Shown piece after piece: positions 1 through 64,000 of a stretch of 64,000 nucleotides of DNA (the stretch's first letter is position 1; each line of letters begins with the position of its first letter). A model generated the notes under the pieces. That model did not search any database. It was not told the origin of the DNA and saw nothing but the letters and a program-made list of their open reading frames with translations. The DNA comes from an uncultured candidate division Zixibacteria bacterium. GTDB taxonomy: Bacteria; Zixibacteria; MSB-5A5; GN15; FEB-12. The translations under genes and the position numbers were made by a program. Where the stretch lies: positions 1,376,001 to 1,440,000 of the forward strand of contig CAVTJJ010000004.1 of assembly GCA_963735035.1 (NCBI GenBank). The letters run 5' to 3'.

Positions 1-30
1 GAAGTTGGCGCCAAAGTCGAGCTGAAGTAG
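1..30 (+). CDS. rplL: 50S ribosomal protein L7/L12, 3' end (partial)
   Basis: Translates as EVGAKVELK*, the conserved L7/L12 C-terminus, directly upstream of rpoB. Confidence 0.9.
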   Translation, partial: EVGAKVELK

Positions 31-85
31 TTAGTTGACTTTTCACCGGCCGGAAACCTTTCTTATACTGGCTGGTTATGTACTT

Positions 86-130
86 GCGGTCTCGGAGGCG
101 TGTGCAACGCCTCCGGATACTGCTTTTATT
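86..130 (+). terminator. Terminator/attenuator hairpin between rplL and rpoB
   Basis: Stem TCGGAGGCGT/ACGCCTCCGG extended by GCGGT/ACTGC, followed by TTTTATT. Confidence 0.6.
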
Positions 131-304
131 GGTGAGTGGTCTGCGTTAGCAGCTCCCTGTGTGTGCCCGCTGGGCACCGGGAGAATAATGAAACACTTAG
201 CAGGATCACCAGTGTCCTTTTGTCTGTCGTTTTCAACTATTAATCCTTGTCGTCGAATTATGCCCGCGACGAGGTTTTTTTCGTTACGGTAGGAGGGTAG
301 AGTT

Positions 305-4072
<3,768 letters not shown>

Positions 4073-4132
4073 GCGCAGTACCCTTAGGTAGAAGAGCCGT
4101 TCCAGGGAACTGGAAAGATAAAGGAGTCAACA

Positions 4133-7100
4133 GTGGTTGATTTCAGCAGTCAGACTCGTGGACCGCAGAAAAAACCGTCGGATTTCGCCGCCGTACAGAT
4201 TCAGATAGCCTCACCGGAGGTCATTCTGTCTTGGTCGTACGGTGAAGTGACCAAGCCCGAAACCATCAACTACCGGTCGTTCAAACCGGAGCGGGACGGC
4301 TTGTTCTGCGAGCGCATTTTCGGCCCGGTCAAGGATTGGGAGTGCAACTGCGGCAAGTACAAACGGATTCGTTTCCGCGGTATCGTCTGCGACCGTTGCG
4401 GTGTCGAAGTGACTCAGTCCAAGGTGCGCCGGGAACGCATGGGCCATATCGAACTGGCCGTGCCGGTCTCGCACATCTGGTACTTCAAGTCGCTGCCGTC
4501 ACGCATCGGCAATATGCTCGATCTGTCCATCCGGGAACTCGAACGCATTCTCTATTATGAGAACTACGTCATGATCGATCCGGGCAACTCCTCCTACGAA
4601 CGGGGCAATGTCCTGTCAGAAGAGGAATTTTCCGAACTGGAAGAGGCCGGGAAGCAGTTTGACGCCCGCATGGGCGCTGAAGCCATCTTTGAATTGCTGA
4701 AGGAAATCGACATCGACGAAATGGTAGCGACTCTTCGCGCCCAGATCAAGGTCGAGACCTCGGTCCAGCGGAAGAAGGACACCCTGAAACGACTGCGCAT
4801 TTTCGAGTCGTTCCGTCACTCGCAGAACCGCCCCGAGTGGATGATCATGAAGGTCATTCCGGTTATTCCGCCGGATTTGCGTCCGTTGGTGCCGCTAGAG
4901 GGCGGCCGCTTTGCGACCTCCGATCTTAATGATCTGTACCGGCGCGTTATCAACCGCAACAATCGACTCAAGAAGCTTATCGATATTCAGGCTCCGGAAG
5001 TCATTCTTCGCAACGAAAAGAGAATGCTTCAGGAAGCCGTCGACGCCCTGTTCGACAATGGCCGTCGTACCCACTCAGTGCGCGGCGATTCCAAGCGCCC
5101 GCTGAAATCGCTGTCCGACCTGTTGAAAGGGAAGCAGGGGCGGTTCCGTCAGAACCTGCTCGGTAAACGCGTCGATTACTCCGGCCGCTCGGTGATCGTA
5201 GTCGGTCCGGAACTGAAACTGCATCAATGTGGTCTGCCGAAGAACATGGCCCTCGAATTGTTCAAGCCGTTCATCATTATGAAGCTGGAAGAGAAGGGCT
5301 ACGTTCAGACCGTCAAATCGGCCAAGAAACTCGTGGAGCGTGAGCGTCCGGAAGTCTGGGACATTCTGGAAGAGATCATCGAAGATCATCCGGTGTTGCT
5401 CAACCGCGCCCCGACTTTGCACCGTCTCGGTATCCAGGCTTTCTACCCGGTGTTGGTAGAGGGCAAGGCGATCCGTCTGCATCCGCTCGTCTGTGCGGCC
5501 TTCAACGCTGACTTTGACGGTGACCAGATGGCGGTACATGTGCCGTTGTCGTTCGAGGCTCAGCTCGAAGCCCGCATCCTGATGTTGTCTACTAACAATG
5601 TGTTGGTGCCGTCGTCCGGCCGTCCGATTGCCATTCCATCTCAGGACATGGTGTTGGGCTGCTACTATCTCACCAAGTCCCGTCCGGGCGACAAGGGTGA
5701 GGGGATGATATTCCACGGCCCCGATGAGGTGTTGGCGGCGCTTGACAATCACTATGTATCTCTGCACTCGATGATCAAAGTTCGTTTCGAGAACCAATTG
5801 ATTGAGACCACGCCGGGCCGGGTCATATTCAACAACTGCCTTCCGGCCAAGCTGCGTTTCTTCAACAAGGTTGCCAAGAGAGCGCAGCTCGAGGAACTGG
5901 TGCACCAGACCTTCTGTTTCTGTGGCCATGTCGAGACCATCCAATTCCTCGATCGTCTCAAGTTCCTCGGTTTTGAATACGCCACCCTGGCCGGTGTGAC
6001 GGTGTCGATTGACGACCTCGTCGTTCCGGAAGAAAAGGCCGCACTTCTGGAGACCGCCAACAAGCAGGTGGCCAAGATTCAGAAGCAGTACGAGCGTGGT
6101 ATTATCACCAACAGCGAGCGCTACAACCAGGTGATTGATACCTGGACGCAGACTACGTCGCGTGTAGCCGAAGAAATGTTCGAGAATCTGGCGGCACAGG
6201 ATCAGGGCTTCAACCCGATCTACATGATGGCCGATTCCGGCGCCCGAGGTTCCAAAGAACAGATTCGTCAGTTGGCCGGTATGCGCGGTTTGATGGCCAA
6301 GCCGCAGAAGAAGATCACCGGTGGCGTTGGCGAAATTATCGAAACCCCGGTGACCTCGAACTTCCGCGAAGGTCTGTCGGTACAGGAATACTTTATTTCG
6401 ACTCACGGCGCGCGCAAAGGTCTGGCGGATACGGCTCTGAAAACCGCCGACGCCGGTTATTTGACCCGCCGGTTGGTCGATGTGGCTCAGGACGTAATCG
6501 TCAAGGAGCCGGATTGCGGCACCATTCTCGGGCTGGACGTCGCCGCCCTTAAAGAAGGCGAAGAAATTATCGAGTCCCTGCGCGACCGTATTCTCGGACG
6601 CGTGGCCCTCGAAGACGTCGTTGATCCGATTAACAGCGAAGTTATCGTGCTCGGTGGCGAAGAAATTAAGGAAGACGCCAGTTCCAGAATCGAAGATAGC
6701 GGCATTGAGACGGTCAAGATTCGTTCGGTCTTGACGTGTGAAGCAAAACAGGGTGTGTGCGCCAATTGCTACGGTCGAAACCTCGCCACCATGAACATGG
6801 TGGATATCGGCGAGGCCATCGGCGTAATCGCGGCTCAGTCGATCGGCGAGCCGGGCACCCAGTTGACCCTGCGTACCTTCCACATCGGCGGTACCGCGGC
6901 CCGTATCGCGGAACAGTCTCAGGTGGAAGCGAAGTACAGCGGTACCTTGCGGTTTGAGAATGTTCAGGTGGTTGATCGGGAAGACAACACGGCGGTGGTG
7001 ACCAGCCGCGATGGCGCCGGCGAGGCTCACATTATTGATGACAATCAACGCGTCCGTGCCCGACTCAAACTGCCTTACGGCGCCCATTTGTTGATGAAGG

Positions 7101-8254
7101 ATCAGCAGAAAGTCAGCGTGGGCGAGATCGTCTTCGAATGTGATCCGTACACCGGAACCATCGTGGCCGAGCGCTCAGGTAAGATCAAGTTCAAGGACAT
7201 CGAGAAAGACTTGACCGTTCGCGAGGAGATCGACGATCAAACCGGTTTGCGCCAGTTGAAGATTATCGAACAGCGCGACAAGAACATGTTCCCGACCATC
7301 CAGATCACCGGCCAGGCCGGTCGTGTGGTGGCCAGCTACCGTATTCCGACCGAAGCCCAGTTGCAGGTGCAGGACGGTCAGGACGTCATGGCGGGTGACC
7401 ATCTGGTGAAGATGCCGCGTATGATCGCCCGATCCCGCGATATTACCGGCGGTCTGCCGCGCGTGGCCGAGCTCTTCGAAGCCCGGCGGCCGCACGATCC
7501 GGCGGTCATCACTGAAGTTGACGGCGCAGTCGAGTTTGGCAAGGTCGTTCGCGGTCAGCAGCAGATTATCGTGAAGGACGAGGCGGGCGATTCGCGCGAG
7601 TATCTGGTACCTCACGGTAAACACATGATGGTGCATGATGCCGATCAAGTGCGTGCCGGAGACCGGCTGTGCGAAGGCTCAGTCGATCCTCACGATATTC
7701 TTAAGATCATGGGCGTGTACGAAGTGCAGGCCTACCTGGTGAACGAAATCCAGGAAGTCTATCGTCTGCAGGGCGTGAAGATCAACGACAAGCACATCGA
7801 AATCATCGTCCGGCAGATGCTTCAGAAAGTTCTGATCGATCACCCCGGAGATACCAATTTCCTCGAGGGCGAGAAGGTCGACAAGATGAAGTTCCTCGAC
7901 GAAAACGCCCGAATTATCGCCGAAGGCGGCGAGCCGGCTACGGCCGAACCGCTGTTGCTTGGGATCACCAGGGCGTCGTTGTCGACCGAGAGCTTTATCT
8001 CTGCGGCGTCGTTCCAGGAAACCACCAAGGTGTTGACTGAAGCGGCAGTAGCCGGAAAGATCGACAACCTGATGGGTCTCAAGGAAAACGTTATCATCGG
8101 TCACCTGATTCCGGCCGGAACCGGGATTGAGCGCTACCGAAGCGTATTCCTGCAGCACGAAGATGAGGAAGAGGCTGAAGTTGCGGTCGAGGTAGCTGCC
8201 CCGACTCCCCGGCCAAAGGAGTCAATGGCCGACATATTTGAGGAAAAACAGTGA
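4133..8254 (+). CDS. rpoC: RNA polymerase subunit beta'
   Basis: NADFDGDQM catalytic motif, N-terminal Zn site; GTG start after AAGGAG. Confidence 0.99.
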
Positions 8255-8270
8255 TTTTTCCCGAAAGGCC

Positions 8271-8298
8271 TTGACAAACCGAGCGTTGTGGATAAATT
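8271..8298 (+). promoter_or_regulatory. sigma70-type promoter of the str operon
   Basis: TTGACA-16 nt-TAAATT about 50 nt upstream of rpsL. Confidence 0.65.
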
Positions 8299-8348
8299 GC
8301 GAGTCTCTTATAGGTTTATTGTACGAGTATGTGTCTTAGGAGCAAATA

Positions 8349-8723
8349 TTGCCGACTGTAAATCAACTTATCCGCAAGGGTCGCAAGCGGATAGTAGGTA
8401 AGACCAAGACCCCCGCGATGGGTAGATGTCCTCAGAAGAGAGGCGTTTGCACAAGAGTCTACACTTCGACCCCGAAAAAGCCGAATTCGGCTCTTCGCAA
8501 AGTCGCGCGTGTACGCCTGACCAACAAGATGGAGGTCACGGCCTACATCCCGGGTGAAGGCCATAATTTGCAAGAGCACTCCATCGTGCTGATCAGAGGC
8601 GGCCGCGTCAAAGATCTGCCAGGTGTGCGCTACCATATCATTCGCGGCACCATGGATACCGCCGGCGTGGCGGATCGTACCAAGAGTCGCTCCAAGTACG
8701 GAACCAAGAGGCCGAAAAAGTAG
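8349..8723 (+). CDS. rpsL: 30S ribosomal protein S12
   Basis: [11 protein letters not shown] and [12 protein letters not shown] motifs. Confidence 0.99.
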
Positions 8724-8740
8724 CTGGGTAGGTAGTCTCA

Positions 8741-9211
8741 ATGTCAAGAAGATCCAAACCACCGAAACGCCGTTTGAAGCCCGACCACAAGTATCGTGAT
8801 ATGTTGGTCGCCGAATTCGTATCCTGCCTGCTGAAAAGCGGCAAGCGCTCGACGGCTGAGAATCTGTTTTACGATTCGCTGACACTGCTCGAAAAGAAGT
8901 CCGGGCATGCCGGTGTCGAAGTGTTCCACAAGGCGATGGAAAACGTCAAGCCTACTCTGGAAGTGAAGTCCCGTCGCGTCGGCGGCGCCACTTACCAGGT
9001 TCCGGTGGAAGTCCGGTCGGATCGGCGCATTGCCCTGGCTATTCGCTGGCTCATTGCCAACGCCAGTTCCAGAAACGATAAGTCGATGTCTGATAAATTG
9101 GCGGCTGAATTTCAGGCCGCTGCGAACAACGAAGGTGGAGCGGTTAAGAAGAAAGAAGACACCCACAAAATGGCCGAGGCAAACAAGGCCTTTGCCCACT
9201 TTAGGTGGTAA
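8741..9211 (+). CDS. rpsG: 30S ribosomal protein S7
   Basis: SRRVGGATYQVP, HKMAEANKAFAHFRW. Confidence 0.99.
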   Translation: MSRRSKPPKRRLKPDHKYRDMLVAEFVSCLLKSGKRSTAENLFYDSLTLLEKKSGHAGVEVFHKAMENVKPTLEVKSRRVGGATYQVPVEVRSDRRIALAIRWLIANASSRNDKSMSDKLAAEFQAAANNEGGAVKKKEDTHKMAEANKAFAHFRW

Positions 9212-9350
9212 GGTGTCACTCTCTTGCGCGTTGAGAGTGGTCGCTTGATGCAACAGTCGGATTGACTGCGAGGTAATGACTTGAGCCTCACGAATTGGTG
9301 ACGCTCAGAAGCTGCCGTCAAGGTTCCCCAACCCTGCTGACCGGGTAACC

Positions 9351-9386
9351 AGGATCTCGGCTTCGAGTGAGATTCTTTTTTTGTTT
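9351..9386 (+). terminator. Intrinsic terminator-like hairpin in the rpsG-fusA spacer (candidate attenuator)
   Basis: AGGATCTC-loop-GAGATTCT followed by a T-run. Confidence 0.6.
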
Positions 9387-9414
9387 AAGGTTGGTTACTC
9401 AGTAGGGTTTTTTC

Positions 9415-11496
9415 ATGTCTGCTCGTCCGAATTTAACAACTGTCCGAAACATCGGAATCATGGCTCACATAGACGCGGGTAAAACCACGACTACGGAGCG
9501 GATTCTGTTCTATACCGGACGTACCCATCGAATCGGCGAAGTCGACGACGGCGCCGCCACGATGGACTGGATGGCGCAGGAGAAAGAACGCGGCATCACC
9601 ATCACTTCCGCTGCCACGACCACGTTCTGGCGAAATCATACTATTAATATCATCGATACCCCCGGACACGTCGACTTCACCGTTGAAGTTGAGCGGTCGC
9701 TTCGGGTTCTCGACGGTGCCGTGGCGCTGTTTTGCGCGGTCGGCGGTGTCGAGCCTCAGTCCGAGACGGTCTGGCGTCAGGCTGACAAATATCGCGTTCC
9801 GCGCATAGCCTACATCAACAAGATGGATCGCACCGGCGCATCGTTCGCGAATACGCTGAAGTCGATGAACGAGCGGTTGGGCGCCAACTGCGTCGCAATC
9901 GCTGTCCCGGCCGGTGAAGGCAACATGTTCAGCGGCATTATCGACCTTGTGACCATGACCCTCCGCGTTTTCCACGAGGAAACCAAGGGTGTTACCTTCG
10001 ATGATTTCCCGGTTCCGGACGACATGATCGAGCTGGCTAACGAGTACCGTGAGAAGCTTTTGGAGGCGGTGGCCGATGTAGACGACCATCTCCTCGAACA
10101 GTTCCTCCACGACCAGCCGATCAATCCGACGGACATTATTCAGGCTGTCCGCATGGCCACGATCCAGAACAAGATGGTCCCGGTCCTGTGCGGCTCGTCG
10201 TTCAAGAACAAGGGTATTCAGAAGCTGCTGGATGCCATCGTCGATTTCCTCCCGGCGCCGACCGATATGCCCCCGGTAATCGGCCACGACATCAAGAATC
10301 CTGAAAAGACTATCGAGCGGAAACCGTCGGACGAAGAACCTACCTCAGCGCTGGCTTTCAAGATTGCCACTGACCCCCACGTTGGGCGCTTGACTTACCT
10401 CCGGGTCTATTCGGGCGCGGTGGAAGCCGGGTCGTATCTCCTGAATCCCACCAGTGGAATCAAAGAGCGGGTCGGCCGGCTATTGAGAATGCATTCGAAC
10501 AAGCGCGAAGATATCCAAACCGCTCCGGCCGGAGACATTGTGGCCGTGATCGGATTCCGCAAGACCACGACCGGCGACACGCTTTGCGATCTGAAGCACC
10601 CGATCATTCTGGAACGTCCCCAATTTCCAGAACCGGTCGTCATGGTCGCGATTGAGCCCAAAACCAAGGCCGACCAGGACAAGCTGGCGGACGGAATGGC
10701 GCGCCTGGCCGAAGAAGACCCGACTTTCGTGGTAAAGGTCGACGAAGAAACCGGCCAGACCATCATCTCCGGAATGGGCGAATTACACCTCGAAATACTG
10801 ATTGACCGCCTCCTTAGGGAATTTGGCGTCCAAGCCGGGATAGGCAAGCCTTCGGTGGCCTACAAAGAGGCCATTACCAAGGAAGTCGAGTGCGAAGGTC
10901 GATTTATTCGTCAATCGGGCGGAAAAGGCCAGTACGGACACGTCAAATTGCGTCTTTCGCCCCTGCGGGACGGCACTCATTTTGTTTTTGTTAATAAAAC
11001 CATTGGCGGAACCGTTCCCCGCGAGTATATTCACGCCGTTGAAAAAGGCGCCCGGGATGCCATGGGCAACGGTGTCCTGGCCGGCTACCCTCTGACCGGA
11101 ATCCACTGCGAGTTGTATGACGGCAGTTATCATGAAGTCGACTCGAGTGAGTTGGCATTCAAAGTAGCCGCGTCAATGGCTCTGCAGGCCGGTGCAAAGA
11201 AAGCCGGTCTGGTGTTGCTCGAACCGATTATGAGTGTGGAAGTGGTCGTGCCTGAAGTTTATCTGGGTACAGTGGTCGGCGATTTGAATTCGCGACGTGG
11301 AAGAATCAGCGGCATGCTGCCGCGTAATGATATGACCGTAGTTGCGGTCCGTGTGCCGTTGTCCGAAATGTTCGGCTACGCCAACACGCTCCGCAATATA
11401 TCGCAGGGACGTGCCGTGTTTACGATGGAATTCTCCCATTACGATCCGGTGCCCAGCGAAGTGACCAAAAAAATGTTAGATGGTGCGATTGTCTAA
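9415..11496 (+). CDS. fusA: Elongation factor G
   Basis: [22 protein letters not shown]; 693 aa. Confidence 0.99.
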
Positions 11497-11514
11497 GCGA
11501 GGAGAGCCTCTGGT

Positions 11515-12720
11515 ATGGCTAAGGAGAAATTTGATCGTAGTAAGCCGCACGTGAACGTTGGCACAATCGGTCACGTGGATCATGGTAAGACGACGTTGAC
11601 GGCAGCGATCACGATGTGCATGGCGAAGAAGAACAAGACCGCAATTCGGACGTTCGATTCGATCGACAACGCGCCGGAAGAGCGGGAACGTGGTATTACG
11701 ATTGCCACCGCGCACGTCGAGTACGAGACGGACAAACGCCACTATGCGCACGTCGACTGTCCCGGTCACGCTGACTATGTGAAGAACATGATCACGGGCG
11801 CCGCCCAGATGGACGGTGCGATCGTGGTGGTTTCGGCGGCGGATGGCCCGATGCCTCAGACGCGGGAACACATTCTGTTGGCGCGTCAGGTAGGTGTGCC
11901 GTTCATTATCGTGTTCATGAACAAAGTTGATATGGTTGATGATCCGGAATTGTTGGATCTGGTGGAGCTCGAAGTACGTGATCTGCTGAACCAGTACAAG
12001 TTCCCGGGTGATGATATACCGGTTATTCGTGGTTCGGCGCTTCAGGCGTTGACGGCGGGCACGGCTGACAAGCCGATTGATGACCCGGCGTTCAAGTGCA
12101 TTCTGGAGCTTCTGGAAGCCTGCGACAACTACATCCCGTTGCCGAAACGTGAGAAGGACAAGCCGTTCTTGATGCCGATCGAAGACGTGTTTTCGATCAC
12201 GGGTCGTGGGACTGTGGGCACGGGTCGTGTCGAGCGCGGCATTATTAAGCAGGGCGCTGAAGTTGAGATCGTGGGTATTCGTGACACGCGCAAGACAGTC
12301 GTGACCGGTATCGAAATGTTCCGGAAACTACTGGATGACGCGGAAGCGGGCGACAACGTTGGACTTCTGCTGCGCGGTATCGATAAGGAAGATCTGGAAC
12401 GCGGGATGGTGTTAGCGGCTCCGGGCTCGGTAAAGCCGCACAAGAATTTCAAGGCGGAAGTGTACGTTTTGAAGAAGGAAGAGGGTGGTCGTCACACGCC
12501 GTTCTTCACGGGCTATCGTCCGCAGTTTTATTTCCGGACGACGGACGTGACGGGATCGGCGCATCTGCCCGAGGGTATCGAGATGGTGATGCCGGGCGAC
12601 AACGTGACGATGACGGTGGAGTTGTTGACGCCGATCGCGATGGAGAAAGAGTTGCGGTTTGCGATACGAGAAGGCGGTCGCACCATTGGCGCAGGTGTCA
12701 TCGCGGAAATTTTGGAATAA
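11515..12720 (+). CDS. tuf: Elongation factor Tu
   Basis: [24 protein letters not shown]. Confidence 0.99.
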
Positions 12721-12738
12721 CCAGCCGGGAAGATTCCG

Positions 12739-13047
12739 ATGGACGTGCAAAAAATAAGAATTCGGCTTAAGGCCTACGATCACTATTCACTGGATCGGTC
12801 GACCAAGGAAATCGCCAACACGGTGCTTCGCACCGGGGCGCGTCTGGTCGGACCGGTGCCGCTTCCGACGAAGCGGACGGTGTATACCGTGCTGCGTTCG
12901 CCCCATGTCGACAAGAAATCACGCGAGCAGTTCGAAACCCGCGTACACAAACGTTTGATCGACATCTATGATTCGACGCCGCAGACGGTCGATGCCCTCA
13001 TGAAGCTCGACTTGCCCGCGGGAGTGGATGTAGAGATCAAGACTTGA
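12739..13047 (+). CDS. rpsJ: 30S ribosomal protein S10
   Basis: [22 protein letters not shown]. Confidence 0.99.
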
Positions 13048-13059
13048 TGGATTGACGCC

Positions 13060-13734
13060 ATGAAAGAAATTCTCGGAAAAAAACTAGGTATGACGCGGAT
13101 ATTCGCCGAATCGGGCGAGATGCTCTCGTGCACTGTGATTGAGGCCGGTCCCTGCTCCGTGGTGAGCAAGAAGACGACCGAAAAGCATGGCTACGAAGCT
13201 TACCAGGTGGCCTTCGGCAAAGTCAAGAAGACGCGCCGCATCCTCGACGGCAAACGCAAGGTGCGGTCACACGCCACCAAGCCGCTGTCCGGTGTGTATA
13301 CGAAGGTCGGCCAGGAGCCCCGCGAGTTCCTCCGCGAGATCAAGTTCGACGAAGGTCAGCTTGAGGTCGGAGCGGAACTGAAGGTCAGTGTCTTCAAAGA
13401 AGGCGAACGGGTCGACGTGTCCGGCGTTTCGCGCGGCCTGGGTTTCCAGGGCGGCATGAAACTGCACAACTTTGGCGGCGGCAGCAAGACCCACGGCCAG
13501 TCCGATCGTATGCGCGCTCCGGGTTCAATCGGCTCCTCATCTTATCCGTCCCGCGTATTCCGCGGCCAGCGGATGGCCGGTCGGATGGGGCGGAACAACG
13601 TCACGGTTGTGAATTTACCGGTCGTAAAGATTATCGAAGAAGAGAACCTGATGCTGATTCGGGGTGCTATCCCAGGTAATAAGGGGTCCCTCGTAATGGT
13701 TCGTAAGTCCAGTCGTTCTCGTAACGGAAGATGA
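13060..13734 (+). CDS. rplC: 50S ribosomal protein L3
   Basis: GKKLGMTRIF, GFQG, RAPGSIG; operon order. Confidence 0.98.
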   Translation: MKEILGKKLGMTRIFAESGEMLSCTVIEAGPCSVVSKKTTEKHGYEAYQVAFGKVKKTRRILDGKRKVRSHATKPLSGVYTKVGQEPREFLREIKFDEGQLEVGAELKVSVFKEGERVDVSGVSRGLGFQGGMKLHNFGGGSKTHGQSDRMRAPGSIGSSSYPSRVFRGQRMAGRMGRNNVTVVNLPVVKIIEEENLMLIRGAIPGNKGSLVMVRKSSRSRNGR

Positions 13735-14360
13735 CCATGAAAGTTAAGATTTACAATCAGGAAGGTGTTGCGGTCGGCGAGACTGAGTTGAATCCCGCAA
13801 TTTTCGGCATTGAGCCGAACGAAGCCGTGGTTCATCAGTACATCGTCAACTTCCTGGCGCGTCAGCGTCAGGGCAACGCCGAGACCAAGACCCGTCATGA
13901 AGTTCGCGGCGGCGGTGTCAAGCCCTATCGTCAGAAGGGTACCGGCCGGGCTCGTATGGGCAGCTTGCGGACGCCTCTGAGACGCGGCGGCGGCACGGTC
14001 TTCGGACCCCACCCGCGCGATTACGGCTCGCGGTTTCCCAAGCAGATGAAGCGGCTGGCAATGAAATCGGTCTTTTCCGAAAAAGCACGCACCGAGAAGA
14101 TCAAGGTGATCGACAAATTCTCGTTCGCCGAGGTCAAGACCAAATCGATGGTTACGGTGCTGTCCAAGCTGGCTCTCGAAGGTCGTCGCTGCATCATTCT
14201 CGACGAAGGCCGCAACGACCGCTTGAATCTGTCTTGCCGCAATATCCCTGGTGTTACCGTGCGTCACGCGGCTACGGCCAGCGGCTATGAACTGTTGAAT
14301 GCCGACTACCTGGTGTTTACCAAGGCTGGTCTGGAGAAGGTGGGAGAGGTGTTCGTATGA
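13731..14360 (+). CDS. rplD: 50S ribosomal protein L4
   Basis: KPYRQKGTGRAR, GGGTVFGP. Confidence 0.98.
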   Translation: MTMKVKIYNQEGVAVGETELNPAIFGIEPNEAVVHQYIVNFLARQRQGNAETKTRHEVRGGGVKPYRQKGTGRARMGSLRTPLRRGGGTVFGPHPRDYGSRFPKQMKRLAMKSVFSEKARTEKIKVIDKFSFAEVKTKSMVTVLSKLALEGRRCIILDEGRNDRLNLSCRNIPGVTVRHAATASGYELLNADYLVFTKAGLEKVGEVFV

Positions 14361-14650
14361 GTCTCACTCATCATCAAATTATCAAGTCACACATCGTGAC
14401 CGAACGGACCACGATGTTGAAGCAGACCCTCGCAGAATACGTCTTTGAAGTCGACAAACGCGCCAACAAGCACGCTATCAAAGAAGCCGTTGAAAAAGTA
14501 TTCAACGTCAAGGTCGATGAAGTACGCACTTTGATCGTGCCCGGCAAGATCAGGCGCCAGGGACGTAACGAGGGCAAGTCCTCGACCTGGAAGAAGGCGA
14601 TTGTACGCCTCAAAGAAAAACAGGTCATCGGCATGTTCGAGAACATGTAA
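14357..14650 (+). CDS. rplW: 50S ribosomal protein L23
   Basis: ANKHAIKEAVEKVFNVKV, WKKAIVRL. Confidence 0.97.
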   Translation: MSLTHHQIIKSHIVTERTTMLKQTLAEYVFEVDKRANKHAIKEAVEKVFNVKVDEVRTLIVPGKIRRQGRNEGKSSTWKKAIVRLKEKQVIGMFENM

Positions 14651-14665
14651 GGTTGGTGAATTAGT

Positions 14666-15496
14666 ATGGCTATCAAGAGATTTCGCCCCCTGACCCCGTC
14701 GCAGCGGTTCCGCACCGTCCCGGATTTCGCCGAGATTACCTCGACCGTTCCGGAGAAGTCGCTGTTGGAGCCGATGAGCAAATCGGGCGGCCGTAACAAC
14801 AAGGGTCGCATCACCGCTTATCATCGCGGTGGCGGACATCGCCGGCATTATCGCCTGATCGATTTCCGTCGCGAAAAGCACGGCATCCCGGCCCGCGTGG
14901 CGTCGATCGAATACGATCCCAATCGCTCGGCCCGTATTGCTCTGCTTCATTATGCCGACGGTGAGAAACGCTACATCGTCGCCGCCGAGGGTATCGGTGT
15001 CAACGAAGTGCTGCATTCGGGCGGCCAGGCTGAAATCAAGACAGGGAATTCCATGCCGCTTGAGCGCATGCCGCTCGGCACCATGATCCATAATATTGAA
15101 ATGCGTCCCGGCAAAGGCGCCCAGATGGTACGCTCGGCCGGCGCAATGGCGCAGTTGGTCGCGAAGGAAGGTAACAAAGCCACCCTTCGCATGCCGTCGA
15201 CTGAGGTCCGCACCGTACCGATTACGTGCTATGCGACCATCGGACAGGTCGGCAATCTAGCTCACAAGAATGTCGTTTGGGGCAAAGCCGGTGCATCTCG
15301 TTGGCGCGGCTGGAAGCCGATCACCCGTGGCGTCGCCATGAACCCGGTTGATCACCCGATGGGCGGCGGCGAAGGCCGATCGTCCGGCGGTCGTCACCCT
15401 TGCAGCCCCTGGGGTCTGCCGACTAAGGGCTACAAGACCAGGAGCAAGCGCAAGACGCGTGCACATCTGGTGGAACCGCGCAGAAAAGGTAAGTAA
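14666..15496 (+). CDS. rplB: 50S ribosomal protein L2
   Basis: [30 protein letters not shown]. Confidence 0.99.
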
Positions 15497-15511
15497 TCAG
15501 GAGTTTTTTCT

Positions 15512-15802
15512 ATGCCGAGATCGCTGAAGAAGGGCCCGTACGTTGAGGCCTCGTTACAGAAGAGAATCGACAAGCTGCTGCAGTCCGACGACAAGAAAGT
15601 CGTCAAGACCTGGTCGCGGCGCTCCACGATTACGCCCGATTTCATCGGCCGGACTTTCGCGGTGCACAACGGTAACAAGTTCATCCCGATTTATGTCACT
15701 GAAAACATGGTCGGCCACAAGTTGGGTGAGTTCGCTCCGACCCGCACCTTCCGTGGACACAGCGGCAAACTGGTTGAGCGGACCACGCAGTTGAAAGGTT
15801 AA
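15512..15802 (+). CDS. rpsS: 30S ribosomal protein S19 (canonical)
   Basis: [27 protein letters not shown]. Confidence 0.99.
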
Positions 15803-15808
15803 GAAGTA

Positions 15809-16615
15809 ATGGCGCAGAAAACCGAACAGCAGCGTATGCCCAAAGATCCTATCCTGGTCAAGATTCAGGAACAGGACAAGGCCGAACGTCGGAAAGTCAT
15901 CAGGACCAGGGCTCGGCATTCCCGTATTCGCAAGGAATTCGTCGGCCGCACTCTGGGCGTGTTCGACGGTCAGGGATACACCAGCGTGCATATCACGGAC
16001 GACATGGTCGGCCGTCGTATCGGCAAGGTAGCTCCGAAGCATATGCCCACCGCCCAGTCGCGATACCTGAGCATTCCCGCCCGTAAGATGCGGCGCGTGG
16101 CCGCTCTGGTGAAGGGGCTGCCGGTCGAAAAGGCTCTGAATATATTGAAATTCACGCCCAAAATTGCGGCTCATGAGATGGCCAAGACGCTATCCTCGGC
16201 GGTGTTCAACAAGCTGTCAATCGAGGGCACGGCGCATCTTGATGCGGAACATCTGATCCTGAGTAACATCGTGGTCAACGAAGCTCCGACCGCGAAGCGG
16301 ATTCGGAATCGCTCGATGGGTCGGGTCTATCGCATCCGCAAGCGGTATTGCCATCTCGCCATCTACCTGGATGTTGATGAGCGCAAAGAGGCGGCCACGG
16401 TTGCCGCGGCTGAAGTTAAGGGTGACAAGACCAAGACTCCGGCCAAGAAGACCGCAGGCAAGACCACGGTAAGAAGACCGGCTAAGAAGAAGACTACTAA
16501 GAAGACCGCTGCCAAGAAGAAGACGACCAAGAAAGTCGTCGCGAAGAAGACGGCGGCCAAAAAGTCTGGATCGGCCTCGACCGGTAAGGCCGCCAAGACT
16601 GAGAAGAAGAAATAG
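15809..16615 (+). CDS. rplV: 50S ribosomal protein L22 with an N-terminal S19-like domain and a C-terminal Lys/Ala-rich tail
   Basis: aa 79-190 are L22 (RKMRRVAALVKG, RSMGRVYRIRKR..HL); aa 29-76 align without gaps to S19; aa 191-268 are AKK/TKK repeats; sits between rpsS and rpsC. Confidence 0.93.
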   Translation: MAQKTEQQRMPKDPILVKIQEQDKAERRKVIRTRARHSRIRKEFVGRTLGVFDGQGYTSVHITDDMVGRRIGKVAPKHMPTAQSRYLSIPARKMRRVAALVKGLPVEKALNILKFTPKIAAHEMAKTLSSAVFNKLSIEGTAHLDAEHLILSNIVVNEAPTAKRIRNRSMGRVYRIRKRYCHLAIYLDVDERKEAATVAAAEVKGDKTKTPAKKTAGKTTVRRPAKKKTTKKTAAKKKTTKKVVAKKTAAKKSGSASTGKAAKTEKKK

Positions 16616-16637
16616 CTAAGCGCTGTAGGAGTGAGCA

Positions 16638-17576
16638 TTGGGACATAAGACACACCCAATAGGTTTCCGCGTCGGGATTAACAGGCCCTGGAACAGTCGC
16701 TGGTTCGCTTCCGATCGCAATTTTGCGGACCTCGTCCATGAAGATATCATGGTCAAGCGTTATATCGCCAAGCGGTTGGACAACGCCGGTATTTCCAAGG
16801 TCGTGATTTCTCGGGCACCCAAGAGAGTTACCGTCGATATTCACACCGCTCGTCCGGGTATCGTTATCGGTCGGCGGGGCGCCGAGGTGGACAAGCTGCG
16901 CGAAGAGCTGCAGATGTTGACCAAGAAGGCGATCCTCCTGAATATCGTCGAGGTGCGCAAACCGGAACTGAGCTCTCAATTGGTGGCCGATTCGATCGCC
17001 CGTCAGCTTGAAGGTCGTATGTCGTTCCGTCGCGCCATGAAGAAGGCGCTGGCGGCCACGATGAAGATGGGTGCGCAGGGCATTAAGATTCAGTGTGGTG
17101 GACGTCTGGGCGGCGCCGAAATAGCGCGCACCGAAAAGTATATGGATGGACGCGTACCGCTTCACACTCTGCGGGCCGATATCGACTACGCCACGTCGAC
17201 CGGTCACACCACTTATGGAACGATCGGCGTGAAAGTCTGGATCTGCCTGGGTGACATCATGGGCAAGGGCTTGTACCAGCGCGAAGAAGATGAAAAGAAG
17301 AAGGCTGAAGAACCGGAAACCTCGGCCGCTCAGGCCGCTCGGTCACGTCGGGATCGTCCCGGTGGACCGTCGCGGGGTGACAAGGGTGGACCGCCGCGTG
17401 GGCGGGTGAGACGTCCGGGTGCCGGGCCGAGAGGCGCCGCGCCTCGGGGCCGTCGCCCTGAAGATGAAGCGTCAGGTGGACGGCGTCCGGCTTCGCACGA
17501 GAGAACCCCTGAAGCGGCTGGTGGTCAAACCCAGTCAAAACCGGGCGAAGGCTCGGGCGGTGAATCGAAGGCGTAA
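16638..17576 (+). CDS. rpsC: 30S ribosomal protein S3 with a long disordered C-terminal tail
   Basis: GHKTHPIGFR, RPGIVIG, GRVPLHTLRADIDY. Confidence 0.98.
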   Translation: MGHKTHPIGFRVGINRPWNSRWFASDRNFADLVHEDIMVKRYIAKRLDNAGISKVVISRAPKRVTVDIHTARPGIVIGRRGAEVDKLREELQMLTKKAILLNIVEVRKPELSSQLVADSIARQLEGRMSFRRAMKKALAATMKMGAQGIKIQCGGRLGGAEIARTEKYMDGRVPLHTLRADIDYATSTGHTTYGTIGVKVWICLGDIMGKGLYQREEDEKKKAEEPETSAAQAARSRRDRPGGPSRGDKGGPPRGRVRRPGAGPRGAAPRGRRPEDEASGGRRPASHERTPEAAGGQTQSKPGEGSGGESKA

Positions 17577-17608
17577 GGCGACGGCCAGCCAATTTGGAGA
17601 CTTAAGTC

Positions 17609-18031
17609 ATGTTGATGCCAAAAAGAAGTAAGTATCGCAAAGCGCAGCGTGGACGCAGGACCGGCAAGGCCAAGGGCGGTTTCTCGGTAGATTTCGGCGA
17701 ATTCGGGTTGAAGGCGACCGAGCCGGCCTGGATGACCAATCGCCAGATCGAAGCGGCTCGTGTTGCGGTTACTCGGCATATTAAGCGCGGCGGCAAAATC
17801 TGGATCCGTGTGTTTCCTGACAAGCCGTTCACCAAGAAGCCGGCTGAAACTCGCATGGGTAAAGGCAAAGGAGCCCCGGAATATTGGGTGGCCGTCATTA
17901 AGCCCGGCCGCGTGCTGTTTGAGATAGAAGGTGTGTCGGAAAAAATGGCCCGCGAGGCCATGAAGTTGGCGGCCAATAAGCTGCCGATGAAGACCAGATT
18001 TGTTACCCGTGCTGAAATCGAGGCGATTTAG
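17609..18031 (+). CDS. rplP: 50S ribosomal protein L16
   Basis: [16 protein letters not shown]. Confidence 0.99.
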
Positions 18032-18033
18032 TC

Positions 18034-18294
18034 ATGAGAATCGACGAAATGCGGATCTTGACCCGCGAAGAGCTGGAGCAGAAACGGCGCGACCTGGCCG
18101 AAGAGCGCTTCAATCTGAGAATGCGCAAGTCGTTCAAGCAGCTCGATAACCCGCTCCGTCTGCGTGTGCTGCGGCGCGAGATAGCCCGAATCAATACCGT
18201 GATTCGCGAAGATGAAAAAGGCGTGCGCGCTTTGGCCACTGCCAAGAAATCGCTGTTGGAAGAGCTCAACACTTCCGGCAAAGAGAAGAAGTGA
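18034..18294 (+). CDS. rpmC: 50S ribosomal protein L29
   Basis: FNLRM..LDNP..RREIARINT; operon order. Confidence 0.95.
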   Translation: MRIDEMRILTREELEQKRRDLAEERFNLRMRKSFKQLDNPLRLRVLRREIARINTVIREDEKGVRALATAKKSLLEELNTSGKEKK

Positions 18295-18310
18295 GTTCGG
18301 AGAGTCATAA

Positions 18311-18577
18311 ATGACACAGGCAATTGAGAGAAGTAGCCGCAAGGTTAGAACCGGTATCGTCACCTCCAGCGCCATGAACAAGAGTATCGTGGTCCGAATC
18401 GATCGCAAGATCAAGCACCCGCTGTATAGTCGGCCGGTGATGCGTTCGGCCAAGCTCTACGCTCATGACGAAAAGAACGAGGCCAACATCGGCGACACCG
18501 TTCGTATTATGGAAACCCGACCGCTGTCCAAGCTCAAACGCTGGCGTCTGTTGGAAATTGTGGAGCGGGCCAAGTAG
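18311..18577 (+). CDS. rpsQ: 30S ribosomal protein S17
   Basis: [21 protein letters not shown]. Confidence 0.98.
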
Positions 18578-18614
18578 CCCCGGTGTCGGTTGGCATTGGA
18601 AAGGGTGTCTCAAG

Positions 18615-18983
18615 ATGATACAGGAATTTACAGTTCTGTCGGTTGCCGACAACTCCGGCGCTAAACGGGCGATGTGTTTCCGCATTCTCGGCGGAAGCAA
18701 TCGGAAGTCCGCCACGATCGGCGACATCATTGTAGTCGCGGTCAAGGAAGCCATTCCGGGCGGCACGGTTAAGAAATCGGAAGTTTGCAAAGCGGTCGTA
18801 GTCAGAACCAAGTCGCCTGTCAAACGCAAGGACGGGTCAGTGATTCGATTCAGCGACAACGCCGCTGTTATTATAAATGAACAACTGGAGCCGCGCGGCA
18901 CCCGTATTTTTGGCCCGGTGGCGCGCGAACTCCGCGATAAGAAATTCATGAAGATTATCTCCCTGGCACCTGAGGTTCTTTAG
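18615..18983 (+). CDS. rplN: 50S ribosomal protein L14
   Basis: [23 protein letters not shown]; start moved to ATG 18615. Confidence 0.98.
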
Positions 18984-19000
18984 GAGACAGGCGGAGCACG

Positions 19001-19321
19001 ATGATCAAAAAAGGTGACACGGTTTTCGTAAGATCGGGCAGCGACAAAGGGCGGAGCGGTCGCGTACTGAGAGTCAACCGCAAGAAGATGACGATCCTGG
19101 TCGAGGGCGTCAACAAGCGGCAGAAACATCAGCGCCCCACCCAGAAGCAGCCCAAGGGCGGTATCATTACCATGGAACGCCCCATTCATTTGAGCAACGT
19201 CGCGCTGATAGTCCAGACCGACAAGGGCCCACGCCCGACCCGGTTTAAGATGAAGACGATCGACGACGGCGGTAGAAAAGTCAAAGTGCGGGTCAGCTGT
19301 CTGACCGGCGAGCAGATTTAA
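19001..19321 (+). CDS. rplX: 50S ribosomal protein L24
   Basis: KKGDTV..GSDKG KOW motif, PIHLSNV. Confidence 0.97.
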
Positions 19322-19335
19322 CTAAAGAGATTCCC

Positions 19336-19875
19336 ATGGCAAGACTGAGAGACAAATATCTCACTGAGATCAGACCGAAGCTGATGAAAGACAATCAGTA
19401 CCGGTCGGTAATGGAAGTGCCCCGGGTAGTCAAGGTCACGATCAATATGGGTGTCGGCGAGGCTACCCAGAACGCCAAATCGCTTGAGGCGGCGGTGGAA
19501 GACCTGACCAAGATTGCGGGCCAGAAGCCTATGATCACGCGAGCCCGCATGAGCATTTCCAACTTCAAACTGCGCCAGGGAAACGCGATCGGCTGTGCGG
19601 TTACCCTGCGTCGTGACCGCATGTACGAGTTCCTGGACCGCCTCGTCAACATCGCCATGCCCCGCATTCGGGACTTCCGCGGTGTGAGCCCCAAGTCCTT
19701 TGACGGTCGTGGCAATTACAATCTCGGTCTGCGGGAGCAACTGCTTTTCCCCGAGATCGATTATGACAAGATAGATAAGGTCCGTGGGATGACCGTTTCG
19801 ATCACCACCACCGCCCGAAATGATGACGAAGCTCGGCAGTTGCTGACCGAGATGGGTATGCCTTTCCGCAAGTAG
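19336..19875 (+). CDS. rplE: 50S ribosomal protein L5
   Basis: [18 protein letters not shown]. Confidence 0.99.
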
Positions 19876-19882
19876 GAGTGCA

Positions 19883-20068
19883 ATGGCTAAGAAGTGTCTG
19901 ATAGAAAAGCAGAAGAGACAGCCGAAATTTCAGGTTCGGACCTATAACCGCTGTCGTCGTTGCGGCCGACCGCACGCCTATATGCGGCGTTTCGGTCTCT
20001 GCCGTATCTGTTTTCGCCAGTTGGCCCTCGCCGGTGATCTGCCGGGAGTGACCAAGGCGAGTTGGTAG
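19883..20068 (+). CDS. rpsN: 30S ribosomal protein S14, Zn-binding short form
   Basis: [15 protein letters not shown], 61 aa. Confidence 0.98.
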
Positions 20069-20104
20069 TGGAATCGAAATGACGGACTTTTGGAGATCTG
20101 ATAT

Positions 20105-20506
20105 ATGTGTATGACAGACCCGGTAGCGGATTTATTGACGAGGATCAGGAACGGATCCAAAGCTCGTAAGCCGGCCGTCGATGTGCCGAATTCGAAGCTG
20201 AAACGGGAAATCGTCAAGATTCTCAAAGAGCATAACTTCATCCGTGATACTATTGAGCTCCCGGATAAGAAGCAGGGCATTCTGCGGGTATACCTCCGCT
20301 ACGCCAAGGGCGACAAACCGGTCATCCTGGGATTGCAGCGGATATCCAAGCCGGGGCTCCGGCGGTATATCGACGCCGACAAAGTGAGTCGCTCGATCCA
20401 CAACACGCGGGGCATCTCCGTTCTGTCCACGTCGTCGGGCGTTATGAGCAACCTTGAAGCCGCACAGAAGAAAATCGGCGGCGAAATTATCCTCAGGTGC
20501 TGGTAG
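20105..20506 (+). CDS. rpsH: 30S ribosomal protein S8
   Basis: TDPVADLLTRIRN, RISKPGLR, GGE. Confidence 0.98.
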   Translation: MCMTDPVADLLTRIRNGSKARKPAVDVPNSKLKREIVKILKEHNFIRDTIELPDKKQGILRVYLRYAKGDKPVILGLQRISKPGLRRYIDADKVSRSIHNTRGISVLSTSSGVMSNLEAAQKKIGGEIILRCW

Positions 20507-20522
20507 GCATAGGAAGGGCGAC

Positions 20523-21116
20523 ATGTCGCGCATAGGCAAAGCACCGGTAGTGGTACCGGACAAAATCAAGGTCGAAATAATCGACTCCCAGATTAATGTC
20601 AGCGGCCCGAAAGGGACGACGACGTGGGCTTTTCCCGCCGGCGTCTCCGTCAAGCTGGAAGGACATGAAGTGCTGGTGAGCCGGGACAGCGACCTCAAGA
20701 AGCATCGGGCCCTCCACGGCCTCACCCGGGCGTTGATCGCCAACATGGTCGAAGGCGTTTCGGTCGGCTTCAAGCGGCAGTTGAAAATCATCGGTGTCGG
20801 CTACCGCGCCGAGCTGAAGGGATCAAACCTGATTTTCTACCTGGGCTTCTCGCATCCGATCGTGTTCCGGCCGCCGGTCGGGATCAAGCTGGAGTACGAG
20901 CCGAAGGAAAACCTGGTCACGGTTACCGGCGTGGACAAGGATGTGGTCGGGGCCACGGCGGCCAAGATACGTTCGCTGAAGAAGCCGGAGCCGTACAAAG
21001 GCAAGGGCATACGCTATATAGATGAGCACGTTCAGATCAAGGCGGGCAAGACCGCCGGTATAATGTTCGGATGGTGTGAAATAAGATGGCTGATAAGAAC
21101 AAATTCAAAACGATGA
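20523..21116 (+). CDS. rplF: 50S ribosomal protein L6 (3' end uncertain; may end at TAA 21061-21063)
   Basis: MSRIGK start at 20523, [11 protein letters not shown]; reads about 18 aa past the usual KAGKTAG end. Confidence 0.95.
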
Positions 21117-21460
21117 CGGCCGAGCGGCGACGTCGGCGGGTCCGCAGCAAAGTGAAGGGTACATCCGAATGTCCCCGTCTCACGGTGCGTAAGAGCCTCA
21201 AGAACGTCACGGTTCAGATCGTCGATGATGTAAAACGTATCACGCTGGTCGGAATTGCGTCCAATTCGAAAGCCATGCGTGACGTGCTGGCCAAGGCCGA
21301 CAACAAAACCGTTGTCGCCAAGAAGACCGGCGCCAAAATCGCCGAGCTGGCCAAACAAAAGGGTATCGTGGCGGTCGTCTTCGACCGTAATCGCTACCAG
21401 TATCACGGCCGCGTGAAAGCAATTGCCGAAGGCGCGCGCGAAGGCGGCCTGAAGTTTTAG
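21086..21460 (+). CDS. rplR: 50S ribosomal protein L18
   Basis: [25 protein letters not shown]. Confidence 0.98.
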
Positions 21461-21493
21461 AGAGATGGTTTCCGTTTATAGATGAGGTAGGCG

Positions 21494-21976
21494 TTGGCTA
21501 AGTACGAACTGGAAAACTTCGAATTCGAAGAAAAAGTAATCGCCGTCAACCGCGTCGCCAAAGTGGTGAAAGGCGGCCGGCGGTTCAGTTTCACGGCGCT
21601 GGTAGCGGTCGGCGATAAGAAGGGCAAAGTCGGGATCGGTCTCGGCAAAGGCCGTGAAGTCGCTGATTGCATCCGCAAGGGTTCCGATGCCGCCCGTAAG
21701 GCAATGGTCTCCGTCAATATCGTTGGCGGTACCATTCCGCATTACATCGACGGCAAGTTCGGCGCCACCACCGTCATGATGCGCCCGGCTTCGCCCGGTA
21801 CCGGCGTAATCGCCGGAGGTGCCGTGCGCGTGGTGCTCGAAACGCTCGGTGTCCAGGATATCCTGACCAAGGTTCTCGGCAGCCGCAACGTCAACAACGT
21901 TGTCAAGGCCACCATGGACGGTCTCCTGGCGCTTCGCACGCTTGAGCAGGAAACCAGTTTTCGCGAGAAAGCCTGA
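21494..21976 (+). CDS. rpsE: 30S ribosomal protein S5
   Basis: [27 protein letters not shown]. Confidence 0.99.
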
Positions 21977-21987
21977 GGTTAAGCGTC

Positions 21988-22170
21988 ATGGGAAAACTGA
22001 AAGTTACTCAGGTGAAGAGCACCATCGAGCGCAAGGAACCGCAGAAGCGGACCATTGAAGCGCTCGGTCTGGGCAAACTTCACAAGACCGTCATTCACAA
22101 TGATACCCCGCAGATTCGGGGCATGATAAGAGCAGTCTGCCACCTCGTTGAGGTGGAAGAAATAGATTAG
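21988..22170 (+). CDS. rpmD: 50S ribosomal protein L30
   Basis: [20 protein letters not shown]. Confidence 0.97.
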
Positions 22171-22190
22171 GATTAGGAATAGGGGCTCCG

Positions 22191-22628
22191 ATGGACCTGC
22201 ACAATCTTAAGCCTGCAAAAGGCTCGACCAAAACGCGTAAACGTGTCGGCCGTGGTACCGGCAGTGGCCTGGACGGCACCGCCGGCCGGGGTAACAAAGG
22301 ACAGATGGCCCGCTCCGGAGCGAAGAAACGCTCCAATTTCGAGGGTGGTCAGACCCCCATTCATCGGCGCCTGCCCAAGTTCGGCTTCAAGAACATCTTC
22401 AAGAAGGAATGGCAGATCGTCAATATCGGCGATTTGTCGCGATGTGAAGGAACCGAAATCACTCCGGAAACGCTCAAGGCGGCCGGTCTGATCAAGGGGA
22501 CCGCCATACCGGTCAAGATCCTGGGCGTCGGCAAGGTCGAGAAAGCTTATTCGGTCAAGGCAGCGGCCTTCTCAAAGCCGGCGCGTGCCCGGCTTGAAGA
22601 GGCCGGAGGAAAAGCTGAGGTGCTCTAG
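22191..22628 (+). CDS. rplO: 50S ribosomal protein L15
   Basis: RVGRGTGSG, FEGGQTPIHRRLPKFGF. Confidence 0.98.
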   Translation: MDLHNLKPAKGSTKTRKRVGRGTGSGLDGTAGRGNKGQMARSGAKKRSNFEGGQTPIHRRLPKFGFKNIFKKEWQIVNIGDLSRCEGTEITPETLKAAGLIKGTAIPVKILGVGKVEKAYSVKAAAFSKPARARLEEAGGKAEVL

Positions 22629-23935
22629 TGTTTGGAACTTTTGCCTCAATCTTCCGCATCACAGAACTAAGAAATAAGATCCTGATAACCCTGGGTCTGC
22701 TGGTCGTATATCGTATCGGCGGACACATCCCGTCGCCCGGTGTCGACGGCTCGGTTATCAGCGCCGCTCTTTCGTCCGATTCGATTTTCGGACTCCTGGA
22801 TTTGTTTGCCGGAGGCGCGTTCGCCAAGGCGACGATCTTCGCACTCGGCATCATGCCGTACATTTCGGCGTCGATTATGCTGCAGCTCCTGGGTGCGGTT
22901 TGGCCGTATCTCCAGCGGTTACAGCGCGAGGGAGAAGAAGGGCGCCGTAAGATCCAGCAGTACACCCGCTATCTGACAGTGATCATCTCTGCTATGCAGG
23001 CGTGGGCCACCGCCGTATTTCTGACCACGATCAATTACAACGGTATGCAGGCGGTCCACATGAACCACTTCTGGTTCATCTGGCTCACCGTGCTGACGTT
23101 CACCTGCGGTACAATATTCATCATGTGGCTCGGCGAGAAGATCACCGAGAACGGCATCGGCAACGGCATATCGCTCATTATCTTCATAGGCATCATCGCC
23201 CGCCTGCCGGAGGCCATCATAATCGAAGGTCAGATGGTCTGGGTGGGAACCCGCCCGATCTGGCTGGAACTTGTCGTGGTGGTTGCGATGCTGGCCGTTG
23301 TCGCCGCGGTTGTCCTGATGACCCGCGCCCAGCGCCGCATCCCGGTGCAGTATCCGCGCAAGGTGATCGGCCGCAAGGTTTACGGTGGCGCTGCCACTCA
23401 CCTGCCGCTGTCGGTCAACTCCGCCGGCGTCATCCCGATCATTTTCGCCCAGTCGATCATGTTCCTCCCGTCGACCGTAGCGCAGCTTTTCCCCAGTGTC
23501 GAATGGCTGCAGAACCTGGTGGCGCTCAGCCTCCGACCGGGTGGACTTCTGTACAGTCTGATCTACGCGACCATTATCATATTCTTCGCGTTCTTCTATA
23601 CCGCCATCGTATTCAATCCGATGGACATCGCAGACAACATGCGCAAGAATGGCGGCTATATTCCCGGTATTCGTCCGGGTAAGAACACCGCTGACTATAT
23701 TGAAAAAGTTCTGACCAGAATCACGCTTCCCGGTGCGGTTTTCTTCGCGGCCATCGCAATTCTGCCCTGGGTGCTGATCTCGCAGTTTAACGTCAACTAC
23801 TTCTTCGGCGGTACCGGACTGCTGATCGTAGTAGGTGTGGCGCTGGATACGCTGCAGCAAATCGAATCCCACCTGATCATGAGGCACTACGAAGGCTTTA
23901 TGAAAAAGGGTCGTATTCGCGGGAGATCGATGTAA
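22628..23935 (+). CDS. secY: Preprotein translocase subunit SecY
   Basis: ALGIMPYISASI, GIGNGISLIIF, IPGIRPG; multiple TM segments. Confidence 0.99.
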   Translation: MFGTFASIFRITELRNKILITLGLLVVYRIGGHIPSPGVDGSVISAALSSDSIFGLLDLFAGGAFAKATIFALGIMPYISASIMLQLLGAVWPYLQRLQREGEEGRRKIQQYTRYLTVIISAMQAWATAVFLTTINYNGMQAVHMNHFWFIWLTVLTFTCGTIFIMWLGEKITENGIGNGISLIIFIGIIARLPEAIIIEGQMVWVGTRPIWLELVVVVAMLAVVAAVVLMTRAQRRIPVQYPRKVIGRKVYGGAATHLPLSVNSAGVIPIIFAQSIMFLPSTVAQLFPSVEWLQNLVALSLRPGGLLYSLIYATIIIFFAFFYTAIVFNPMDIADNMRKNGGYIPGIRPGKNTADYIEKVLTRITLPGAVFFAAIAILPWVLISQFNVNYFFGGTGLLIVVGVALDTLQQIESHLIMRHYEGFMKKGRIRGRSM

Positions 23936-23937
23936 GC

Positions 23938-24498
23938 ATGAATCTGGTCTTTCTGGGCCCCCCAGGTTCGGGCAAAGGTACTCAGGCGATTCGTCTGGCG
24001 CAGGCCAAAGGACTGGTACACCTCTCTACGGGTGATGTCCTCAGAGCCGCTGTCAAGGCGAGCACGCCGCTCGGCCAGAAGGCCGAAGGATACATGACCC
24101 GAGGGGAACTGGTTCCGGACGACTTGATTATTGGATTGATTGAAGAGAAAGTAGCCTCAGGCGCACTAAACGGCGGGTTCATTCTTGATGGTTTCCCGCG
24201 CACAGTGCCTCAGGCGACCAGCCTGGACGAGATGTTCCGTAAGAATCGGATCAAGCTCGACAAGGCGATTTTACTTAACGTCGACGATTCCGAGATTCTC
24301 AAGCGGCTAAAAGGTCGGGCTGAGAAGGAGGGTCGGGCCGACGATACCGAGGCGGTCATATTGAACCGGCTCGAAGTTTATCGGCGTCAAACCCGGCCGA
24401 TCGAAGACCTTTATCGCAAACAGTCGATTCTGGTCAGCGTCTCGGGCGAAGGCTCCGAAGAGAATGTCTTTGCATCGTTACTAAAGGTGCTCAAATAG
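23938..24498 (+). CDS. adk: Adenylate kinase (short LID type)
   Basis: GPPGSGKGTQA, LDGFPRT, GRADD. Confidence 0.98.
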   Translation: MNLVFLGPPGSGKGTQAIRLAQAKGLVHLSTGDVLRAAVKASTPLGQKAEGYMTRGELVPDDLIIGLIEEKVASGALNGGFILDGFPRTVPQATSLDEMFRKNRIKLDKAILLNVDDSEILKRLKGRAEKEGRADDTEAVILNRLEVYRRQTRPIEDLYRKQSILVSVSGEGSEENVFASLLKVLK

Positions 24499-24503
24499 AG
24501 CAA

Positions 24504-25259
24504 TTGATTGAAGTGATACACTTGAAGTCGAAAGAAGAGATCGAAATCATGCGCCGCGCCGGAGCGGTGGTAGCCGGGGCGCTCGACATGGTCGGGCGTG
24601 AGATAAAACCCGGTCAGACCACCAGCCAACTGGACGCGCTGGTCGAAGATTTCATTCGCTCCCAGGGAGCCATACCGGCTTTCAAGGGGTATCAGGGTTT
24701 CCCGGCTGCGGCCTGTATCTCGATTGACGATGAAGTCGTGCACGGGATTCCGGGGCGGCGCGAGATTAAAGACGGCGATATGGTTTCGGTCGATGTCGGT
24801 AGCCTGGTTGAAGGGTTCTATGGTGACTCCGCCCGGTCTTTCGGGGTAGGCGAGATTTCTGCGGAAAAGCAGCGTTTACTGGACACAACCCTGAAATCGC
24901 TGATGAGCGCTATTGACAAAGCCCGGAAAGGCAATAGATTAGGCCAGATATCGGCTACGGTACAACAAGTGGCTGAAGAACAAGGCTACGGCGTGGTGCG
25001 ACGTCTGGTCGGTCACGGCATCGGTCGTGATTTGTGGGAGGAACCTCAGGTACCCAATTTTGGTTCTCCCACCGACGGCCCCATTCTTAAGACCGGGATG
25101 GTTGTGGCCATCGAGCCTATGGTGAATATGGGTACCTATGAAGTGCGTACGCTTCCTGACGGCTGGACCGTCGTAACGGCCGACGGACAACCGTCGGCTC
25201 ATTTCGAACACACCGTGGCCATTATGGACGATGGGCCGGACATTTTGTCGTTAGCCTGA
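24504..25259 (+). CDS. map: Type I methionine aminopeptidase
   Basis: VVHGIP, GHGIG, AIEPMVN, SAHFEHT; exact start uncertain. Confidence 0.97.
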
Positions 25260-25267
25260 AGGAGCTT

Positions 25268-25486
25268 ATGGCCAAGGAAGAAACTATTACGGTCGAAGGT
25301 GAAGTAGTCGAACCGCTGCCAAATGCAATGTTTCGTGTGAAGTTGGATAATGGTCATATAGTGTTGGCTCATATTTCGGGCAAGATGAGGATGCATTTTA
25401 TTAAGATTCTGCCGGGTGACAAGGTGACTTTGGAACTTTCTCCGTATGATCTCTCCAGAGGCCGCATCACATACAGGTATAAGTAG
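25268..25486 (+). CDS. infA: Translation initiation factor IF-1
   Basis: [21 protein letters not shown]. Confidence 0.99.
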
Positions 25487-25516
25487 CCGGACGGAATTAG
25501 GGCGAAAGAGGCTGCC

Positions 25517-25633
25517 ATGAAAGTACGGTCGTCAATTAAGAAGCGTTGTGAACACTGCAAGATCATCCGTCGACGTGGTGTGCTTCGCGTAATTTGTAAG
25601 AAGAACCCCAGCCACAAACAGCGGCAGGGTTAG
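25517..25633 (+). CDS. rpmJ: 50S ribosomal protein L36 (missing from the ORF track)
   Basis: Manual translation [38 protein letters not shown]. Confidence 0.98.
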
Positions 25634-25675
25634 GGTTGATGAAGCGGTCGGAAACGACTGATGGAGGAATGAGTT

Positions 25676-26062
25676 TTGGCTCGTATCGCCGGAGTTGATC
25701 TCCCCAAAGACAAGCGGATTGAGGTCGGTCTGCAGTACATTTACGGCGTCGGCCCGTTCATAGCGCGCCGGATTCTATCCAAGACCGGTGTAAGTCCCGA
25801 TCTTCGGGTGAACCAGTTGTCGGATGCGGACGTCGCCAAACTGCGCGCCGCGATTGAAACCGACTTCACGGTCGAAGGCGCCCTGCGGTCGGAAATCTCG
25901 ATGAATATCAAGCGCCTGATCGATATCGGCTCGTATCGCGGCCTGCGTCATCGTCGCGGCCTGCCCGTTCGCGGACAGCGCACCAAGACCAATGCCCGCA
26001 CGCGTAAAGGTCCGAGACGCTCGGTAGGCGGCCTGAAGAAGAAGGCGCCGGCGGCCAAGTAA
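25676..26062 (+). CDS. rpsM: 30S ribosomal protein S13
   Basis: [23 protein letters not shown]. Confidence 0.99.
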
Positions 26063-26084
26063 CCGGTGAAACTGAGGTTTTAAG

Positions 26085-26474
26085 GTGTCAGAACTCAAGA
26101 AGAAAACGAAGAAGAAGGCCTCGCGGGTCGATTCCAACGGGATCGTGCACATCAAGTCCACGTTCAACAATACGATTATTACCGTGGCCGACTCAACGGG
26201 CAGGACAATTTCCTGGGGCACGGCCGGCAAGGTCGGCTTCAAGGGTTCGAAGAAATCGACTCCGTTCGCCGCCCAGATGGCTGCCAGCTCGGCCGCCAAA
26301 GAGGCGATGTCGCTCGGGTTGCGTCGGGTTGAAGTTTGGGTCAAGGGTCCCGGTTCCGGACGTGAAGCGGCCATTCGCTCGCTCGCCTCGGCCGGTCTCG
26401 AAGTGACCATGATCAGAGACGTCACGCCGATTCCGCACAACGGTTGTCGGCCGCCCAAACGGCGTCGGGTGTAA
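26085..26474 (+). CDS. rpsK: 30S ribosomal protein S11
   Basis: [25 protein letters not shown]. Confidence 0.99.
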
Positions 26475-26510
26475 CACATCGAAGAAGACGTTTGTAATAC
26501 TGGAGAATAG

Positions 26511-27137
26511 ATGGCTCGTTATCGTGATGCTAATTGTAAGCTGTGTCGCCGGGAAGGCGAGAAGCTGTTCCTGAAGGGCGCCCGTTGCATGGGTCAGAAG
26601 TGCGCTCTGGAACGGCGGGAATTTGCCCCCGGTCAGCACGGCCAGGGTATGCGCCGCAAAGTTTCGGCCTATGGCCAGCAGTTGCGTGAAAAACAGAAGA
26701 TCCGTCGCACCTACGGAATCCTGGAACGTCAGTTCCATAACTACTTCCTGGAAGCCTCCCGTCGGACCGGCATTACGGGCGAAGCCCTGGTGCAGTCGCT
26801 CGAACGCCGCCTCGACAATGTCGTGTACCGTCTCGGCTTTGCTCCGTCACGGAAAGCGGCCCGCCAGCTCGTGCGTCATCGTCACATCCTGGTCGACAGT
26901 CATATCGTGGATATCCCGGCTTATCAGTTGAAGGCCGGCCAGATCATCCGCGTCAAAGACAAGTCCAAACGGCTCGATATTATTCACGACGCCATGAAGA
27001 TCGGCCGCGGTGAAGAATACACCTGGCTCCGTCTAAACAAAGCAGCCCTGGAAGGTGAACTGCTGCACATCCCGAACCGCGCCGACATCCCGCTGACCGC
27101 TAATGAGCAGTTGGTCGTCGAGCTCTACTCGAAGTAG
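26511..27137 (+). CDS. rpsD: 30S ribosomal protein S4
   Basis: CKLCRREG, LERRLDNVVYRLG, VELYSK. Confidence 0.99.
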   Translation: MARYRDANCKLCRREGEKLFLKGARCMGQKCALERREFAPGQHGQGMRRKVSAYGQQLREKQKIRRTYGILERQFHNYFLEASRRTGITGEALVQSLERRLDNVVYRLGFAPSRKAARQLVRHRHILVDSHIVDIPAYQLKAGQIIRVKDKSKRLDIIHDAMKIGRGEEYTWLRLNKAALEGELLHIPNRADIPLTANEQLVVELYSK

Positions 27138-27169
27138 TGGCGCATATCGCCCCTGGAGGTCTGAGTCGT

Positions 27170-28156
27170 ATGAAATGGAAGCCATTGACAATGCCGAAAG
27201 AAATCGTCAGCGATCAATCCTCGGCCACCGATAATTACTCCCGGTTCATCGTCGAACCGCTGGAACGTGGTTACGGGACTACCCTCGGCGCGGCGTTGCG
27301 CCGTGTCCTGTTGTCTTCAATTCAGGGTGCCGCCGTGGTGGCTATACGGATCAAGGGTGTACAGCACGAATTCTCGACTGTCCCCGGCGTATTTGAAGAC
27401 ATCACTAACATCGTTCTGAACATCAAGAGAATGATCATGGTCATGCACGGCGACGGCCGTCGCACCATGCGGCTCAAGGCCACCCAGAAGGGCATGGTTA
27501 CGGCCGGGTTGTTCGGTGGTGACACCGAAGTTCAGATTCTCAATCCTGAGATGCACATCTGCGAGCTCACCGACAATATCGATTTCGAAATGGAAATCGA
27601 CATCGAATCCGGTCGCGGCTACAGCAACGCCGAGGCCAACCAGTGGGACGAAGCTCCCGCCGGTACCGTCTTTGTCGACGCTCTTTTCTCGCCGGTCACC
27701 AAAGTTGCCTTCCAGGTAGAGAACACTCGTGTCGGTCAGAAGACCGACTACGATCGCCTCATCCTCGAAATCAACACCAACGGCGCCATCAGCCCTGAAG
27801 ATTCCCTGAGCTACGCCGGCAAGCTTTTGAAAGACCATCTCCGTCTGTTCATCCACATGGATGAAGAGGTCATGGTTGAAGAAGAGGCTCAGGAAGACGA
27901 AGAAATCGTGCGCGTTCGCAATCTGCTCCGGACCCGTGTGGACGAACTGGAGCTTTCAGTTAGATCGTCTAACTGCTTGCGGGCAGCTAACATACAGACA
28001 CTGGAAGATCTCGTTACCAAGAGCGAGGCGGAGATGCTGAAATACCGCAACTTCGGCCGCAAGTCTCTCAATGAGATTGGTCAGCTGCTCGAAAGCATGG
28101 GGCTTTCGTTCGGCATGGACATTTCCGGATATTTGGAACCACAGAAACAGATCTGA
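27170..28156 (+). CDS. rpoA: RNA polymerase subunit alpha
   Basis: EPLERGYGTTLG, LSVRSSNCL, NFGRKSL; ATG 27170 after GGAGGT. Confidence 0.99.
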   Translation: MKWKPLTMPKEIVSDQSSATDNYSRFIVEPLERGYGTTLGAALRRVLLSSIQGAAVVAIRIKGVQHEFSTVPGVFEDITNIVLNIKRMIMVMHGDGRRTMRLKATQKGMVTAGLFGGDTEVQILNPEMHICELTDNIDFEMEIDIESGRGYSNAEANQWDEAPAGTVFVDALFSPVTKVAFQVENTRVGQKTDYDRLILEINTNGAISPEDSLSYAGKLLKDHLRLFIHMDEEVMVEEEAQEDEEIVRVRNLLRTRVDELELSVRSSNCLRAANIQTLEDLVTKSEAEMLKYRNFGRKSLNEIGQLLESMGLSFGMDISGYLEPQKQI

Positions 28157-28170
28157 GTTGAGAGTAGACC

Positions 28171-28644
28171 ATGGGACACCGAGATAAAACCAAGAAACTG
28201 GGCATGAAGCGGCCCCACCGCATTTCTATGTTTGCGAATATGGCTATGTCGTTGGTCGAGCATCGGATGATCAAGACCACCGACGCCAAAGCCAAGGTGC
28301 TGCGCCCGATCGTGGATCGCTTGATCGTGACCGCCAAGAAAGGCACGCTGGCGTCCAAGCGCCAGGTGGCCGAGACGATTCACGTCCCGGAGATCTTCAA
28401 GAAATTCTATGCGGAAGTGGTTCCGCAGTTTGCTGACCGCCAGTCCGGATTCACGAAGATCATGAAGTTGGGTGTGCGTCGCGGTGACGGTGCGCTTGTG
28501 TCGGTAGTCGAACTGATGACTGCCAAGCCGGTGGTTGACAAGGACGCCAAGGACAAGAAGGTCGCGAAGGAAAAGAAGGCGGCCAAAGAGGTGCGTGCAG
28601 ATAAGAAGGCTGACAAGTTGAAAGCTGAGGCCTCGGCCAAGTAG
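28171..28644 (+). CDS. rplQ: 50S ribosomal protein L17
   Basis: IKTTDAKAK, RRGDGA; Lys-rich tail. Confidence 0.97.
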   Translation: MGHRDKTKKLGMKRPHRISMFANMAMSLVEHRMIKTTDAKAKVLRPIVDRLIVTAKKGTLASKRQVAETIHVPEIFKKFYAEVVPQFADRQSGFTKIMKLGVRRGDGALVSVVELMTAKPVVDKDAKDKKVAKEKKAAKEVRADKKADKLKAEASAK

Positions 28645-28674
28645 CTTCGCACAGTAGATAGACTAGTTATGAAG

Positions 28675-28710
28675 ACGGGTTCGCAGGAAGGCGAGCCCGT
28701 TTTTTTCTTT
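28675..28710 (+). terminator. Rho-independent terminator of the alpha operon
   Basis: ACGGGTTCGC-AGGAAG-GCGAGCCCGT followed by TTTTTTCTTT. Confidence 0.9.
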
Positions 28711-28737
28711 GTAGGGCGGGTCCGCTTCGAACCCGCC
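28711..28737 (+). repeat. GTAG-type REP-like palindrome, family A, forward copy
   Basis: GTAGGGCGGGTCCGCTTCGAACCCGCC; inverted near-copies inside 29392-29443 and 30398-30448. Confidence 0.75.
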
Positions 28738-28775
28738 TCGGGTGGCCCACAGTCGGTGGCGGGGTGTGACGACGG

Positions 28776-28804
28776 TTGACAGGGCGACCTCGTATCGCTA
28801 ATAT
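28776..28804 (+). promoter_or_regulatory. sigma70-type promoter for the 28945 gene
   Basis: TTGACA-17 nt-TAATAT. Confidence 0.65.
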
Positions 28805-28944
28805 TCCTTCATGCGAATCGAGGATGCGGGGCAGCGACGACGAATCTCAACCCACCGCAAGCGGTGGGGCACCCGGCTGCCGCTATTCATGCCGCCCTGT
28901 GGCGGCACAATTGAACGGAAATTTGAAATCAAGGAGCCAATGCC

Positions 28945-29376
28945 ATGCGACTGTCGATGATGTTTCTCTGTATGCTCCTGATAGTCGGTGTGATCGCATC
29001 CTGTTCTAGGGTATCTCCTGATGAAGTGCCCGGTACCTATGCTATGCACTCACCCTATGGGATTGAGCTGCTAAGGTTGGGAACTGACGGTCGCTATATC
29101 CAAGTCGTTCTCTTGAATACGGATTCTACGGCGATCACGCATTCCGGTAGCTGGTGGTTTTCTAACGACAGCACGTCAGTCTGTCTGTGGGACGCGTTGA
29201 TGGTCGTTGGGCTTGACGGTAAGTTGAGGAATGATGTTGCGGCTCCAGTCAAGGGATCTGTTAGTGCAGGTATCATTTCCAGATATGGGAGCACCGTTTG
29301 GCTGAGGGGGGACGAAAACTACGCATGGGAGATCTACAAAAAGATCGAATGCAATTTTGATCCTGTCGGCGGATAG
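28945..29376 (+). CDS. Hypothetical protein, probable lipoprotein
   Basis: AAGGAG RBS, signal peptide ending VIASC; no recognised family. Confidence 0.7.
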   Translation: MRLSMMFLCMLLIVGVIASCSRVSPDEVPGTYAMHSPYGIELLRLGTDGRYIQVVLLNTDSTAITHSGSWWFSNDSTSVCLWDALMVVGLDGKLRNDVAAPVKGSVSAGIISRYGSTVWLRGDENYAWEIYKKIECNFDPVGG

Positions 29377-29391
29377 AATCGGGTAGCCCAC

Positions 29392-29443
29392 AGCTCTGCT
29401 GTGGGTTCGATTGCGGGTTCGAAGCGGTCCGGGCCCTACAAGA
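29392..29443 (-). repeat. About 52-bp repeat containing REP family A (copy 1)
   Basis: agctctgctgtgggttcgat.gcgggttcgaagcgg..ccctacaaga, nearly identical to 30398-30448. Confidence 0.85.
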
Positions 29444-29530
29444 GCTTCCTCCCACCCATAAGGTGGGTCACCGAGCCCTGCAATGAGACGACGCGTGTGC
29501 AAGTTGTGTGACCTGCAGAGTTGAAGTAAC

Positions 29531-30382
29531 ATGAAATCGGCAACCAACATGCTCTTGAAGCTGACTGACCGCGAAGTTTGGATTCGCGGAGAGGCGTACG
29601 CGCGTAGTCCGCAGGTTGAAATCAATGCCTTCGATGATCGGGAGATTCATGCGACTGTCCGTGGCTCGGAACTGTACCGAGTGAGCTTGAGATTCGCATC
29701 AAACGGCATCAGCCGGGACTGTGAGTGTGCCTTCTACAGGAAAGCCGGAAGCATCTGTAAACACATTGTTGCGGTTGCGATCTGCTGGGACCTGCGGCGA
29801 GGTCTGGCGGCCCCCGACTGCGACGAGGTCGAGAGAACGGCTCTCCAGCGCTCGACTGTTTCAAGACGCGACATTGACAACATCTTCAGAAAGCCGAACA
29901 AGGCTGATCTCGCTCTTGTCAGGATTCTTCCGGAGGTGACCGCTTTGGGAGGTCGTGGCAGGCTCCATAGCAATCTGCCTGAAGCGCCCAAGGCTTTATC
30001 GGACATTACTGACACTCTGACAACTTCTCAAATCAAGAAGTGCTTTTCCGAGATCCGAAGCTGGTCGCGACGCCGAGCCTATGATCCGTACTTCTGCGCA
30101 GGCGAAATGATAGCCGCGTTCTGTCAGGTCATGAGGACCGTAACACAGCACCTGGAAGTCACGCCTGTAGAGGTTTCCGCGAAAGTGCTCGTCGACGCTC
30201 AGTCGTTCCATCAAGTCCTTGTCACCGAGCTTATAGACGACAGTATGGGGCTTCGCATCGTATCAGAAGCGCAACTGGATGAAGTCTTCGCGCAGATTCG
30301 GCAGAGATGCTCCGACGACGGAGGGACCGCGCGCGTCGAGGTTCTACTTCAGGAGTACGAACGCCGCAGGGGAGAGTATTGA
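29531..30382 (+). CDS. SWIM zinc-finger domain protein
   Basis: CEC..ICKHIVAV (CxC-xn-CxH) preceded by the typical VRGSELYRVSL strand. Confidence 0.8.
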   Translation: MKSATNMLLKLTDREVWIRGEAYARSPQVEINAFDDREIHATVRGSELYRVSLRFASNGISRDCECAFYRKAGSICKHIVAVAICWDLRRGLAAPDCDEVERTALQRSTVSRRDIDNIFRKPNKADLALVRILPEVTALGGRGRLHSNLPEAPKALSDITDTLTTSQIKKCFSEIRSWSRRRAYDPYFCAGEMIAAFCQVMRTVTQHLEVTPVEVSAKVLVDAQSFHQVLVTELIDDSMGLRIVSEAQLDEVFAQIRQRCSDDGGTARVEVLLQEYERRRGEY

Positions 30383-30397
30383 AGTCCCGCAACTTAT

Positions 30398-30448
30398 AGC
30401 TCTGCTGTGGGTTCGATGGCGGGTTCGAAGCGGACCCACCCTACAAGA
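30398..30448 (-). repeat. About 51-bp repeat containing REP family A (copy 2)
   Basis: Direct repeat of 29392-29443. Confidence 0.85.
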
Positions 30449-30458
30449 CTAATCTTAT

Positions 30459-30533
30459 GTAGGTCAGGCCGACTCGCGGCCTGACATCTTGCCCGTGACA
30501 AGCGGAGTCAGGCGTCAAGTCCGCCTGACCTAC
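30459..30533. repeat. REP doublet (REPIN-like), family B
   Basis: GTAGGTCAGGCCGACTCGCGGCCTGAC and inverted GTCAGGCGTCAAGTCCGCCTGACCTAC separated by 21 nt. Confidence 0.75.
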
Positions 30534-30543
30534 GAATCATAAT

Positions 30544-30672
30544 CCCACACATAGGGTGAGCCACCTATCGGTAGAACCACCAAGGGGTTCTGCCCTACAA
30601 GACCTCACCCCACCCGCAAGCGGATGCGCCACAGCAGCCAATGAGGGGCAGACGAGGACGTCTGCCGCCCAC
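30544..30672 (-). repeat. Cluster of further REP-like palindromes
   Basis: Reverse strand reads GTAGGGCAGAACCCCTTGGTGGTTCTACC (30570-30598), GTGGGCGGCAGACGTCCTCGTCTGCCCC (30645-30672) and CCCAC-type hairpins. Confidence 0.6.
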
Positions 30673-30830
30673 GATGCATCTCCCACATCCACAATTTGAC
30701 TTGCGACACACCCCATCCCGGATATATACTCCTTAAGCTGGGACTTCAGTTTAGGCCCTCAAGTGGCGAAACCGAAAGCCCTTGGCAAAAACGCTACTGA
30801 TATTGCGACATTGTTTACGAGGTGACAGGA

Positions 30831-31277
30831 ATGGAAACCACTCCGCGGAAGGGATTATCCAAAGGCTGCCTGGTCGGGCTAATCGTCGGCCTGATCCTAA
30901 TCGTCCTACTGGTCGCTTTCTTCGTAATGGTCTATGTCTTTCGCGATTCCCTCGTCAAAGCGGGTGCTACCGCGAGTGTCAGCGAAGTCAAGAAAGTCCT
31001 GGCGACCGCGCCCCCGGCTGACATCGACACCGTTCAATTCAATGCGCTCGCCGATGCCTATATCGACAAGGTCAATCTGGATACAGCCGTTGAGTTCGAG
31101 CCGTTGGCCGTGTTCGTGCAGCAGATGACAGGCGCGGTCAAGGACCGGCAGCTTACGAGAGAAGAGGTCATGACAGCGGCGGCTGCCATGATCAGTCGTT
31201 ACCCGGATCTGGAGCAGTACTGGGTGACGAAGAAAGAAGAATCCGCCCCAACTCAGGACACTCTCGGCGGCAAGTAG
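30831..31277 (+). CDS. Hypothetical single-pass membrane protein
   Basis: N-terminal KGCLVGLIVG.. TM helix; GAGGT RBS before ATG 30831. Confidence 0.75.
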   Translation: METTPRKGLSKGCLVGLIVGLILIVLLVAFFVMVYVFRDSLVKAGATASVSEVKKVLATAPPADIDTVQFNALADAYIDKVNLDTAVEFEPLAVFVQQMTGAVKDRQLTREEVMTAAAAMISRYPDLEQYWVTKKEESAPTQDTLGGK

Positions 31278-31331
31278 TTTCTCAGCCCGGCCCAGGCCGA
31301 GAATGATTGAGCCGCCGATTTTGCTATCGGC

Positions 31332-31976
31332 ATGATTACGATCCTTACTGCCATAGTAGTCGCTTACCTGATCGGCAGTATCCCGTCCGGTCTGTTGATC
31401 GCGCGACTTTTCGGCGTGAAGGATATCCGTGACACCGGCTCGGGGAATATCGGCGCTACCAATGTACTGCGTTCACTGGGGATGAAGGCCGCCATCTGGG
31501 TGTACGTTTGCGACATCGGCAAAGGCGCACTGACCGTATTCCTGGCGCCGTTGATGGGGCAGAACCTTCTGCAGCCGGAACTCTATTACGTGCTCGTCGG
31601 TCTTGCGACCATTTTGGGTCACGTGTTCCCGGTGTATCTCCACTTCAAAGGTGGCAAGGGAGTCGCGACGACTTTCGGAGTGTTGTTGGTCTTACTTCCA
31701 TGGGAAACGATTCTGGCCGGTCTGGTCTTCCTGGCCGTGGTCCAGTGGACCAAGTACGTTTCATTGGCCTCAATTGCGGCCGGACTTACTTTCCCGATAG
31801 CCGTGACGGTCGAGCGAACTCTTCTGGGGGAAGAAGTCTCTACCATCCTTTGGATTCTGACCATAATAGTAGGGTTGATGGTTCCGATCACACACATCTC
31901 GAACATCAAGCGCCTGATTGCCGGTACCGAGCACCGGTTCAGCCGGTCGTCCGGAGACAAGGGACGCCATGTCTGA
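31332..31976 (+). CDS. plsY: Glycerol-3-phosphate acyltransferase PlsY
   Basis: GSGNIGATNVLR, GH.FP, FKGGKGVAT, HISNIKRL. Confidence 0.96.
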   Translation: MITILTAIVVAYLIGSIPSGLLIARLFGVKDIRDTGSGNIGATNVLRSLGMKAAIWVYVCDIGKGALTVFLAPLMGQNLLQPELYYVLVGLATILGHVFPVYLHFKGGKGVATTFGVLLVLLPWETILAGLVFLAVVQWTKYVSLASIAAGLTFPIAVTVERTLLGEEVSTILWILTIIVGLMVPITHISNIKRLIAGTEHRFSRSSGDKGRHV

Positions 31977-32976
31977 TCGCGTGACTATTCTCGGCGCGGG
32001 CGCCTGGGGACTGGCGGTCAGCCGACTTCTCACGGCCCGGGGCTGTCGGGTTGTTCTCTGGGAGCACGATCCCTCTGACTATCGCTGCCTGGCGACCACG
32101 CGTGCTAATCCACGCAAGCTGCCCGATTTCCATCTCGATGATCGGGTGTCATTGACCGATGACCTTGCGGTTGCTATGACCGGAGCCGATGTCGTAGTTG
32201 TCGCTATCGCCGCCCAGCATGTTCGATCGGTCGTGGGCCGTTTCAAACCGCATCTGAACGTCCGGGCCATTCTGGTCAACCTGGCCAAGGGAATCGAAAG
32301 CGGCTCTCTCATGCGAATGTCAGAGGTTATAGCCGAGGAATCGGGCTTAGTGGTTGAACGTATTATTACCCTGTCCGGGCCCTCTCACGCGGAAGAAGTC
32401 GCCATGAACATGCCCACCACTGTGGTGGCGGCATCGGCTTCTCCCGATCAGACCACCCGGGTTCAGGAGTTGTTCTCGGGGGGCAATTTCAGGGTGTATC
32501 ATTCTGAAGACATAATTGGGGTCGAACTCGGGGGTTCGCTCAAGAATATCATTGCCATCGCCTCGGGCGTGGCCGACGGCCTCTCGCTGGGCGACAACAG
32601 CAAGGGAGCCTTGATTACGCGCGGCCTGGCGGAGATCACCCGCCTCGGAGTCGCGCTGGGGGCGCAGGCCGAGACTTTTGCGGGTCTGTCCGGTGTTGGA
32701 GACCTTGTCACGACTTGCTTCTCCAGGCACAGCCGCAACCGGTACGTGGGGGAGAGGATCGGCCGTGGTGAGAAACTGGCCGCGGTCCTCGCGGGTATGA
32801 GTCAGGTGGCCGAAGGTGTCGAAACCGCCCGCTCCGGCCGCGATCTGGCCCATCGGCATGGGGTAGAAATGCCAATTACCGAGGAAGTCTGTCGGGTATT
32901 GTTCGAAGATAAGGATGCCAGGGAGGCATTGGGAAACTTGATGGGACGAAAGCTGCGCGCTGAAATCTGGCAGTAG
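31969..32976 (+). CDS. gpsA: NAD(P)H-dependent glycerol-3-phosphate dehydrogenase
   Basis: GAGAWG, SGPSHAEEV, LKNIIAI, GDLVTTCFSRHSRNR. Confidence 0.96.
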   Translation: MSDRVTILGAGAWGLAVSRLLTARGCRVVLWEHDPSDYRCLATTRANPRKLPDFHLDDRVSLTDDLAVAMTGADVVVVAIAAQHVRSVVGRFKPHLNVRAILVNLAKGIESGSLMRMSEVIAEESGLVVERIITLSGPSHAEEVAMNMPTTVVAASASPDQTTRVQELFSGGNFRVYHSEDIIGVELGGSLKNIIAIASGVADGLSLGDNSKGALITRGLAEITRLGVALGAQAETFAGLSGVGDLVTTCFSRHSRNRYVGERIGRGEKLAAVLAGMSQVAEGVETARSGRDLAHRHGVEMPITEEVCRVLFEDKDAREALGNLMGRKLRAEIWQ

Positions 32977-32998
32977 CGCGGATAATTACGAGGCGCCT

Positions 32999-33349
32999 AT
33001 GAAAGAATTGGGATCTGACGAGAAGAGATACTATTCCATCGGCGAAGCGGCCCGGATGACCGGTCTGGAGCAATACGTCCTTCGCTATTGGGAAAAAGAG
33101 TTCCCCAGTCTCCGACCTCGCAAGAACCGAGGTGGGAACCGTCTCTACACATCGAAAGACATTGAAGTAATCAACCAGATCAAGCATCTCCGCAAGAAAG
33201 AAGGGCTCACCATCTCGGGTGCCCGGGCCAAATTGACTATGAGGCGGGGCGGCGAAGAAAAGGCCGAGACGCAATCCCGTGCCAAAGTAAGAACCATTCT
33301 TGGTAAAATGAGGAAGGACATCGAAGACCTTCTCAAACTTTTCTCTTGA
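32999..33349 (+). CDS. MerR-family HTH regulator
   Basis: YSIGEAA..VLRYWEKEFP..GNRLY; commonly found next to tRNA-Pro(GGG). Confidence 0.92.
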   Translation: MKELGSDEKRYYSIGEAARMTGLEQYVLRYWEKEFPSLRPRKNRGGNRLYTSKDIEVINQIKHLRKKEGLTISGARAKLTMRRGGEEKAETQSRAKVRTILGKMRKDIEDLLKLFS

Positions 33350-33382
33350 ACTTTGGGCCTTTTAACCTACATTTCAATATGT

Positions 33383-33459
33383 CGGAGCGTAGCGCAGCCT
33401 GGTAGCGCACTCCCTTGGGGTGGGAGTGGTCGGCCGTTCAAATCGGCTCGCTCCGACCA
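33383..33459 (+). tRNA. tRNA-Pro(GGG)
   Basis: Cloverleaf, anticodon arm CTCCC-TTGGGGT-GGGAG, GTTCAAATC T-loop, encoded CCA. Confidence 0.97.
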
Positions 33460-33507
33460 TTTTTTTGGTCGGTCTTTCAGAACAGTCGAGGGGGTATAAA
33501 GGCTGAG

Positions 33508-34188
33508 ATGAATAATACTACTGCCAAACGAATTCTGGTGGTCGTACCCGCCTACAATGCCGGTAAATATCTCAATGAACTGGTGCCGCGGATTCGTCGT
33601 TTTGTTCCCGACTCGGATTTGCTCTTGGTCAACGATGGCTCCACCGACAACACCCTCGATTTGCTTCGTGACCTGCACGTCAACTTCATTTCCTTCAGGG
33701 AGAATCGAGGGAAAGGGGCAGCGCTGAGTGCCGCTTTCGATTACGCCATCAGAAACGAATATCGCTCGGTGCTGACCATCGATGCCGACCTTCAGCATCT
33801 GCCCGAGGAAATTCCTGCTTTTCTGGCGGCTGAGGACGGCCGACGGTTGATCATCGGAACCAGACGCATGAATCTCAAGATTATGCCCTTTGCCCGATGG
33901 CTGACCAACAACCTGACCTCGCTGATAATCTCAATATTCTCGAAGGCCCGCGTGCGTGACAGCCAATCAGGTTTTCGCCTGATCCCGACCGCTGTTCTCA
34001 AAGCAATCCCCCTGAAAACAGTCCGGTATGATTTCGAGTCTGAAATGCTTTTCAAGGCCGGGGCGCTGGGCTGTGAAATGGGTGAGGTGCCCATTAGCAC
34101 TGTCTACGAAACGTCCCGCTCCTATATCAATCCTTTTCGCGATACTCTTCGCTTCGTGCGTCAGATCTGGAAACGTATCTGGTCCTGA
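33508..34188 (+). CDS. GT2 family glycosyltransferase (DPM synthase-like)
   Basis: VVPAYN, NDGSTD, GKGAAL, IDADLQH, DSQSGFR. Confidence 0.92.
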   Translation: MNNTTAKRILVVVPAYNAGKYLNELVPRIRRFVPDSDLLLVNDGSTDNTLDLLRDLHVNFISFRENRGKGAALSAAFDYAIRNEYRSVLTIDADLQHLPEEIPAFLAAEDGRRLIIGTRRMNLKIMPFARWLTNNLTSLIISIFSKARVRDSQSGFRLIPTAVLKAIPLKTVRYDFESEMLFKAGALGCEMGEVPISTVYETSRSYINPFRDTLRFVRQIWKRIWS

Positions 34189-34299
34189 TCTGAACCCACC
34201 CAAGGTCAGAGTTGCTTTTGACAATCGCCTGCTCTACCTTCGTTACGGCACGCCTAATAGGCTGCACAGTTAGTCCACGATAGTCTCAGGAGTCCTCAA

Positions 34300-35061
34300 G
34301 TGGCAAGAAGATTGAGAATACTTATCACCAACGATGACGGGTACTTCTCAGACGGGATTAACGCCCTGTTTGAAGAAATGTCTCGGAAGTACGATGTATT
34401 CATGGTGGCGCCCGACCGCGAGCAATCGGCGTCGTCTCACTCTCTGACGTTGAGTCGTCCGCTCAGAATGCACAAGCTCGACAAGTGGCATTATTTCACC
34501 GATGGCACCCCAACCGATTGCGTGATGCTAGCGCTTCATCTGGTGTTCAAAGGCAAGCACCCCGACTTTATTATCTCAGGTATCAATCACGGCGCCAATA
34601 TGGGTGACGACGTTACCTACTCCGGGACCGTGGCCGCGGCGACAGAAGGGGCAATCCTAAAGATACCGTCAATCGCCGTATCTATGGCGGGCTACAAGCC
34701 GGGAATGTCCATGACCAGAGGGGCTCGATTCGTAAGCCAACTGGTTAGTGTCTATCACTCGATGGAACTTACCCCGGCTACTTTTCTGAATGTCAATCTG
34801 CCCCCCGACAACGGCCAGCCGTACCGAAAATACGAATTCACCCGCCAGGGCGACCGTGAGTACAAGGACGTAGTTATCCGCAAATACGACCCCCGCGGGC
34901 GTGATTACTATTGGATTGGCGGCCATCCCCGGTGGAAGAGGCTCAAAGGGACCGACTTTATGGCCACCCGGGCGGGCCTGGTGTCCATAACCCCAATGAA
35001 ACTGGAGTTCACCGATACTGAAGCTCTTGATCGGCTGGACGCCCGGTCTTTCAAACTGTGA
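34300..35061 (+). CDS. surE: 5'/3'-nucleotidase SurE
   Basis: ILITNDDG, GTPTDCV, SGINHGAN, YSGTVAAA. Confidence 0.97.
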   Translation: MARRLRILITNDDGYFSDGINALFEEMSRKYDVFMVAPDREQSASSHSLTLSRPLRMHKLDKWHYFTDGTPTDCVMLALHLVFKGKHPDFIISGINHGANMGDDVTYSGTVAAATEGAILKIPSIAVSMAGYKPGMSMTRGARFVSQLVSVYHSMELTPATFLNVNLPPDNGQPYRKYEFTRQGDREYKDVVIRKYDPRGRDYYWIGGHPRWKRLKGTDFMATRAGLVSITPMKLEFTDTEALDRLDARSFKL

Positions 35062-35129
35062 CTTTCAGGGCCAAATCAAAAAGATCAGCAAACTCTCACC
35101 AATATTCGTTGTTGTTGGCTTATAAGATA

Positions 35130-35157
35130 TTGACAAAGGACAGAAAAGGCTTATTCT
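35130..35157 (+). promoter_or_regulatory. sigma70-type promoter of tRNA-Pro(CGG)
   Basis: TTGACA-16 nt-TATTCT. Confidence 0.6.
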
Positions 35158-35175
35158 TGGGGTCGCTCGTAAATT

Positions 35176-35248
35176 CGGGGCGTGGCGCAGTTGGTAGCGC
35201 GCTTGGTTCGGGACTAAGAGGTCGCTGGTTCAAATCCAGTCGCCCCGA
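35176..35248 (+). tRNA. tRNA-Pro(CGG)
   Basis: Anticodon arm CTTGG-TTCGGGA-CTAAG, GGTTCAAATCC; CCA not encoded. Confidence 0.96.
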
Positions 35249-35326
35249 TATTTTGAAACGGCCCACCTAAACATTCGTTATGGAGAACGAGTAGCACACA
35301 AATTCTAACGGAAAGGTCAGTGGCTC

Positions 35327-35803
35327 ATGCCAGTAGAAAGAAAACCGATTATCGCCATCGTGGGGGCCGGCAAGTGTTCCAAGAAGCTCAGGGACAAAGC
35401 TGCCTTGGTCGCCCGGCAAGTAGTGAAGAATGGCGGTATCATCGTCTGCGGAGGCATGGGGGGTATCATGGAAGGGGCAGCTCGGGGTGCGTGGGAAGGC
35501 GGCGGCGTGTCGATCGGCATTTTGCCTTCGGAAGATCGAAAAGACGCCAACAAATTTGTAACGTTTGCCATTCCGACCGGCTTCGGAGAGGCTCGCAATC
35601 TTATGGTCATTCGCGCGGCTGACGCAGTAGTTGCGTTTCCCGGCAAGTTCGGTACTCTGTCCGAGATGGCGTTTGCGCTAAAAATCGGCAAACCGCTAAT
35701 CTCTATCGCGGCCTGGAAATTGGGCGAAGGCATCATCCAGCTCGATGACGCTGTTGAGGCCGCGGACAAAGCGCTGGAACTGGCCAAAGCCGCCATGGAA
35801 TGA
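35327..35803 (+). CDS. LOG/SLOG family protein (TIGR00725-like)
   Basis: CGGMGGIMEG, GILP, TGFGEARN, GTLSE. Confidence 0.88.
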   Translation: MPVERKPIIAIVGAGKCSKKLRDKAALVARQVVKNGGIIVCGGMGGIMEGAARGAWEGGGVSIGILPSEDRKDANKFVTFAIPTGFGEARNLMVIRAADAVVAFPGKFGTLSEMAFALKIGKPLISIAAWKLGEGIIQLDDAVEAADKALELAKAAME

Positions 35804-36075
35804 GCCGTCGCAAGGTCGAAATCTTTATCTCCGGGGTAGTCCAAGGAGTCGGATTTCGTTACTTCGTTTGTCATCAGGCGCAGGACCTGGGGGTGGTCGG
35901 CTTGGTCAGGAATCTTCCTGACGGCCGCTTGATGATTACTGCCGAGGGGGATCAGGAGCAGTTGGATGCATTCATCGACGACGTAAAATCCGGTCCAAGG
36001 TCGGCCGTGGTCGAAGACGTTGCGATTCGCTGGACTATGGCCGAGGGCCGTTTCACTTCTTTCAATATGATGTGA
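35800..36075 (+). CDS. acyP: Acylphosphatase
   Basis: SGVVQGVGFR, VRNLPDGR. Confidence 0.93.
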   Translation: MSRRKVEIFISGVVQGVGFRYFVCHQAQDLGVVGLVRNLPDGRLMITAEGDQEQLDAFIDDVKSGPRSAVVEDVAIRWTMAEGRFTSFNMM

Positions 36076-36080
36076 GTGTT

Positions 36081-36607
36081 ATGACTGATCTGAAGCAGTT
36101 CATACGCGAAGTGCCCAACTTTCCCAAGCCGGGGATCAACTTCTACGACATCTCCACGCTTCTGCAGAACGAGACCGGTTTCGGGCTCGCGCTCGACCAG
36201 ATGGAAGAATACGCAGTGAGCCGAGGGGCCGAAAAGATTGTCGCCATTGAGGCGCGCGGGTTCGTGTTCGGCGCCGCTCTGGCCGACCGAATGAATATCG
36301 GTCTGGTGATCGCCCGCAAGCCGGGCAAGCTGCCCTACAAGACTTTCTCCCAGGAATACGCTCTCGAATACGGCACCGACAGCATCGAGATCCATATCGA
36401 CGCCGTCGACAAGGGAGAGCGCGTGTTGTTGGTCGATGATCTTGATTGCTACCGGCGGGACTCTCGCCGCCGCCTGCAAGCTGGTTGAGAAAGATGGGCG
36501 GACAGGTGGTAGGAATTTCATCGGTGATCAGTCTGGATTTCCTGCCGTATCGAGAAAAGCTCAAAGGGTACGACATCAACTATCTGATCTCGTACGATTC
36601 GGAATAA
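36081..36607 (+). pseudogene. apt: Adenine phosphoribosyltransferase with two +1 frameshifts (probably sequencing indels)
   Basis: FPKPGINFYD, EARGF, LEYGT; removing one T near 36442 and one A near 36491 restores VDDLIATGGT..EKMGGQVVG..YDSE* (174 aa). Confidence 0.88.
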
Positions 36608-36671
36608 TCTTCCGGTCGAACTCTCCTTGCCAATATCAGGCGTGCGGTGTAGATTCCGGCGCGTCTTACAT

Positions 36672-36745
36672 GCCCCCGTAGCTCAGTTGGATAGAGCAGC
36701 GGTTTCCTAAACCGTTTGTCGCAGGTTCGATTCCTGTCGGGGGTA
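36672..36745 (+). tRNA. tRNA-Arg(CCT)
   Basis: Anticodon arm GCGGT-TTCCTAA-ACCGT, GGTTCGATTCC; CCA not encoded. Confidence 0.96.
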
Positions 36746-36848
36746 TTTCTACAGAGCATCAAACACTGGCGGGAAGCCGAACCTTTTTTCCCCACGATTT
36801 GTAGAAGGACTATCACTGGTATTTGGCATTCTGTGACGAGGTGGTGAA

Positions 36849-37673
36849 ATGGGTGAAAGTCCGTCGCGAGCCGCGAATTGGCGAATTTGCATACTCTTCA
36901 GCTTGATCGGGGTATTGTGTGGATGTGAGCCTTCATACCACGTCGCACCGGCAGACGAATTCAGCTCGAAGTATAGTTGGGCCTGGCCAGTTGACACGCT
37001 CGGGCCGTATGTCTTTACGATCAAGCTTGGCGAGGACGAATCTGTCATACGAGTGGACTCCTCAGATTTTCTGAGAGGATCGGTGACTTCATCATACTAT
37101 TCCAAAGCAGGGGCACCTCGCGATTGGTCGCTGGTTCCTGGATTAAGGATTGATTCCGTAAAGCTCGGCTTCGCAGGGGATCAGCCGGGCTTGTTCTTCA
37201 CTTTCCATGAGTATCCAGCTTCTTTTCGCACCGACGATAGCTGTTTCTTTTCCGGACCTGGTATACGTCTCAATCCTCTCGCTTTGCCAGATGATCAAGT
37301 GCCGCTCGCATATACCGTTGTTGCCAGTCTTAGTCAGTCTGGGACAGATTCAGTTCTGACAAGGCGTGTTTATCATCACACTCTCAAGTCAGATGGTCAG
37401 CCCGGAGCCCGGATGCGAAACATTGCGTCTTCGTACCGCTGGCCATTCGGGCCAACCAACTTGATTTCCTATGAAGTTCCAGATTCCTGTGCGGTCAACT
37501 GTGTGGTGTACAACGTCACAGGCCAGGCAGTCGATACCCTTGTGGACGAAGTCCTGCCGCCGGGACTCTATCAGGTTAACTTGTATGATATCAACATGCC
37601 AAGCGGAGTCTTCTTCGCCAAGTGGATCATCTGTGGAGCCACTGAGACCAAGAAGCTTCTGTTTCTCCGGTAA
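36849..37673 (+). CDS. Hypothetical secreted protein with a T9SS type-A/FlgD-like C-terminal domain
   Basis: Lipobox-like LCGC; C-terminus ISY..VYNVTGQAVDTLV..PSGVFF..TKKLLFLR. Confidence 0.72.
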   Translation: MGESPSRAANWRICILFSLIGVLCGCEPSYHVAPADEFSSKYSWAWPVDTLGPYVFTIKLGEDESVIRVDSSDFLRGSVTSSYYSKAGAPRDWSLVPGLRIDSVKLGFAGDQPGLFFTFHEYPASFRTDDSCFFSGPGIRLNPLALPDDQVPLAYTVVASLSQSGTDSVLTRRVYHHTLKSDGQPGARMRNIASSYRWPFGPTNLISYEVPDSCAVNCVVYNVTGQAVDTLVDEVLPPGLYQVNLYDINMPSGVFFAKWIICGATETKKLLFLR

Positions 37674-37808
37674 TTGATTAACAAATGCATGTAGGGCCGT
37701 CTCTTGAGTCGGCCTCCAGAGAACTTTCTAAACAACGCGAACTCCAGTGTCGATAAATGGGTATCAGAGTTATTCAGGCTCAGAAGCACTTTGCCCTGAG
37801 TCTATAAC

Positions 37809-38489
37809 ATGGAGGTGAAAATGATTCGCTATTTCTCATTGGCAATCGCCGCGTTTGTGGCCCTGGTAGGTTTCGCGTCTGCCAGTCAGGCTGGAGTCCA
37901 GGTCAACGTTTCGGCCGATCAGGACGGCATCAAAAGCTTCTATCTGGAGATCGGCGAACAGTACCGCGTGCCGGAGAAGGAAGTAGTCGTCATCAGGGAA
38001 CGCAGGATTCCCGACGATGAACTCCCGGTCGTGTTCTTTCTGGCCCGCCATGCCAGCGTCGAACCCGATGTCATCGTTACCATGAGACTGGGCGGCCAGT
38101 CGTGGATGGACATTGCCTTGCACTATCGCCTCTTGCCGGAAATCTTCTATGTCCAATTCGATCGCGATCCCGGTCCGCCCTACGGCCGCGCCTGGGGTCA
38201 TTTCAAGCATCACAAACGCTCTGAGTGGAAAGAAATCCGGCTCGAAGATGACGATATCGTCAACCTGGTGGACCTGAAGTTCGTCTCGGAGCGGTACGGG
38301 TGCACGCCGATGGAGGTTGTCCGGTTGCGCGAGAAAGAGAACAGCTTCGTGGTCATCCATCGCGACATTAGAGCCGAGAAGGAGCACTCGAAAGTGCGCT
38401 CCAAAGAGCATTCGAAACATAAGTCGAAATCTGAAGGTTCTTCGGAACATGGCCACGGCCATGGCAACGGCAATGGCGATCACGATTAG
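37809..38489 (+). CDS. Hypothetical secreted protein with a GPPYGRAWGH motif and His/Gly-rich tail
   Basis: Signal peptide; GGAGGT RBS suggests the start is ATG 37821. Confidence 0.8.
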   Translation: MEVKMIRYFSLAIAAFVALVGFASASQAGVQVNVSADQDGIKSFYLEIGEQYRVPEKEVVVIRERRIPDDELPVVFFLARHASVEPDVIVTMRLGGQSWMDIALHYRLLPEIFYVQFDRDPGPPYGRAWGHFKHHKRSEWKEIRLEDDDIVNLVDLKFVSERYGCTPMEVVRLREKENSFVVIHRDIRAEKEHSKVRSKEHSKHKSKSEGSSEHGHGHGNGNGDHD

Positions 38490-38514
38490 AAGCTGAAGAC
38501 AATCTATTGGCATT

Positions 38515-38549
38515 CAAGAGCCGGCCTTCGAGTCGGCTCTTGGCGTTTT
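38515..38549 (+). terminator. Terminator-like hairpin
   Basis: CAAGAGCCGGC-loop-GTCGGCTCTTG, weak T-tract. Confidence 0.55.
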
Positions 38550-38609
38550 GGGCCTCGAACATGTCCATGTCATTCGTGACATGACCACAGTGTGATCCCG
38601 GAAAGATGC

Positions 38610-38638
38610 TTGACACACCCGTGGTCGTAGTTTATGCT
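38610..38638 (+). promoter_or_regulatory. sigma70-type promoter
   Basis: TTGACA-17 nt-TATGCT upstream of 38674. Confidence 0.6.
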
Positions 38639-38673
38639 GTTCAAAACGATCCTGCAATTCCGGAGGTATCACC

Positions 38674-40707
38674 TTGCGCGCAGCGATTACAATAATATTC
38701 ATTGCTGCTCTGTTACCGGGGGCGGCCGTCAATGCTACCGTATTTTCGTCCCAGGAATGGGGAACTATAACTCCCGAGGAGCGCCAACTCCAGGCGCCCG
38801 CTGGGTCTCCGGATGCCGGTTCCGTCTTCATTTTTGACAAAGGGATGGTGGTGACCGAATTCGACGGTCCGCAGTTGAAGCGGCACGTTCGCATCAAGAT
38901 TCTTAATTCGTCGGTCATTCCCAGACTAAATCCGATCGTTATAGAAAGCGTGTGGTATGACGAGATTTTCGACGTCGAAGCGCTCGTCCACCGTGCGGAC
39001 GGCACTCAGATCAATATCGACAAAAAGAACATCACCGAATTCAAGGACGAAACCAGGCGTACTCGAACCATTACATTTCCCGACCTGAAGGCGGGAGACA
39101 TAATCGAGTACCGGTATGCGATCCTGTACTACGGTGGCTATGACAAGCTGGGAGCAGAGAAGTATTTTCTGTTCAGTCAGTCCGTCAGTTGGCGATGGGT
39201 CAAGAGTCGCAAGAGCAAAGTAATAGACTATGACGATCCGGATTTGCAGAGAGTTGCCAATATTCCGGCGTGGTATTTCGACAACTTCGGGCCCACGCTT
39301 TTTTCTCAATACATAGCTAAGATAGGAGCAAACCTCGACTACACCTGCGTGCCTTCCAACGTACCGAGGGATAAACAGGTTCCGGAGTCGCATCGGGGCA
39401 AGGGAATCATTGATCGCGTTTACGTCTATTACACGTGGACACTCGAAGACGTCCCGGCCATTCGTCCTGAACCGTTCATGGCCCGTCCGAACGACTTCCG
39501 CCCTTCGCTGCATTTTGATCTATTTTCCAGTCCGGGTGAAAACCGAATTATCTTGGGAACCGTTTCGGATGGCCACTGGAACTATGTTGGAAAGAACTTC
39601 CAAGGGTATCTCAGCATGTATGTGGGAAAGCAGCGCGAGATACGAAGTGAGACAGCTAAGATTCTCGCGGGGCAGACTTCCGACGAAAGCAAAGCAGGGC
39701 GACTCTATGGGTACGTTCGCGACAACTATTCTTTCGACAGTTCGGGTTATCGGATGAGGTCATCCAATAAGAATCTGGCCGAATTCAGGAAGAAGAAGTC
39801 AGGATCGCCCTTCGAGATGAATATTCTGTTGGTTGAAATGCTGAAGGCGGCGGATATCGATGCTTGGCCGGTGTTGATAAATACCCGTGGCGAAGCCGAT
39901 TTTCATCGCACCGGCCGATTCAATCATATTATCGTCTTTGCGAAAATGGATGCAGGCTCACTCTATCTCGATGCCTCTTCGAAAACCGGCCGCTATGGGG
40001 TCCTGCCGCCGCCATGTTTGGTAGACGAGGGTGTGTTGGTGGATTTCGACAACTCGCAACTTCAGCGGGTATTGTCGCCCGCTCAGGACAGCTATCGAGT
40101 AGATTCGATGCGTCTCAGTCTGGACGGCACCGGCTGCGCAGCCGTCTCAAGAGTATCCTCACTCAGTGGTTACCCGGCCATGGAACTCGGGCTACATCTG
40201 GCGCCGTTCGCAGGGGCACGGCCGAAACCGGACATTCGATTGGTGCTGTCTGACCTGATTACATCAGAGAAGATGCGCTGGAATTGTGATAGTCTTGGAT
40301 TCTGCACGGTCGAAACTGATTTGCCGGCCGGTGCTTCGCCGTCGTCTGCGAGTGAAGGTATGACTATGCCCATAGCCTCATGGCTTAATTCAAATCCACT
40401 TCCCGCTGAAGAGCGCAAACAACCAGTAGATTTCGTCTATCCTTTCAAGTACGAAAGTACCGCCATTTTCTCCGGGAGTGACAGTGTGATGTCGATTGTC
40501 AAAGCCAACGATGTCGCCTTTGGGATAGCCGGGGCGTCGTTCCTGCGTGAGACTCGACAACTCGGCGATTCGGTGGGTGTTACGGTACGGCTGGTGATTG
40601 AGAAGCCAGTTTTCCCGGTGGCCGAATACAGCGCCCTGAGAGGTTTGTTCGAGAAGGCCGTCACAGCTTGCTCCAAGCCCATCTTCCCGGCGGTTGCGAA
40701 GCCGTAA
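38674..40707 (+). CDS. DUF3857/transglutaminase-like domain secreted protein
   Basis: HVRIKIL, FPDLKAGDIIEYRY, FNHII..YLDAS; TTG start after GGAGGT. Confidence 0.8.
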   Translation: MRAAITIIFIAALLPGAAVNATVFSSQEWGTITPEERQLQAPAGSPDAGSVFIFDKGMVVTEFDGPQLKRHVRIKILNSSVIPRLNPIVIESVWYDEIFDVEALVHRADGTQINIDKKNITEFKDETRRTRTITFPDLKAGDIIEYRYAILYYGGYDKLGAEKYFLFSQSVSWRWVKSRKSKVIDYDDPDLQRVANIPAWYFDNFGPTLFSQYIAKIGANLDYTCVPSNVPRDKQVPESHRGKGIIDRVYVYYTWTLEDVPAIRPEPFMARPNDFRPSLHFDLFSSPGENRIILGTVSDGHWNYVGKNFQGYLSMYVGKQREIRSETAKILAGQTSDESKAGRLYGYVRDNYSFDSSGYRMRSSNKNLAEFRKKKSGSPFEMNILLVEMLKAADIDAWPVLINTRGEADFHRTGRFNHIIVFAKMDAGSLYLDASSKTGRYGVLPPPCLVDEGVLVDFDNSQLQRVLSPAQDSYRVDSMRLSLDGTGCAAVSRVSSLSGYPAMELGLHLAPFAGARPKPDIRLVLSDLITSEKMRWNCDSLGFCTVETDLPAGASPSSASEGMTMPIASWLNSNPLPAEERKQPVDFVYPFKYESTAIFSGSDSVMSIVKANDVAFGIAGASFLRETRQLGDSVGVTVRLVIEKPVFPVAEYSALRGLFEKAVTACSKPIFPAVAKP

Positions 40708-40807
40708 GACCTAGAGGCCTGCAGAAAACTACCTCGCGAAGGCTGTAACGTCAGGTCTTACGGTCCGTCCGCTTGAGGCGAAGCGGGAGCGTTTGGCTCG
40801 GCCGCGC

Positions 40808-40833
40808 TGCAACATCTTTCAATCCCCTGCGTA
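40808..40833 (+). promoter_or_regulatory. ECF sigma (SigW-like) promoter candidate
   Basis: TGCAAC-16 nt-CGTA upstream of the DUF4097-like gene. Confidence 0.45.
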
Positions 40834-40924
40834 ACTCCAGGTAGCACGACCTTCGATAGACACGGTCGCTCTGGCGGCCGCGGTTACTATCGTATTACGG
40901 GAAGATTCGACAGCGGAGGCAACT

Positions 40925-41833
40925 ATGAGACTTTCCTGGATCGGCGGCCTGACATTGGCGGGCCTGGCAATGTGTCTGGCTCCCGGCACTCGGGCAGATG
41001 ATCAGATCGAAACCCACGCCTACAGCGGCATCAAGATCATCAAAATCAACACTACCAGCGGCGAATGCATCGTAAGAAAGGGGACCGACAATCAAGTCAA
41101 GGTCGAGGTGACCTGGTCATACCGGCCTCACGAATCGTACGAGCCGCGCTTTTCGGACCGGGGAGAGGTCCTCAAGTTGTCCGAAGAAATCTATGAATCC
41201 AACTCCGGCTATTCCAAGTGGACCCTGACAATTCCGGACAGTGTGGAGATTCGGTTCAATTCCGCATCGGGAGGACTTGATGTCGCCGACTGGGCGGGCG
41301 AAATCTCCGGACAGACGGCTTCCGGTGATTTCCGGATGGACAAATGCCAAGGTGATTTCAGTCTCAGTTCCGCCTCGGGGAACGTCGAAATGTTTTCCTG
41401 CAATGGCGAGTTTTCCGTCAGCACCGCGTCAGGTGATATCCAACTGATAGAATGTACGGGAAAGTTCGAGACAAGCAGTGCCTCAGGCGATGTTGAAGCC
41501 GAAGCGGCGACAATCGATGCGCCCAGCTCGTTTTCCGCCGCCTCGGGCTCAGTGGACGTATCGCTGGCCAAGCCGGTGACCCACGATCTGGTACTATCCA
41601 GCGCCTCTGGCGATGCCGGACTCAACTTTGGCGGTAACCCGATACAAGGATATTTCGAATTCCAGACCAGATATCGTACTGGCCATATTGAGGCGCCATT
41701 CTCGTTCGATGATGAAGAAGAGTTCCGTGATCACGGCGACCGGTACGTCCGCAAATGGTTCACCCGGGGAGGGGAGAAGCCGGAGATATTTATCCAAACC
41801 GCTTCCGGCACGGCGGCTCTGACCGAACGCTGA
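40925..41833 (+). CDS. DUF4097-like beta-strand repeat secreted protein
   Basis: Signal peptide; repeated (S/T)ASG(D/N) units. Confidence 0.82.
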   Translation: MRLSWIGGLTLAGLAMCLAPGTRADDQIETHAYSGIKIIKINTTSGECIVRKGTDNQVKVEVTWSYRPHESYEPRFSDRGEVLKLSEEIYESNSGYSKWTLTIPDSVEIRFNSASGGLDVADWAGEISGQTASGDFRMDKCQGDFSLSSASGNVEMFSCNGEFSVSTASGDIQLIECTGKFETSSASGDVEAEAATIDAPSSFSAASGSVDVSLAKPVTHDLVLSSASGDAGLNFGGNPIQGYFEFQTRYRTGHIEAPFSFDDEEEFRDHGDRYVRKWFTRGGEKPEIFIQTASGTAALTER

Positions 41834-41900
41834 CAGAGATCATTTCCGTTCGCCATCCGCGAAACGGTGAAGTGTCAATGAATACAAAATCTATCCGCAT

Positions 41901-41936
41901 AAAATAAGCGGGGCGGCCATTCCGGCCGCCCCGCTT
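41901..41936 (-). terminator. Terminator between convergent genes
   Basis: Perfect 13-bp stem AAGCGGGGCGGCC/GGCCGCCCCGCTT, T-tract on the - strand. Confidence 0.8.
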
Positions 41937-41956
41937 GACTAACCAAACCCGCCGCG

Positions 41957-42085
41957 TTATCTCTTCTTGTGCAGATGGCACAACTTCGCCGGCGGCGCTA
42001 CCATCCGCTTGCACTTCTTGCCTTCCTTGGTCTTCCCGGTGCAGCGGATCATCTTCTTTGCTACTTTCTTCTTAGTCTTACGCAT
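41957..42085 (-). CDS. 42-aa basic microprotein with a C-x9-C-x10-C-x2-H motif (DUF5763-like)
   Basis: MRKTKKKVAKKMIRCTGKTKEGKKCKRMVAPPAKLCHLHKKR; GGAGGT RBS, downstream terminator. Confidence 0.75.
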   Translation of the reverse strand: MRKTKKKVAKKMIRCTGKTKEGKKCKRMVAPPAKLCHLHKKR

Positions 42086-42283
42086 TGCTGGACCTCCATG
42101 ATCCAAAAGGTTAACGACATCCATACCTAACATCCCCCATCTATTGAGCGTCAACTAAAAAAGACAGGTTACTACATAAATTAATTTGGATGAACTCCCT
42201 GATCATTCCCGGGCGGACACAGGCAGGCAGGATGCATCCATCTTCTAATGTGGTAGGCATGAGACGAACAGTGACGTCAGTGT

Positions 42284-43090
42284 CTATCGATGGCGCCGGA
42301 TGCTGCCCGAACCGGCTATATTACGGTCGTCGTCTTCAGGATTTCCATAGACATCAATGTCGCCGCTTCCAAAGATTCGACCCTCGAACGAATCCTGTGC
42401 GAAGACGCTTATATCACCGGAGCCTCGAACTTCAGCCGAGGCAATGGCGGCTTCAAGGCCGGCGGCATCAATATCGCCGGAACCGGCAATCATGCAGTCA
42501 ATTTCAGTGGTTTTGCCGCGCAGGTCGACGTTGCCGGAGCCGGACATCTCAATCCGGACGGTCTCGGCCGCCAGATCGCCTGAAGCCACGCTACCTGAAC
42601 CGGCTATCGATATCCGTAGGTTCTTGATCTGTCCATCAAGCTCCACGTCACCAGATCCGCCGAGTTCAATTTCAAGAGACTCGGAATTCAAACCGGCCAG
42701 ATAGACATCCCCCGAGCCGCCCACTTCCAGCATGCTCAGTCCGGGAACGGTGATTTCCACCCGCACACCTCGATGGCTGCTGAAAGATTCCTCCGACGTG
42801 ATGACCAGCGTCCGTCTTCCCGATACTTCCGTGACGATGTTGTCCTGCAGGTTGTCATCGGTGGTAACGCTCACTTGAAAGGTGTCGCCGATAGTAACAT
42901 TCAGGTCGGCCGAGCAATCCAGGTGGATACGTTCAAAGTCGGATACATCTCGTTTCTGGGTGGTGATGTTCCCGGAGCCGCGAATATGATCGTGGCCGAA
43001 GATGGACCAGCCGTCGGCTGAAGCAGATCCGGTCAGGGCGAAAAGAATTGCCAGGGCCGTCAACCCGGATACAGTGTGATTCGATTTCAT
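42284..43090 (-). CDS. DUF2807-like (head GIN domain) secreted protein
   Basis: Signal peptide, IRGSGNI, DDNLQ, repeated GSGDV/GSGDI. Confidence 0.85.
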   Translation of the reverse strand: MKSNHTVSGLTALAILFALTGSASADGWSIFGHDHIRGSGNITTQKRDVSDFERIHLDCSADLNVTIGDTFQVSVTTDDNLQDNIVTEVSGRRTLVITSEESFSSHRGVRVEITVPGLSMLEVGGSGDVYLAGLNSESLEIELGGSGDVELDGQIKNLRISIAGSGSVASGDLAAETVRIEMSGSGNVDLRGKTTEIDCMIAGSGDIDAAGLEAAIASAEVRGSGDISVFAQDSFEGRIFGSGDIDVYGNPEDDDRNIAGSGSIRRHR

Positions 43091-43122
43091 AATTAATCTC
43101 TCCTCGCGAAATTCTCAATTCA

Positions 43123-43160
43123 CTCTAATCCTTAGACTGCCTCTATCGATACAATGTTGC
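43123..43160 (-). promoter_or_regulatory. ECF sigma (SigE-like) promoter candidate
   Basis: Reverse strand reads GCAAC-18 nt-GTCTAA upstream of 43090. Confidence 0.4.
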
Positions 43161-43481
43161 GGCTGAGCCGCGAATTTTCCGGGCGGCTAAGCAAAAGCTG
43201 TCCAGAGTCTTAGGCAGTGCGGCAGCGGTGGGGGGGAGACGCCGGAGACACTCGGTATCGACAACCGGTCCTCTTACGGTGCGGCTTGCGAGTTGTCCCC
43301 GACGTGTATCTGGTTGAATTGTGGTACGTTGCGGGAACTGACGGTTAGAGGAGGAGAGTGCGATGAAATCAATTGACAAGGGCAAAACGAAGGACCTATA
43401 TTCTTTGGTTATTTTTGGAAGTGATACGTCTATAAGGTGAACTGCAAGCTTAACTGGTGTGAGAACTTAGGAGTCCGAGCG

Positions 43482-44966
43482 ATGAGAGGAATTTTAGTAA
43501 AAAGCTTTCTGGTGGGTTTCCTGCTTGTTTCTTCGGTGACTGCTCAAAATAGTGCTTTTCCGGTCCCTGACCAGCAGGGTATAGTGGAACGTGCAACGAG
43601 TCTGTTGTATTACTATCCGATCATCCGCGATTTCAGCGGTGCCGGTGCCCGGGCTAAAGGGATGGGTGGGGCTTTTCTGGGCGTTTCGGATGATAATTCT
43701 GCCGTTACGTGGAATCCGGCCGGTTTGTACCGTGCGGACGACCAATATTCTCAGCCGGTCGTAGGTCTGGGTTACAGGTCGATTTCGTCGGATGCCACTT
43801 TCCGCGATCGCATGTACCCGAATCTGCCGGTATTTCAGGCGGTCAACCAGAATGCCTTCAAGAGTGTCGATCTTATGACCCTGGTTGTGCCGGTTCGTAT
43901 CAAGGGGCACAGCTTTGTAGGGTCGATGGCTTATTCCCGGCTTGGCGACGAGTATCTGAATTCGGCTATGGGGATGAACATCATGATGCCCTTTGACAAA
44001 GTTGATACTGTTACCAACTTCTTGCGGCCGTTCTCGTATCGCTACTATACGCAGTATCAATCATGGGTGAGCGCTTACAATTTTGGTTTTGGCACCCGTA
44101 TCTATCGCAATGTATCTTTTGGTTTGGCGGTGAACGCCTACGGCGGCGGGGCCGCCGGGAGCGTGGATGAAGTTGTCGGTTGGGACAGTCTGAGTGTTTC
44201 AAATGGACAGCGCGCCAATGTTAGAGTGACGAACACGGTCGTTGATACCACCGGCTACTCCGGTATCTACCTGACCCTTGGCTTTAAGATCACTGCCGAA
44301 CGATTCAGCGGCGGCCTTGTTATCAAGACCCCGCATGTGCTGAAGGAATCAACTGACTTCTTAACCAGTACCCAGGCTAGTGCCAACGGATTTCAAATGT
44401 CCGGAAGCTTGACCAGCCGCCACAATGACGACGTCCTGATCGAAATTGACCAACCGATGGTGTTGGGGCTTGGCGCCGCCTACAAACTTCTGGAAAACTT
44501 GACAGTGGCCTGTGATTTGGAATATCGTCCTTATTCCGGTGGAATGATCAACCGGCGCGACTCTTTGCAGCTCGTTCCGGGAGGTACCAATGTTGAGTAC
44601 TTTACCGAAATAGACCCGCACTGGAATAATGTGGTCGCGCTTCGGGCGGGCACCGAATATGTGTGGAATACCGGCAAGATCCTTTTCCCGACCATACCGT
44701 TGCGGGCCGGTCTAAGTTATACCGGTCTGCCGGAGCCGGATGTGGCAGTCAAGACGATAACCGTGGACGGGGTAAGAACGGACGTCCCCGAATATAAAAA
44801 GACATCAATGATGCGGTGGGCGTTGGGAACGGGCATACATTGGACGCAGATTCACCTGGATTTTTCCTACGAGATGTTCTCATTTGATCATAAGAACGCC
44901 TTCCTCGATCAGAAGTCCTCGGTCGACAACAAAGCGTTTGACATGACTTTCACCGGGTTCTTCTAG
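43482..44966 (+). CDS. Outer-membrane beta-barrel, OmpP1/FadL-like
   Basis: GARAKGMGGAF..DD.SAVTWNPAGL, C-terminal Phe; AGGAG RBS before ATG 43482. Confidence 0.8.
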   Translation: MRGILVKSFLVGFLLVSSVTAQNSAFPVPDQQGIVERATSLLYYYPIIRDFSGAGARAKGMGGAFLGVSDDNSAVTWNPAGLYRADDQYSQPVVGLGYRSISSDATFRDRMYPNLPVFQAVNQNAFKSVDLMTLVVPVRIKGHSFVGSMAYSRLGDEYLNSAMGMNIMMPFDKVDTVTNFLRPFSYRYYTQYQSWVSAYNFGFGTRIYRNVSFGLAVNAYGGGAAGSVDEVVGWDSLSVSNGQRANVRVTNTVVDTTGYSGIYLTLGFKITAERFSGGLVIKTPHVLKESTDFLTSTQASANGFQMSGSLTSRHNDDVLIEIDQPMVLGLGAAYKLLENLTVACDLEYRPYSGGMINRRDSLQLVPGGTNVEYFTEIDPHWNNVVALRAGTEYVWNTGKILFPTIPLRAGLSYTGLPEPDVAVKTITVDGVRTDVPEYKKTSMMRWALGTGIHWTQIHLDFSYEMFSFDHKNAFLDQKSSVDNKAFDMTFTGFF

Positions 44967-44976
44967 CAGCTTACCG

Positions 44977-45044
44977 GAGCTTGAAGGTCGCTTTCGGCCT
45001 GATCACCCCGGGTGTATCGGCCCTGTAAAGTGACCTTCAAGCTC
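44977..45044 (+). other. Long intergenic stem-loop
   Basis: 18-bp outer stem with one G-U pair plus inner GGCC/CACC helices. Confidence 0.6.
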
Positions 45045-45099
45045 TGCCCTCCACGTACCGATAAGGCCCTATAGAGCGACCGTTTTATTGGAGTAAAGA

Positions 45100-45789
45100 A
45101 TGCAGAGCAAAGCGAAAATAACGAAAAGGCAGATGAAGGAAGACAAGTTTACGACCTTCATGCTGGCCTCCAAAGATAAACTCCAGAGCGAATTCGAAGA
45201 TAAGTGGCAATACTATATCATCGGCGCGGTCGTAGTAATCGTCCTTATCTGGGCGGGGATCTGGTTTATCGGTCGTCAGTCGGGTCAGGAGTCAGGCGCG
45301 TCCGAGGCGTTCTCCAAAGCCATGGTATCTTATCAGGGCGGCGATAACCAGGTGGCCATTCTCGAGTTCGGGCAAATCATCGAAAACTACGGCGGTTCGG
45401 ATTACGCCGCGCAGGCAGCTTTCATACTTGGTAACTTGAACTTGGACAACCGGAGTTTCGACGAGGCGACGCGGTACTTCAATAAGTATCTGACAGATTA
45501 CACCGGGACACCACTCGATCGGGCGGCCGCACAGGCCGGTATTGCCACGGTCGCCGAGGACCAGGGTAAGTATGCGGATGCCGCAGCGGGATTTGTCAAG
45601 GCCGCCGAGGCGTATACCGATGGCCCGTTGCGACCGGATTACGAATTGGGCGCCATACGCAATTTTATCGCCGATGGCAAGATAGATCAGGCTGAGGCGC
45701 GATTGGCGATACTCAAAGAGAAGTACGCCAATACTGACTGGACGACACGCGCTATCCGATTGATTACCGAGAAGAAACAGAGCGGCTGA
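45100..45789 (+). CDS. Membrane-anchored TPR protein (YfgM-like)
   Basis: ITKRQMKED N-terminus, single TM, TPR-like helices. Confidence 0.75.
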   Translation: MQSKAKITKRQMKEDKFTTFMLASKDKLQSEFEDKWQYYIIGAVVVIVLIWAGIWFIGRQSGQESGASEAFSKAMVSYQGGDNQVAILEFGQIIENYGGSDYAAQAAFILGNLNLDNRSFDEATRYFNKYLTDYTGTPLDRAAAQAGIATVAEDQGKYADAAAGFVKAAEAYTDGPLRPDYELGAIRNFIADGKIDQAEARLAILKEKYANTDWTTRAIRLITEKKQSG

Positions 45790-45814
45790 AATCAGAACCT
45801 ATGAAGGGGGTTCG

Positions 45815-47941
45815 GTGGCCAGACCAGAGACGATAAAAGTTGCGCTCCTCTGGCACATGCACCAGCCTAACTACCAGGAACCTGGTACCAACAGGCTGGC
45901 CATGCCGTGGGTCCGTCTGCACGGACTCAAGGACTATCTGGACATGCCGCTCGCCGCAACTGCGCGCGACAACATAAGAGTCACCTTCAACCTGGTTCCG
46001 ACTCTTCTGGACCAATTGCAGCTCTATGTCGGCGGAGCTGTCGACCGACACCTCGAACTTTCCCGGTTGCGCCCCGAAGAAATCTCGGCCGAGATCAAAC
46101 TCGAAATTCTCAGTTCCTTCTTTATTGCCAATCCGACCCGGATGATCATGCCGTATCCGCGGTACCATGACCTGTATCAAAAGTACCTTTCGGCGGCGAG
46201 CGATCCCAATACTCTGGTAAGTCTCTTTTCATCGGAAGAGATAAGGGACATTCAGGTCTGGTCCAATCTGGTGTGGGTGGACCCGCTGTTTCGGCCCGAA
46301 GAACCGATTCGTCGTCTATACGCTCATGCCCGACAGTACACCGAAGAAGACAAACAGGAACTGCTCGAGTGGCAACTTAGTCTGATTGCCCGAATCGTTC
46401 CGACCTATCAGAAGCTGGCGGCCGAAGATCGACTCGAAATATCCTTCACGCCCTATTTTCATCCGATCTTGCCATTATTGGCCGACACCGATGTCGCTCG
46501 CGAGGCTTTGCCGAGTATCGATTTGCCACGCCAACGTTTCGCTCATCCTGAAGATGCCGAGCGGCAGGTGGCGATGTCGGTCGAGGCTTACCGGCGTTTA
46601 TTTGGCCGCGAAATGAACGGCATGTGGCCGTCAGAAGGTTCGGTATCGGAAGACGTCCTGGCGATTGCCGCCCGTCACGGAATCAAATGGCTCGCCTCCG
46701 ACGAAGATGTCCTTACGCATTCACTAACCAAGAGCGGTCTCTGGCAGAAGGAAAACCCCATTCACGCCGTTTACGAATCTCCCGCCGGGGTGAAAATGCT
46801 TTTCCGTGATCATGCTCTGTCGGATCGCATCGGTTTCGTCTATTCGACCTGGGAGGCGCCACGAGCGGCATCTGATTTTATCGAGCACATCAAACGCCTT
46901 CGGACTCTTTACAAAGGCCAGTTGGATCACACCGTGATTCCGATTATTCTCGACGGTGAAAATGCCTGGGAGTATTTCAAAGACGACGGCACTGAGTTTC
47001 TCCGGCTGCTCTACGAGCAGTTGGAAGAAGACGACGAAATCGAGACCGTCACTTTCACCGAAGCCGTCACCGGACTGCCGGCGCGTAAGCTGCCGCGTCT
47101 GTTCGCGGGTTCCTGGATCAATCACAACTTCCGCATCTGGATCGGACACTCTGAGGACAATGCTGCCTGGGATCTTCTGAGCAAGACCCGGGAAGACTTA
47201 CTCGCTTTCGAGCAGGAGAATCCGGGTTACGACCGCGAGAAACTCGCCCAGGCCTGGAGACAGATTTACATCGCCGAAGGTTCCGACTGGTGCTGGTGGT
47301 ACGGAGACGATCATCGTAGCGGCCAGGACGATCAGTTCGACCGCCTCTACCGCAAACATCTGGCGGCAGTGTATGAAATTACCGGGCGCGATGCCCCCCT
47401 GGCGCTGATGCGTCCCATTTCGCTGCCGGGCGGAACGCCCCGGGCGACCATGCCGGACGGTCTGGTGACGCCCACTATGGATGGATACCTGACGCACTTT
47501 TACGAATGGTCCGGGGCCGGGCATTTCGACTGCCGCCAGCCGGCGGGAGCCATGCACCGGGTGGATCGCATAGTTACTGATATCATGTTTGGATATGATC
47601 GCGAACAGTTCTACATTCGACTTGACTTGCGTTCGCGAAACGCCTTAGAATCACTCGCCGGTCGCTCCGTAGTGCTGGCGCTGTTTGTGCCGGAGAAGAA
47701 GACTTTTCAACTTCAGACGGCATCCCGGTGGGAAGATCCGGACGGCAACTATATCAGCGCCATCGGCGATCGAGTGGAGTTCAGTGTCCGTCGGGCCTAC
47801 TTGTGGCCGGACGGATTTGGCGAACTTAGCCTTACGGTGACCCTGATGCAGGGCACTCAGGTTCTCGAGACCTGGCCTGAACACGAACCGATAACGCTTA
47901 AGATTCCGCGACGGACCGAAGAAGTGTTTTGGCCGACCTGA
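45815..47941 (+). CDS. GH57 family glycoside hydrolase (amylopullulanase-like)
   Basis: WHMHQP, HPILPL, WPSEGS, LDGENAWE, AEGSDWCWW. Confidence 0.93.
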   Translation: MARPETIKVALLWHMHQPNYQEPGTNRLAMPWVRLHGLKDYLDMPLAATARDNIRVTFNLVPTLLDQLQLYVGGAVDRHLELSRLRPEEISAEIKLEILSSFFIANPTRMIMPYPRYHDLYQKYLSAASDPNTLVSLFSSEEIRDIQVWSNLVWVDPLFRPEEPIRRLYAHARQYTEEDKQELLEWQLSLIARIVPTYQKLAAEDRLEISFTPYFHPILPLLADTDVAREALPSIDLPRQRFAHPEDAERQVAMSVEAYRRLFGREMNGMWPSEGSVSEDVLAIAARHGIKWLASDEDVLTHSLTKSGLWQKENPIHAVYESPAGVKMLFRDHALSDRIGFVYSTWEAPRAASDFIEHIKRLRTLYKGQLDHTVIPIILDGENAWEYFKDDGTEFLRLLYEQLEEDDEIETVTFTEAVTGLPARKLPRLFAGSWINHNFRIWIGHSEDNAAWDLLSKTREDLLAFEQENPGYDREKLAQAWRQIYIAEGSDWCWWYGDDHRSGQDDQFDRLYRKHLAAVYEITGRDAPLALMRPISLPGGTPRATMPDGLVTPTMDGYLTHFYEWSGAGHFDCRQPAGAMHRVDRIVTDIMFGYDREQFYIRLDLRSRNALESLAGRSVVLALFVPEKKTFQLQTASRWEDPDGNYISAIGDRVEFSVRRAYLWPDGFGELSLTVTLMQGTQVLETWPEHEPITLKIPRRTEEVFWPT

Positions 47942-47969
47942 TCCCTGCGGCCCATAGGATGGAGCCAAC

Positions 47970-48362
47970 ATGCCCAGTTCATTCTTTAACGAAACCCCCG
48001 ACGACAAGCCGGTCGAGGAGACTCCGGTTCCCGAGGTGACCCCGGTCGAATCGCACGGGTTCAAGACCGACGAAGGCCGTCTGGCGGCGGTAATGTCATA
48101 TATCCCGTTTCTGTGTTTCGTGCCGCTGCTGAATATGAGACACAATCCGGAGGCGGTATTCCATGCCCGCCAGGGACTGATGTTGTTCCTGGTCGAGTTG
48201 GTGGCGTTTCTCTTTCTATTCGACCGCATTTCAAATTTCGTTTTTACCGCGATCTTGATCGTGGCCGTGGCGTTGTCGATGGTCGGTATTTTCTTTGCCC
48301 TTCAGGGGCGCAACTACCGATTGCCGATAGTCGGCGATCTGGCCGACAAATCCAAGCTTTGA
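47970..48362 (+). CDS. DUF4870-like membrane protein
   Basis: AAVMSYIP, FHARQGL, YRLPIVG. Confidence 0.75.
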   Translation: MPSSFFNETPDDKPVEETPVPEVTPVESHGFKTDEGRLAAVMSYIPFLCFVPLLNMRHNPEAVFHARQGLMLFLVELVAFLFLFDRISNFVFTAILIVAVALSMVGIFFALQGRNYRLPIVGDLADKSKL

Positions 48363-48375
48363 GAGGGTGGATGCT

Positions 48376-49185
48376 ATGAAGCGTTGGTTGGTCTGCGCGA
48401 TTCTGCTGGGCCTTTCGATCGGGTGCGTGACCACCGGTCCGGGCGGGAAAACCTCACTGGTAATAATTTCCACCGATCAGGAAGTCGCGCTTGGCCAGGC
48501 GATGGCTCATGAAGTCGATTCCACCGAAAAAGCGTTGCCCGACCCGCAATGGCAGGCTTACCTGAACGAAGTTGGGCAGAAGCTGGTGAGTGTTTGCGAC
48601 CGCAAGGATATCCAGTATCGTTTCACGGTGATTCAATCCGACCAGATTAATGCCTTTGCGGCGCCGGGCGGGTACGTCTATTTCTATACGGGCGTGCTCA
48701 GCATGATGGACAATGAGGCGGAGATGGCCGCCGTGATGGCCCATGAAATCTCCCATGTAGTGGCCCGCCACGGAGCCAAACGGCTCCAGGCCACGATGGG
48801 GGCGGCGATGGCCTACGAACTCGTCATGGGCGACAGCAAGTCAAAAACCTTTCAAGCGGCGGTTGGTGTCGGGATGAACCTGCTATTCGCAGGATATTCC
48901 CGCGAGAACGAACGCGAGGCGGATGAATACGCCGTGACCTACATGGTGCGCGCCGGGTACGATCCCGCGGCCATGGAAACGATGTTCGACAAACTCGCGT
49001 CCAGTGGTACCACAAGCAATGCTTTCGAGAAATTGGTGAGCTCGCATCCCGAAACTCAGGAGCGAATCGCCAATACCAAAGAAACGATCAGGCGTCATTC
49101 ACCCATGCCGGCCAATCTACAGCTCGGCACTCAGAAGTACGAGCAGATGAAGAAACGCCTGCCGGTCATCAAGCCGAAATCATGA
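48376..49185 (+). CDS. M48 family Zn metallopeptidase, lipoprotein
   Basis: LSIGC lipobox, NAFAAPGG, HEISH, EREAD, SHP. Confidence 0.92.
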   Translation: MKRWLVCAILLGLSIGCVTTGPGGKTSLVIISTDQEVALGQAMAHEVDSTEKALPDPQWQAYLNEVGQKLVSVCDRKDIQYRFTVIQSDQINAFAAPGGYVYFYTGVLSMMDNEAEMAAVMAHEISHVVARHGAKRLQATMGAAMAYELVMGDSKSKTFQAAVGVGMNLLFAGYSRENEREADEYAVTYMVRAGYDPAAMETMFDKLASSGTTSNAFEKLVSSHPETQERIANTKETIRRHSPMPANLQLGTQKYEQMKKRLPVIKPKS

Positions 49186-49733
49186 GGGCATGACGCGCCT
49201 CGTACACTGATCCACCCGGTTGATTCACGGATCAATTCCAGGTTCTATCATAGCACGGCCACGAATTGTTTAGGTGGTTGCGATCTAGCCACGGGGGAGA
49301 GGCACCCCATAAGGGGGTATTCCCCATAGTCCCGAGACTGGGAATTTCTTTCCTCGTCGGTCTATCTTTTTGTTTGACAGGCGTATAAGGCAATGTACTA
49401 TCCGGGCGAGAAGCGGTGAAACAGTCGTTCTGAAACGGTCAAGCGACTGTTCAAAATACCGACAATTAGGATGTAACTGAGCGTCCCAAGGACACTCGGG
49501 ATAGTCGTTATGGTGCAGCCGATTATATGCGCCGATTGGCCTTTGCCGGGGATCATGGTTAGTTTTGGATCAATGTTGGTTTGACAGAGCTCTTCGAAAG
49601 ATTCTGATACCCCTTTCAGGGTCTCTAAGTCGAATCCGTGCGCTCGACATATCTCCTTGGGAGAGAATGGATTACGCGACCAGCTTGATGCCCGTGCAAC
49701 ACTTTACTCTTCGCAAAATTAGAGGGGTGGCTC

Positions 49734-49749
49734 GGGCACTGATGTTGCC
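49734..49749 (+). promoter_or_regulatory. sigma54 (-24/-12) promoter candidate
   Basis: GGGCACTGATGTTGCC = GG-N10-GC, 38 nt upstream of ATG 49787. Confidence 0.55.
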
Positions 49750-49786
49750 ATTAGCAAGGCGAAACAGTCTTGCAAAGGTGATTGGG

Positions 49787-50737
49787 ATGGCAACATACAG
49801 TAGTATTACAAAGACAGTCTTAGTCGCGGTCGCAACCCTTCTGATCGTACTCGGAGGCGTCTCTGTTTACGCCGCTTCTGACGTCGGAAGGACCGCCGCT
49901 GATTTTCTGATGATTGGTCACGGTGCTCGCGCCGCTTCTATGGGCGGGGCGTACACGGCGATGAGTTCCGGAGTTACTTCGGCCTACTGGAACCCAGCCG
50001 GTCTAAGCTCCATGGAACAGGCCGGTGTCTCGTTAGGTCACTTCGCCTGGTTTCAGGACATCTCGGTTGAGCAGGTGAGCATGGGGTTGCCGATCAGCGA
50101 CCTGTTTGCCGGAGCCATATCGGCCACTTATGTAAATTATGGCACTATTGAAGGCTATGATGCCTCAGGTGAAGCGTCGGGCAATCTCGTCGCGTATGAC
50201 TGGGTAGGCGGTGTATCCCTTTCGATGGCGTTGTCGGAATCGATCGCTTTCGGCGTGACCGGCAAGTATGTCAGTCAAAGACTCGATGACATTAGCGCCT
50301 CAGCTTTCGCGGCTGATTTCGGAATTAGATACAGCGCGGAATCATTCGCGGCCGGTGCTACAGTGGTCAACCTCGGCAGCGAAATGAAATTCGACCAAGT
50401 ATCAGAGAAGCTTCCGGCGGCCGCCAAGTTCGGCCTGATGTTTCGCCCCATGAACGGAGCGGTAGCGACGTCGATAGAACTAGAGCAACGCTTCTATGGA
50501 GATCTCCTGGTTCGGCAGGGGATAGAGCTCGGTTTCGAAGATGCCTATTTCCTTAGGGCCGGGTATGATTACCTGCCGAGCCAGGACGGACGCTGGCTGG
50601 CCACCGGAATATCCGCCGGTGCCGGTCTGCGTTTTGGTCCCGCGGAAATAGACTATGCCTTTACTCCGAACGACAAATCGACGTCGGAGAACCTGCATAG
50701 GTTCACACTGACATTCCTTTTTGGATCCGGCAAGTAG
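49787..50737 (+). CDS. PorV/PorQ (UPF0164)-like outer-membrane protein
   Basis: AADFLMIGHGARAASMGGAY, YWNPAGL, LRAGY, LHRFTL. Confidence 0.82.
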   Translation: MATYSSITKTVLVAVATLLIVLGGVSVYAASDVGRTAADFLMIGHGARAASMGGAYTAMSSGVTSAYWNPAGLSSMEQAGVSLGHFAWFQDISVEQVSMGLPISDLFAGAISATYVNYGTIEGYDASGEASGNLVAYDWVGGVSLSMALSESIAFGVTGKYVSQRLDDISASAFAADFGIRYSAESFAAGATVVNLGSEMKFDQVSEKLPAAAKFGLMFRPMNGAVATSIELEQRFYGDLLVRQGIELGFEDAYFLRAGYDYLPSQDGRWLATGISAGAGLRFGPAEIDYAFTPNDKSTSENLHRFTLTFLFGSGK

Positions 50738-50744
50738 CCCTGTT

Positions 50745-50777
50745 TCCGGCGCCTGGCTAGGCCGGCGCCGGATTCTT
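50745..50777 (+). terminator. Terminator-like hairpin
   Basis: TCCGGCGCC-loop-GGCGCCGGA then TTCTT. Confidence 0.55.
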
Positions 50778-51062
50778 CCCCTTATAGTGTATATATAGAC
50801 CTCCCTGTACTTGGGGCTGCCCCCAACCTGCGTCGAGAACCCTATAGTCTGATACAATGCGACTTTTTGCGCAATGGATTGCAAGCTATTTACCCGATCT
50901 GCGCAAGAATTGGACAGATGAGGGTGGAATCGCTATTAGACGTGCTTAAAATGGGTCATAATTGTCGCCAATGACGCGTGTAAGGCTTTAGTATCTAATA
51001 CAATACAAAACCACACCATGCGACTCCTCAATACGTAGAGAAATGCTGCGGGAAAGCGTTTT

Positions 51063-51078
51063 TGGCAATCAGTTTGCT
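51063..51078 (+). promoter_or_regulatory. sigma54 (-24/-12) promoter candidate
   Basis: TGGCAATCAGTTTGCT = GG-N10-GC, AT-rich upstream region. Confidence 0.6.
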
Positions 51079-51150
51079 GAGAGAGGCAGTAATACCGGAT
51101 TTTACTACGGATTAGTTAAGTATTCTTATAAGACAGGGCAGTTACTTTAA

Positions 51151-52071
51151 GTGAATCACCCCAACGAAAAGCTCGAGATTAGGAGTCACAGCTCCGTGGC
51201 CGTTCAAGCGGGCGTGCTTCGGTACGGTTCAGCCGATACCATCGCCGCTCCGCCGATAGCGTTGCCGTCGCCGCTGCCTACACGACGTTTCAACTTTTTA
51301 GTTGGCGAGCTTTCGGGCATCTTGTTTATTACTGTCTCGACACTATTTATCTTTGTGGTGCCTGCTTCGCTGGCGAAGAGAGGCGCTATAAGAGTTGCCA
51401 TGAACCGCCTCATAAAGAGAAGCCTTGACATTATCGGAGCCTCAGTAGGTCTGATTCTGTCTGCTCCTTTGATGTTGGCTGTGGCCATAGCCGTCAAGTT
51501 GGATTCTCGCGGACCGATTTTCTATACTCAGACCAGAGTCGGCGTCAACCGTCGTAAGTTGGACCGCCGCTACTGCCAATTCGTCAGCGTGTCTGACCGT
51601 CGTGGCCGGGATCGTCGCCGTGATGACTACCGTGGTCGCCCGTTCGAGATCATCAAGTTCCGCACGATGGTTCAGGATGCCGAAAAACTGACCGGTCCGG
51701 TGTGGGCGGTCAAGCAGGATCCGCGCATCACGCGGATTGGCCGGATACTTCGCAAGACCCGTTTGGATGAAGTTCCGCAGTTCTGGTCGGTGCTCAAGGG
51801 CGATATGTCGCTCGTCGGCCCGCGTCCGGAACGCCCGACTTTCGTTCGCAATCTCTGCCAGGAGGTAGAGGGTTACGAGCGTCGTCTGGAAGTCAAGCCC
51901 GGTTTGACCGGTCTGGCTCAGGTCGAGAACGGATACGATTCATCGGTGGCTTCGGTGGCCGAGAAGGTCAGATTCGACCTCACTTATATCCGTGGCTGGT
52001 CGATCTGGAGCGACGTTCGGATTCTCGCCCGGACCGTGGTAGTGGTGCTGACGGGTAAAGGCGCCTGCTAA
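51151..52071 (+). CDS. Bacterial sugar transferase (priming phosphoglycosyl transferase)
   Basis: KRSLDI, KFRTM, DPRIT, LDEVPQF..GDMSLVGPRPE, KPGLTGLAQ; start uncertain (alternative ATG 51400). Confidence 0.93.
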   Translation: MNHPNEKLEIRSHSSVAVQAGVLRYGSADTIAAPPIALPSPLPTRRFNFLVGELSGILFITVSTLFIFVVPASLAKRGAIRVAMNRLIKRSLDIIGASVGLILSAPLMLAVAIAVKLDSRGPIFYTQTRVGVNRRKLDRRYCQFVSVSDRRGRDRRRDDYRGRPFEIIKFRTMVQDAEKLTGPVWAVKQDPRITRIGRILRKTRLDEVPQFWSVLKGDMSLVGPRPERPTFVRNLCQEVEGYERRLEVKPGLTGLAQVENGYDSSVASVAEKVRFDLTYIRGWSIWSDVRILARTVVVVLTGKGAC

Positions 52072-52091
52072 GACTCGGACAGAAATGTATC

Positions 52092-52120
52092 AATGACCGC
52101 TTTATGCGGTCATTTTTTTT
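52092..52120 (+). terminator. Rho-independent terminator
   Basis: AATGACCGC-TTTAT-GCGGTCATT followed by T-run. Confidence 0.85.
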
Positions 52121-52211
52121 GGGTAGAATTGACTTGTACTCGGTGGGCGATTGTCGTATGCTGTCGATAATCTGATAGACTGAAGCTCAAAGGCTGAAAA
52201 GAGTTACGTAG

Positions 52212-52946
52212 TTGAAAAGGATTTTGATTACAGTAGCCTGGCTCCTGATCCTGCCGCTCGCCGGTTGGGCTCAGGGAACGCTTGCAGGCGGACTCACGGT
52301 CGTGACAACACCACCCGGGGCGGAGGTGATTCTCGACGGTGAAGCTAATCTGTCCGGACTCTCTCCAATCACTTTCTCCTATCCGGCCATCGGGGAATAC
52401 AAGCTGACTATTCGGAAGTACGGTTTCGAGGAATATCGAACCCGGCTACTGCTTGATCCTTCCAAACCTCAGCAGGTGGCGGTGGAACTATCGCCTAAGA
52501 CCGGTATCAAGGCGGCGTTGAGATCGGCCGTTATCCCTGGTTGGGGACAACGCTATACCGGTCAAAAAGGGAAGGGCTTCTTGCTAAGCGCTTCTTTCGT
52601 TGCATCGGCGCTGGTGCTGCTGAACGAAGACACCGAATTTCGTGACCGTCGCGATGAATACGAAAGCCGTTTGTCCGAGTATGATAATGCTGTCAATCGT
52701 GGTGAGACTTACACCGATCTCTCCCGGCGCTACACTCTTCTGACCAGAGCTCAAACGAAGGCTTACGATGCCGAGAGCCGCCGACGCATATCGGCGGGCA
52801 TCGTTGTCGGTGTTTGGGGGCTCAACGTTATTGACGCGCTCCTCTTCTCGTCGAGCGAGCGGGCGACTTTTTCGATCAAGGGGTTGAGTGTTGCGCCTAC
52901 CAGCGACAACGGCGGACTCAAAGTGACCTTATCCAGGGCGTTTTGA
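52212..52946 (+). CDS. PEGA-domain secreted protein
   Basis: LTVVTTPPGAEVILDG..P, KYGF; SAVIPGWGQ motif. Confidence 0.8.
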   Translation: MKRILITVAWLLILPLAGWAQGTLAGGLTVVTTPPGAEVILDGEANLSGLSPITFSYPAIGEYKLTIRKYGFEEYRTRLLLDPSKPQQVAVELSPKTGIKAALRSAVIPGWGQRYTGQKGKGFLLSASFVASALVLLNEDTEFRDRRDEYESRLSEYDNAVNRGETYTDLSRRYTLLTRAQTKAYDAESRRRISAGIVVGVWGLNVIDALLFSSSERATFSIKGLSVAPTSDNGGLKVTLSRAF

Positions 52947-52949
52947 TCT

Positions 52950-54203
52950 ATGAAGAAGCGCTTATCTACATATTTGACGACCTTGCTGTTCGGGCTGACG
53001 ATTCTTTCCGGATGCACCCGTGACATCGAATCGAAGAACCCGATCCGGTCGCTGCCCGACATGCCCCCGGCGCCGGTTCATCTTTCCACCGTTATCAATG
53101 ATCGTTCCGTGACGCTCTCCTGGGAAGTCAGCGATACTGCGGCGGTGTCTCTTTATCGAATCTATATGTCCGAAGATTCCGGGGCGACTTTCACTCCGAT
53201 AGACTCGACCGGTCAATTTTCCAGGACCGTCACCGGGTTGCCTCTCTATCAAGAGATTCGTCTGCGGGTGACATCGGTCACCAGCCGCAAGTTGGAAAGC
53301 GTCCCGTCTGAGGCGGTGCGCGTGGCTTCGGGGCTGATGCAGATGTTGATCCAGGCGGGTGACAAGTACACGATCGCCCGCAATGTCGATGTGACGTTCA
53401 GTTCGCCGTTGATTCCGGTGTTCGTGCAGATGTCCGAAGATCCAACTTTGAGCGACGCGGTCGTCCTGGAATATCAATCGCCGATGCCGTTTATGCTCTC
53501 CCAGGGCGAAGGGGTTAAGACCGTGTATGCCCGGTTGACGTTTGCCGATGGTTCTGAATCCGGCACGATTCTTTCAGACGATATCACTCTCGATACTTAC
53601 GCTCGAATTGATTCGGTCTATTTCACTCAGAATGTGGATTCGTTGACGGCGGGCGATACGATCTGGTTCTATGTTGCGGCCCACGGCGAAGCCGGGGGTG
53701 GATCATCGGTAATCTTTGGGAACAACACCCGCGTATTGTTGCGCGATCTCGGGTTGAACGGAGATCTGGTGGCGGGTGACGGGATCTATTCTTTTGCCTG
53801 GGTGGTTCCGGTTGGGATGTCAGTTATCAATGGACTGGTCAGCGGAACTTTCACCGATGCCGCCGGCAACAATGCCGTTCAGGCTCAGGCCGCAAGCCGG
53901 TTGAATATTTGGACGATGACTACACCGACCGCAGTCATCCTGGCGGTAAGTTTGACCGATTCAGTGACCGCTCATTTGTCTTGGACTGCCAATACCGATA
54001 ACGATTTTGTTTCCTATCGCATTTATCGCTCAGTATCGCCTAATATTGACGTGAGCACTAGTATCCTCTCTATTATTACCAATCAGGGGAACACCACTCA
54101 CGATGATTATCTGTCTGGCACCGGGACGTATTACTATAAGGTCTTTGTGTTCGATTCCGAGGGGCGTTTCGCCGGTTCGAACGAAGTCATTGTAGGTCGG
54201 TGA
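52950..54203 (+). CDS. Lipoprotein with fibronectin type III-like domains
   Basis: LSGC lipobox; VTLSW..YRIY at both ends; D.GLNGDLVAGDGIYS motif. Confidence 0.8.
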   Translation: MKKRLSTYLTTLLFGLTILSGCTRDIESKNPIRSLPDMPPAPVHLSTVINDRSVTLSWEVSDTAAVSLYRIYMSEDSGATFTPIDSTGQFSRTVTGLPLYQEIRLRVTSVTSRKLESVPSEAVRVASGLMQMLIQAGDKYTIARNVDVTFSSPLIPVFVQMSEDPTLSDAVVLEYQSPMPFMLSQGEGVKTVYARLTFADGSESGTILSDDITLDTYARIDSVYFTQNVDSLTAGDTIWFYVAAHGEAGGGSSVIFGNNTRVLLRDLGLNGDLVAGDGIYSFAWVVPVGMSVINGLVSGTFTDAAGNNAVQAQAASRLNIWTMTTPTAVILAVSLTDSVTAHLSWTANTDNDFVSYRIYRSVSPNIDVSTSILSIITNQGNTTHDDYLSGTGTYYYKVFVFDSEGRFAGSNEVIVGR

Positions 54204-54224
54204 CGACGCAAGGAGACGAAGGCC

Positions 54225-55064
54225 TTGGCTGTTCTTGAGCGTGTCAATCAATTCGTCCTTCTCATCATCAACACCTTTCGCCAGTTCAATCAGTGGCGTA
54301 TTTGGCTGGTGCTACTGGCGTACTATGGCCTTCAGGGTCTGGTCCTCTACATCCATTACGCTTATCCGGTCGGCCCGTTGAGTGGCCTCATAAACGGGTG
54401 GGTGGCGCTGTTCGGCCCCGACACCTCGACTGCATTCAGCCATTATCCAGAGCATTTTCTTCTGTTGGGGAAGATTTCATATTGGGCCAAGCTGGCGGTC
54501 GGAGTGGTGCTCGAAGGAGCTGTGTTGGGCGCCGTGGCCGGACTTTTCTTCAAGAGGTTGGCAGGCTCTCGGGCCGAGGTTGGGGCCGGGAATTCGGGAG
54601 CCGGGCGTTACTTCAACCTGACTCTCGCCTGGGTGATTCTCAACGGTCTCATGCTGGTGGCCGGGCAATTTATTCCCACTCTTCTGGCGGGATCACTGTA
54701 CGGCCCACGACGAATCCTGGTCTTCAGTTTCGTACTGATGCCGTTTGTCTTCACGTTCATCTTTGCGCTTTTCTTCCTGGCGATACCGGCCGTAGTCATA
54801 TACCGTGAAAATGTCCTGAAAGCTTTGTTGAGGTCTTTCAAGCACTTCCTGCGCCGACCCTTCACCCTGTTCTTCCTGAGCATCGTGGTACTGGCGGTGC
54901 CGATTCTAATGGGGGCTTTTGCCAGTCGTCCTTCCGGGATTGTCGATAGTTTCAAACCGGAACTACTCTACTGGATTCTGATTGCCTCGCTGTTCAGCGA
55001 GATGATCGCCTATTTCTTCTGGATGAGTATGGCCGTCCGGTTTCTGTGGTCGGAAGACCACTGA
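54225..55064 (+). CDS. Hypothetical multi-pass membrane protein
   Basis: About 6 hydrophobic segments; AAGGAG RBS before TTG. Confidence 0.75.
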   Translation: MAVLERVNQFVLLIINTFRQFNQWRIWLVLLAYYGLQGLVLYIHYAYPVGPLSGLINGWVALFGPDTSTAFSHYPEHFLLLGKISYWAKLAVGVVLEGAVLGAVAGLFFKRLAGSRAEVGAGNSGAGRYFNLTLAWVILNGLMLVAGQFIPTLLAGSLYGPRRILVFSFVLMPFVFTFIFALFFLAIPAVVIYRENVLKALLRSFKHFLRRPFTLFFLSIVVLAVPILMGAFASRPSGIVDSFKPELLYWILIASLFSEMIAYFFWMSMAVRFLWSEDH

Positions 55065-55188
55065 AACTGTTTCACTGTTTCATCTCCGAAGAATACCTGC
55101 ACCAAGATCGCTCAAAACGCGATTTATTCCTCAAAAAGTCTCTTCTTCAGCCGATACAGGAGGTATACCGCCGAGGACTGTTGTAGAG

Positions 55189-56619
55189 ATGAAAAACATA
55201 CTATTGGTGGACGACGACAAGGAAGTATCGCAGTCGGTAGCTAATCTCTTCGACTCGGACAAATACAAGTTCGAGTTCATGGAGGATGGAGCCGGCGTGT
55301 CGCGGTATCTCCAGGAAAACCAGAATGTAGATCTGGTTATGCTCGACGTCAATCTGCCCACCATGTCCGGACTCGAAGTGCTCAAGCAGATTCGGCAGGT
55401 CAAATCCGAAGTGCCGGTGATTGTGATCTCCGGGTTTGTCTCCACAGAGAACGCGATTGAAGCGATGAGGGAAGGGGCTTACGAGTACCTGACCAAACCG
55501 TTCCAGGTGAGCAAGCTGCTGGAGACGGTCAACAAGGCCTGCGGTTATCAGATGCGCACCCAGAGCGGAGCCATCATGGAGCGCCCGCCGATTTCCGATA
55601 CCCCGGTCGATGAGATCGTGGGCAAGTCGCCGGAGATCGTGGAAATTGCCAAGATGGTCGGGCAAGTGGCCAAGTCGGACGCCGCCGTGTTGATATTCGG
55701 AGAGTCGGGCACCGGCAAGGAAGTCGTCGCCCGCGCTATACATCGTAACTCTCGCCGCAACAATCATCAGTTCCTGTCGGTCAACTGCGCCGCTCTTCCC
55801 GAAACACTTCTGGAGTCGGAGCTGTTCGGACACGAAAAGGGTGCCTTTACGGGCGCCTATTACAAGCGGATCGGCAAGTTCGAACAGACCGACGGCGGCA
55901 CACTTTTCCTCGACGAAATCGGCGACATGTCGATGCTGACCCAATCGAAACTGTTGCGCGTGCTTCAGGATCAGACGTTCGAACGGGTAGGCGGCAATCA
56001 GACGATCAAGTCCGATGTCCGAATTATCGCCGCCACCAACAAGTCTCTGGTTCAGGCGATGAAAGAGGGATCTTTCCGCGTGGATCTGTTCTATCGTCTG
56101 AAGGTCGTATCATTCTATATCCCACCGCTACGCGACAGGCGGGGCGATATCACGCTGCTCATAGATCATTTCCTCTCCAAGTTCTCGAACCAGCTTGGTA
56201 TTCCGCGCCGGACCGTCTCCAAGAAGGCGGTGCAGGTTCTGACGAAACATCCGTGGCCGGGCAACGTCAGAGAACTCGAGAACAACGTCCATACGGCCAT
56301 GGTGATGTCGAAGAACGAGGAGCTGCAGTCGGAGGACTTCCCGAGCCTGGCCGACGATGCCCCCAAGGTCGACATTGATCTCTCGGTACTGCAGGATGAC
56401 TACACCGAGACCTTCCGCAAGATAGTCGACCCGATTATGGTCAAGCTGATCGCCAGCTCGCCAGGTCAAATCTATCATTTCCTAGAATCGGCCCTGGAAC
56501 GGGCTGTGATCTCGACCTGTCTGAAGCATTTCAACGGCAACCAGGTCAAGGCATCTGAGACACTGGGTATTTCGCGCAATACCTTGCGCGACCGTATTGC
56601 CCGCTACAATCTCTACTAG
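55189..56619 (+). CDS. sigma54-dependent response regulator (NtrC family)
   Basis: Receiver domain, GESGTGKE, GAFTGA, WPGNVREL, Fis-type HTH. Confidence 0.96.
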   Translation: MKNILLVDDDKEVSQSVANLFDSDKYKFEFMEDGAGVSRYLQENQNVDLVMLDVNLPTMSGLEVLKQIRQVKSEVPVIVISGFVSTENAIEAMREGAYEYLTKPFQVSKLLETVNKACGYQMRTQSGAIMERPPISDTPVDEIVGKSPEIVEIAKMVGQVAKSDAAVLIFGESGTGKEVVARAIHRNSRRNNHQFLSVNCAALPETLLESELFGHEKGAFTGAYYKRIGKFEQTDGGTLFLDEIGDMSMLTQSKLLRVLQDQTFERVGGNQTIKSDVRIIAATNKSLVQAMKEGSFRVDLFYRLKVVSFYIPPLRDRRGDITLLIDHFLSKFSNQLGIPRRTVSKKAVQVLTKHPWPGNVRELENNVHTAMVMSKNEELQSEDFPSLADDAPKVDIDLSVLQDDYTETFRKIVDPIMVKLIASSPGQIYHFLESALERAVISTCLKHFNGNQVKASETLGISRNTLRDRIARYNLY

Positions 56620-56687
56620 CCCAACGGCTGGTTACTCCCTTACCATTGTGATTGGCTCCGTGAATACAGGGGTTTATATTGCCGCCT

Positions 56688-57803
56688 ATGAAGATCTGCC
56701 ATCTTTCGGACAGCCATCTGGGGGCGGGGGAGAACCATCGCCGTCGCGCTCCCAGCGGTCTGACCGAGCGCCAGGAGGATATTCTCGCAGCCTTTGTTGA
56801 AGCAGTCGATAAGATTATCGCTCTGCGGCCCGATGTCTGTATCCACTCTGGCGACCTCTTCCACGCCGTGAGGCCCCTCAACAGCATTATGGCAAGGGCT
56901 GCCCAGCAGCTACACCGTCTGGCGGCGGAAGCGGGGATCCCGACTATTATTATCACCGGGAATCACGACGCTCCCAAGCAGCCCCATGTCGGAGCCGCTC
57001 TGGACGTATTTGCTCCGATAGCCAATCTTCATATTGCTTCGGCCGGACGTCTTGAGCAATTCCGTATCGGACCGGATTGTTTCCACGCGCTGCCGCACTG
57101 TCTGACTGCGACGGAATTGAAGACCCAGCTCGCCCAGTGTGTGCCGGACAAGAGCGCCCGCTTCAACATTCTGGTGCTGCATGGTGTGGCGGCCGGTATG
57201 CCGGAATTCTCGATGGCTGACCTCGGTGAGCAGGAACTACCGCTGGAAGTTATGGGCCGTTTCGACTATACCGCCCTGGGCCACTATCATAATTTCTGCC
57301 AGGTGGGGCCTCGGGCCTGGTATGCCGGCTCGACTGAGAGGCTCTCGCAGTCAGAGCGGGAGTCGCCTAAAGGTTTTGCCGTGGTCGATCTGGCGCCTTT
57401 CGAAGTTACATTCGTTCCGGTCGCGAGCAGAACTATGGTCGATTTGGAAGTTATCGACTGCGCCGGCCAGCGGGGAGATCAGGTGCTGGAATTGCTTCGG
57501 CAGAAGCTGGACCGAGTCGGGGCTGCTGACAAAATCGTCAGAGTGAAGGTGACAAACGTCTCCCCCGAGACTCTCAAAACGATGCCCGCAAGTCAGCTTT
57601 CCGAGCTTAGGGACCGGGTCTTTGCGCTCGACGTACGGTTCGAGAAGGTGGCAACAGAAGGTGAGGCGGGCAAGTTCGGTCGTTCCGCTATTGGGCGACT
57701 GGATCAGAGCTTTGTCCAGTTTCTCGAAACCATCGATCTGTCCGGGTTCGACCGGAAACGGCTCACCGACGCGGCTCTCAAATATCTTTCGATTGAAGAG
57801 TAA
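56688..57803 (+). CDS. SbcD/Mre11-family metallophosphoesterase nuclease
   Basis: SDSHLG, GDLFH, GNHD, ALGHYH, YAGSTE. Confidence 0.88.
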   Translation: MKICHLSDSHLGAGENHRRRAPSGLTERQEDILAAFVEAVDKIIALRPDVCIHSGDLFHAVRPLNSIMARAAQQLHRLAAEAGIPTIIITGNHDAPKQPHVGAALDVFAPIANLHIASAGRLEQFRIGPDCFHALPHCLTATELKTQLAQCVPDKSARFNILVLHGVAAGMPEFSMADLGEQELPLEVMGRFDYTALGHYHNFCQVGPRAWYAGSTERLSQSERESPKGFAVVDLAPFEVTFVPVASRTMVDLEVIDCAGQRGDQVLELLRQKLDRVGAADKIVRVKVTNVSPETLKTMPASQLSELRDRVFALDVRFEKVATEGEAGKFGRSAIGRLDQSFVQFLETIDLSGFDRKRLTDAALKYLSIEE

Positions 57804-57953
57804 ACCGATTGTGGTTGAGGCGGTTGCGGTGGCGGCGGGCTGTGTGATCGGTCGAGCCAAGCTGCGTTTACCAAAAGGCTTTTATGTTGACTCGATCATC
57901 CATCGGCGCTACTAATTCGTATAACGAAAAAAACTGCTAAGGCAGAGGAACGC

Positions 57954-58607
57954 ATGAGAAAGAATTTTATTGTTATCGCGGTAGCATCAGCACTGACATT
58001 GGGAATCTCGGCCAACGCTTTTAGCGCGGTGGGGTCGTCATTTGGCACCCTTACAACAGCCAGCGTCCTGGGCCAGGGCAAGGGTACTTTCGGGTTTGGC
58101 GTCGGGATGGCCGACCGGACCTCGTTCGTAGGCACTTTTGCGTTCGGTCTTTCGCAATACTCCGACGGCCGCCTGAAATTGGGGTTCGCCGATCCGGACA
58201 ACGGCGATACCAAATTGACTTTTGGGGTCGACTACAAGTACCAGTTCTGGAACTACGGTACCGGCAAGAATAATCCCTTCGACTGCGCTCTAGGCATGAT
58301 GCTCGAATACGCCGATTTTGACGCCTTTTCGGTGCTGCAGTTTGGCGGCCAGGTGATCGGTTCGTATCCCATCAAGCTCAGGCGGGGCGGCACACTGGCG
58401 CCTTATGCCCGATTCAATGCGCGCGTAGAGTGGCTCAGTTTTGACGTGCCGGTCGATTATCATGGCGATGATTCCGAAAGCAATCTGGAAGTAGGCCTGA
58501 ACGGCGGTATCCAGTGGCAGATGACACCGAACGTGGGCAGCTACGTAGAATTCCAGATCGACGGGAACGACGGGATATTCATCGGTATTGACCTGGGCGT
58601 GATGTAG
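57954..58607 (+). CDS. Hypothetical secreted protein, probable small beta-barrel
   Basis: Signal peptide, alternating aromatic/Gly beta pattern. Confidence 0.7.
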   Translation: MRKNFIVIAVASALTLGISANAFSAVGSSFGTLTTASVLGQGKGTFGFGVGMADRTSFVGTFAFGLSQYSDGRLKLGFADPDNGDTKLTFGVDYKYQFWNYGTGKNNPFDCALGMMLEYADFDAFSVLQFGGQVIGSYPIKLRRGGTLAPYARFNARVEWLSFDVPVDYHGDDSESNLEVGLNGGIQWQMTPNVGSYVEFQIDGNDGIFIGIDLGVM

Positions 58608-58630
58608 ACTCTGAACATAGCAAGATCGCC

Positions 58631-58662
58631 GGCCCTGCGACCTGGCGGGGCCTTTTTGCTTT
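58631..58662 (+). terminator. Rho-independent terminator
   Basis: GGCCCTGC-GACCTG-GCGGGGCC then TTTTTGCTTT. Confidence 0.7.
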
Positions 58663-59439
58663 ATGTCATATTTTGACGCAATAATTCTCGGAATCGTGCA
58701 GGGTCTGACCGAATTCCTGCCGGTGTCCTCATCCGGTCATCTGGTGCTCGTGCAGGAGCTCCTCCGTGTTGACAAAGGGGTGGTGCTCGACCTGGATCTC
58801 GTGCTCCACCTGGGGACGCTTATAGCCGTCTTCATATACTTTCGAGCTACTATCTGGCGCTTGATTCAGGCCCTGTTTGGTGGCGGAACGCCTGACGATC
58901 GGAAGATGATCCTGTGGCTGGTGGTCGGAACGATTCCGGCCGGGGTGATCGGGATCTTGTTTGAAGAGTACTTCGAACAGGCTTTTGGCAGCCCGGTGAG
59001 CACGTCGTGGGAGCTTATCATAACCGGCGCTATTCTTTTGGCCACTCGCTTCTTTCGTCCAGGGAACCGGCCCGTTTCATTCCTGCCGTCGGTATGGATC
59101 GGAATCGGGCAGGCGGTTGCGATTCTTCCGGGCATCTCGCGCTCTGGAACGACAATAGCCGCCGGCCTCATGGTCGGTGTGAAACCGTCACGGGCGGCCG
59201 AATTCTCATTTCTGCTGTCGATCCCGGTCATAGCCGGCGCCATACTTCTGAAGGCGAAGGAGATAACCAACATCTCGGCTCAGCTAATGGGGCCGTTCCT
59301 GGTAGGGATGCTCGTCTCGCTCGCACTCGGGCTCCTTTCGGTTTATATCGTTCTCACCACGGTAAAACGGGGGAAATTTGACTATTTCGCCTATTACTGC
59401 TTTGCGGTGGGAGCGCTGGGTCTGTATCTTTTCTCCTAA
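58663..59439 (+). CDS. uppP: Undecaprenyl-diphosphate phosphatase (BacA/UppP)
   Basis: QGLTEFLPVSSSGH, PGISRSGTT, AEFSFLL. Confidence 0.97.
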   Translation: MSYFDAIILGIVQGLTEFLPVSSSGHLVLVQELLRVDKGVVLDLDLVLHLGTLIAVFIYFRATIWRLIQALFGGGTPDDRKMILWLVVGTIPAGVIGILFEEYFEQAFGSPVSTSWELIITGAILLATRFFRPGNRPVSFLPSVWIGIGQAVAILPGISRSGTTIAAGLMVGVKPSRAAEFSFLLSIPVIAGAILLKAKEITNISAQLMGPFLVGMLVSLALGLLSVYIVLTTVKRGKFDYFAYYCFAVGALGLYLFS

Positions 59440-61023
59440 ATGCAGAGCGGCATTCTCGTCGTCAGATTCGGCTCCCTGGGCGATGTCATCCTGACTTCGG
59501 CCCCGGTCCTGAATCTCAAGCTGGCTTATCATGACCGTCAGTTGATCTACCTGACGAGGGAGAGGTTCAGACCTCTGGTCGAGAAGTTCGACGGCGTCGA
59601 TCGGGTCGAGACCGTTTCGGATCACGCAACTCCGTTTGAGCTCTTCAAGAAGCTGCAGGAAGTGGAGACGCTCGAAATCGATCGAGTAGTCGACCTGCAC
59701 GGTAATTTCCGCTCGTGGCTCACGCGTATGATGATCGTAGCCAATCACAAGAGCGTCTATCCCAAGCGGCGCTGGGATCGTTGGCGCGTGACTCGAAAGA
59801 AGAAGACGCTGCCGCTTGATTACCCCCATACAATTGACCTGTACAACGAGGTGGTTCTTTCCGATGGTAAGCGGGCACATTGTCGCCGACCCTTGATGGC
59901 GATACCATCTCTGTTGTCAAAGTATGCCGCTATTGTCGAGAGCTCCATGCCGATTGTGCTTATGGCTCCCGGCGCGGCCCATCCGACCAAGGCCTGGCCG
60001 GTCGGCCGGTTTGCTCATGTAGCATCATCGTTGCGTAAAATCTACGGAGCGCGAATAATTTGGGCGGTAACGTCGGCCGAGAAAGTGACCGCATCGTTGC
60101 CCGCCGAGATAAGTGATCCCGACATTATTGAACTGGTAGACTGTCCTCTCGATCAACTGGCCGCGATTGCTTCCAGAGCTCGACTGGCAATCACTAACGA
60201 CTCTGGCATCGGGCACCTGGCGTCGGCGGTCGGAACGCCGGTCTTGGCGCTGTTTGGCCCTACGCACCCGGTGCTCGGATTTGCTCCGCGCGGACTCAGA
60301 GATAGAGTCATGCAAGTGGATGAATTCTGCCGCCCCTGTTCCCGTCACGGCCGGAAGCCTTGTTGGCGTGAAGAACGCTTCTGCTTCAATAAGCTGAGCC
60401 CGGAGATAGTGATCGCCGAAGCCCTGGTCATGCTGGAAGAAGCCGCCGAGCTGGTTCCGGGACTTTTGGTTGATCGGGATGGCACGATCATGGTAGATAA
60501 GGAATACCTGTCTGATCCGGCCAAGGTCGAGTTGATCTGCGGGGCCGGCGCCGCTCTGAGGCAGGCGCGGGAGGCAGGTTACAAAATCGCCGTGGTATCG
60601 AACCAGTCCGGGGTGGCCCGAGGCTATCATACTTGTGAAGATGTCGAGAAGGTAAACGCACGCTTGAAAGAACTTCTTGAAGCCGAAGGCGTGAAGGTAG
60701 ACGGTTTCTATTACTGTCCTCATCATGGCAAGAAGGGTCGCGTTCCGGAATTCACGCAGGATTGCCGTTGCCGGAAACCTTCGCCCGGCATGGCAGAGCA
60801 GGCGGCGCTCGAGTGTGGTTTCGACCTTCGCCGCTCGGCGGTAGTGGGTGACTCGCTGGTAGATATCGGCCTGGGAAGGGTCATCGGGGCACGCTCGATT
60901 CTGGTCCGGACCGGGTACGGGGCAGGCCTGGTCCGCGAGCGGCGCGCTCAGTTGGAACGACACGGGGTCGAGATTGCCGATGATCTTCAATCGGCCGTGT
61001 GCTTGCTCTCACACAGTCAATGA
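59440..61023 (+). CDS. GT9 heptosyltransferase fused to GmhB-like HAD-IIIA phosphatase
   Basis: SLGDV, APGA..KAWP, NDSG..HLASA; then DRDGT, SNQSGVARG, CPHH..CRCRKPSPGM, VGD. Confidence 0.9.
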   Translation: MQSGILVVRFGSLGDVILTSAPVLNLKLAYHDRQLIYLTRERFRPLVEKFDGVDRVETVSDHATPFELFKKLQEVETLEIDRVVDLHGNFRSWLTRMMIVANHKSVYPKRRWDRWRVTRKKKTLPLDYPHTIDLYNEVVLSDGKRAHCRRPLMAIPSLLSKYAAIVESSMPIVLMAPGAAHPTKAWPVGRFAHVASSLRKIYGARIIWAVTSAEKVTASLPAEISDPDIIELVDCPLDQLAAIASRARLAITNDSGIGHLASAVGTPVLALFGPTHPVLGFAPRGLRDRVMQVDEFCRPCSRHGRKPCWREERFCFNKLSPEIVIAEALVMLEEAAELVPGLLVDRDGTIMVDKEYLSDPAKVELICGAGAALRQAREAGYKIAVVSNQSGVARGYHTCEDVEKVNARLKELLEAEGVKVDGFYYCPHHGKKGRVPEFTQDCRCRKPSPGMAEQAALECGFDLRRSAVVGDSLVDIGLGRVIGARSILVRTGYGAGLVRERRAQLERHGVEIADDLQSAVCLLSHSQ

Positions 61024-61138
61024 CTCGAATGGACGTGCGTAACTTGATAGATAAGACTAATTAGCCGATATATGATTCTGAAGGCCGGTTTGGTCTGTCC
61101 TGATGTAAACGAACCGAGGCGCCGGCCCGTCTGAGGTC

Positions 61139-63994
61139 ATGTTGAATTCCTTGAGATATCAGCCAGCGGTCGGTCAAGTCATGGTAGGTCGAGCCGGGTC
61201 TTTTCAGTCTTCTCGCCTGATCGTCTTTGCCCTGCTGTTATTCACTGTGGCAGGGCTGCTGGCTCCCTGCGCTTCCGCACAACTCTACTTCGGTCAGAAC
61301 AAAGTTCAGTACACCGACTTTGACTGGCAGATGATGACCACCGAGCATTTCAATATCTATTTCTATACTGAAGAGGCGGAAATCGCCCAAATTGCCGCCC
61401 GTATCGCCGAGGACAGTTATCCGAGGCTGGCGGCTAAGTTCAATCAGGAAGTCAGCAAGAAGATTCCGCTTATAGTCTATTCATCGCCGAGCTACTTCTC
61501 TCAGACGAACGTGATCCCCGGCATTCTGCCGGAATCGGTGGGAGGTTTCACCGAGTTTCTGAAGGGGCGAGTGGTGGTGCCCTTCCACGGCTCCTATTTC
61601 GATTTCAAGCATGTCATCACTCATGAACTGGTACACGTATTCACCATCGCCAAACTGGAGGAGATCAGCAGCCGTCAGGGAGTAATCCGCATGACCGGGC
61701 TGCCTCTCTGGTTCACAGAAGGTTTGGCTGAGTACTGGTCGGAAGACTGGGATACCGAAGCAGATATGATCGTCAAAGACATGGTGCTGCGCGGGGACGT
61801 TCTTCCGATGAGCGAGTTCTGGAAGGTGCAGGGCAGCTACTTCATGTACAAGCTCGGGCAGTCGGCCTGCAAGTTTATCAGTGAGGCGTACGGCCCGGAG
61901 AAGCTTGTTCTGATTCTTGAAAATTGGAACAAAGGACGCAGCTTCGAAGAAGTTGTCCAGGTCACTTTGGGGAAACGCTTCAATGACGTATCAGACGAGT
62001 GGCAGTACTGGCTCAAGAAGAAATACTACCCCGAGCTCGAGAACCTGGGCCTCCCCCGGATGGAGTCGAATCGTCTGACCTGGGACGGCTACTGTGTCAA
62101 GGGCGTACCTATTTCCTGGGACGACGGCCACGGTCTGCGGGAGTGGGTTGTATTCATGGCCTACCGCCGGGGCTACACCGGCATCTATATGAAACCGAGG
62201 AAGGCGAGCAAACAGGGCTTGCGCACGCTGGTGAAGGGGGAGCGTTCCAGCAAATTCGAATCGCTGCATCTTCTTCGTTCGGGTATCGATGCCACCAATG
62301 CCGGTCTCGTGGTGTTTTCGTCCAAATCGAAGGAACAAGACGTCATCTACGTCTATAGTCTCAAGGAAGACAGGATAGTAGGCGAATATCGCCTTGAGGA
62401 TCTCGTAGCAGCTCGCTCGCCCCGGTTCTCGTCCGACGGGCGACAAATTGTCTTTAGCGGTATCCAGAAGAGCGGCTATTCAGATATCTACTTGCTCGAT
62501 ATTTCCAGCGGCAAGATTTCCACGGTAACGAACGACATATACAATGATGTCGATCCGGTGTTTTCGCTCGATGGCCGCCGGATCGTATTTGCCTCGGATA
62601 GGTGTGACGGCGGCGACATGGGCGCCAACAGTCTGTTCGAACTTGAACTAGCCGACCCGACTAATATCCGTCAGTTGACGTGGGGTCATTTCAACGATCA
62701 GACTCCGGAAGTCAGTACGCGAGGGGTGTTCTTTTCGTCCGATCGCGAAGGGTCCTACAATCTGTTCCTGCTCGATCCGGATGGACTTATCACCCGGCAA
62801 TCCGATTTTGCCACCGGCGCTTTTGATCCGAGGATTGAATCTGATGGTAGTCATATCGTCTACACCGGCTATGAAGATTTTCAATTCCGGGTGTACGAGA
62901 AGAAGCTAAGTGACACGGTCAAGGCGATTGCCAATATCACGACTCTCGGCCACTCGACCTGGGCGCCTCGACAGATCGACCGCGGTCACGGCCGAAGTTC
63001 GGTAAAGTATAAGACCGATTATTCGTTTGATATCGCCCAATCGGCAGTGGCGTATGACCCTATCTATGGTTCAGCGGGCGGCCTACAGGCGTCGTTCTCG
63101 GATATCCTCGGCAATCACGCCTACTATCTCCTGTTGACTAATTCGGCCGAGAACAAAGACGATCTTCTGCAGTCGTTCAATTTTGGTGTCACCTATGTCA
63201 ATCGGGCGCACCGGCTCAATTGGGGCGTTGGGGCCTTTCACCTCTACGATGAATATTATGATCGCAGGGATCTGTTCTATTTTGAGCGCCAGGCCGGTGT
63301 GCTGGGGTATTTCAGTTATCCGGTTTCCCGGTTCAGCCGATTCGACATCACCAGTTTCATCCGCTATGACAAGAAAGATCGCCGCTACGGTCTGGTCGAT
63401 CGCGAAGCGCTGCTGGCCTCGACTTTCATGAGTTGGGTCTATGACAATTCGATCTGGGATATTTCCGGTCCTATCGAAGGACGGCGATATAATCTTTCTG
63501 TCGGCCTAAGTCAGTCGATCAGCGACGGAATGGCCTGGAATCGGATCGGGCTGGTGGACCTGCGCCATTACGTTCGGCTCGGGACCAATTCGGCCATTGC
63601 CAGTCGTTTGTTCGCGTTTGGGTCCGGTGGTGTGGAACCTCAGCGGATATATTTCGGCGGTAGTTGGGATTTTCGTGGTTATGATCGACGCGCGTTCTAC
63701 AATCGCAAAGTACTGTTTGCCTCCAATGAGCTGAGATTCCCGCTGATAGATGATCTCATTATCGGAATGCCTTTCGGAGCTATAGGCTTCCGGGGAATCC
63801 GAGGCGCGGCATTCTTTGATACCGGGTCGGCCTGGGACGACAAGTTCGATCAGTTCCTGGGCTCATACGGTTTTGGCTTCCGGGTAAATGTCGCTTATGT
63901 CGTTCTGCTTCGATTTGATTTTGCCCGGCGAACCGATTTCAAGACCACCAGTCCCGGATTCGACTTTGATTTCTTTTTCGGATGGAATTTCTGA
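61139..63994 (+). CDS. Peptidase MA-like + TolB/PD40 propeller + Omp85-type barrel protein
   Basis: FGQNKVQY, HELVH..WFTEGLAEY, P.FS.DGR.IVF repeats, FRGY loop, C-terminal FFFGWNF. Confidence 0.85.
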   Translation: MLNSLRYQPAVGQVMVGRAGSFQSSRLIVFALLLFTVAGLLAPCASAQLYFGQNKVQYTDFDWQMMTTEHFNIYFYTEEAEIAQIAARIAEDSYPRLAAKFNQEVSKKIPLIVYSSPSYFSQTNVIPGILPESVGGFTEFLKGRVVVPFHGSYFDFKHVITHELVHVFTIAKLEEISSRQGVIRMTGLPLWFTEGLAEYWSEDWDTEADMIVKDMVLRGDVLPMSEFWKVQGSYFMYKLGQSACKFISEAYGPEKLVLILENWNKGRSFEEVVQVTLGKRFNDVSDEWQYWLKKKYYPELENLGLPRMESNRLTWDGYCVKGVPISWDDGHGLREWVVFMAYRRGYTGIYMKPRKASKQGLRTLVKGERSSKFESLHLLRSGIDATNAGLVVFSSKSKEQDVIYVYSLKEDRIVGEYRLEDLVAARSPRFSSDGRQIVFSGIQKSGYSDIYLLDISSGKISTVTNDIYNDVDPVFSLDGRRIVFASDRCDGGDMGANSLFELELADPTNIRQLTWGHFNDQTPEVSTRGVFFSSDREGSYNLFLLDPDGLITRQSDFATGAFDPRIESDGSHIVYTGYEDFQFRVYEKKLSDTVKAIANITTLGHSTWAPRQIDRGHGRSSVKYKTDYSFDIAQSAVAYDPIYGSAGGLQASFSDILGNHAYYLLLTNSAENKDDLLQSFNFGVTYVNRAHRLNWGVGAFHLYDEYYDRRDLFYFERQAGVLGYFSYPVSRFSRFDITSFIRYDKKDRRYGLVDREALLASTFMSWVYDNSIWDISGPIEGRRYNLSVGLSQSISDGMAWNRIGLVDLRHYVRLGTNSAIASRLFAFGSGGVEPQRIYFGGSWDFRGYDRRAFYNRKVLFASNELRFPLIDDLIIGMPFGAIGFRGIRGAAFFDTGSAWDDKFDQFLGSYGFGFRVNVAYVVLLRFDFARRTDFKTTSPGFDFDFFFGWNF

Positions 63995-64000
63995 TGAGAG

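Follow-up and report, generated by a model that had tools for sequence, protein, structure and literature searches.

A diverged copy of ribosomal protein S19 on the only L22 of some Zixibacteria, a likely accessory module of the large ribosomal subunit

Few proteins are as conserved as those of the ribosome, each of which, to our knowledge, belongs strictly to one subunit. S19 is located in the head of the 30S subunit, next to S13, and L22 is an essential protein of the 50S subunit. The locus described here raises the question of how these two proteins could have come to share a polypeptide chain, and of what a small-subunit fold could be doing on a large-subunit protein. In an uncultured Zixibacteria bacterium (assembly GCA_963735035.1, contig CAVTJJ010000004.1, positions 1,376,001-1,440,000 of the forward strand; this whole stretch of 64,000 nucleotides is called the window, and positions are counted from its first letter), the gene that directly follows an intact rpsS encodes an L22 preceded by 78 additional N-terminal residues, in an open reading frame that starts at the ATG at 15809. 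A sequence-only reading of the window had already pointed out these residues and had taken them for a duplicated, diverged S19 domain. We are highly confident that the extra segment is a real, translated and selected domain, paralogous to S19 and carried by the sole L22 of these organisms; the explanation as a whole, according to which this duplicated copy likely serves as an accessory module of the 50S subunit, is proposed with more reserve, as the one we favor on balance.

The window harbors, in this order, fusA, tuf, S10, L3, L4, L23, L2, S19, L22, S3, L16, L29, L14, L24, L5, S14, S8, L6, L18, S5, L30, L15, SecY, Adk, Map, IF1, S13, S11 and S4, that is, the canonical str/S10/spc/alpha ribosomal gene cluster. 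Within this block, the L14 frame at 18294-18615 was given a 50-residue upstream extension by ORF picking, which skipped S17, presumably encoded in another frame at about 18291-18560. The fused gene occupies the slot of uL22, between rpsS and rpsC (L23-L2-S19-fusion-S3-L16-L29), and the features from rpsS to rpsC described below lie on the plus strand. The true rpsS (15512..15802) encodes an intact uS19 of 96 residues that matches the Pfam Ribosomal_S19 profile over positions 1-81 with 123.6 bits, and which represents the parent type of the duplicated domain. A Shine-Dalgarno-like GAAAGG within its last codons (15793..15798) is a putative ribosome-binding site for the fused gene, whose ATG follows the rpsS stop after 6 nt. 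The fused gene itself spans 15809..16615 (268 residues and a stop) and holds both Pfam domains in one frame; the sequence-only reading had placed its end at 16378, and thereby missed a C-terminal tail of 78 residues.

The encoded protein is organized in five parts. An N-terminal leader (residues 1-11; 15809..15841) is poorly conserved and predicted to be disordered, with pLDDT values of 45-53 for residues 1-10 and, for residues 2-11, a median pN/pS of 0.97 over all pairs, at saturated pS. It is followed by the S19-like domain (residues 12-77; 15842..16039), modelled as a helix, three strands and a short helix, and by a junction of four residues (H-M-P-T, residues 78-81; 16040..16051), where the S19 part breaks off behind its ..AP motif and passes into the first strand of L22. 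The junction includes Met79, whose ATG lies at 16043, as had been noted from the letters. The uL22 core (residues 82-187; 16052..16369) precedes a tail rich in Lys, Ala and Thr (residues 188-268; 16370..16612), which is predicted to be disordered (pLDDT below 50 for residues 208-268), carries a net charge of +24 over residues 191-268, and displays a weak match, below the cut-off, to the histone-H1-like HC2 profile (20.1 bits). Comparable tails are present on non-fused Zixibacteria L22 proteins of 180-220 residues, so that the tail is not specific to the fused forms and represents a feature in its own right, of wider occurrence in the phylum. The operon continues with rpsC (16638..17576), which encodes a uS3 of 312 residues with the Pfam domains KH_2 and Ribosomal_S3_C; these stop near residue 203 and are followed by approximately 100 residues rich in Arg, Gly, Pro and Glu, which represent another long, low-complexity extension in the same operon.

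The identity of the two domains is supported by profile, alignment and structural comparisons. Ribosomal_S19 (PF00203) matches residues 12-77 with 51.4 bits in the full protein, and with 55.2 bits when residues 1-78 are scanned alone, over profile positions 10-75 of 81 only; Ribosomal_L22 (PF00237) matches residues 82-187 with 96.2 bits over positions 1-103 of 104 (the Pfam gathering cut-offs being 27 and 28, respectively). The HMM scan that had been proposed as a check thus finds both domains where they were expected. A BLASTP comparison of residues 1-78 with the S19 of the same genome yields an ungapped alignment with 20 identities in 59 positions (34%, E 1e-15), and the 19 identities in 48 counted by hand over residues 29-76 in the sequence-only reading agree with our recount. 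None of 2000 composition-preserving shuffles reached the 21 gapless identities observed, the maximum being 16, and a profile built from 18 of the N-terminal domains recognizes, among solved structures, Thermus thermophilus S19 with E 9e-24 over S19 residues ~8-76. Structure prediction, which had also been called for, points in the same direction. The full-length AlphaFold model is confident for residues 11-200 (pLDDT 85-95), with a disordered tail, and its 50 best Foldseek matches are L22 chains only, led by bacterial L22 with TM scores (target) of 0.8-0.9; a model of the domain alone was therefore required. This second model, of moderate confidence (mean pLDDT 75), depicts a helix packed on a three-stranded sheet (helices 14-25 and 71-74; strands 31-33, 48-52 and 57-61), and all 50 of its best matches in the PDB are uS19 chains, with a TM score of ~0.72 and, for most, an rmsd of 1.5-2.2 A.

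Is the domain, then, a second S19? A comparison by position, between 64 fused proteins and 88 sequences of true S19, speaks against it. Eleven positions carry the same residue in both families (V30, K32, T33, R36, G46, T48, G54, T63, M66, G68 and P76), and these look like positions of the fold core. Elsewhere the signature of S19 has been rewritten: His52, present in 100% of true S19 sequences, is Phe in 95% of the N-terminal domains, W34 is Arg in 73% of them, E73 and F74 are replaced by Lys and Val, H69 and T77 are also replaced, mostly, like the others, by Arg, Lys or Val, and K56, K70 and R78 are variable. In this numbering, the S19-invariant set that was tested (W34, H52, K56, P59, H69, K70, E73, F74, T77 and R78) is not retained by the N-terminal domains, and 12 sites that are invariant in S19 vary freely in them. 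The motif changes listed for the window in the sequence-only reading (TWSR to TRAR, HNG to FDG and GHKLGEF to GRRIGKV) are real, and its view that the core was kept while signature residues changed is borne out by these positions and by the fold. The domain lacks both the N-terminal PRSLKKGP motif of S19 and the C-terminal tail that follows ..APTR; it does not stand alone, being joined to L22 four residues past the ..AP motif; and it displays a distinct, conserved surface signature of its own, formed by F52, R34, R69, K73 and V74. The gain of basic charge that had been noticed as additional Arg amounts, for residues 12-77 of the window, to a net +9 as compared to +4 in the S19 of the same genome, and across the 19 distinct fused loci the domain exceeds the corresponding stretch of the S19 of the same genome in basic charge in 16 and equals it in three. 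In addition, the domain evolves at several times the rate of the true S19 in the same genomes. Judged from these residues, the domain is a paralogue of S19 and not a second S19, and would no longer perform the task of the latter, since 12 invariant sites have been freed and His52 has become Phe, even though the fold core is kept. A sub-group of fused proteins (L018, L021 and L024, from genus g23, and P0068, P0069 and P0072) carries a domain nearer to true S19, which keeps RTWDR or RTHDR and GDFAP and branches nearest to the true S19 sequences; lineages must hence have diverged at strongly different rates once the duplication had occurred.

A diverged copy directly beside its parent could also have arisen during assembly or gene calling, as an assembly echo of rpsS or by read-through, and the many singleton proteins of other lineages in the databases that read through from S19 into L22 lend this idea some initial appeal. 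Those singletons, however, are single sequences with a full canonical S19, whereas the copy in the window lies beside an intact S19 to which it is only 34% identical. The two window copies share 104 of 177 nucleotides (59%), and 54% at third codon positions; such low sharing indicates an old duplication and no assembly echo, as the sequence-only reading had maintained. The fusion also recurs. Both Pfam domains are found in at least 69 protein clusters (69 of the 120 listed), called L22 of Zixibacteria where the source names them, and 32 of 113 fetched loci are fused, 19 of which are distinct and stem from independent assemblies, single-contig genomes among them. (A search of genome contigs with an alignment as query returned 80 loci, mostly non-fused, and a metagenome search three; the genome-contig search with a single protein as query returned no loci.) The artefact explanation is refuted by this divergence and recurrence, and its probability is next to nil. 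Two cluster representatives, P0262 (217 residues), in which the diverged S19-like domain is followed by a PhdYeFM antitoxin domain, and P0241 (254 residues), in which it is followed by a partial L22 and Usp, are probably chimeric contigs or gene calls.

The 19 distinct loci also permit an assessment of whether the S19-like stretch belongs to the mature protein. It could be a decaying remnant outside of it, either because translation starts at Met79 (16043) or because the domain is cleaved off; the window does have an ATG at that residue, with AAGG ~13 nt upstream, and close relatives manage without the domain. An ATG at aligned residue 79 is nevertheless found in one of the 19 loci, namely the window itself, and five of the 19 have no ATG, GTG or TTG whatsoever in residues 70-90, including a relative that is 91% identical (L039). 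An ATG is present at the aligned start of the fusion in all 19, preceded shortly by GAAAGG or AAAGG in 18 of them, as read by eye, and by GGAAAG in the remaining one (L089); the frame is open and the junction lies at the same place in 19 of 19, and a true S19 is found directly upstream in every case, that of L011 being cut by the contig end. The near absence of a start codon at residue 79 thus indicates that the gene is translated as a fusion. Contigs of relatives in other public runs bridge 16043 without a gap, much of 15840-16000 being uncovered in three of the four runs. A search of public runs for 15400-16700 gave no RNA run, and the DNA run that matched best contained 0.13 of the sampled words.

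Selection leads to the same conclusion. For six close pairs with unsaturated dS, the Nei-Gojobori dN/dS of the S19-like domain is 0.10, 0.15, 0.054, 0, 0.10 and 0.11, while in the same pairs the L22 core ranges from 0.012 to 0.21 and true S19 from 0 to 0.07. Values of 0-0.15, similar to those of the L22 core, suggest that the domain is translated and constrained about as strongly as that core, which upholds the earlier opinion that the duplication was a selected one; they are incompatible with a pseudogene and, together with the open frames and a fold predicted confidently in the full model, make a decaying remnant very unlikely. A lineage-specific ribosomal-protein extension is a segment added to a universal ribosomal protein that purifying selection conserves in a clade, and the S19-like domain answers to this description.

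How widespread is this extension, and how did it arise? A scan of 285 Zixibacteria genomes yielded a match in 262, and among the matches listed a single open frame covers both domains in 17 of the 285. All 17 belong to one family (95 matched genomes, that of the window included) and are distributed over nine genera, and among the listed matches from the other 19 families, none extends over both domains. In each fused genome, that of the window likewise, only the true S19 and the fusion match the fusion query, which implies that the fusion is the sole L22. The survey of relatives that had been suggested therefore confirmed the architecture and at the same time revealed something that the sequence-only reading had missed: close relatives, including members of the same GTDB genus, lack the domain (g44, for instance, includes the fused G095, G100 and G101 and the non-fused G094, G098 and G099), and in the non-fused relatives L22 begins with a short, clean N-terminus that retains no trace of it. 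The domain must accordingly be dispensable, and not essential.

In a tree of four genes (L2, S19, the L22 core and S3) for 88 distinct loci, of which 19 are fused and 69 are not, the distribution of the fused state needs five changes, four of which are forced by well-supported branches, and the count is the same without the L22 columns. With these columns removed, an AU test of the fused genomes as a single clade gives p 0.046, a borderline rejection, so that the number of losses is not firm. The 19 N-terminal domains, on the other hand, separate from the 88 true S19 sequences with support of 99/97 and in 99% of bootstrap trees, with a long-branch warning, and their grouping as a single clade could be helped by long-branch attraction. 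All share one junction position and the His52-to-Phe change, and the single clade and common junction point to a single origin. The simplest history compatible with these sequences would be that the copy was made and fused once and was then lost cleanly several times, the patchy spread implying that the losses came later; some of these losses may instead have been lateral replacements of rplV. No stand-alone protein consisting of the diverged domain was found among the best 150 of 3527 matches (E up to 0.001) in a profile search of 1.84 billion representatives; eight of these 150 match from profile position 1, all of 217-276 residues and two of them being the probable chimeras P0262 and P0241, and the rest look like ordinary S19. 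Several loci in the four-gene tree (L050, L062, L064-L068 and others) are titled 'uncultured Ignavibacteriales/Ignavibacteriaceae bacterium', yet group with Zixibacteria, which suggests loose taxonomic labels on the MAG submissions.

The sequences show that a tandem copy of the neighboring rpsS lost the C-terminal tail of S19 and became fused, in frame, to the front of rplV, most simply in a single event in an ancestor belonging to one Zixibacteria family. The product is a single polypeptide comprising the S19-like domain, the uL22 core and the basic tail, and is the sole L22 encoded in these genomes, and the separate canonical S19 remains available for the 30S subunit. Given that L22 is an essential 50S protein, the S19-like domain would be carried along into the large subunit. 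The globular domain of uL22 is exposed on the solvent side and flanks the tunnel exit (PMC5071890); placed on the basis of what is known of uL22, the S19-like domain would sit next to this globular domain, at the solvent surface and beside the tunnel-exit region, and the tether of ~4 residues to the first strand of uL22 means that it would have to lie on that surface. In the vicinity of the tunnel exit, ribosomes of the fused genomes are thus likely to display a fold of the small subunit. There, the domain would most likely act as an accessory, basic module of the solvent face of the 50S subunit that binds rRNA or stabilizes the surface, and that would be kept by purifying selection and yet be dispensable, several sister lineages having lost it cleanly. 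We put the chances that it works as a module binding rRNA or the ribosomal surface on the 50S subunit at about even.

If the domain binds rRNA, its target could have changed together with the fusion, and the sequence-only reading had listed a lineage-specific rRNA element among the potential partners. A search for 23S rRNA in 15 genomes, which gave none from G106, G104, G102 and G100 and fragments, left out, from G018, allowed 10 genomes to be compared, and no 23S indel tracks the fusion among these six fused and four non-fused genomes. Two columns that split five fused from four non-fused genomes are attributable to chance: this partition ranks 75th of 126, and the sixth fused genome, G024, breaks both. 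The proposal of a lineage-specific element finds no support in this 23S comparison; should the domain bind rRNA, the target would already be common to all of these relatives.

The same result fits the idea that the domain, located on the 50S subunit, binds proteins rather than rRNA, and remodels the docking platform of the tunnel exit for nascent-chain factors (deformylase, methionine aminopeptidase, trigger factor, SRP or SecYEG), or recruits a lineage-specific factor. Peptide deformylase docks next to uL22 and bL32. The domain displays a distinct conserved surface signature, as described above. In addition, uL22 is one of four proteins around the tunnel exit (PMC5071890). The gain in positive charge, however, points to nucleic acid and not to protein, and the genes for uL23, uL24 and uL29 are all present in the operon and are ordinary, which leads us to consider protein docking unlikely. 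Less likely still is an extra-ribosomal or assembly role, in which the domain would regulate the mRNA of its own operon, titrate partners of S19 such as RimM (the decoy suggested in the sequence-only reading) or S13, or act as a chaperone for L22 in 50S assembly. In its favor, the S19 fold is retained, a RimM-S19 complex (3a1p_B, TM 0.73) is among the structural matches of the domain model, and S13 is encoded in the same window (25676..26059). The loss or replacement of most S19-invariant surface residues nonetheless argues against S19's partners having been kept, and a tether of ~4 residues to an essential 50S protein would drag such partners onto the large subunit. Both alternatives are hence ranked below the reading of the domain as an rRNA- or surface-binding module.

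This module could be thought of in more ambitious terms, as a new site at the 50S tunnel exit whose basic, selected surface recruits a specific RNA or a nascent-chain factor, or contacts a neighboring ribosome. We regard this as a speculative and rather improbable extension of the model; if it were true, the Zixibacteria that carry the fusion would run a specialized ribosome, and it would be the first case in bacteria of a small-subunit protein fold re-deployed on the large subunit. The sequences themselves already reveal that a free-living bacterial lineage has duplicated a small-subunit fold, altered it and attached it to a core protein of the large subunit, and that selection maintains it in at least nine GTDB genera. 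A demonstration that the domain resides on the 50S subunit would document how ribosomal surface modules arise from a neighboring gene, and would provide a natural variant of the tunnel-exit region. The repeated clean losses in sister lineages offer natural pairs for comparison with and without the domain. On the practical side, marker-gene pipelines in which S19 and L22 are counted as single-copy genes can be misled by the second S19 match within rplV.

In a full-text literature search, no report of L22 with an S19-like domain came to light, and PMC13338714 concerns other extensions. The belief expressed in the sequence-only reading that no S19-L22 fusion had been described hence holds for this literature; it does not extend to the databases, with their many canonical S19-L22 read-through singletons. 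The latter combine the same pair, PF00203 and PF00237, in the same order as the Zixibacteria fusion, and can mimic it in searches by domain architecture. The clusters listed with this pair as P0121-P0240 have mostly one member, and the seven that were read (P0126, P0137, P0145, P0172, P0213, P0226 and P0231) carry, unlike the Zixibacteria proteins, a complete canonical S19 with its tail, followed by a linker and L22, with no extra diverged copy. In these, the sole S19 probably runs on into L22 through a lost stop, a frameshift or a read-through in gene calling; database proteins in which L2 continues into S19 are also present.

With uS19 itself (PF00203), the domain has in common a profile match above the cut-off, the alpha/beta fold and the 11 core positions, and it differs in being fused, in its missing N-terminal motif and C-terminal tail, in its altered invariant sites, in its faster evolution and in having a canonical S19 beside it. 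As for uL22, the chloroplast protein uL22c has been nearly doubled in size by extensions on the solvent side (PMC5071890, PMC5694952), which touch neighboring proteins and rRNA ends (PMC5694952). On the basis of such descriptions of uL22c, the resemblance lies in a universal uL22 core enlarged by N- and C-terminal additions; the N-terminal addition of the Zixibacteria is instead a recognizable folded domain, copied from a protein of the other subunit, in a free-living bacterium. The closest confirmed analogue in kind is mL66 (MRPS18A), a bS18 paralogue that sits in the large subunit of the mitoribosome (PMC11791143); there, too, the large subunit has taken over a paralogue of a small-subunit protein, and the original has stayed in the small one. 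mL66 is, however, a separate protein of an organelle ribosome, whereas the Zixibacteria copy is covalently fused to a core large-subunit protein and would reach the 50S subunit by virtue of that fusion. Compared with these systems, the fusion may best be described, as far as its sequences indicate, as a lineage-specific ribosomal-protein extension that arose by co-option of a paralogue from the other subunit, and that has so far been seen in one family of Zixibacteria.
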